Source: Minisyncoccia bacterium (GTDB lineage Bacteria > Patescibacteriota > Minisyncoccia > Phycocordibacterales > Phycocordibacteraceae). From it: a stretch of DNA of 41,103 bases. Both the position numbers and the translations under genes were made by a program. Position 1 is the first letter of the stretch; each line of letters opens with the position of its first letter. Under the pieces are notes generated by a model. It searched no databases. It was not told the DNA's origin and saw only the letters and a program-made list of their open reading frames with translations. Shown in pieces: positions 1 to 41,103 of this stretch. The stretch lies in NCBI GenBank assembly GCA_038912545.1, contig JBCLFD010000003.1:1-41103 (forward strand), read 5' to 3'.

Positions 1-82
1 TCCCAGCAGTCTGCGCGAGGATAACAGAGGGGCTGATAAAGAAAACAAGGCTAAAAATAGCGGCAGATATGATTTTTATCAT
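1..82 (-). CDS. N-terminal fragment of an exported protein (gene continues past the window start)
   Basis: Minus-strand ATG at 82-80 reads MIKIISAAIFSLVFFISPSVILAQTAG.., a signal-peptide-like hydrophobic segment. It stays open to position 1 and is below the ORF-track size cut-off. Confidence 0.3.
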   Translation of the reverse strand, partial: MIKIISAAIFSLVFFISPSVILAQTAG

Positions 83-184
83 ATTATGTATATGGTACAG
101 CAAGTCCCCCACCCCCACACCCCCCGCCTAGGCCCCTCTGTGCATAACGTTGTTAGGCCACCGCGTAGCGGCCGTCCTTGTGGA

Positions 185-245
185 AATGGGGACAGCCACC
201 ATTGTTCTTTTAAAAATAATGAAAATAATGATGGCTGTCCCCATT
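185..245. repeat. Hairpin copy A of the 16-nt inverted-repeat family (REP/REPIN-like)
   Basis: L 188-203 GGGGACAGCCACCATT, 23-nt AT-rich spacer, R 227-242 AATGaTGGCTGTCCCC (one mismatch). The flanking AAT/ATT extends the stem. Confidence 0.9.
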
Positions 246-424
246 GTCATCGGTCGAAAGGCCGACGTTGGCGTGGAGTTCAGTGTTTCTACTGAATCCG
301 CGCCAGCATTACCAGAAAAGTGCAAAGTTGGGTGGCCTCATACATCCCCTTGACTGGATGGGAACAAATGGTAAAGTGGATATAGCAACAGGGGTGTTGC
401 CGAGTTTTATAAACGTTATAAAAC

Positions 425-3400
425 ATGAAAATATTTAAAGGGGTCGCGCTTATAGTGGCTGTTACTCTCTTTGTACAGCCGGTTTTTGCTTTGGCTACGA
501 CAGACTTGGGAGGAGTAGCCAAAAGTCCTAGTCGTTCTGCTTATGTGCCAGGCGAGGTTATCGTGAAATTCAAAGAGAGTCGCGTGGACCTCAAAAATGC
601 ATCCGGGATTGCCAAGTCGTCTCAATTTGCAGTGCGCCAGAATCTATTGGTAAAAGAGAATATCCGCCGCGCTAATCTCACTGTTCTCAAAACGAAGGGA
701 GAAGAAACTGTCGAAAGCGCTATCGCACGTCTGAAAAAAGATGCCGACGTTTTGTATGCCGAGCCAAACTATAGACGTTATCCATCAGGTATTACCACAA
801 ACGATACCAGTAGAGGTCTGTTATGGGGCCTAAATAACACCGGACAAACTGTCGGCGGAACATACACGACTAATAATCCTGGTTCAGTGGATAAAGATAT
901 AGATGCGCCAGAGGCTTGGGCGATAAGTGAGGCGACGACTTCTGCTCAAGTTATAGTGGCAGTTATAGATAGCGGCGTTGCTTATAACCATCCAGATTTA
1001 GCCGCGAATATGTGGGATGGAACGAACTGTAAAGATGATACAGGTGCTCTATTGGGAGGTTGTAATCATGGTTATGATTATGAAGATGGTGACAACATAC
1101 CATTACCAACTACAGACTCTCATGGGACCCATGTCGCTGGAACAATAGCTGCGGTAAAAAATAATAGCAAAGGCATTATTGGTGTCGCGCCACAGGCAAA
1201 GATAATGGCCATAAAATTTGGACTTGATATTGTTTCAGAAGTTAAAGCAATTGATTTCGCTATTCAAAATGGTGCCAAAGTAATTAATGCGAGTTTTGGA
1301 GGAGTTGATTTCTCCCAATCAGAATATGACGCAATCAACCGCTTTAAAACTGCCGGAGGAATTTTAGTTGCTTCAGCTGGTAATGGTGGTGATGATCAGA
1401 TTGGTGACAATAACGATGTTACACCACAGTATCCCGCTAATTATAATTTAGATAACATTATAAGCGTTGCCGCTACTGACCAGAATGACAGTTTGGCTAC
1501 TTTTTCAAACTATGGAACAACCTCTGTTGATGTCGGCGCACCTGGAACAAATATTTACAGCACAGTTGCTGATACGAATGCCATATTTAGTGATGGTTCA
1601 GATGAAAAATATGAATATTATTCAGGAACTTCAATGGCGGCACCTCATGTTGCTGGACTCGCGGCTTTAATACAGGGGTACAATCCAAACCTTACAGTCG
1701 CGCAGGTGAAAAATGCGATTCTAAACACCGGTGATACAGTGTCTTCTTTGGCCACTACAACTACAGGCAAAAGAATTAATGCTCAAAAAGCACTTCACGC
1801 TGTCAATCCAGCTAAGGACATTGTGGCTTTCAGTTTCCCAGCAGGTGTCGGTGTTATTACCGGGACTAACATTGCCGTGACCGTTCCTTTCGGCACTGCC
1901 GTGACTGCTCTTGTCCCAACTATCACACTTAGCGGTGGAACAGTCAGTCCTAATACAGGTGTAGCTCAAAACTTCACTGCGCCAGTCACATACACCGTCA
2001 CAGCTGCTGACGCTTCAACCAAAGCTTATACAATAACCGTGAACGTTGCGTTGCCGGTGGCTTCCTCTGTCGTAAGTCAGACACCGATTAATGGTGCACT
2101 GAATGTCGCGACCACATCTGCTATCACCGTCGTATTTGACCGTGCAATAACGGCAAGCTCAACAAACATCAGTTTCTCTCCTTTGATTTCTTTTTCAATA
2201 TCAACCACAACAAACACACTCACCATCACGCCATCCTCCTCTCTCGCTCTAAACACTACTTATACGCTCACGCTTGCCGGCATCAGCGATGGTAGCGGGA
2301 ACGTTCTTTCTTCTACGTCAAAATTCACGACAACGAATACATACTCAATACAGTTGTATAACAATGCAACGAGCGGTTTGAATTTAATTTCGATTCCAGT
2401 GGTCCCGACTAACACGGCCATTGCGAACGTTCTAGGATCGGCATCAAGTGCTATCGACTCTGTATGGTCCTACGATCCGGGTAATCCATCTGCCGATCCT
2501 TCTGGCTGGTTGGTCTACCGTCCGACAGAGCCGACATTATCGAGCCTAACTAGCATGACTTCTGGATATGCATATTGGATCAAAGTGCACACTGCAGCTA
2601 CATTGTCTGGCACTGGGTCGCTCTATACTCCAGGAGCAACGGCACCTCCATCTCGTACACTTCAGTCCGGTTGGAATCTCCTCGGTTACTACCAACTGCC
2701 TGGTGAGGCAAGTTCAACGCCGACAAAGGCACTTACGACACTCTCGAACTACACATCTGTCGTGGGCTACGACAATGCAACCGGAGCGTTTAAGGGAGTT
2801 TCTGATATTCAACCCGGAGAAGGTTTGTGGATTGGGCTACCATCAGCAGGTCAGTCTTACTATCCATCGTATTCCGCCAGTGCAGGAAGCGGTGAAGGCA
2901 CATTCAATCCACCTGAGGTTCCCGGTACTGTCTCAGTGACAAAATCGGCCAGTTCGCCATCTTCAAATGTGGCGGTAGGCGCGACTAATGTGAAGTGGGC
3001 AACCTTTGATCTGGTCGCATCGGGAGAAGATATGAAAATCGAAACCCTTAATATTCGAGCGGTTACTTCTCGTAGTGGCGGTCTCGATAACGGTAAAGTG
3101 TTCCTCAACGGCGTGCAAGTGAGTTCCACTAATGACCTCACCGATGCTACCGATGTGAACTTCACATTCGGTTCGTCTATGATTCTGAAGGATGGCATAA
3201 CCGCAATCGTTGACATCTACGCTGATGCTAAGACGACCACCGGTGCTGCGTTCAGTAACGGTGATAGTGCATACATCAGAATATCGGCGGGGTCCGCGAA
3301 TGGTGAGGGTGTGGCTACTGGCGGCATCATCAATGTTCCTGACGCGGATGTAATCGGAAATACGATTACAATGTCAGCATCCTCTCTGACAGCCGCCAAG

Positions 3401-3913
3401 GCTTCTTCCTATAGCAATCAGACAATGGTCGCAGGAACGTCTAACGCGAAGATGGGCTCCTTCACACTTTCAGTCGGTTCTATAGAAGGAGTGAATGTGA
3501 ACACCATCACCATTACGCTCTCTGGAGATGAGGCAGCGACCATTACAGACCTCATGCTGAAGGACAACGCGACGGGTGCGCAGATAGGCACGACAAAGGC
3601 ATCACCGGGCACGAGCAATTCGTTCTCGGTTAACCTTAATGTCGACGCTTCAGCGACTCAAGTCATTGATGTCTACGCGAACATTAAGTCCGCTGCTAAT
3701 AACGGAATATGGACCGCGACCATTGACGCATCGGCAACCGGTTCGGCAACCGGAAGCGCCGTCGCTGCAAGCGCGGTTGATCTCCAGACCATCACCTTGA
3801 GCACCGCAATACTCACCGCGACGGTCAACACTGGGAAGCCAGGCACTCGCGCTCTCGTCTGGTACACATACACACGCGACGTCGACCTTCACAGTCCCCC
3901 TTACGGTGGGTAA
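425..3913 (+). CDS. Secreted subtilisin-like serine protease (peptidase S8) with a long beta-repeat C-terminal region
   Basis: Signal peptide MKIFKGVALIVAVTLFVQPVFA and I9-like propeptide (VPGEVIVKFKE). Subtilase triad motifs are VAVIDSGV (Asp), HGTHVAGT (His) and GTSMAAPHVAG (Ser). About 700 aa of Thr/Ser/Ala-rich, Ig-like repetitive sequence follows. Confidence 0.9.
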   Translation: MKIFKGVALIVAVTLFVQPVFALATTDLGGVAKSPSRSAYVPGEVIVKFKESRVDLKNASGIAKSSQFAVRQNLLVKENIRRANLTVLKTKGEETVESAIARLKKDADVLYAEPNYRRYPSGITTNDTSRGLLWGLNNTGQTVGGTYTTNNPGSVDKDIDAPEAWAISEATTSAQVIVAVIDSGVAYNHPDLAANMWDGTNCKDDTGALLGGCNHGYDYEDGDNIPLPTTDSHGTHVAGTIAAVKNNSKGIIGVAPQAKIMAIKFGLDIVSEVKAIDFAIQNGAKVINASFGGVDFSQSEYDAINRFKTAGGILVASAGNGGDDQIGDNNDVTPQYPANYNLDNIISVAATDQNDSLATFSNYGTTSVDVGAPGTNIYSTVADTNAIFSDGSDEKYEYYSGTSMAAPHVAGLAALIQGYNPNLTVAQVKNAILNTGDTVSSLATTTTGKRINAQKALHAVNPAKDIVAFSFPAGVGVITGTNIAVTVPFGTAVTALVPTITLSGGTVSPNTGVAQNFTAPVTYTVTAADASTKAYTITVNVALPVASSVVSQTPINGALNVATTSAITVVFDRAITASSTNISFSPLISFSISTTTNTLTITPSSSLALNTTYTLTLAGISDGSGNVLSSTSKFTTTNTYSIQLYNNATSGLNLISIPVVPTNTAIANVLGSASSAIDSVWSYDPGNPSADPSGWLVYRPTEPTLSSLTSMTSGYAYWIKVHTAATLSGTGSLYTPGATAPPSRTLQSGWNLLGYYQLPGEASSTPTKALTTLSNYTSVVGYDNATGAFKGVSDIQPGEGLWIGLPSAGQSYYPSYSASAGSGEGTFNPPEVPGTVSVTKSASSPSSNVAVGATNVKWATFDLVASGEDMKIETLNIRAVTSRSGGLDNGKVFLNGVQVSSTNDLTDATDVNFTFGSSMILKDGITAIVDIYADAKTTTGAAFSNGDSAYIRISAGSANGEGVATGGIINVPDADVIGNTITMSASSLTAAKASSYSNQTMVAGTSNAKMGSFTLSVGSIEGVNVNTITITLSGDEAATITDLMLKDNATGAQIGTTKASPGTSNSFSVNLNVDASATQVIDVYANIKSAANNGIWTATIDASATGSATGSAVAASAVDLQTITLSTAILTATVNTGKPGTRALVWYTYTRDVDLHSPPYGG

Positions 3914-3936
3914 CTTGGTGAGCGGTACCTAAAGTT

Positions 3937-5145
3937 ATGAGTTTATTCAGAGCAACGCTTCGTTGGATGACTATAGGGGTCATCGCGTTTACTGCGATTC
4001 CGGTCTTCGCCGCTCCTGGTATACCCGAGCAGTTCTACGGCACGGTATCGTATGCGTCAGGCGCAACGCCGTCAGGTCTCGTTGTAGCAGCCTATGTGGG
4101 TAGTACGATGGTCGCGTCCTCAACAACGGATGGAAGCGGTAATTACGGTGTAGCACCTAATTTGCTCATGGTGCAGGATATTAACGGAACGCTTTCAGGA
4201 ACCACGATTACCTTCAAGGTTGATGGAGTGGCTGTGTCGCAAACAGCCACATTTGTAAATGCTATCCTCACCAAATTAGATATTGCCGTTGCTGGAACTG
4301 CGCCCGGCACGATGAATGACACAACCAATGAGGTGGCGATAACTTCTCCAACTCGAGCCGTTGTAGTTACTGTTCCAAGCGGTACAACAAACGCCACCGT
4401 TAATTTCGGCGCACTTATCACGGGCGGCACTGGAACAATTCCGCAAACAACTATTAATACCGCGAGTGCTGATATCGCCATCCCGGCATCTACCGTGGTA
4501 ACAAGCGAGGATACTACCTGGAACGGAATAATGAAGGTACCGACAGTTACAACGGTGGTGCTCCCTGTCACATCAGGTCAGACAAAGACATTTAGCTCAG
4601 CAATTGAAGTCGGTTTTTCTGGTGCAAAACTTTCGTTCAATAAAGGTGTCAAGATATTGTTATCTGATCAGGCCGGGAAGAGAGCTGGATATATCCGAAC
4701 AGGAATTGCTTTTACTGAAATAACAGCTGTTTGCGCGGCGAACAATCAATCAACGGGTGATGCTCTTGCCACAGACGCTGAATGTAAAATAGATTCTGGA
4801 TCTGATCTGGTTATCTGGACGAAGCACTTCACAACATTTGCCACCTATACACAGACAGCAACTCCAGCCACGACGAGCTCTGGTGGTTCGTCTGGTGGCT
4901 CTTCAGGCGGGTCCATTGCGGTCATTACACCAGTTACTACGCAAACGATAACTGCACCATCAACGCTCACGGCTCTTCAAAAGAAAATAGATGGGAACAA
5001 TGACGGCAAGGTAGACTTTCTCGACTTCAACTCTCTCATGGTGCACTGGGGAGAGAAAGTGTCGGGAATTACCTACGACTTCAACGGTGATGGGGCTGTG
5101 GATTTCTTTGATTTCAACTTATTAATGGTTAACTGGACTATATGA
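3937..5145 (+). CDS. Secreted protein with a C-terminal dockerin-type repeat pair
   Basis: N-terminal signal peptide (MTIGVIAFTAIPVFA) and a GGSSGGSSGGS linker. The last ~55 aa carry two Ca-binding dockerin-like repeats, DGNNDGKVDFLDFNSLMVHW and DFNGDGAVDFFDFNLLMVNW. Confidence 0.7.
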   Translation: MSLFRATLRWMTIGVIAFTAIPVFAAPGIPEQFYGTVSYASGATPSGLVVAAYVGSTMVASSTTDGSGNYGVAPNLLMVQDINGTLSGTTITFKVDGVAVSQTATFVNAILTKLDIAVAGTAPGTMNDTTNEVAITSPTRAVVVTVPSGTTNATVNFGALITGGTGTIPQTTINTASADIAIPASTVVTSEDTTWNGIMKVPTVTTVVLPVTSGQTKTFSSAIEVGFSGAKLSFNKGVKILLSDQAGKRAGYIRTGIAFTEITAVCAANNQSTGDALATDAECKIDSGSDLVIWTKHFTTFATYTQTATPATTSSGGSSGGSSGGSIAVITPVTTQTITAPSTLTALQKKIDGNNDGKVDFLDFNSLMVHWGEKVSGITYDFNGDGAVDFFDFNLLMVNWTI

Positions 5146-5882
5146 ACACTTACTCACGTGCTCTTGTTGTGCTCGGACTGATTGTACTCGCCGTTCCAAT
5201 CAGTGCACTTGCGGCAAGTATTTCGCTTTCCCCTACGACTGTATCCGTTCAATCTGGAGACACTTTCACTGTTGCGGTAACTGCAGATCCAGCATCCACA
5301 AAAATCTACAGCGTACGTGCGAACATCGCCTTTGATTCTTCGGTCCTACAGGTCTCTAACTTCTCATTTGCGAGCACTTGGATGCCAGTATCACAGCCCG
5401 GCTACGATACTACTGACAATGCTAGCGGAGTCCTCATCAAGACCGGTGGCTATCCAGGAGGCATTACGTCATCGACTCGACTCGGTACGATCTCATTCAA
5501 GGCTATAAAGACAGGAACAGTGACGATTAGCGCGACTGGAAGCTCTTTGCTTCTTGATGCTTCAAGCGCAAACCAGCTTTCTGGTGGGCAAGGTAGTGTC
5601 GCAGTATCGGTAACCGCACCTGCTCCTAAGCCGACTTCCGTATCAATCACTCCAACACCAAAGCCGAAAGCAGTTGCTACAAAGCCAACTCCTACTAAGG
5701 ATAGTGTTTCAACGACCACTGCGACTTCCACAGAGAAGGTGGAGTCGAGCTCCTTGCTGGCGGCCGTGAATGGCGCGATTACTTTCGGCACCGGCAGTCC
5801 TATTGTGTCCGCGCTACTCTCGGCAGTTATCGTTCTTCTGTTAGTGTTCGGCTTCTACTACACTCGAAAGCTTGGCGACTAA
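5142..5882 (+). CDS. Cohesin-like domain protein with Pro/Thr linker and C-terminal membrane anchor
   Basis: Signal peptide, then a cohesin-like pattern (SVQSGDTFTVAVTADP..ANIAFDSSVLQVSNF..LGTISFKAIKTGTVTI). A PT-rich linker (PAPKPTSVSITPTPKPK) and a terminal TM helix IVSALLSAVIVLLLVFGFYY follow. The start overlaps the upstream stop by 4 nt. Confidence 0.55.
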   Translation: MNTYSRALVVLGLIVLAVPISALAASISLSPTTVSVQSGDTFTVAVTADPASTKIYSVRANIAFDSSVLQVSNFSFASTWMPVSQPGYDTTDNASGVLIKTGGYPGGITSSTRLGTISFKAIKTGTVTISATGSSLLLDASSANQLSGGQGSVAVSVTAPAPKPTSVSITPTPKPKAVATKPTPTKDSVSTTTATSTEKVESSSLLAAVNGAITFGTGSPIVSALLSAVIVLLLVFGFYYTRKLGD

Positions 5883-6009
5883 ATAGATCAACTCGGCCAA
5901 GAGGCGTATTCTTGGCATGATTCACCTGCGGGGTCTCTGCACTATTCTTTCTGATATATAGTGCTGCGCGCCCGGTGGTAAATGTGAGCCGTATGTGCAT
6001 GTGGTGGGA

Positions 6010-6070
6010 AATGGGGACAGCCACCATTGTTCTTTTAAAAATAATGAAAATAATGGTGGCTGTCCCCATT
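6010..6070. repeat. Hairpin copy B of the 16-nt inverted-repeat family
   Basis: L 6013-6028 and R 6052-6067 are perfect reverse complements. The 23-nt spacer is identical to copy A. Confidence 0.95.
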
Positions 6071-6160
6071 CCTCGTGAGCAAGGTTCGACCTAGCTCATT
6101 TGAAGGGCTGCGGGAAGCGATAGATAAAAGGCGTAACAATGGAGGTGATATAGTGACGCA

Positions 6161-7090
6161 ATGGAGTATCCTGACAATCAACGAGTGAGAAAGGCATATG
6201 AGTGGCTTGATACGAAGCTGCCGTGGTTGCCGAAGGTCAAGGATTTTGTAATAAGAATCGTAACCTCGGTGGTGAACAGAATCGGCACTCTTCTATTTAT
6301 CGTCTTTGCTGTGGTGCTTGGCAACGCCATTTCTCTCGGATTATCGAGCCCAGATGCGGCATCCACAGTTCCAGACTCGACCGCCGACTATTCGAACTGC
6401 AATGTGCTAGCGATTGATATACGCAACTGCATCGCGACCTATAAGCCGGACCCAGATTCAAAAAATACAAATAATTGCGATGTTATAACGTCTTCAGAGG
6501 AGGTTATGAATGTTATCGAGAGTGCGAAGACCGACGATACGATAAAGGCTGTACTTCTCGCGATAGATTCCACTGGAGGTATGCCCGTGGCTGCAGAAGA
6601 GATTGCTGATGCTATGAAAGGTCTCGGGAAACCTTCGGTCGCATGGGTACGCGGTGGTGCTGTTTCGGCGGCATATTGGATCGCTAGTTCGGCCGACACG
6701 ATTGTTGCAGCTGAAAATTCTGATGTTGGTGGTATAGGCATTACACAATCGTATGTAGACAATGCAAAACAGAATCAGACGGAAGGTCTGACCTATAATC
6801 AGCTCTCCACCGGACTCTACAAGGATACGGGGAGCTCAGACAAGCCGCTCACGACTGCAGAACGATTGTATCTGGAACGAGACTTGAATATCATGCTTGA
6901 TAATTTCATTCGGGCGGTAGCGACGAACCGCAATCTCTCGATAGAAAAAGTGCGAGCCCTCGCCGACGGCTCCTCTATGCTTGGCGCAATGGCACTCAAG
7001 AATGGGCTCATAGATAAACTTGGCACCAAGCAACAGGTCTGGGACGAGCTCGAAAAGCAAATCGGAGAGAAACCGGAGGTGTGCTGGTAG
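6161..7090 (+). CDS. sppA: Signal peptide peptidase SppA (S49, 36K type)
   Basis: N-terminal TM segment and a ClpP/crotonase-like S49 pattern: AVLLAIDSTGGMPVAAEEI..VAWVRGGAVSAAYWIASSADTIVAAENSDVGGIGI. GGAGGTGAT Shine-Dalgarno upstream. Confidence 0.75.
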   Translation: MEYPDNQRVRKAYEWLDTKLPWLPKVKDFVIRIVTSVVNRIGTLLFIVFAVVLGNAISLGLSSPDAASTVPDSTADYSNCNVLAIDIRNCIATYKPDPDSKNTNNCDVITSSEEVMNVIESAKTDDTIKAVLLAIDSTGGMPVAAEEIADAMKGLGKPSVAWVRGGAVSAAYWIASSADTIVAAENSDVGGIGITQSYVDNAKQNQTEGLTYNQLSTGLYKDTGSSDKPLTTAERLYLERDLNIMLDNFIRAVATNRNLSIEKVRALADGSSMLGAMALKNGLIDKLGTKQQVWDELEKQIGEKPEVCW

Positions 7091-7154
7091 ACATCGTCAT
7101 CTGGGTGGATTATCGTGAAAGATGGCGTATTTATCTACTTATTCACGATTATGA

Positions 7155-7183
7155 TTGACATATTAGTGAAAGAAGTATATACT
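7155..7183 (+). promoter_or_regulatory. Sigma70-type promoter of fic, predicting a leaderless mRNA
   Basis: TTGACA (7155-7160), a 17-nt spacer, TATACT (7178-7183), then 7 nt to the ATG at 7191. No Shine-Dalgarno. Confidence 0.55.
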
Positions 7184-7190
7184 TGAGCTA

Positions 7191-8066
7191 ATGGCACGAA
7201 CCCCTCATACGTTGAGCCAAATAGCATCGCTTCGAGAGCGATATTATAAGGAGCTCCCGGGGAAGGAGTCGTTGATCAAAATTATCAACGAGGCGGAGAT
7301 TTCTGAACACGTCTACAACTCAAACGCAATCGAGAACAGCACACTCACGCTCGAAGAGACCGAGAAAATTCTCCTCCAGATAGATTTAGACCGCTTCGTC
7401 AGCGAGCGCGAGTTCTTTGAGGCGAAGAATCTTGCGCGTGTGACCGAATATGTAGAATCAAAAGCAAAAGAGTCGGAGATATCGCTGCCCGTTATGCTTC
7501 TGCTCCACAAGATGCTCATTACGAATATTCGCGACGACATCGCGGGACGCTTCCGTACGGGGGATGAATGGGTACGCGTCGGGGCTCATATAGGAGCAGA
7601 TCCAAAAGATATCGAGCGACTGCTTACCGAGATGCTCGCTGCTTATCACGGCAGCAAGGACGGGCGCATCGTTGCACGTATCGCGCGGTTGCATCTTGCG
7701 TTTGAGACCATACACCCCTTTCTTGATGGCAACGGGCGCATTGGGCGCGCGCTTAATAACTACGAACTCATTCGCGATGGATATGTGCCGATTAATATCG
7801 CTTTCGCAGACCGCGCACGGTATTACGATGCTTTCAGAGAGTTCGAGAAAAATGGAAAGACAAATGTGATGGAAGAAATCATCGGGAGGGCGCTCGCAAA
7901 TAGCTATCATAAACGTCTTGCGTATCTAGAGGGGAAGACCATAATTTTACTCAAGGACTACGCGAAACAGCACAAACTCTCCCACTCAAACTTGCTCAAT
8001 AAGGCTGGTCGACAGACCATACCCGCCTTCTTGGAGAAAGGTGTGTGGAAGATTGCTGACAACTAA
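7191..8066 (+). CDS. Fic-domain protein (AMPylase family), class II with N-terminal inhibitory motif
   Basis: Fic motif HPFLDGNGRIGR matches HxFx(D/E)GNGRxxR. SNAIEN near the N-terminus matches the inhibitory (S/T)xxxE(G/N) helix. Confidence 0.9.
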   Translation: MARTPHTLSQIASLRERYYKELPGKESLIKIINEAEISEHVYNSNAIENSTLTLEETEKILLQIDLDRFVSEREFFEAKNLARVTEYVESKAKESEISLPVMLLLHKMLITNIRDDIAGRFRTGDEWVRVGAHIGADPKDIERLLTEMLAAYHGSKDGRIVARIARLHLAFETIHPFLDGNGRIGRALNNYELIRDGYVPINIAFADRARYYDAFREFEKNGKTNVMEEIIGRALANSYHKRLAYLEGKTIILLKDYAKQHKLSHSNLLNKAGRQTIPAFLEKGVWKIADN

Positions 8067-8067
8067 A

Positions 8068-8089
8068 AAACCTAGCCGACGCTAGGTTT
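8068..8089 (+). terminator. Hairpin downstream of fic
   Basis: AAACCTAGC-CGAC-GCTAGGTTT stem-loop starts 2 nt after the fic stop. A/T arms are present but there is no long T run. Confidence 0.45.
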
Positions 8090-8116
8090 GGGGAAAGTGG
8101 CAGGGCGATGTTAGGC

Positions 8117-8140
8117 AATACCTCAACGCGTTGAGGTATT
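8117..8140. repeat. Perfect 24-nt palindrome
   Basis: AATACCTCAACGCGTTGAGGTATT is its own reverse complement. Confidence 0.9.
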
Positions 8141-8181
8141 CATGATTTTGTGGGAAAGAGAAGGGGGTCACCCCTTCCTTA

Positions 8182-8216
8182 GGGGGCGGGGTGGATTTTA
8201 TAAAAAGGGTCCCATC
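8182..8216 (+). repeat. 35-nt G-box/AT-palindrome box, copy 1
   Basis: GGGGGCGGGGTGGATTTTATAAAAAGGGTCCCATC is 33/35 identical to 12935-12969, in the same orientation. Confidence 0.9.
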
Positions 8217-8241
8217 TGCGCTATACTGGAGGAATCACCAC

Positions 8242-8266
8242 AAATGTAGGGAATCCGGTGACGGAA
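8242..8266 (+). repeat. AATGTAGGG..GGTGA block, copy 1
   Basis: AAATGTAGGGAATCCGGTGACGGAA. Related blocks lie at 17639-17672 and 20137-20166. Confidence 0.6.
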
Positions 8267-8311
8267 TATTATAATGACAAAATTCATAACAAACAGCGGG
8301 GAAACTGAAAC

Positions 8312-8327
8312 AATGGTGGCTGTCCCC
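8312..8327. repeat. Singlet R half-site of the 16-nt family (copy C)
   Basis: AATGGTGGCTGTCCCC is 16/16 and lies 31 nt upstream of the helicase ATG. Confidence 0.9.
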
Positions 8328-8357
8328 TTTATCGTAAATAATTGATAAAAAAATATA

Positions 8358-17602: not shown

Positions 17603-17618
17603 AGGGACAGCCACCATT
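17603..17618. repeat. Singlet L half-site (copy G)
   Basis: aGGGACAGCCACCATT, 15/16. Confidence 0.85.
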
Positions 17619-17638
17619 TTCTGATTGCATCGCCCGAT

Positions 17639-17672
17639 AAATGTAGGGATTAATGTGGTGATTGCGAAGGAG
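17639..17672 (+). repeat. AATGTAGGG..GGTGATTGCG block, copy 2
   Basis: AAATGTAGGGATTAATGTGGTGATTGCGAAGGAG, compared with 20137-20166 CAATGTAGGGCAACGGTGATTGCGGAAGAG. Confidence 0.7.
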
Positions 17673-17686
17673 CTATAATTAATCGC

Positions 17687-18046
17687 ATGGCAAAGAAATA
17701 CGGATTTTCGGAGAATGAACTGGCGTCGGTAATGCCGAGAGATATGGAATGCGTCTACTGTGGTGAGAAAATGCTGTACCCGTATGATCTAGCTAATCGA
17801 AAAAAGTCAGCGACCTTAGAACACCTGAATCACATAAGGCCATTTTATAAGCAGTATGGCTTGCTATTATCTGGCTTAACGTATTGTTGCGGCAGTTGCA
17901 ATTCAAGTCGGGGAAAGAAGTCACTATTTGAATGGTTCGCGAAACCATACTGTAGTCCTGAAAGAAATAACATCAATCGTGCGACCGTTGCTGAGCCTGT
18001 TCGCAAATATATTGAGAGACGGATAGCAGAAGGTGCTGAGTGGTGA
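17687..18046 (+). CDS. HNH endonuclease-family protein
   Basis: CVYCGEKM..ATLEHLNHI..CCGSCNSSRG gives the Cys pairs and H-N-type core of HNH nucleases. TATAAT lies 7 nt upstream of the ATG. Confidence 0.7.
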   Translation: MAKKYGFSENELASVMPRDMECVYCGEKMLYPYDLANRKKSATLEHLNHIRPFYKQYGLLLSGLTYCCGSCNSSRGKKSLFEWFAKPYCSPERNNINRATVAEPVRKYIERRIAEGAEW

Positions 18047-18047
18047 G

Positions 18048-18371
18048 CTATTTGATATCTTCCGGCAAGCGGTCGGCGGCTTTACGCTTTGAGTAAGTCT
18101 CTGACTCTGGACAGCGGTTGATGATATTGCCCATGTGCCAGTAGGTATGGCCGGCGTAGTCGAAATAGGTCTGCACCGTGTCGTAAAACTCGGACTTGTA
18201 GCCGTTGATGTCGATATATTTGGAGAGGGCTGAGAATAGCTCTCCTTTGACCTGCTCCTCAATGATGTATTCGTGAGGCCATGTGGTTGCATAGGTTTTA
18301 GCGAATATCCATTTCTGGTTCGCGATGAATTGCTTCAATTTGTCGGGTAGCTCGAGCATTAAGCCCATCAT
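18048..18371 (-). CDS. Hypothetical protein (107 aa)
   Basis: A clean ORF convergent with the HNH gene, with a 1-nt gap. It contains a WPHEYII segment, but I cannot place the family. Confidence 0.45.
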   Translation of the reverse strand: MMGLMLELPDKLKQFIANQKWIFAKTYATTWPHEYIIEEQVKGELFSALSKYIDINGYKSEFYDTVQTYFDYAGHTYWHMGNIINRCPESETYSKRKAADRLPEDIK

Positions 18372-18418
18372 ACCTAATTTGGACTTGATGGGGCGAGCGA
18401 AAGGAGTACAGTTGGGCT

Positions 18419-18847
18419 ATGAGATTGAGTGATTTGGAAAAAGATTTAAAACAAGTAATCGACAAACCCGGTATATACCGCATTTTTTGGAAAGACGGAG
18501 AAATGCCGGAGTTTAGAACTGACATTTGTGGTGGCACGAGGAATGATCCGGTTTCGGAAGAAAAACTCAAAAACAAATGGATAAAAGGAAAAAATCTTAT
18601 TTATATTGGTCAGACAAAAAGAACTCTGAGAAAGAGAATTTACGAATTGGTAGGATACGGAATGAATCTTACGAATAACCACCGTGGAGGGCGCTATATG
18701 TGGCAAATAAAGAATATCTGGGAACATGCAACGATTGAGTTGGAGAAATGTGAGAAGTGCGAGAATCCGAAAGCAGAAGAAAAGAAGCTACTGGCGGATT
18801 TCAAGAAAAAATATGGAAAACTACCATTTGCCAATTTAATAGGATAA
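18419..18847 (+). CDS. Stand-alone GIY-YIG nuclease-domain protein 3
   Basis: KPGIYRIFW (GIY), then NLIYIGQTKRTLRKRIYEL (YIG and Arg), HRGGRY, EEKKLL and a terminal FAN. AAGGAG Shine-Dalgarno upstream. Confidence 0.65.
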   Translation: MRLSDLEKDLKQVIDKPGIYRIFWKDGEMPEFRTDICGGTRNDPVSEEKLKNKWIKGKNLIYIGQTKRTLRKRIYELVGYGMNLTNNHRGGRYMWQIKNIWEHATIELEKCEKCENPKAEEKKLLADFKKKYGKLPFANLIG

Positions 18848-18859
18848 TCGCACTACCTC

Positions 18860-19291
18860 ATGATTGAATTTGATGGACACTCTTATTTCGATGACAGACT
18901 CTACGTTTCTTATCTATGTAAAGGAACCGTGCGGATTGACCCGGACGACGGCGTTGCCACTACAACCATTTACCATGAACAGACACCTGCAGACCACATA
19001 TGGTGCGTAGTTACTCACAGAAACTGTAATCGGTACCCCATCTTCAGCATAGATAGTTTCTATAAGAAAGACAGTGCAATGTCGTATTTAAAGATAATAG
19101 AGCCAAAGACACCTTTGATTAGTCTCAATGGTAATTCACCCCACCATCCAAAAACCTATGAAGAGTATTCAGCGTGGAAAGAATCAAATAATTTGAAGGA
19201 CTATGATTATCGCTCAATTTTTACTCTCGGGGGAATAGATCCGAGAGAGATGATAATGCAAACGAAGGAGCAGTTTGATGGAATCAGATAA
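18860..19291 (+). CDS. Hypothetical protein (143 aa)
   Basis: ORF in an operon-like series, overlapping the next gene by 17 nt. No motif recognised. Confidence 0.4.
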   Translation: MIEFDGHSYFDDRLYVSYLCKGTVRIDPDDGVATTTIYHEQTPADHIWCVVTHRNCNRYPIFSIDSFYKKDSAMSYLKIIEPKTPLISLNGNSPHHPKTYEEYSAWKESNNLKDYDYRSIFTLGGIDPREMIMQTKEQFDGIR

Positions 19292-20144
19292 TACTCATGA
19301 TTCTATGAAAAGCGTCTTTATCAGCACTTCTTCGTTTGTTATTTTTATAGCGGGTTTGTATTACCTGCTGAATTTTCAACTGATTTATGCGGTTGGCTTC
19401 GGAGTTTTGTTGCTCATTCATGAGTTGGGGCATGTTTTTGCCTTAAATAAAATGGAAGGCACAATAAAAGGCGTCTATTTCTTTCCTTTTGTTGGTGCAA
19501 TTGTAACTAGTGATAAGAAGCTAAAAACTGAAAATGAATACGCTTATGTTAAATACATGGGTCCTCTCGTCGGCACACTTGGGGTTCTGGCAACGCTTTT
19601 CATTTTCTTTCTTCTAGATGACCAAAGATTTCTGCATTTAGTTTTTGTGGGGGCAATATTAAATCTGATAAACATGGTCCCGATAACATTTCTCGATGGA
19701 TACGGCGTGTTACGTGGGTCTATTAAGAATGTTGAATGGTTAGGATTCCTGATTGTCGTTATCATCGGAGCCTTTATCTTTCATCAATATATATTCACGC
19801 TCTTACTGCTCGTGATTTTTACTCTTTTTTCGGAGGTTCCGAACAAAGAGGGAACCGGCTTTCAGGTTCACGAGGTAGTGCTGACCAGCATTTTTATCCT
19901 GGCAATGATCATCCTATCGTGGGCAGATAAAGATAATTTGGTGCTAAATATTCCGCTCGTTGCTCTCTCTGTATACGTGTTTGTCGCCTATATAAGAACA
20001 ACAAAATTCAACCCGCAGAAGGTTCCTGTCATTCTTAAACTAACGCCGCTTACCAGCAGAGAGAAAGTCCTGTGGCCCGTAAGGTGGGTAGCTCTATCCC
20101 TTTTTCTGATTGTTACTGCAGTCTATTCGGCTCCGCCAATGTAG
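19275..20144 (+). CDS. Polytopic membrane metalloprotease, M50 (site-2 protease) family
   Basis: HELGH zinc motif inside a TM segment (LLLIHELGHVFAL) and a second S2P motif NLINMVPITFLDG. Several hydrophobic helices. Confidence 0.65.
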   Translation: MMESDNTHDSMKSVFISTSSFVIFIAGLYYLLNFQLIYAVGFGVLLLIHELGHVFALNKMEGTIKGVYFFPFVGAIVTSDKKLKTENEYAYVKYMGPLVGTLGVLATLFIFFLLDDQRFLHLVFVGAILNLINMVPITFLDGYGVLRGSIKNVEWLGFLIVVIIGAFIFHQYIFTLLLLVIFTLFSEVPNKEGTGFQVHEVVLTSIFILAMIILSWADKDNLVLNIPLVALSVYVFVAYIRTTKFNPQKVPVILKLTPLTSREKVLWPVRWVALSLFLIVTAVYSAPPM

Positions 20145-20166
20145 GGCAACGGTGATTGCGGAAGAG
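20137..20166 (+). repeat. AATGTAGGG..GGTGATTGCG block, copy 3
   Basis: Overlaps the M50 stop codon. See 17639-17672. Confidence 0.7.
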
Positions 20167-20180
20167 TTCTAGGGTGGAAA

Positions 20181-20229
20181 TGGGGACCCTCCTTCGCATG
20201 AAGCTACGGAAGGACAAAGCAGCCACCAT
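20181..20229. repeat. L half-site split by a 33-nt hairpin-forming insert (copy H)
   Basis: The flank GGTGGAAAT (as in copies A and B) precedes GGGGAC. The insert is CCTCCTTCGCATGAAGCTACGGAAGGACAAAGC. AGCCACCATT follows it. Confidence 0.7.
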
Positions 20230-20242
20230 TTTAGTTTTTGGG

Positions 20243-20290
20243 TGGACCGCGATTAGGCTTTTCTTCCGGTAGGACCGCGATTACGCTTTT
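20243..20290 (+). repeat. Two 20-nt direct repeats, period 28
   Basis: GGACCGCGATTAGGCTTTTC (20243-20262) and GGACCGCGATTACGCTTTTC (20271-20290), 19/20 identical. Confidence 0.85.
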
Positions 20291-20360
20291 CGGTCATTAC
20301 ATGACCAGTACACCTTGCGGATACATTCGTCGCAAAGCTCCTCAGTATGCTCGCAAGGTC

Positions 20361-20406
20361 TTCGAATCCTACACGGAAGCGTTCTTACGCTTCCTCCGCG
20401 GAGCAG
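20361..20406 (+). repeat. Inverted partial copy of the tRNA-Asn 3' end, split by a 23-nt hairpin
   Basis: TTCGAATCCTAC (20361-20372) and CCGCGGAGCAG (20396-20406) equal the sense sequence of the tRNA from T-loop through acceptor 3' strand to trailer (reverse complement of 20443-20465). Here they sit on the opposite strand. The separator is ACGGAAGCGTTCTTACGCTTCCT. Confidence 0.75.
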
Positions 20407-20412
20407 TAACGC

Positions 20413-20436
20413 AAAAATCGCCCGAAGGCGATTTTG
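20413..20436 (-). terminator. Rho-independent terminator downstream of tRNA-Asn
   Basis: The minus strand reads AAAATCGCC-TTCG-GGCGATTTTT, a 9-bp stem with a UUCG loop and a U run. Confidence 0.6.
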
Positions 20437-20445
20437 CTTGTTCTG

Positions 20446-20750
20446 CTCCGCGGGTAGGATTCGAACCTACGACCAACTCCTTACATCGTGTCCACTATTA
20501 CTAGTGGGATGGACTATATCATCACCCGTATTTACTTTCGTAAATCGAGGGTGCGAGGCGCTTCGACCTTTCGGCCTACTCCCTTGCGGGATAGTCTCTA
20601 CACCTTCAACAAGATTTCTCTTGAAGCTTGGCTCGGGATTGCCCACGCTTTCGCGTTTGGGTTTCCCCGAGTTCACCTCGTTTTTCAACCGAAGTTACCT
20701 TCGGAAGCTGCCTTCGACAGGGAGCCGCTCTACCACTGAGCTACCGCGGA
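20446..20750 (-). tRNA. tRNA-Asn(GUU) interrupted by a group I intron
   Basis: Exon 1 is 20750-20717 and exon 2 is 20483-20446. Joined, they read UCCGCGG UA GCUC AGUGGUA GAGC G GCUCC CUGUUAA GGAGU UGGUC GUAGG UUCGAAU CCUAC CCGCGGA G. This is a full cloverleaf with anticodon GUU, a U1-A72 pair and discriminator G73, as in E. coli tRNA-Asn. CCA is not encoded. Confidence 0.85.
20484..20716 (-). ncRNA. Group I intron (IC3-like, tRNA type), 233 nt, no ORF
   Basis: - The 5' exon ends in U, which pairs as U.G in a P1 helix (CUGU^C / GGCAG).
- The intron ends in G (..CACGAUG^UAA).
- The core stretch CCCGAGCCAAGCUUC..GAAGGUGUAGAGACUA closely resembles the Azoarcus/Anabaena tRNA intron core, from memory.
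- There are many GNRA-capped hairpins: CCGAAG-GUAA-CUUCGG, CGCGAAAGCG, UCCC-GCAA-GGGA, GGCC-GAAA-GGUC, AUUUAC-GAAA-GUAAAU and CCACUA-GUAA-UAGUGG. Confidence 0.8.
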
Positions 20751-20781
20751 ATGTGTGCACCTCAAATCGAGGCACTTCTGC

Positions 20782-20809
20782 ATTCTAGCTGAAAAACCAA
20801 GTATCGCAA
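20782..20809 (-). promoter_or_regulatory. Candidate sigma70-type promoter for the tRNA-Asn gene
   Basis: The minus strand has TTGCGA, a 16-nt spacer and TAGAAT, about 30 nt upstream of the mature tRNA 5' end. Confidence 0.4.
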
Positions 20810-20824
20810 TGGTAGAATACGGAT

Positions 20825-21302
20825 ATGGCACTCAAGCTCACGAGTTTTGCATTTGCTCATGATGGAAAGATACCCGCCAAGTACACGTGCGACGAAGATC
20901 GCTTTCTCTCTCCTGCGCTTACGATAAATGGCGCGCCAGGGGGGGACAAGTTCGTTTGTGCTTATTATGGACGACCCTGATGTGCCTAAGATTGTGCGAC
21001 CTGATGGTGTTTTTAATCATTGGGTTCTTTTTAATATCCCCGCAAGCATGACGGAGATAGGAGAGGGCGAAGTGGTTGGAACTGTGGGTAATAACGGCAG
21101 AGACGAGGCGCGCTACACCGGTCCCTGTCCGCCGCCGGAGTATGAGCCCAGCGAGCACCGCTATATATTTTCACTCTATGCACTTGATACGGAACTCTCA
21201 CTCTCTGTAGGCGCAACAAAAGGAGAAGTACTTTCTGCCATGCAGGGTCATATTCTCGAACAGACCGAGCTCATAGGTCTCTACAAACGAGTAGCCACTT
21301 AG
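20825..21302 (+). pseudogene. PEBP/YbhB-family protein with the reading frame broken in a G7 homopolymer
   Basis: The frame starting at ATG 20825 reads MALKLTSFAFAHDGKIPAKYTCDEDRFLSPALTINGAPGG and then stops at 20978-20980. The +1 frame continues TSSFVLIMDDPDVPK..HWVLFNIP..GPCPPP..HRYIFSLYALD to 21302. Removing one G from the run at 20939-20945 restores a canonical PEBP sequence. Confidence 0.75.
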
Positions 21303-22108
21303 CGGAAGGTGCGGAGCCAGAATCCAGTAGTTAGAATAGGGAAGTAGGTGCCTATTTTTGTCCGTTTGATTGAGAGCGCAAGTGCTTCGGTGCCAAGCGA
21401 TTTCCCGATGCGGCCTGCGAGTGTCCGCATATACGTACCGGAGGCGCAGATGACTTTCAGACGGATGATACGGAAATTCTTTTCACCCACGGTTGTAAAG
21501 AGAGATTCCCAGTGGGTGCGGATGGTATCAACACGAAAATCTTCTCCGAGTTTTTTCGACGGCTCATTCGTCCGCGGGACGAGATTAAGTAATGCAAAAA
21601 TTCTTTCTTCAAGCTCTGCACGGGAGAGGGTATAGGAACCCCTATTTGAAATGCTATAGATATGCTCCATATGTTCAGGAATTTCTATTTTTCCCAGCGT
21701 TCCCTCAAGCGCATGGAGAAACAATGGCTTACCGCCGACTGTCTTTGAAGAGAATGCGGGGTAGGGGCGTGTGTGGGCGCCACGCTCCGCGAGGAGCGCG
21801 GCGCTCATCAGGTCTTCATTCAAGAGTGTTGCAGTACCGATAGTGGGGATGCCGAGCACGTCGCCCGTATCACTTCCGACATCAAAAAGCACTTCAATTT
21901 CATATTCTTTATCGAGATTGGTATATGCGGATTGACGTTTGCACTCCTCACCAAGTAGGAGAAGTAATACACCAGAAGCCATCGGGTCGAGGCGGCCGGC
22001 GTATGAGGCACGGATGCTCGCATATGCCGGATTTCTCTCCTTCCATTTCTGTAACGCCACAAGAGGCGTCTCGCCGACCCGTTTATCAAGCACTACAAAC
22101 TTCCTCAT
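21299..22108 (-). CDS. truB: tRNA pseudouridine(55) synthase TruB
   Basis: YAGRLDPMASGVLLLLLGEECK contains the TruB catalytic Asp motif. Length and overall pattern fit. Confidence 0.8.
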   Translation of the reverse strand: MRKFVVLDKRVGETPLVALQKWKERNPAYASIRASYAGRLDPMASGVLLLLLGEECKRQSAYTNLDKEYEIEVLFDVGSDTGDVLGIPTIGTATLLNEDLMSAALLAERGAHTRPYPAFSSKTVGGKPLFLHALEGTLGKIEIPEHMEHIYSISNRGSYTLSRAELEERIFALLNLVPRTNEPSKKLGEDFRVDTIRTHWESLFTTVGEKNFRIIRLKVICASGTYMRTLAGRIGKSLGTEALALSIKRTKIGTYFPILTTGFWLRTFR

Positions 22109-22129
22109 ACCGTGTAGTATACTGGCGAT

Positions 22130-22369
22130 ATGTTAATCCTCTACATAAAAACTGGTTGTTCGTTTTGCCACAAGGTGCTCGATGCAGGACGCGAGCTCGG
22201 CATCTCGTTTGAAGAAAAAAATATCGCGGACGACGCGGTTGCCGACGAGCTGATCAAGCGAGGCGGGAAGCAGCAGGTGCCGTATCTGGTAGATAGCGAG
22301 CGCGGTGTGGAGATGTATGAATCGGACGTTATCGTTGCGTACCTACAAGAGCATCATTTCAAACACTAA
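22130..22369 (+). CDS. Glutaredoxin-like small thioredoxin-fold protein
   Basis: 79 aa with a CSFC active-site motif after the first beta strand (LYIKTGCSFCHKV) and QVPYL further downstream. Confidence 0.65.
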   Translation: MLILYIKTGCSFCHKVLDAGRELGISFEEKNIADDAVADELIKRGGKQQVPYLVDSERGVEMYESDVIVAYLQEHHFKH

Positions 22370-22462
22370 TATTTCTTACCATGAATCCCGTTAGAAATAA
22401 ATACCATATGCACAAAGTGGTAAGATTTATAGGACGCGCTATTAGCACTAATTTCTAACGGG

Positions 22463-22825
22463 ATGAACATCACCATCAAGGCGACGAAATATACACTCAC
22501 TCCAGAGACCGAAGCAATCATTGAAGAAAAGCTCGCGGCCCCGCTCCGTTTGCTCGGCGATAAAGCCGATGGAGCTTTGCTTGAAATAGATGTTGAACAT
22601 GCACCGCCCGAAGGACGTTCGTCAGAGCCGTGCCGTATCGTCGCGCGACTTATCGTTGACGGTAACGTCTTTCACGCGGAGGCAGTGAAGCCCTCGCCCG
22701 AGGCCGCTGCAGACAAGGTTCGTGCCGAGCTTGAAGCAGAGATACGCCATACGATGGGGCGAACACAGCGACTTATCAGACGGGGAGGTGCCGCGCTTAA
22801 GCGAATGCTTCGCTTTGGTCGCTAA
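22463..22825 (+). CDS. hpf: Ribosome hibernation/S30AE-family protein (HPF/RaiA-like)
   Basis: MNITIKATKYTLTPETEAIIEEKLA.. is a typical N-terminus. It has a beta-alpha-beta pattern and a basic tail. Confidence 0.6.
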   Translation: MNITIKATKYTLTPETEAIIEEKLAAPLRLLGDKADGALLEIDVEHAPPEGRSSEPCRIVARLIVDGNVFHAEAVKPSPEAAADKVRAELEAEIRHTMGRTQRLIRRGGAALKRMLRFGR

Positions 22826-23691
22826 GAATACGCCATTTCGCGCTTACCCTCCGGAATAACGCGTTCAATAACAAATTCTCCGTTCTTGAGAGATGCGAAG
22901 GTAATTTTGACGCGTTTTTCGTTTTTATAAAAATATGTGCCGATGGAGTCGGCATAGGCGCGATATTTGTTCCAGTTCTCTTGTGCTGGCGCGTCAAGCA
23001 AGAGCAGGCCGTCTTCTTTTTTTAATTTGCGTGCGTGCGGAGTGGGCGAGACAGCTGGTTGCGAAACAGGTGTGATTTCACCGCGCTCAAATAAAAGGAG
23101 CGTCTCGGCGAGCAGTTCGGCACCTAGCGAGATAAGCCGTGGACGAAGTTCTTTAGATGTCTCCGCGACGCCTATCGGCGTCGCTCGTTGCGCGACGATG
23201 TCGCCCGCGTCCAGCGCAAACACCATTTTCTGTATCGTAACACCCGTCTCGGCTTCGCCGGCGAGCAGAGCTGATTCAAGCGGAGTCGCACCGCGATACT
23301 TAGGGAGCAGGGAATAGTGGACATTCAACACTCCTTTTGGAAAAGTTTGAATAAGAGTTTCGGGAAATATCTTGCCGTAAGCAACGACGACTGCATACTC
23401 GGCGTTATGTGAACGAATTTCTGCGATTACATTGTCGTCTAGCTTTTCTGGCGTGAAGACATCGATACCGTGACTCTCGGCGAGCACCTTTACCGGTGAA
23501 GGCGTAAGTGCGAGACCGCGCCCTTTTGGCGCGTCGGGAGACGTGACCACCAATTTCGGAATAAAACCGCTTGCGAGCAGTGTCGCGAGCGTCCCCTCCG
23601 CGACCTTCGGTGTGCCGAAAAAAACGAAGCGAAGCGAAGTCCCTTCACTCGTCTGCGAGTGTTGCTGGATGAAATTATGCGACGGGCTCAT
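22822..23691 (-). CDS. fmt: Methionyl-tRNA formyltransferase
   Basis: FVFFGTPKVAEGTL..SPDAPKGRGLALTPSPVK..LNVHYSLLPKYRG. The start is placed at the internal Met (MSPSH..). The ORF-track start at 23733 would run 59 nt into def. Confidence 0.85.
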   Translation of the reverse strand: MSPSHNFIQQHSQTSEGTSLRFVFFGTPKVAEGTLATLLASGFIPKLVVTSPDAPKGRGLALTPSPVKVLAESHGIDVFTPEKLDDNVIAEIRSHNAEYAVVVAYGKIFPETLIQTFPKGVLNVHYSLLPKYRGATPLESALLAGEAETGVTIQKMVFALDAGDIVAQRATPIGVAETSKELRPRLISLGAELLAETLLLFERGEITPVSQPAVSPTPHARKLKKEDGLLLLDAPAQENWNKYRAYADSIGTYFYKNEKRVKITFASLKNGEFVIERVIPEGKREMAYS

Positions 23692-24235
23692 GTTCAACGT
23701 GATTAATCTTGAGTAGATTTTCGGCGTGGTCAATAAAGAGGATGCCGTTTAGGTGGTCAATCTCGTGCTGAAAAATCTGGGCGAGGAGCCCGCCCGCACC
23801 GCGTTCAATCTTCGTCCCGTCTGCACGGCGCGCACGAATGGTGACGCGTTCGTGGCGCTTTGTAGTGCCGTAGACACCCCTGACGGAGAGACATCCTTCA
23901 TCGGCATTTTTACGGCGACGCGAACTCTTCACAATTTCTGGATTAATAAATACCTCAAGTTGTGGGGCTAAAACTTCCGGCAAAGCCGGAAGTTCGCCCG
24001 ACGCGCCGCTCTGCGGCGCGTTTAGGGGCAATGTTCTATCAATGCGCACAACGAACATGCGATAGGATACGCCGACCTGTGGCGCCGCGAGCGCGACGCC
24101 TTCGGGCTGTACGTCAAGCGCTTCTGTCATATCTTTAACGAGACTCGTCAGCTCATCCGAGCCGAAAAGTTTTTCAGGAACTGATTTCGCGATTTCGCGT
24201 AGCACTTTTGCTCCTTCTTGCATGATATCAACCAT
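23675..24235 (-). CDS. def: Peptide deformylase
   Basis: Motifs GVALAAPQVG, EGCLS and QHEIDHLNG. Forms the def-fmt operon. Confidence 0.9.
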   Translation of the reverse strand: MVDIMQEGAKVLREIAKSVPEKLFGSDELTSLVKDMTEALDVQPEGVALAAPQVGVSYRMFVVRIDRTLPLNAPQSGASGELPALPEVLAPQLEVFINPEIVKSSRRRKNADEGCLSVRGVYGTTKRHERVTIRARRADGTKIERGAGGLLAQIFQHEIDHLNGILFIDHAENLLKINHVEHEPVA

Positions 24236-24256
24236 GTTCCGTAATATATCAGAAAA

Positions 24257-24559
24257 CTAGGGTTTCGGGTGCTTGTCGGGGTCCAGCTCCCACCAGAATT
24301 TCTTGCTGAAACTTTTTGCTTTACTACACACACTTTTCAGATAGTAGAGGTCGGCTGTAGGAATACCTTCCAGTTCAGTACCGAGGTGTCCCATCGTCAT
24401 GGACTCCAGTCCGTCCTGTTTGCGCGAATAGTTAAGGTGACGCTGGAAGAAACGCATTAGCTCCCCGCGCTCGGTCTCGCGCTTTCGCCCCTTCGGTGCC
24501 TCCAATACCTTCTTCGCTATGTCAGGCAATATCTCTCCAATGCGTTTCATAATATCCAT
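24257..24559 (-). CDS. Hypothetical protein (100 aa)
   Basis: ORF directly upstream of def on the same strand. No motif recognised. Confidence 0.4.
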   Translation of the reverse strand: MDIMKRIGEILPDIAKKVLEAPKGRKRETERGELMRFFQRHLNYSRKQDGLESMTMGHLGTELEGIPTADLYYLKSVCSKAKSFSKKFWWELDPDKHPKP

Positions 24560-24681
24560 TATAACGCTCCCGACCGAAACGAAAAATGTTCCTCTTTAAC
24601 TAAAGAGGAAATCTGTCTTTTTAGAGCTATACGTTTACGAACATCAGTTTCCATGAGAAGATATCTGAAATTCATATTTCT

Positions 24682-25965
24682 ATGAAAGAAGCTTTTATTA
24701 TCAATGGATTTGCTGGGGAAAAACCTCTCCATGGAGAAATTTCTGTTCGTGGAGCAAAAAACGATGTATTGAAGATGATAGCGTCTTCGTTTTTGTTTCA
24801 AGATGCCGTACACATCGCGAATGTTCCAGATATTGCTGACGTAAGTTCTCTGGTAAGTCTTACAGAAAACCTTGGCTCGCAGGTAATTCGAAAAGGCGAT
24901 CAGATGGTAATTTCGGCGCCTTTAGGAACCCATGCGATATTGGATCGCGATTTAGCGAAAAGACTTCGTTCGTCGGTTGTTTTGACCGGACCAATTCTCG
25001 CACGGTACGGGAAGGTCGCGTTTCCGCATCCTGGGGGATGCGTTATTGGAGCTCGTCCAATCGATCTTTTCATTAAATCTTTTGAGAAAATGGGGGCTTT
25101 GTGCAGCGTGGATAATGAGTATTACAAAATTGAAGCGGAGAATAGTAAGTTGCACGGAGCTGATATTTTTCTTGATATTGCAAGTGTTGGTGTAACTGAA
25201 ACTGTGATGATGGCAGCGACCCTCGCTGAGGGTACGACGTATATTCGCAATGCTGCCATGGAGCCTGAGATTCAAAATCTGGCCGAGTATCTTGTCTCCT
25301 GCGGCGCTCGTATCACTGGAATTAGTACTTCGACTCTGACCATTGAGGGAGGAAATATTTTGCTATCAAAAGGCAAGGAATATCACGTTATTCCGGATCG
25401 AATCGAGACCGGAAGTTTTCTGATTCTCGCTGCTCTTGCGGGTGAGGATGTGCGTGTAACTAATTGCAGACCCCTTCATGTTCAGTCGTTGCTCTCCTTA
25501 CTCCAACAATCTGGAGTTCGGTATGAATGTACTCACGATTCAATTCATGTGAAAAAAACATCCACACCCTATACGGCAGTCAATGTGCGTACGCATGAAT
25601 ATCCAGGTTTCGCTACCGACTTACAGGCTCCGATGGTAGTTTTCCTAACGCAAGCAGTGGGAGAAAGTATTGTATTTGAAACCATGTTTGAAGGACGTTT
25701 AAATTATACGCAGGATTTAATCAAGATGGGTGCGGACATTACCATGTTTGATCCACATAGAATTATGATTCGCGGACCGAAAATACTTTCAGGCAGAGAT
25801 CTTGAGGGGCCGGATTTGCGCGCTGGGCTGGCATATATCATTGCGGCTGTCGTTGCAAAAAAGAAATCCGTCATTCACAATATAAGTCATATTGACCGAG
25901 GATATGAAAAGATAGAAGAACGTTTCCGAGCTTTGGGGGTCGACATTATCAGAATTACAGAATAG
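24682..25965 (+). CDS. murA: UDP-N-acetylglucosamine 1-carboxyvinyltransferase
   Basis: VRGAKNDVLKMIASS, and PGGCVIGARPIDL containing the catalytic Cys loop. EPSP-synthase-like repeats and a length of 427 aa. Confidence 0.9.
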   Translation: MKEAFIINGFAGEKPLHGEISVRGAKNDVLKMIASSFLFQDAVHIANVPDIADVSSLVSLTENLGSQVIRKGDQMVISAPLGTHAILDRDLAKRLRSSVVLTGPILARYGKVAFPHPGGCVIGARPIDLFIKSFEKMGALCSVDNEYYKIEAENSKLHGADIFLDIASVGVTETVMMAATLAEGTTYIRNAAMEPEIQNLAEYLVSCGARITGISTSTLTIEGGNILLSKGKEYHVIPDRIETGSFLILAALAGEDVRVTNCRPLHVQSLLSLLQQSGVRYECTHDSIHVKKTSTPYTAVNVRTHEYPGFATDLQAPMVVFLTQAVGESIVFETMFEGRLNYTQDLIKMGADITMFDPHRIMIRGPKILSGRDLEGPDLRAGLAYIIAAVVAKKKSVIHNISHIDRGYEKIEERFRALGVDIIRITE

Positions 25966-26021
25966 TTTGAAGAGGTTTCTTGTTTTTGCGCTGCGCCCTG
26001 AGTGAGGATATAATATGACTA

Positions 26022-27047
26022 ATGTCATTTTTCTCACCGAAGCTCGGTATTGATTTAGGGACGACGAATGTGCTCGTTTTTGTCCCCGGTAAAGGCATCG
26101 TTATCAACGAGCCATCGGTCGTGACGGTGAGTAAAGAGAAGGGAGGCAGGGGAGGAAGTAAAATTCTCGCAATCGGGACCGAGGCGAAGCAGATGATTGG
26201 ACGCACTCCCGACGACATCGTCACGTATCGCCCGCTGAAGGATGGCGTCATTGCGGATTATCGTGTGACCGAGGCGATGCTTCGTTATTTTATGAAGAAG
26301 GCGCTCGGACGGAATCCTTTCAAGCCGACCGTACTCATTTCTGTCCCTGCCGGCGTGACCTCTACTGAGAAGCGTGCGGTCATAGAAGCGGCGATGAAGG
26401 CGGGCGCGAAGAACGCGTATGTGGTGAAGGAACCGATTCTCGCTGCTATCGGTGCGGGCATCCCGATACACGAGCCGATGGGACGCATAATTGTGGACAT
26501 CGGCGGTGGGACGATTGACGTCGCGGTGATCTCGCTCGGTGGTATCGTCGCCTCAACCTCGGTGAAGTGCGCGGGCGACCGGCTGGACCGCGCTATCGTT
26601 GACCATGTGAAGAAACAGCACAATCTCGCCATCGGTGAAAAGAGCGCGGAGGAATTGAAGATTAAAATCGGCGCTGCCGTCCCGATGCAGGAGGAGCTCA
26701 CGATGCCGGTGAAAGGACGTGATCTTATCTCGGGCCTCCCGCGCACGGTTGATCTTTCAACAAATGAACTCGTGCAGGCGATGTCGCGCGAGCTCCGCGA
26801 GATGACGCAGGCGATACGCAAGGTGCTCCAAGAGACCCCGCCGGAGCTCGCTGCCGACATCATTGATAACGGCATCATCCTCACGGGCGGTTCGTCCCAG
26901 CTCCGGCAAATGCCCGAGCTCGTCTTCCGTCGCACTGGGGTAATAGCGAAGCTTGCGCAGGACCCATATTATTGCGTCGCGCGCGGGACCGGCATCGCGT
27001 TGAAGCATTTGAATATGTATCAGAAGAGCATTTTGGCGAAGCGGTAA
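26022..27047 (+). CDS. mreB: Rod shape-determining actin homologue MreB (paralogue 1)
   Basis: GIDLGTTNVLVFVPGKGIVINEPSVV, DIGGGTIDVAVISLGGIV, LTGGSSQL. Confidence 0.9.
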   Translation: MSFFSPKLGIDLGTTNVLVFVPGKGIVINEPSVVTVSKEKGGRGGSKILAIGTEAKQMIGRTPDDIVTYRPLKDGVIADYRVTEAMLRYFMKKALGRNPFKPTVLISVPAGVTSTEKRAVIEAAMKAGAKNAYVVKEPILAAIGAGIPIHEPMGRIIVDIGGGTIDVAVISLGGIVASTSVKCAGDRLDRAIVDHVKKQHNLAIGEKSAEELKIKIGAAVPMQEELTMPVKGRDLISGLPRTVDLSTNELVQAMSRELREMTQAIRKVLQETPPELAADIIDNGIILTGGSSQLRQMPELVFRRTGVIAKLAQDPYYCVARGTGIALKHLNMYQKSILAKR

Positions 27048-27051
27048 TTTT

Positions 27052-27762
27052 ATGCACCTCAAGGATTCTCGGCACCTTCGGCACCATGCGTTTGTCATTG
27101 AAGCAGAGGCAGAGGAGGGAATAGCACTCGCGCTCGGCTGGGCCGAGCGCGAATTAGGTATGAAAGCGAAGGCGAATCCGGACATCGTCACATTTCAATT
27201 CGGACTCCTCTCCGTTGACGACGCACGGCGCGTGAATGATAACGCGATACAAGCGCCGATTGTTGGTGACACAAAGGTAATCATCATCGCGGCGAGCCGC
27301 GCGTACCACGAAGCGCAGAACGCATTGCTGAAGCTTTTTGAAGAACCGCCACGAGGAACCTATGTGTTCCTCGTGCTCCCAACGCTCGGTTCACTACTGC
27401 CAACGCTTCGCTCGCGAGTTCAGGTGCTTGAGAAGGCAGTAGGCAGTAAGCAGAAGGCAGTAATCCCAGATACTGCTGAAGAGTTTATCAATATGAGTAG
27501 AGAAAAAAGAAGTGTGATGATTAAAAAACTTGCGAATGGGAAAGATGAAGACGAACGGCGCGAAAATCGCGATACGGCGATTGCTATTGTGAATGGTATT
27601 GAAGCACTCGCGTATGGTTTTGAGCAAGGTCGGACCTTGCTCAAGCACAGAGCGTTGCTGGAGGATATTCAGATACTACGAGGTCATCTCCACGACCGCT
27701 CGGCACCCGTGCGTATGATTTTGGAGCATCTATCACTAGTACTTCCAAAAAATTTGGTATGA
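27052..27762 (+). CDS. holB: DNA polymerase III delta'-like clamp-loader subunit (short form)
   Basis: AQNALLKLFEEPPRGTYVFLV is the clamp-loader sensor region. There is no Walker A, as expected for delta'. Confidence 0.55.
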   Translation: MHLKDSRHLRHHAFVIEAEAEEGIALALGWAERELGMKAKANPDIVTFQFGLLSVDDARRVNDNAIQAPIVGDTKVIIIAASRAYHEAQNALLKLFEEPPRGTYVFLVLPTLGSLLPTLRSRVQVLEKAVGSKQKAVIPDTAEEFINMSREKRSVMIKKLANGKDEDERRENRDTAIAIVNGIEALAYGFEQGRTLLKHRALLEDIQILRGHLHDRSAPVRMILEHLSLVLPKNLV

Positions 27763-27769
27763 TTAACGC

Positions 27770-28321
27770 ATGAGCTACGATTTCACACCTCTTAAAGCTA
27801 AAATAAAAGAGACCGAAGAATGGCTCGCGCGAGAGCTCTCGGGCGTGCGCACGGGGCGCGCAACGCCGACACTGTTGGACGGCGTGAAGCCCGAGGCATA
27901 CGGCACACGCACCCCGCTTTCGCAGATTGCCTCTGTCTCCGTTGAAGATGCGCGTACTTTGCGGATTATCCCGTGGGACGCGACCCTGACGAAGGCGATT
28001 GAGAAGGCAATTGTGGACGCAGACATTGGTGTCTCGCCCTCCACTGATGACCAAGGGCTCCGCATCTCGTTTCCTGAGCTTACGGCCGAGCGCCGCACTC
28101 AGCTCGTTAAGATCGCCAAAGATAAAACCGAACAGGCACGCACCACGCTTCGTAGCCACCGTACCGACGCAATGAAAGCGCTTGAAGCGGCAGAGAAGGA
28201 AGGCGGTATGGGTGAAGACGAGCTTGCGCGATACAAGGTCGAGATACAAAAACTCATAGACGCAGCAGTCGTCACGGTGGGCGAAGTCCTGAAGAAGAAA
28301 GAAACCGAGATAGCCAAATAA
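27770..28321 (+). CDS. frr: Ribosome recycling factor
   Basis: VRTGRATPTLLDGV..YGTRTPLSQIASVSVEDARTLRIIPWD..LRISFPELTAERR. Confidence 0.92.
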   Translation: MSYDFTPLKAKIKETEEWLARELSGVRTGRATPTLLDGVKPEAYGTRTPLSQIASVSVEDARTLRIIPWDATLTKAIEKAIVDADIGVSPSTDDQGLRISFPELTAERRTQLVKIAKDKTEQARTTLRSHRTDAMKALEAAEKEGGMGEDELARYKVEIQKLIDAAVVTVGEVLKKKETEIAK

Positions 28322-29419
28322 ATGAGCGTACTGATTTTTATTGTCGTAATAGTGGTGCTCATTGTGATACATGAGTTCGGGCATTTCGTCGTGGCGAAGT
28401 GGACGGGTATGCGTGTGGACGAATTTGGACTCGGTTTCCCGCCACGCGCGATGATTATTGCAGACATTGGCGGAACTAAATACACACTCAATTGGTTGCC
28501 CTTCGGTGGCTTCGTGAAGATTCACGGCGAAGATGGGCTTGGTGAAGCTGATAAAGATCCGCGCGCGTTTTCTTCGAAATCGCGCTTCGCACAGGCACTG
28601 GTGCTTGTTGCGGGCGTCGCGATGAATCTCCTGCTCGCCTACGTACTCATCACCGGTGCACTCATCGTCGGCACACCGCGTGCGCTTTCGCCGAGCGAGC
28701 TCGCGAGTGCCCGCAATGCGGAGTTGTTGGTAGCGAATGTGATGCCGAATACGCCCGCCGCACGCGCGGGTCTCCTTCCTGGCGACTCAATCATGAATGC
28801 AACACATGCAAAAGGTACATGGCAGTCAACAGACCTCGCACATTTCACTTCGTTTATCGCGGAGAGCGGTGGAGCAGAGGTTACGCTGACGGTGAAGCGC
28901 AATTCTGAAACAAAGACACTTCTCGCACAGCCCGTGACTGGCATCATCACGAACGACCCCTCGCGCTACGCGCTCGGGGTCACTGTCGCGCCCATCGGCG
29001 TTGTTCCACTTTCATTCTGGGCGGCAATTATTGAAGGCGCACAACTCACGTGGGGCGCGACCGTGCTGACAGCACAAGGTCTCTGGCATTTCTTCGCAGG
29101 CGTCTTCACCATGAGTGCAGATTGGTCGCAGATTGCGGGCCCCGTCGGTATTGCAGGCATCGTGGGCGACACCGCATCAGAGGGTCTTGGCAATCTACTT
29201 TCTCTCGTCGCAATCATTTCTATTAATCTCGCTATTATTAATCTTATTCCCATCCCCGCGCTCGACGGCGGGCGCCTCCTCTTTGTTATTATCGAAAGCA
29301 TTATCCGTCGACCCATCAAGCCCGTCATCGCACGCGGCATAAACGCAGTCGGCTTCGTCTTCCTCATCCTCCTCATGGTCGTGGTGACCGCCCACGACAT
29401 ATTTAAAATTGTGGGGTAG
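28322..29419 (+). CDS. rseP: RIP zinc metalloprotease RseP (M50) with PDZ domain
   Basis: HEFGHF in TM1, a PDZ-like segment (PNTPAARAGLLPGDSI) and NLIPIPALDGG. Confidence 0.88.
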   Translation: MSVLIFIVVIVVLIVIHEFGHFVVAKWTGMRVDEFGLGFPPRAMIIADIGGTKYTLNWLPFGGFVKIHGEDGLGEADKDPRAFSSKSRFAQALVLVAGVAMNLLLAYVLITGALIVGTPRALSPSELASARNAELLVANVMPNTPAARAGLLPGDSIMNATHAKGTWQSTDLAHFTSFIAESGGAEVTLTVKRNSETKTLLAQPVTGIITNDPSRYALGVTVAPIGVVPLSFWAAIIEGAQLTWGATVLTAQGLWHFFAGVFTMSADWSQIAGPVGIAGIVGDTASEGLGNLLSLVAIISINLAIINLIPIPALDGGRLLFVIIESIIRRPIKPVIARGINAVGFVFLILLMVVVTAHDIFKIVG

Positions 29420-29462
29420 TAAAAAGAAACCGCCTTCCAACGGTTTCGTTGAAAGGCGGGAG

Positions 29463-29885
29463 TTACGCGAGCACGCGGGGTTTGGTCATCAAACCCCATA
29501 CATACTGCCAGAAGCCCGTCTTGTTTTTTAGCTCCAAGCTTTTGGACAGTTGGCGGATTATATACTGCGACTGGGCGAGGTATATGGTCTCAATCGCGGA
29601 GTGGCTGAGCTCGTACGTCCAGCCATCATCGGTCTTGGTCTCGACAATCAGGCCTTCTTTGACCATTTGGGCGTAGAGGGTATTCGCGCCGACACGGTCG
29701 GCGTAAGTGAATCCGACCCACTGACCGTGTTTGCGCGACGCATCGACGAAGTCGTAGGCGACGCCCTCTTTCTCCATCTTTCCGAGGGTCCCCATCAAGG
29801 CCATGAACTGCGGGCCGATGACGTTGAGGGAGATGTACTGCGGAAGTATTACCGTATTGACGCTGGAAAGAACAATTTTGTCCAT
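29463..29885 (-). CDS. Hypothetical protein (start at an internal Met preferred)
   Basis: ORF 29463..29963. MDKIVLS.. at 29885 avoids overlap with the proS leader. No motif recognised. Confidence 0.4.
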   Translation of the reverse strand: MDKIVLSSVNTVILPQYISLNVIGPQFMALMGTLGKMEKEGVAYDFVDASRKHGQWVGFTYADRVGANTLYAQMVKEGLIVETKTDDGWTYELSHSAIETIYLAQSQYIIRQLSKSLELKNKTGFWQYVWGLMTKPRVLA

Positions 29886-30018
29886 AAATACTCCTGTTGG
29901 TAAGTGGGCGAGATTGCCTTGCTTACGTGTGTCCATAGTATTACATACTTTACTATTTGTCAATAGCTACTGGAAAATGAGTTTGAACGAGCACACACAG
30001 TGGCGTATACTGCAGGGT

Positions 30019-31263
30019 ATGCGACAGACACAGCTCTTCACGAAGACGCGGCGCGAAGCACCGTCGGATGAGGTTTCTAAAAATGCCCAGCTACTGGTGC
30101 GCGCCGGCTTCGTGCATAAGGAGATGGCCGGCGTCTACTCCTATCTGCCTCTGGGTCTGCGCGTCCTCAACAACATCGTGCGCGTTATTCGCGAGGAGAT
30201 GAATGCGATCGGCGGGCAAGAAATCATCATGACCGCGCTTCAGGACAAACAGCTTTGGGAAAGAACGGATAGATGGGATGATAAAAAAGTAAACAATTGG
30301 TTTAAAACAGAAATGGCGACTGGTGGCGAGACGGGTCTCGCTATCACTCATGAGGAACCGCTCACGCGCATCATGATTTCTCACATATCGAGCTATCGCG
30401 ATTTGCCCGTGATGGTCTACCAATTCCAGAACAAGTTTCGCAATGAGTTGCGCGCGAAGTCGGGCGTGATGCGCGGGAAGGAATTCATGATGAAGGACTT
30501 GTATTCTTTCGCAAAATCACAAGAGGAACACGAAGCACAGTACGCGGCCGCCCGCGCGGCCTACGTAAAGATTTTTGACCGGTTCGGCATCGGTGCGCTC
30601 ACATATCCGACATTTGCCTCCGGCGGCGTCTTCAGCGAATTCTCCGAAGAATTTCAGACGCTTTCGGACGCGGGCGAAGATGTGATTTATGTAGACGAGG
30701 AGAAGCATATCGCGGTCAATAAAGAGGTGTTGAACGACGAGGCGCTCGCGAAGCTCGGACTCGCGCGCGAACGATTGGTTGAAAAGAAAGCTGTTGAATC
30801 GGGCAACATCTTCCATCTCGGTACGCGCTTTTCCGAGGATTTAGGTTTGACCTTCACCGACGAGTCGGGAGCGAAAAAACCAGTCATCATGGGCTCGTAC
30901 GGTATCGGAGTGACGCGCATGATGGGCATCCTGACTGAAGTACTCGCCGACGAGAAGGGCCTCGTATGGCCAGAAGCCGTCGCGCCATTTTCTGTGCATT
31001 TGGTGTCATTAGGGAAGGCGGGAGACGAAGTGGCGAAAACAGCAGACGCGCTGTATGAAGAATTAATGAATGCGGGAGTTGAAGTTTTGTACGATGATAG
31101 AGAGATGTCGGTCGGACAGAAGTTTGCCGAGAGTGATTTGATTGGCATTCCAAAAAGAATTGTAGTGGGGAAGGATGCCGTTGCGACGGGTATGTTTGAA
31201 GTAATAGATCGTGCAAGTGGAAAAGTAGAGAAAAAGAAGCGCACAGAGCTCATCGGGAAATAA
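30019..31263 (+). CDS. proS: Prolyl-tRNA synthetase (short form, no large editing insertion)
   Basis: MRQTQLFTKTRREAPSDEVSKNAQLLVRAGFV is a typical ProRS N-terminus. Class II motifs are FRNELRAKSGVMRGKEFMMKD and GSYGIGVTR, with an anticodon-binding C-terminus. The ORF-track start at 29803 is rejected. Confidence 0.85.
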   Translation: MRQTQLFTKTRREAPSDEVSKNAQLLVRAGFVHKEMAGVYSYLPLGLRVLNNIVRVIREEMNAIGGQEIIMTALQDKQLWERTDRWDDKKVNNWFKTEMATGGETGLAITHEEPLTRIMISHISSYRDLPVMVYQFQNKFRNELRAKSGVMRGKEFMMKDLYSFAKSQEEHEAQYAAARAAYVKIFDRFGIGALTYPTFASGGVFSEFSEEFQTLSDAGEDVIYVDEEKHIAVNKEVLNDEALAKLGLARERLVEKKAVESGNIFHLGTRFSEDLGLTFTDESGAKKPVIMGSYGIGVTRMMGILTEVLADEKGLVWPEAVAPFSVHLVSLGKAGDEVAKTADALYEELMNAGVEVLYDDREMSVGQKFAESDLIGIPKRIVVGKDAVATGMFEVIDRASGKVEKKKRTELIGK

Positions 31264-31264
31264 C

Positions 31265-32317
31265 ATGCCACGGTTCTCAAAAAATTCTTTTTTCTCAAGT
31301 GATATTGCGATTGATCTCGGGACTACGAATACGCTCGTCTATGTGCGCGGGCGCGGAGTGGTCATTAACGAACCCTCGGTTGTCGCGGTCAACGATAAAA
31401 CGAATCAGGTGGTCGCGGTGGGGCACTCCGCCAAAGCGATGCTTGGCAAAACGCCCCCACATATCCGCACCGTGCGTCCGCTCTCGCACGGCGTCATATC
31501 CGACTTTGAAGTGACAGAGGAGTTGCTGACCTATCTCATTAACAAAGCACAAGGCGGTCGTACACGGCTATTTGGTCCGCGCGTGGTCATCGGCGTGCCG
31601 ACCGGAGTGACGAACGTGCAGAGTCGTGCGGTGCGCGACGCAGCGAAGAATGCTGGATCACGCGAGGTGATTATTTTGGAAGAGCCGGTCGCAGGAGCCA
31701 TTGGTGCGAAATTGCCAGTGAATGAGGCCGTCGGCACGATGGTGCTGGACATCGGCGGAGGCACAACCGATATTGCGGTCATCTCGCTCTCGGGCATCGT
31801 CGCCGCAAAGAGTTCGCACGTCGCCGGCGATCGTTTTAATGAGAACATTATTGACTTCGTACGAAGCGAGTTCAAGCTCGGCATCGGCGAACGTACTGCA
31901 GAAGATGTGAAGATATATATCGGGGCGGTGACGCCACTCTCCGAGACCTTGTCGCGCAGTGTGCGCGGGCGCGACCTTGCAACGGGGCTCCCGCGCGAAA
32001 TTACAGTATCGGATGCGCACATTCGCGAAGCACTCGCTCCGTCTCTTGATGCGCTGATGGAAACGATGAAAGAGGTGATTGAAGCGACTCCGCCCGAACT
32101 TCTTTCTGATGTGCTTGAACGCGGCGTGACCGTGTTCGGCGGAGGCGCGCTTCTGCGGGGCCTGCCGCAAGTCCTCGCGAAGATGCTCGGCGTGCCGGTG
32201 CGGGTGGCTCCCGACCCATTGACTGCGGTCGTGCGCGGTGCCGGCATCGTGACGGAAGATCCGGACACGTATCAAGATTTTTTCATCAATGAAGAGGACT
32301 TATTTAGCGAAGCGTAA
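31265..32317 (+). CDS. mreB: Rod shape-determining actin homologue MreB (paralogue 2)
   Basis: IAIDLGTTNTLVYVRGRGVVINEPSVVAV, DIGGGTTDIAVISLSGIV. Followed by mreC and mreD. Confidence 0.9.
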   Translation: MPRFSKNSFFSSDIAIDLGTTNTLVYVRGRGVVINEPSVVAVNDKTNQVVAVGHSAKAMLGKTPPHIRTVRPLSHGVISDFEVTEELLTYLINKAQGGRTRLFGPRVVIGVPTGVTNVQSRAVRDAAKNAGSREVIILEEPVAGAIGAKLPVNEAVGTMVLDIGGGTTDIAVISLSGIVAAKSSHVAGDRFNENIIDFVRSEFKLGIGERTAEDVKIYIGAVTPLSETLSRSVRGRDLATGLPREITVSDAHIREALAPSLDALMETMKEVIEATPPELLSDVLERGVTVFGGGALLRGLPQVLAKMLGVPVRVAPDPLTAVVRGAGIVTEDPDTYQDFFINEEDLFSEA

Positions 32318-33074
32318 TGCGATTCTCTCGCGCGAGAATCTCTCGTGGGGGAGTGGTGCGCTCGCCTTTGCGCTCATCATGCTCGTTCTGCGTCTCGTGG
32401 CGCCGGATGCATTTGTTGCGAGCGTGACACCGGCAATTCGCCTTTCACAGGCGATGACCGCCGGCAGCCGAACTTTTTTTTCAAGTTTTGCGGATGCGGC
32501 GACGCTTTCGGCGAAAAATGAAGATCTCATGATCCAGAACGTTGCATTTGCAAACGAAAATCAAATGCTCATGCAGAAAGTCGCGGATCTCACTGCTCTC
32601 TTCGGAGAAGTTGGAGCATCCACAGAAAGTATCGTGGCGGGCGTCATTCTGCGCCCGCCCGAGAGTCCGTACGATACGTTTCTTGTGAACGTCGGGAGCA
32701 ACAGCGGCGTTACGCTCGAAATGGGAGCATTCGGTCCGGGAGGCGTCCCCCTCGGCAGTGTTACCGAGGTTGCAGAGAAGTCGGCGCGCATCACGCTCTT
32801 TTCTGCACCAGGCATGCATACCGGTGGATGGGTCGGTACTGCAAAAGTCCCACTCGCGCTCACCGGACGCGGGGGTGGCGTTCTTGATGCCGTTGTTTCT
32901 CGTTCCGCGCCGATAGTTGTCGGTGACATTGTGTATATGCCCGGACCGGGCGCTTTGCCGGTCGGGAGCGTGATACGCATTGATAGCGATCCGACATCTC
33001 CCTCAGTGACTCTGCGTATCCAGAATGCACTCAATTTGTTTTCAGTTATGTGGGTAGAACTGCGCGCACTATGA
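32289..33074 (+). CDS. mreC: Rod shape-determining protein MreC
   Basis: Position after mreB. It has an N-terminal TM segment, a coiled-coil segment (NEDLMIQNVAFANENQMLMQKVADL) and a beta-rich C-terminal domain. Confidence 0.6.
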   Translation: MKRTYLAKRNAILSRENLSWGSGALAFALIMLVLRLVAPDAFVASVTPAIRLSQAMTAGSRTFFSSFADAATLSAKNEDLMIQNVAFANENQMLMQKVADLTALFGEVGASTESIVAGVILRPPESPYDTFLVNVGSNSGVTLEMGAFGPGGVPLGSVTEVAEKSARITLFSAPGMHTGGWVGTAKVPLALTGRGGGVLDAVVSRSAPIVVGDIVYMPGPGALPVGSVIRIDSDPTSPSVTLRIQNALNLFSVMWVELRAL

Positions 33075-33325
33075 TTCAAGCAATGGTAACGATTGCGACG
33101 TTTATATCGGTAGTGCTTTTCCCGTGGCCGGTCGCCGTAACGCTCGCACTCGGCGGGGCGCTTCTCGTTCCCTTGTTGCCGCTGGCAGCCGGCATGTTCG
33201 TGGACACGCTCTACTATGTACCGCACGCTGGCGCTCTACCGATTTTCTCGCTTTTCGGAGCACTCGTGACCATTCTCGCATTCTTCGTGCGAAGTCGGCT
33301 AGCCACAGGTATTATGAGCCGATGA
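33050..33325 (+). CDS. mreD: Small hydrophobic protein in the MreD position
   Basis: 91 aa, almost entirely TM helices. It lies between mreC and pbp2, and its stop overlaps the pbp2 ATG (ATGA). Confidence 0.45.
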   Translation: MGRTARTMIQAMVTIATFISVVLFPWPVAVTLALGGALLVPLLPLAAGMFVDTLYYVPHAGALPIFSLFGALVTILAFFVRSRLATGIMSR

Positions 33326-35019
33326 AGTGGCGATTGAAACGACGACAGGATCCCGAAATCGCTCCCGATGAAATATTTCTAGATGCATCAAATACGCCCG
33401 ACTTTGATCGCAATCGGTTTGAAGGCAGAATAGAACAGCCACTCTCTCGCCAGACCTTCGTCGGACTCGCTTCGGTTCTAGGCCTTTTGTTTTTAGTTCT
33501 CATCGTACGCGTGGGATATTTAGAAATTATCCACGGAGCGGCATTTGCCGCAGAGAGCGCGAACAACAGTCTTGAAGCGAGCATCGTATTCGCTCCGCGC
33601 GGCATTATTACCGATGTACACGGCACGGTACTTGCCGAGAACATCGCGCGCGATGACGGTTCTATGGGTAGGAGGTATTCTTTGCCGGAGTTCGGCCAAA
33701 TCATTGGCTATGTATCGTATCCGAAGAAAGATACAAGCGGTGTGTACTACGACACGAGCATGCGTGGCATCGCCGGTTTGGAAGCAGAGTATGACCGTAC
33801 ACTCGCGGGGAAGAACGGACAGCTTCTTGTTGAGACCGACGCACTCGGACACGTGCGGTCACATGGCGTCATCGTGCCGGCAGAGCCGGGGGAAACACTC
33901 GTGCTCTCCATTGATGCCGATTTGGAAAAGAAATTCGCGCGTGCGATTTCTGATGTTGTGAGTGAACGGAATTTTATAGCGGGCGCTGGCGTCATTATGG
34001 ATGTGAACAATGGTGCACTACACGCCATTGTTTCATACCCCTCCTATGACCCGAACGTAATGAGTAATGGGTCGCCATCCGACATCATTGCGAAATACAC
34101 CACCGACCGCGGACAGCCATTTTTGGATCATGCGGTTCAAGGCGCGTACACACCAGGCTCAATTGTGAAGCCTTTTGTCGCCTCGGGAGCATTGACCGAC
34201 GGACTCATCACGCCGGCAACTACGATTGACGATCCGGGATTCATTTCATTGCCCGACCCGTATAATCCGGGGAAAAATTTCATCTATAGGAGCTGGAAAG
34301 AGCTTGGGTTAATGGACGTACGCAAGGCAATCGCATGGTCCTCAAGCGTCTTTTTCTACGCTGTCGGCGGAGGTTTTGGTAATCAAAAGGGCATGGGCAT
34401 TGACCGGCTCAATTATTGGTATCAGCAATTCGGGCTCGGCAGTATAACCGGCATTGACCTGCCAGGAGAAGTGAGCGGACGTATCACAACTCCCGCGTGG
34501 AAGCGCAGTGTTTTTAACGAGCCATGGTATTTGGGCGATACCTACTTCACCGCGATTGGACAATACGCCATGCAGGTGACGCCGATACAAATGGTGCGCG
34601 CAACATCTGCAGTTGCTAACGGCGGGAAATTATTTATTCCGACAATGCTCGCGAATGCTACCCCTTCTTACCGTATCGTTCCCGTTGATGCCGGTGCACT
34701 TAACATTGTCCGCGAGGGTATGCGCTTCACGGTGACTGATGCGCTCGCTCAAGCAATCAATATGCCGTATGTGGAAGTTGCGGCGAAGACGGGCACCGCA
34801 GAGACCGGCGTACGCAATCAGTACATCAATTCGTGGGTGGAAGGATTTTTCCCCTACGATAATCCGCAATATGCTTTCGTTGTCATACTTGAACGCGGTC
34901 CCGCCGGTAGTGGTTCGCAAGCGGTGCATGTGATGGCGCGCCTTTTTGAATCTCTCTATGTTTCCAATTCTCCATATGTAGGCGGTACGGGCGTTACTGT
35001 GAGCACCACCACTCCGTAG
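33322..35019 (+). CDS. mrdA: Penicillin-binding protein 2 (elongation transpeptidase)
   Basis: MKWRLKRRQ.. followed by a TM segment. Contains SxxK (GSIVKP) and KTGTAE. The start is taken at 33322 rather than the ORF-track 33124. Confidence 0.85.
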   Translation: MKWRLKRRQDPEIAPDEIFLDASNTPDFDRNRFEGRIEQPLSRQTFVGLASVLGLLFLVLIVRVGYLEIIHGAAFAAESANNSLEASIVFAPRGIITDVHGTVLAENIARDDGSMGRRYSLPEFGQIIGYVSYPKKDTSGVYYDTSMRGIAGLEAEYDRTLAGKNGQLLVETDALGHVRSHGVIVPAEPGETLVLSIDADLEKKFARAISDVVSERNFIAGAGVIMDVNNGALHAIVSYPSYDPNVMSNGSPSDIIAKYTTDRGQPFLDHAVQGAYTPGSIVKPFVASGALTDGLITPATTIDDPGFISLPDPYNPGKNFIYRSWKELGLMDVRKAIAWSSSVFFYAVGGGFGNQKGMGIDRLNYWYQQFGLGSITGIDLPGEVSGRITTPAWKRSVFNEPWYLGDTYFTAIGQYAMQVTPIQMVRATSAVANGGKLFIPTMLANATPSYRIVPVDAGALNIVREGMRFTVTDALAQAINMPYVEVAAKTGTAETGVRNQYINSWVEGFFPYDNPQYAFVVILERGPAGSGSQAVHVMARLFESLYVSNSPYVGGTGVTVSTTTP

Positions 35020-35028
35020 TGTTATTCT

Positions 35029-36780
35029 GTGCATATGGATTCAATTGAAGGTGGAATACAGAAACACCCCGCTCCAGTGTCAGAAATAGAGACAGCGGGG
35101 AATGCTCCGCAATTTCTAAAAGAGTTCTCTCGTGAAAATTCTCAAGAGGAACGCGATGCTCTTGCAACAGTTATCCGAGAGCGTCACCGGGAACGCGATG
35201 CTTGGCGAGAAGAACAGGGGACTCGTCTCGAGGGGAAGGAAACTATAGAAAGCGAGCTTAAAGATCTTCGTGGTCAAATTGAGACCTACAATGGTGAGTC
35301 ATACCTGATGAAGATCAAGGATTATTTCGCATATCGTAATGTACGAGCAAAGCTTGAAGAGAACAGCAATGCCCTTACAAGAGCAACGGCTGAAGTTGGA
35401 CAGGGTGAATCAGAAAAGCCTGAGTTCCGTGAAGTTAAGACCCTGCTGGATGATTTTTATGCCGGTGAAAAAGGAAAATGGGCAAAGGCAGGGTCTTCTC
35501 CAGAAGATCTACAACAGCAATTAACCGAAGAGCGTCTCTCCGAATTATCGGTGGATGACTATGCGGCTCTCATGCGACGATTCCCCGGTGAGATGGTGAC
35601 TCACGTAACTCGCCAAGGTATTCGAGACCATGCGTCGAGTTTTTGGCACACCGCTGGAGCCGGACGCAGTGCGAATGGTTTTAAGGACATAGTTGAAGAA
35701 GGGCGTTTGCGCTCTTCTCTCGGTATTGCTCTTCAAGAACACTCCAAAGAAGAAGCTATTGCAAAATTCCTACATCTCGATGATTTCAAAACACGAGAGG
35801 AAGCACTTATGATGTATAAAAATAAGTTTGATTCTAACCTCGCAACAAGCGACGCATTTGCCGACAATGCGGCCGTGCATGTTGCTTCGGAGAACGTCAT
35901 GGATGCGATGTATGGTTCCGAACGAGGCAACGAAATTTTTATTGCGTACCCTTCAGCGTATGTCGCGTCGCAATTCAACTACGGTGGTAAAGGAACATTG
36001 GCGGATGCCGGGTCAAGTCAACATAACGATAAATGGATTTACACCAAAGATAATGAGGGTATGTCGCTTGATGCAGGTCTGGTGTTCATTCCGGCGGATG
36101 CAAAAGTGGATCAAGAGACCGGTTCTCGTTACAAATTAGACAACGAGGGCTCGCCGATTGTCCCGAAACAAAGAATGAACGAAATATTGAGTGCGCGTTT
36201 TGATAAGCCCGGTTTCATTCAGACATTCGTTCAGCAATTGCCTCGCGGATTGGAAAATGCATCGGAGCAGGAACGACTAAGCTTAAAGGATGAGGCATTC
36301 ACTCAATTCGGAATCACTAATCCAGATGCGCGCGAAGCTCTCCTTGATCCGAATTTTATCGACTCTCTTTCAAAAGTGTGGGGACAGGATAACGAACAAG
36401 CGACATACGATAAGATTCTGATTGACTATTTTCATGAGCATACTGACAATCCATACGAAGTAGCCGAAGCCTCAATAAGCTCGCAGGAATATTGGGAGCG
36501 ATATTTTACAGAACACCCCGATCAAAAACCATCAAAAATAGTGTTCTACACTGGCGGCGATCCGTCTCGAGCATTGAATGAATGGCGAGAAAAGAATGGG
36601 ATTGTGAAGCGAACGGATGATCCGACATACGGATTCTCTGAACACGAAGTGACAGGGAATGCCGTAGAAGCCAACGAGGGGAAGGATCGTTTCGCCGAAC
36701 TTGCTCGTAAAGTCATTGATGATCGGTTTCCTGAACCTCCCGCGGTAAAGGATTTTGTGTCTGTCGCCCAGACAGCATAA
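35029..36780 (+). CDS. Hypothetical 583-aa soluble protein
   Basis: Long clean ORF with core-like composition and an acidic, helical N-terminus. No catalytic motif recognised. Confidence 0.5.
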   Translation: MHMDSIEGGIQKHPAPVSEIETAGNAPQFLKEFSRENSQEERDALATVIRERHRERDAWREEQGTRLEGKETIESELKDLRGQIETYNGESYLMKIKDYFAYRNVRAKLEENSNALTRATAEVGQGESEKPEFREVKTLLDDFYAGEKGKWAKAGSSPEDLQQQLTEERLSELSVDDYAALMRRFPGEMVTHVTRQGIRDHASSFWHTAGAGRSANGFKDIVEEGRLRSSLGIALQEHSKEEAIAKFLHLDDFKTREEALMMYKNKFDSNLATSDAFADNAAVHVASENVMDAMYGSERGNEIFIAYPSAYVASQFNYGGKGTLADAGSSQHNDKWIYTKDNEGMSLDAGLVFIPADAKVDQETGSRYKLDNEGSPIVPKQRMNEILSARFDKPGFIQTFVQQLPRGLENASEQERLSLKDEAFTQFGITNPDAREALLDPNFIDSLSKVWGQDNEQATYDKILIDYFHEHTDNPYEVAEASISSQEYWERYFTEHPDQKPSKIVFYTGGDPSRALNEWREKNGIVKRTDDPTYGFSEHEVTGNAVEANEGKDRFAELARKVIDDRFPEPPAVKDFVSVAQTA

Positions 36781-36816
36781 ACCGACTGGCTTGCGCATCG
36801 CGGGGCTTCAAGTACA

Positions 36817-37314
36817 ATGCACACACCTAACTCATTTTATATGCCCGACACTTTAGATATGGTTCTGTCGCAAGAGAAGTTTGACGAAATGGTGAAGGAG
36901 TTGGAGCAATTAAAAACCGTTCGCCGCACGGAGATAGCAAAAAGTCTAGAATACGCTCGCTCGCTCGGTGACCTCTCTGAGAATGCCGAGTATCAAGAGG
37001 CGCGCGACCTGCAGGCCGCGACCGAGGAGCGCATCAAGAAACTAGAAGAGTTAGTCAAGCACGCGAAGATTGTCACGGATGGTAAGAAGAAGGACGAGGT
37101 GAGTTTCAGCTCTAAAGTCACGATTAAGAAAGAAGACAGCGACGAGACGCACGAATACACTATCGTCGGGAGCGAAGAGGCAGACATGAGGGTAAAAAAA
37201 CTCTCGCATGTGTCACCACTCGGCGCCGCCCTGATGGGGAAAAAGAAGGGCGACATCTTCACTTTTGAAACCCCTGCCGGCAAGCAGACCTACACTATTG
37301 AGAAAGTGGCGTGA
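36817..37314 (+). CDS. greA: Transcription elongation factor GreA
   Basis: Coiled-coil N-terminus with ARSLGDLSENAEYQEARDLQA, and a C-terminal globular domain (ISHVSPLGAALMGKKKGD). The true start is possibly the internal MVLSQEKF. Confidence 0.88.
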   Translation: MHTPNSFYMPDTLDMVLSQEKFDEMVKELEQLKTVRRTEIAKSLEYARSLGDLSENAEYQEARDLQAATEERIKKLEELVKHAKIVTDGKKKDEVSFSSKVTIKKEDSDETHEYTIVGSEEADMRVKKLSHVSPLGAALMGKKKGDIFTFETPAGKQTYTIEKVA

Positions 37315-37326
37315 TACCATACGTGC

Positions 37327-38781
37327 ATGGCACTTGAGGATATTCGTGCTGAACGACTTGCAAAGATTGCTCGTCTTAAAGAAGCAGGCATTGACCCGTA
37401 TCCTGCGCGCACGAGTCGCTCACATACTATTGAGCAATTTCTCGCAGTACACGTAACACTTGAAAAAGACGAAAGCGTCGTGACAATTGCGGGAAGAGTT
37501 CTCTCCATTCGCGAACACGGGGGTTCTATATTTGCCGATCTTTTTGATGGCACAAGCAAAACGCAAGCATATTTGCAAAAAGATGTGATGGGCGAAAAAG
37601 AATTTGATGTATTTCGCGATGCAGTTGATCAGAGCGATATACTAGAAGTGTCCGGTGTTGCATACACCACGAAGCGCGGTATGGCATCGCTCCAGGTGCG
37701 CAGTTGGAAGATGCTCGCCAAGTCACTGCGCCCCGTACCAGACGAATGGTTCGGGATTAAAGACGAGGATGAACGGTATCGCAAGCGCTATTTGGACATT
37801 CTGCTCTCTAAAGATATTGCCGACAGGATTCGCCGACGTTCAAAATTCTGGAATGTTATCCGGTCATATCTGCTCGCACGTGACTTTGTTGAAGTAGAGA
37901 CACCCGTATTGGAAACGACTACGGGTGGTGCGGAAGCACGACCCTTCACAACGCACCACAACGCTTTAGACATAGACGTGTATCTGCGCATTTCGGTGGG
38001 CGAATTGTGGCAGAAGCGACTTATAGTCGCTGGTCTCCCGAAGGTGTTCGAGATAGGTCGCGTTTTCCGCAATGAAGGAATGTCGGCGGAACACGCCCAG
38101 GATTATACCGCGTTTGAATTTTATGAAGCGTTCAAGGACTACCAAGTCGGTATGGAAATGGTAACTGATTTGTACCGTACGATTGCCGACGAAGTGTACG
38201 GCACGCGCACGTTCTCTATAAAAGGTTTTGATATTGATTTAGGAAAAGAGTGGGAGACATATGACTTCTCTGATTTAATGCGTAAAGAATACGAACTTGA
38301 TCCGCGAGAGTCGGGACACGATTGGGAATCAGTGTTGAAAGAAAAAAATATTTCATTTGAAGAGGGTATCGGTATCGAACGATTGGTAGATATCGCATGG
38401 AAGCACATTCGTAAAACGCTCGGAGGTCCCGGATTTCTCATTAACGTTCCGGTCTATATGGAACCGCTCGCGAAGAAGAACGCTGAAGACCCGCGTGTAG
38501 TGGAACGGTTTCAGATTATGCTCGCGGGCTCAGAAATGGGCAAAGGTTTTAGTGAATTGAATGATCCAGTAGACCAAGCCGAGCGATTCGCGAGGCAACA
38601 GCAGTTGCGTGATGAAGGAGACGAAGAGGCGCAGATGCCGGACGCCGAATTCGTTGAGGCACTTGAATACGGTATGCCGCCCGCTTTCGGCTTTGGCGTC
38701 TCCGAACGCCTTTTCAGCTTTCTTGAAGGCGTTTCCGTTCGTGAGGCCCAGATTTTTCCCCTGATGCGTCCCCGGGGATAA
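37327..38781 (+). CDS. lysS: Lysyl-tRNA synthetase, class II
   Basis: OB-fold N-terminus (VTIAGRVLSIREHGGSIFADLFDG..QAYL). Class II motifs FVEVETPVL, FEIGRVFRNEG and GFGVSERL. Confidence 0.92.
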   Translation: MALEDIRAERLAKIARLKEAGIDPYPARTSRSHTIEQFLAVHVTLEKDESVVTIAGRVLSIREHGGSIFADLFDGTSKTQAYLQKDVMGEKEFDVFRDAVDQSDILEVSGVAYTTKRGMASLQVRSWKMLAKSLRPVPDEWFGIKDEDERYRKRYLDILLSKDIADRIRRRSKFWNVIRSYLLARDFVEVETPVLETTTGGAEARPFTTHHNALDIDVYLRISVGELWQKRLIVAGLPKVFEIGRVFRNEGMSAEHAQDYTAFEFYEAFKDYQVGMEMVTDLYRTIADEVYGTRTFSIKGFDIDLGKEWETYDFSDLMRKEYELDPRESGHDWESVLKEKNISFEEGIGIERLVDIAWKHIRKTLGGPGFLINVPVYMEPLAKKNAEDPRVVERFQIMLAGSEMGKGFSELNDPVDQAERFARQQQLRDEGDEEAQMPDAEFVEALEYGMPPAFGFGVSERLFSFLEGVSVREAQIFPLMRPRG

Positions 38782-38952
38782 TAGTTAACATAAAGGACAT
38801 TCCGGCCCGAGAACGGGTCAGTTTTCATTATCTCCAGAAACAGGGGATAACTCTATATTGGATGGTGGGGGAAAGTGGCATATAATGCAGGGACGGTTAG
38901 CGGAGTGGGAAGCGGGGTCATGGCCGTTCTCCCACGAAACAACCGAAATCAT

Positions 38953-39369
38953 ATGTTCCTCGGAGAATACCTGCACTTATTTGATGCGAAAAACAGAATC
39001 TCGCTTCCGTCCAAGTTTCGGAAGGATCTCGGCCGCGCGGTAGTGATTACGCGTGGTCTTGACCATTGCATCTTCGTCTATGCGCGTAAGCAATGGGAGA
39101 AGGAGGCGGCGCGCTATGCGACGAAGGCGAGCGGCAGTTCTGCTGACCGTGGTCTCGCCCGCCTCTTTCTCGCAGGCTCGTTTGAGGCCGAGGTGGACGG
39201 CACGGGTCGTGTGCTCGTGCCAGAAAATTTAAAGTCATTTGCCGGCATTAAAGAAAAAGCCGTCATCGCAGGCGTGGCTGACAGAGTTGAAATCTGGGAA
39301 GAAGGTGCGTGGAAGAAATATACGAAAGCGATTGAACGCAATGCAGAAGCGTTCGCTGAAAAAGTATGA
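38953..39369 (+). CDS. mraZ: Transcriptional regulator MraZ
   Basis: MFLGEYLHLFDAKNRISLPSKFRKDL, plus a second SpoVT/AbrB-like repeat (VDGTGRVLVPENLK). The upstream extension of the ORF track is rejected. Confidence 0.88.
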   Translation: MFLGEYLHLFDAKNRISLPSKFRKDLGRAVVITRGLDHCIFVYARKQWEKEAARYATKASGSSADRGLARLFLAGSFEAEVDGTGRVLVPENLKSFAGIKEKAVIAGVADRVEIWEEGAWKKYTKAIERNAEAFAEKV

Positions 39370-40346
39370 GTGAAGCCCGACACGACAGTGTTCTTCTCTC
39401 TGAAGTGATGCAGGCGCTTGAGGTGCAAGAGAACGATGTGATAGTGGATGCAACCATCGGCGGAGCGGGACATTTCAGAGCACTTCTAGCTTCGCTTGGC
39501 GCCGATGGCGTGATTATAGGGATAGATGCCGACTCCTCTGCAGTGGAACGCGCACGGGCAGTATACGCAGAAGATCGTCGTGCCAATCGACCCGTCGCGC
39601 ATCTCGTCACCGACAATTTTCGTAACCTCGCCCACATTCTTGAACGGCTTGGTGTGGGCGCGGTCAACAAAATGATTTTTGATCTTGGGTGGAGCGGGTA
39701 CCAGCTCGCTTCTTCTCGAGGATTTTCATTTTTGAATGATGAACCGCTTTTGATGACCTATAGCGAGGGTGGTCCCTCGACTGGGCTCAGGACAGACGAG
39801 ACGGCAGCCGATATTGTGAATACCTATTCTGAAGAAGCGCTTGCCGATCTTATCTACACTTATGGCGAAGAGCGATTCTCTCGTAGCGTCGCGCGCGCGA
39901 TTGTGGACGCGCGCAGGAAGGATCGCATTCTCACCACGGGTGCACTCGTCAAGGCGGTGGAAGCGGGCACCCCGCGCTGGTATCGGGCGCGCAAAACTCA
40001 TCCCGCGACAAAAACATTCCAAGCGCTTCGCATTGCGGTCAACGACGAGTTTGAGGCGCTGAAAAAAGGTTTGGCAGATGCACTCTCCGCGCTCGCTCCA
40101 TCCGGTCGTCTCGCGATCATCACCTTTCATTCAAGCGAGGATCGCATCGTGAAAAGCGTGCTACGCGGTGCGGCAGAGGCAGGATACGGATCGCTCTCGC
40201 CGAAGAAGCCCATCACGCCGACTCGTGCCGAAATCATTGCGAATCGCCGTGCGCGAAGCGCGAAACTGCGTATCTTTGAACGCGCGCAGGCGGTTCACGA
40301 AATAGATGCGACACCTTCACTGACCACTCTTCTTTTGTATGCATAA
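39366..40346 (+). CDS. rsmH: 16S rRNA (cytosine1402-N4)-methyltransferase RsmH
   Basis: HDSVLLSEVMQAL..VDATIGGAGH and FHSSEDRIVK. Position after mraZ. Confidence 0.9.
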   Translation: MSEARHDSVLLSEVMQALEVQENDVIVDATIGGAGHFRALLASLGADGVIIGIDADSSAVERARAVYAEDRRANRPVAHLVTDNFRNLAHILERLGVGAVNKMIFDLGWSGYQLASSRGFSFLNDEPLLMTYSEGGPSTGLRTDETAADIVNTYSEEALADLIYTYGEERFSRSVARAIVDARRKDRILTTGALVKAVEAGTPRWYRARKTHPATKTFQALRIAVNDEFEALKKGLADALSALAPSGRLAIITFHSSEDRIVKSVLRGAAEAGYGSLSPKKPITPTRAEIIANRRARSAKLRIFERAQAVHEIDATPSLTTLLLYA

Positions 40347-40632
40347 TTTCACTTCACGAATACCGTTCTCACCGACCGCGCTCTCTGGCGGAGCGGTTGC
40401 GATACTCGCTCTCGTGTACGTTATGCTCATTGCGGTCGTGATGAGTTATGCAGCACTCACCATAGAATTTTCACAATCCATTCGCAATAATGAATCGACG
40501 GTCGCTATGCTTGAATCGACCTATCTCGCGCGCGTTGCCGAGATTACCGCGATTGATTATATCGCAGAGGGCTACGTCAAGCCGATTTCAAAAGTATATG
40601 TTCCAGCCGAGAGCGTAACTGCGTTTCGTTAA
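40339..40632 (+). CDS. ftsL: FtsL-like small bitopic cell-division protein
   Basis: 97 aa with a single TM (AVAILALVYVMLIAVVMSYAAL). It sits between rsmH and ftsI. Confidence 0.5.
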   Translation: MHNFTSRIPFSPTALSGGAVAILALVYVMLIAVVMSYAALTIEFSQSIRNNESTVAMLESTYLARVAEITAIDYIAEGYVKPISKVYVPAESVTAFR

Positions 40633-40636
40633 GAAT

Positions 40637-41103
40637 ATGCGCGCGCAGTTCAAAGTTCGTATTCGCATCGTTCTCGCGTGTATAGTTCTTGGGACTCTTC
40701 TTATCGTGGGGCGTCTCTATTTTTTGCAAATTGTGCACGGTGCGGACTATGCGCTCAAAGCCGATCGGCAATTCACCTCTGGCGCAAGCGGTCTTTTTGA
40801 TCGTGGATCCATCTATTTCACGCGCAAGGACGGCTCACTCATTTCTGCCGCAACGCTTGCGACCGGCTTTCTTGTTGCCATTAATCCACAGACGCTTACT
40901 GATGTTGATGTCGCGTACACGGCAATTGAAGAAGCATCTTCACGGACCGTGAGCCGTGAGGCGTTCTCCGCCGCTGTGGCGAAAAAGAATCAAGTGTATA
41001 TAGAAGTCGCACACCGCCTCTCGGACGAGCAGGGTAAAGCACTTTTCGCAAAAAAAATTCCGGGCGTGTACGTGCTTCGCGAACGCTGGCGTCAGTATCC
41101 GGG
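40637..41103 (+). CDS. ftsI: Penicillin-binding protein FtsI/PBP (5' part; continues past the window end)
   Basis: ATG at 40637 reads MRAQFKVRIRIVLACIVLGTLLIVGRLYFLQIVHGADYALKADRQ... This is the TM segment and N-terminal pattern of a PBP dimerisation domain. The frame stays open to the window end and is not in the ORF track. Confidence 0.7.
   Translation, partial: MRAQFKVRIRIVLACIVLGTLLIVGRLYFLQIVHGADYALKADRQFTSGASGLFDRGSIYFTRKDGSLISAATLATGFLVAINPQTLTDVDVAYTAIEEASSRTVSREAFSAAVAKKNQVYIEVAHRLSDEQGKALFAKKIPGVYVLRERWRQYP

Follow-up and report, generated by a model that had tools for sequence, protein, structure and literature searches.

A predicted tRNA-Asn(GUU) gene of a CPR bacterium split inside the anticodon by a compact, ORF-less group I intron

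The split gene and its surroundings

The 41,103-nt stretch of DNA analyzed here (the window) is chromosomal and encodes Def, Fmt, AroA, two MreB paralogues, MreC, a PBP, two class II aminoacyl-tRNA synthetases, and MraW. A PEBP is also encoded in the window. The best named homologues of MreB are found in “Candidatus Kaiserbacteria” and Paceibacterota, which points to a Parcubacteria-type CPR bacterium as the host. On the minus strand, two halves of a tRNA-Asn(GUU) gene flank an intron of the group I type (Table 1). The minus-strand sequences of the exons are TCCGCGGTAGCTCAGTGGTAGAGCGGCTCCCTGT (20750-20717) and TAAGGAGTTGGTCGTAGGTTCGAATCCTACCCGCGGAG (20483-20446). The intron starts with CGAAGGCAG and ends with GAUG; as DNA, it starts with CGAAGGCAGC and ends with CACGATG (20716-20484).

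Table 1. Features of the split tRNA-Asn gene and adjoining DNA. Intron positions run from 1 to 233 (window coordinate = 20717 minus intron position); A1 is the alignment of 35 Asn introns described in the text.
Feature	Position	Strand	Remarks
Promoter candidate, sigma-70-like	20782..20809	-	TTGCGA / 16-nt spacer / TAGAAT; consensus scan, 9/12 matches only
Exon 1 of tRNA-Asn(GUU)	20717..20750	-	34 nt, ends CUGU; acceptor 5' strand, D arm, anticodon stem 5' strand, C32 U33 G34 U35; ARAGORN on joined exons
Group I intron, ORF-less	20484..20716	-	233 nt; RF00028 and covariation in A1
Internal guide sequence G6 C7 A8 G9, P1 3' strand	20708..20711	-	pairs with C32 U33 G34 U35; read from sequence
P2 hairpin, 13-18/23-28, loop GUAA	20689..20704	-	6/6 pairs change on both sides; 96% of cells paired
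P3 5' strand, 37-43	20674..20680	-	pairs with 20554-20560; 7 bp, 98% paired, 4 pairs compensatory
P4 47-52/79-84, J4/5, P5 56-58/73-75, P5a 62-64/69-71 (loop GAAA)	20633..20670	-	
P6 85-87/113-115, P6a 94-98/103-107 (loop GAAA)	20602..20632	-	sequence common to the Azoarcus-type entry
P7 5' strand: G119, bulged A120, 121-125	20592..20598	-	pairs with 20511-20516 (201-206); guanosine-binding helix
P7.1 126-129/134-137 (loop GCAA), P7.2 141-144/149-152 (loop GAAA)	20565..20591	-	extra hairpins between P7 and P3'
P3 3' strand, 157-163	20554..20560	-	same helix as 20674-20680
P8 166-168/190-192 and 172-177/182-187, loop GAAA	20525..20551	-	
J8/7 UGAUGAUA and P7 3' strand UAGUCC	20511..20524	-	ATGATATAGTCC invariant in 35/35 introns
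P9 hairpin, 210-215/220-225, loop GUAA	20492..20507	-	86% paired; 5/6 pairs change on both sides
Terminal guanosine (omega G), 3' splice site	20484..20484	-	read from sequence; column invariant in A1
Exon 2 of tRNA-Asn	20446..20483	-	38 nt, starts UAAGGAG; U36 A37 A38, anticodon stem 3' strand, variable loop, T arm, acceptor 3' strand, discriminator G73; ARAGORN on joined exons
Terminator candidate, hairpin AAAATCGCC-(4 nt)-GGCGATTTT, then T-run	20414..20435	.	read from sequence
Inverted partial copy of the tRNA-Asn 3' end: TTCGAATCCTAC, hairpin, CCGCGGAGCAG	20361..20406	+	tail-to-tail with the gene
Low-GC block	8100..20200	.	GC 31-43% vs ~50% elsewhere; adjoins the tRNA 3' end

On the native 41-kb window, ARAGORN finds no tRNA. 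Its intron mode offers, for the native sequence, a tRNA-Ile(aat) with a 218-nt intron; this candidate has the acceptor, D, and T arms and was rejected because its anticodon arm is misplaced. The splice sites were obtained by enumerating every combination of a U-ending 5' site with a G-ending 3' site and asking ARAGORN which joined product is a tRNA, with ambiguities resolved by length and anticodon filters and stricter ARAGORN thresholds. The joined exons are recognized as tRNA-Asn(gtt); the cloverleaf is regular, its anticodon loop reads CUGUUAA, and the split point lies between U35 and U36, inside the anticodon. A preliminary description, made from the sequence alone, had placed the tRNA halves 233 nt apart on the minus strand and proposed the same join and loop; its coordinates and splice points are correct. 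As it also stated, the CCA end is not encoded, exon 2 stopping at the discriminator G.

The tRNA body is of the Asn type (anticodon GUU, discriminator G73, U1-A72) and has the cloverleaf features of a bacterial tRNA-Asn. The joined exons show 81-83% identity to annotated tRNA-Asn in E. coli records and 76% identity, over the full length, to cyanophage tRNA-Asn. The promoter candidate is located ~31 nt upstream of the tRNA 5' end.

Structure and covariation of the intron

The sole Rfam match in the window is to the group I intron family RF00028 (Intron_gpI). Its score of 70.3 bits exceeds the gathering score of 50 (E = 5.4e-16; 20730-20491, minus strand), and the match spans model positions 1-253 of 253. 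This search, together with the presence of a foldable core, had been named as the check on the preliminary assignment, and the P3-P9 core is indeed foldable. The folding energy of the intron is -85.4 kcal/mol, with z = -5.7 relative to dinucleotide shuffles. In the predicted P1 helix, CUGU of the exon pairs with GCAG of the intron, with a U35.G6 wobble at the 5' splice site. The GCAG guide does not vary in any of the 35 aligned Asn introns and is found in all 44 unique ones. The intron contains the core stretch GAGCCAAGCUUC..GAAGGUGUAGAGACUA and seven GNRA loops: L2 GUAA, L5a GAAA, L6a GAAA, L7.1 GCAA, L7.2 GAAA, L8 GAAA, and L9 GUAA. Thus, the U.G pair formed by the last exon base, the terminal G of the intron (at 20484), the GNRA-capped helices, and the core stretch, all of which had been pointed out beforehand, are borne out. 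The claim that the intron has no ORF is also essentially right. Its sense strand holds just a mechanical 73-aa frame with a TTG start that crosses the conserved core, reaches into exon 2, and would break in a Saccharibacteria relative (L065), where the homologous intron is longer by 2 nt (235 vs 233 nt).

The fold was evaluated by projecting the drawn helices on a MAFFT alignment of 35 Asn introns (A1). In this alignment, standard pairs make up 92.9% of the cells, compared with 34-46% in controls that shift the 3' partners by 1-3 columns. Both sides change in 39 of the 62 pairs (368 cells), and none of 500 shuffles reaches the observed values. Compensatory changes are seen in P2, P3, P4, P5, P6a, P7.1, P7.2, P8, and P9, whereas covariation is neutral on P1, P6, and P7, because those helices never vary. 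P4 and P5 are 99% and 97% paired, respectively, both with compensatory changes; all 5 P6a pairs change on both sides, P6 being invariant, as are the 6 bp of P7 across the 35 sequences. The extra hairpins P7.1 and P7.2 are 99% and 89% paired (4/4 pairs of P7.2 change on both sides), and the outer helix of P8 is 91% paired, with compensatory changes. The lower scores of P5a and the inner P8 (68-69% paired) have alignment reasons, the inner P8 being variable in length, and P1 was left uncounted because the exon CUGU, like the variable loops, had been scattered by MAFFT. The search pattern itself dictated three elements: the 5' strand of P7, the 3' strand of P6, and the outer portion of P7.1. The P7 3' strand UAGUCC lay outside the pattern and is invariant as well, and ATGATATAGTCC agrees with the RF00028 consensus AAGAUAUAGUC. 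The P10 helix would have 1 bp at most, so the exons are probably aligned by the anticodon stem of the tRNA.

The window intron agrees with the family consensus at 103 of the 104 columns conserved at >=90%, the single exception lying in the unpaired 3' tail. The predicted P1-P9 fold with the P3/P7 pseudoknot is complete in this intron and is supported by covariation.

Relatives of the split gene and their hosts

A scan for the P6-P7 motif with one genome per species returned at least 120 loci from many phyla. Among the loci listed, ~60 are the classical tRNA-Leu(UAA) genes split at 34/35; the other hosts are Arg(CCU) and Arg(UCU) at 36/37, CAU-anticodon tRNAs at 33/34 or 36/37, Phe(GAA) at 33/34, and Thr(GGU) at 36/37. 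Five of the loci listed are tRNA-Asn(GUU) genes split at 35/36, all in metagenome-assembled genomes of Patescibacteria (Nomurabacteria, Parcubacteria, two Saccharibacteria, and Paceibacterota). Over 315 nt, L065 matches the split gene of the window at 89% identity.

A narrower signature that includes the first extra hairpin is present in at least 120 metagenome contigs and in 14 contigs of a viral collection. The 142 regions examined among the matches listed include ~46 tRNA-Asn genes split at 35/36 by short introns and ~35 tRNA-Phe genes split at 33/34; a further 31 tRNA-Asn genes among these matches have introns of 540-655 nt. The unique short-intron Asn genes (44 among the matches listed) have introns of 207-362 nt, all with GCAG opposite CUGU and with a terminal G. 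Altogether, ~75 further split tRNA-Asn genes were found among the matches listed, and every one that comes from a named genome belongs to Patescibacteria (CPR). The split tRNA-Asn arrangement is common in environmental CPR bacteria.

Endonuclease-bearing forms of the intron

The closest relative found, L259 (GCA_038912145.1), has an MreB that is 95% identical and carries the same split tRNA-Asn gene. Exon 1 is 100% identical to that of the window, as are the 3' two-thirds of the intron. The L259 intron has ~330 extra nucleotides in the P1 loop, which encode a 104-aa HNH endonuclease (PF01844, 22.4 bits vs a cutoff of 21.4), and the 3' end of this ORF overlaps the guide sequence and P2. Homologues of the L259 protein are present in 52 fetched loci, and ~33 of them are full-length and lie within the long Asn introns; a few introns hold just a 26-aa remnant. 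An HNH ORF in the P1 loop is found in ~40% of the ~75 split tRNA-Asn genes, the ORF-bearing form being represented by L259 and ~30 other loci (both counts among the matches listed). Within the window, there is neither a homologue of the family's HNH protein nor a remnant of its ORF. Since this ORF is present in L259 and others, the window intron is the endonuclease-free form of a mobile intron. In two more distant relatives, L256 and L257 (MreB 88% identical), the split tRNA-Asn gene is absent within 21 kb of the same gene neighborhood.

Variable DNA at the tRNA 3' end

The low-GC block next to the 3' end of the tRNA gene encodes a DEAD-box helicase protein, a GIY-YIG protein, two C5 DNA methyltransferases, and an NgoFVII-type restriction enzyme. 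Homology with the L259 DNA ends at position 20441 of the window, 5 nt past the tRNA 3' end; at this place, L259 has a gene for a large serine recombinase, which overlaps the tRNA 3' end by 12 nt. This break in homology and the recombinase gene indicate that this lineage has a junction of variable DNA at the 3' end of the tRNA. There is no integrase or recombinase among the ORFs of the low-GC block, and no direct repeat of the tRNA 3' end turned up when the block's far border was searched for one. Thus, the preliminary description of the gene as an island boundary agrees with the deviant GC content and the synteny break relative to L259, but the block lacks an integrase and a direct repeat. The motifs TTCGAATCCTAC and CCGCGGAGCAG are found only at 20361-20406 and in the tRNA-Asn gene; the inverted partial copy is possibly a relic of recombination at this site.

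Comparison with known group I introns

A scan of 80,413 bacterial genomes has increased the number of interrupted tRNA types from 4 to 21 (Williams, bioRxiv 2020, doi 10.1101/2020.01.27.920355). The four classical types listed there (Leu.3Ug, Arg.5Ug, fMet.2Ug, and Ile2.5Ug) agree with the classical host tRNAs of the preliminary description. That description also implied that tRNA-Asn as a host and 35/36 as an insertion point were new; this is not so, as the seed alignment of Williams already includes Pam37.Asn.4Ug, to which the ~75 genes described above can be added. Loop position 4 in this nomenclature corresponds to 35/36, the numbering having been checked against the example that the preprint gives (Leu.3Ug = CUU/AAAA). 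The window gene has the attributes of Asn.4Ug: tRNA-Asn as the host, insertion at 35/36, U at -1, and G at omega. The presence of Asn.4Ug in the 2020 seed therefore means that this kind of intron has been catalogued, although the text of the preprint provides no structural or comparative description of the class. In the literature on group I introns in tRNA-Asn or in CPR bacteria, we found the class in no paper other than this preprint, and a splicing test of an Asn-class intron seems, as far as found, to be absent from the literature.

Pam37.Asn.4Ug resembles the window intron in its host, insertion point, U at -1, and terminal G, in having hairpins between P7 and P3' followed by AGCGCC, and in its J8/7 (AUGAGAUAGUCC). 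It differs in reading GCAGAGACUA-cggau where the window has GUAGAGACUA-UCCC and in its larger P2 region, which places the two introns in different sublineages.

The core can be compared with that of the Azoarcus-type entry Aol6.Ile2.5Ug, which reads GCC-AAG-cuucggcg...gauG-AA-GGU-GUAGAGACUA and is the same as the window intron over GCC-AAG-CUUC and G-AA-GGU-GUAGAGACUA, so that P6 and J6/7-P7 are identical (GCCAAGCUUC...GAAGGUGUAGAGACUA). Like the window intron, the introns of Azoarcus tRNA-Ile(CAU) and cyanobacterial tRNA-Leu(UAA) (subgroup IC3) are small and ORF-less, interrupt the anticodon loop of a bacterial tRNA, and have a short P1 and GNRA loops on P2 and P9. They are inserted at 36/37 (Ile) and 34/35 (Leu) rather than at 35/36, do not have P7.1 and P7.2, and differ in P3' and in J8/7 (GAAGGCAUAGUCC vs GAUGAUAUAGUCC in the window). 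In the Williams alignment, the Leu, Arg, fMet, and Ile2 entries have nothing in the P7.1/P7.2 columns, which are filled for Pam37.Asn.4Ug, Phe.2Ug, Lys.2Ug, and Leu.1Ug, as well as for the tmRNA introns. The combination of P7.1/P7.2 with the J8/7 sequence GAUGAUAUAGUCC is common to the window intron, phage introns, and tRNA-Phe introns but is not found in the Azoarcus entry. Hairpins P7.1 and P7.2 are a hallmark of subgroup IA. The window intron has the core P6, J6/7, and P7 sequence of IC3 but not its minimal periphery, in which P7 leads directly to P3'. Judged by its sequence, it is an intron with an IC3-like core and IA-like P7.1/P7.2 hairpins and not a plain Azoarcus-type IC3 intron. The similarity of its P6/P7 core to the Azoarcus core, which had been noticed earlier, holds.

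Two other groups share this subclass. Introns in protein genes of Alteromonas, Ralstonia, and Vibrio phages show ~70% identity to the window intron from P3 to P3', and the exact 24-base P6'-P7-P7.1 signature is present in the 14 contigs of the viral collection. In one of these viral contigs (L244), the intron splits the gene for the large subunit of ribonucleotide reductase (at Pfam profile position ~211/221); another (L250) has two introns and an HNH-AP2 ORF after an ORF with a phage-type RNA polymerase domain. Like those of the window family, the phage introns are associated with HNH endonucleases, but they interrupt ORFs instead of tRNAs, and their guide sequences match other exons. The introns in tRNA-Phe(GAA) genes of CPR bacteria (33/34; Phe.2Ug) have the same subclass signature, host group, and similar size and differ in the host tRNA, the insertion after U33, and the guide sequence.

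Splicing and function of the gene

The exon halves of the 44 unique genes bear on the function of the joined product. Their anticodon stems come in 15 sequence variants, with 4-5 of the 5 pairs formed despite the 207-362 nt between the halves; the acceptor stems covary, and neither the loop CUGUUAA nor the discriminator G varies. Such covariation of the halves across the intron points to selection on the spliced product and thus to the ligated tRNA as the functional one.

Splicing would then proceed by the usual group I pathway. The gene would be transcribed as a ~305-nt precursor, in which the intron would fold into the P1-P9 core, and the GCAG guide and exon CUGU would form P1, which would place the U35.G wobble at the splice site. 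The first attack, after U35, would come from an external guanosine bound in P7; the terminal G233 would next occupy the P7 site, and the freed 3'-OH of U35 would attack the 3' splice site, joining U35 to U36 and restoring the loop CUGUUAA. Standard processing of the 5' and 3' ends and CCA addition would complete the tRNA. We infer both catalysis and expression, and the gene is probably functional through self-splicing.

Many group I introns need proteins in vivo, and the window intron might likewise be removed in the cell only with a protein cofactor (a maturase or an RNA chaperone) or be spliced inefficiently without one. Its P1 has only 4 exon pairs, P10 is almost absent, and relatives encode the HNH protein inside the intron. 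However, the ORF-less intron of the window is as well conserved as the ORF-bearing forms, and its seven GNRA loops suggest a self-stabilized fold. Small Azoarcus-type tRNA introns with the same core self-splice efficiently, and we regard dependence on a cofactor as very unlikely.

A slightly less probable alternative is a dead tRNA gene, in which the invading intron has lost its activity while another, intact tRNA-Asn supplies the cell. A second tRNA-Asn may be located elsewhere, as just 41 kb of the genome are visible, and the adjoining inverted fragment of the tRNA-Asn 3' end testifies to past rearrangement. Against this, all core helices are intact, 103 of 104 conserved columns follow the family consensus, the joined exons fold into a perfect cloverleaf, the gene is flanked by promoter-like and terminator-like sites, and the covariation of the exon halves across the family would not be expected of decaying genes. 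Moreover, in a study of complete genomes, mostly of CPR bacteria, some tRNAs were found hard to detect owing to group I introns (Lui et al. 2021, PMC8172020).

An assembly or binning artefact, or a tRNA-Thr(UGU) host split at 33/34, which ARAGORN offers for many relatives whose introns end in ...GUG, is highly improbable, given the same arrangement on ~75 independent contigs from many samples (among the matches listed), the Asn-type tRNA body (U1-A72, G73), and the tRNA-Asn genes that are the nearest annotated relatives; for the window, the Thr join was rejected as impossible, because the base before UGUAA is A and not G.

We therefore consider it very likely that a Parcubacteria-type CPR bacterium has, at this locus, a functional tRNA-Asn(GUU) gene, predicted to be split between U35 and U36 by a compact ORF-less group I intron.

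Implications

This split gene is overlooked by standard tRNA finders, which has a consequence for genome annotation: as ARAGORN misses the gene, tRNA-Asn would wrongly seem to be absent, and the completeness score of the genome would be lowered. The locus provides a well-supported example of a class of tRNA introns that is otherwise only listed in a preprint. To this class, it adds evidence at the level of the family: covariation supports a fold with P7.1/P7.2, close relatives include both ORF-bearing and ORF-less forms, and phage genes contain the same subclass. The compact 233-nt form would be a convenient substrate for a splicing test.

For a small CPR genome, it is plausible that the split gene is the only tRNA-Asn gene and that the cell depends on its splicing. 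We propose tentatively, as a joint reading to which we assign slightly less than an even chance, that this is the sole tRNA-Asn of a streamlined CPR genome, in which Asn decoding would depend on a ribozyme, and that the intron lineage moves among CPR tRNA genes (Asn 35/36 and Phe 33/34) and phage genes (those for ribonucleotide reductase and RNA polymerase), a movement for which an HNH endonuclease of the P1 loop, repeatedly gained and lost, may be the driving force.

P1-loop insertions in the tRNA-Asn introns

The split tRNA-Asn gene of L259, the closest relative found for the window, contains an HNH endonuclease ORF in the P1 loop of its intron (see the table), with the 3' end of the ORF overlapping both the guide sequence and P2. 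Some 33 further loci, L148, L181, L149, and L021 among them, carry homologous P1-loop HNH ORFs, with homologues at 54-87% identity; in L147 and L179, the ORF is reduced to a 26-aa remnant. In some Asn introns (L029, L152, and L157), the same site, in the 5' part of the intron, holds an additional P1-loop hairpin of 30-50 nt, and the GCAG guide is shifted further downstream.

Features of the window and of other loci
Locus	Position	Strand	Feature
Window	3937-5882		Neighbouring dockerin-domain and cohesin-domain proteins
Window	8182, 12935		43-nt repeat GGGGGCGGGG..AAAAAGGGTCCCATC, 2 copies, each upstream of a gene
Window	8308, 12311 (inverted), 12337, 13049, 13867, 17592 (inverted)		AATGGTGGCTGTCCCCTTT motif copies
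Window	13070-17220		Restriction-modification module
Window	20361-20406	+	Inverted partial copy of tRNA-Asn 3' end
Window	26022-27047, 31265-32317		Two MreB paralogues, <5 kb apart
L244	3242-5689		Intron splitting the ribonucleotide reductase large subunit
L250	1999-4599		Two introns and an HNH-AP2 ORF, 3' of an ORF with a phage-type RNA polymerase domain
L253	63-1777		Two introns, ~1.2 kb apart
L259	1494-3053	+	Large serine recombinase (Resolvase, Recombinase, and zinc-ribbon domains)
L259	3290-3604	-	HNH endonuclease ORF, 104 aa, in P1 loop of tRNA-Asn intron

Introns of the same subclass in other hosts

Introns of this subclass also interrupt tRNA-Phe(GAA), after U33, in L039, L047, L063, L069, L087, L111, and ~35 metagenome loci, with mostly CPR MAGs and a single Bdellovibrionales MAG as hosts. 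On viral-collection contigs (L244, L250, and L253), they are located within or next to protein-coding genes. The P6-P7 core motif is matched as well on a contig from the bin of a Methanosarcinaceae archaeon (L049, 1639-1673); similar archaeal hits have been explained by mis-binning (Williams 2020, bioRxiv doi 10.1101/2020.01.27.920355).

Other genes of the window

The dockerin/cohesin protein pair, which adjoins a 1162-aa subtilase, is encoded in a genome that appears to belong to the CPR. The second MreB gene is followed by MreC and a penicillin-binding-protein transpeptidase, an arrangement kept in the relatives L255 and L256. In the low-GC block, the ~20-27 nt motif AATGGTGGCTGTCCCCTTT is found in 6 intergenic copies in both orientations. 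The restriction-modification module comprises a GIY-YIG protein, an NgoFVII-type restriction enzyme (PLD and B3-like domains), and two C5 cytosine methyltransferases that have repeated segments in common.

Possible recombination at the tRNA-Asn 3' end

In L259, the position corresponding to this low-GC block is occupied by the serine recombinase gene, whose end reaches 12 nt into the split tRNA-Asn gene from the 3' side. In the window, the real tRNA-Asn gene and the inverted copy lie tail-to-tail with the candidate terminator hairpin between them, and the copy reads, in order, TTCGAATCCTAC, the hairpin GGAAGCG-TTCTTA-CGCTTCC, and CCGCGGAGCAG. This inverted copy of the 3' end is possibly a remnant left by site-specific recombination at tRNA-Asn.
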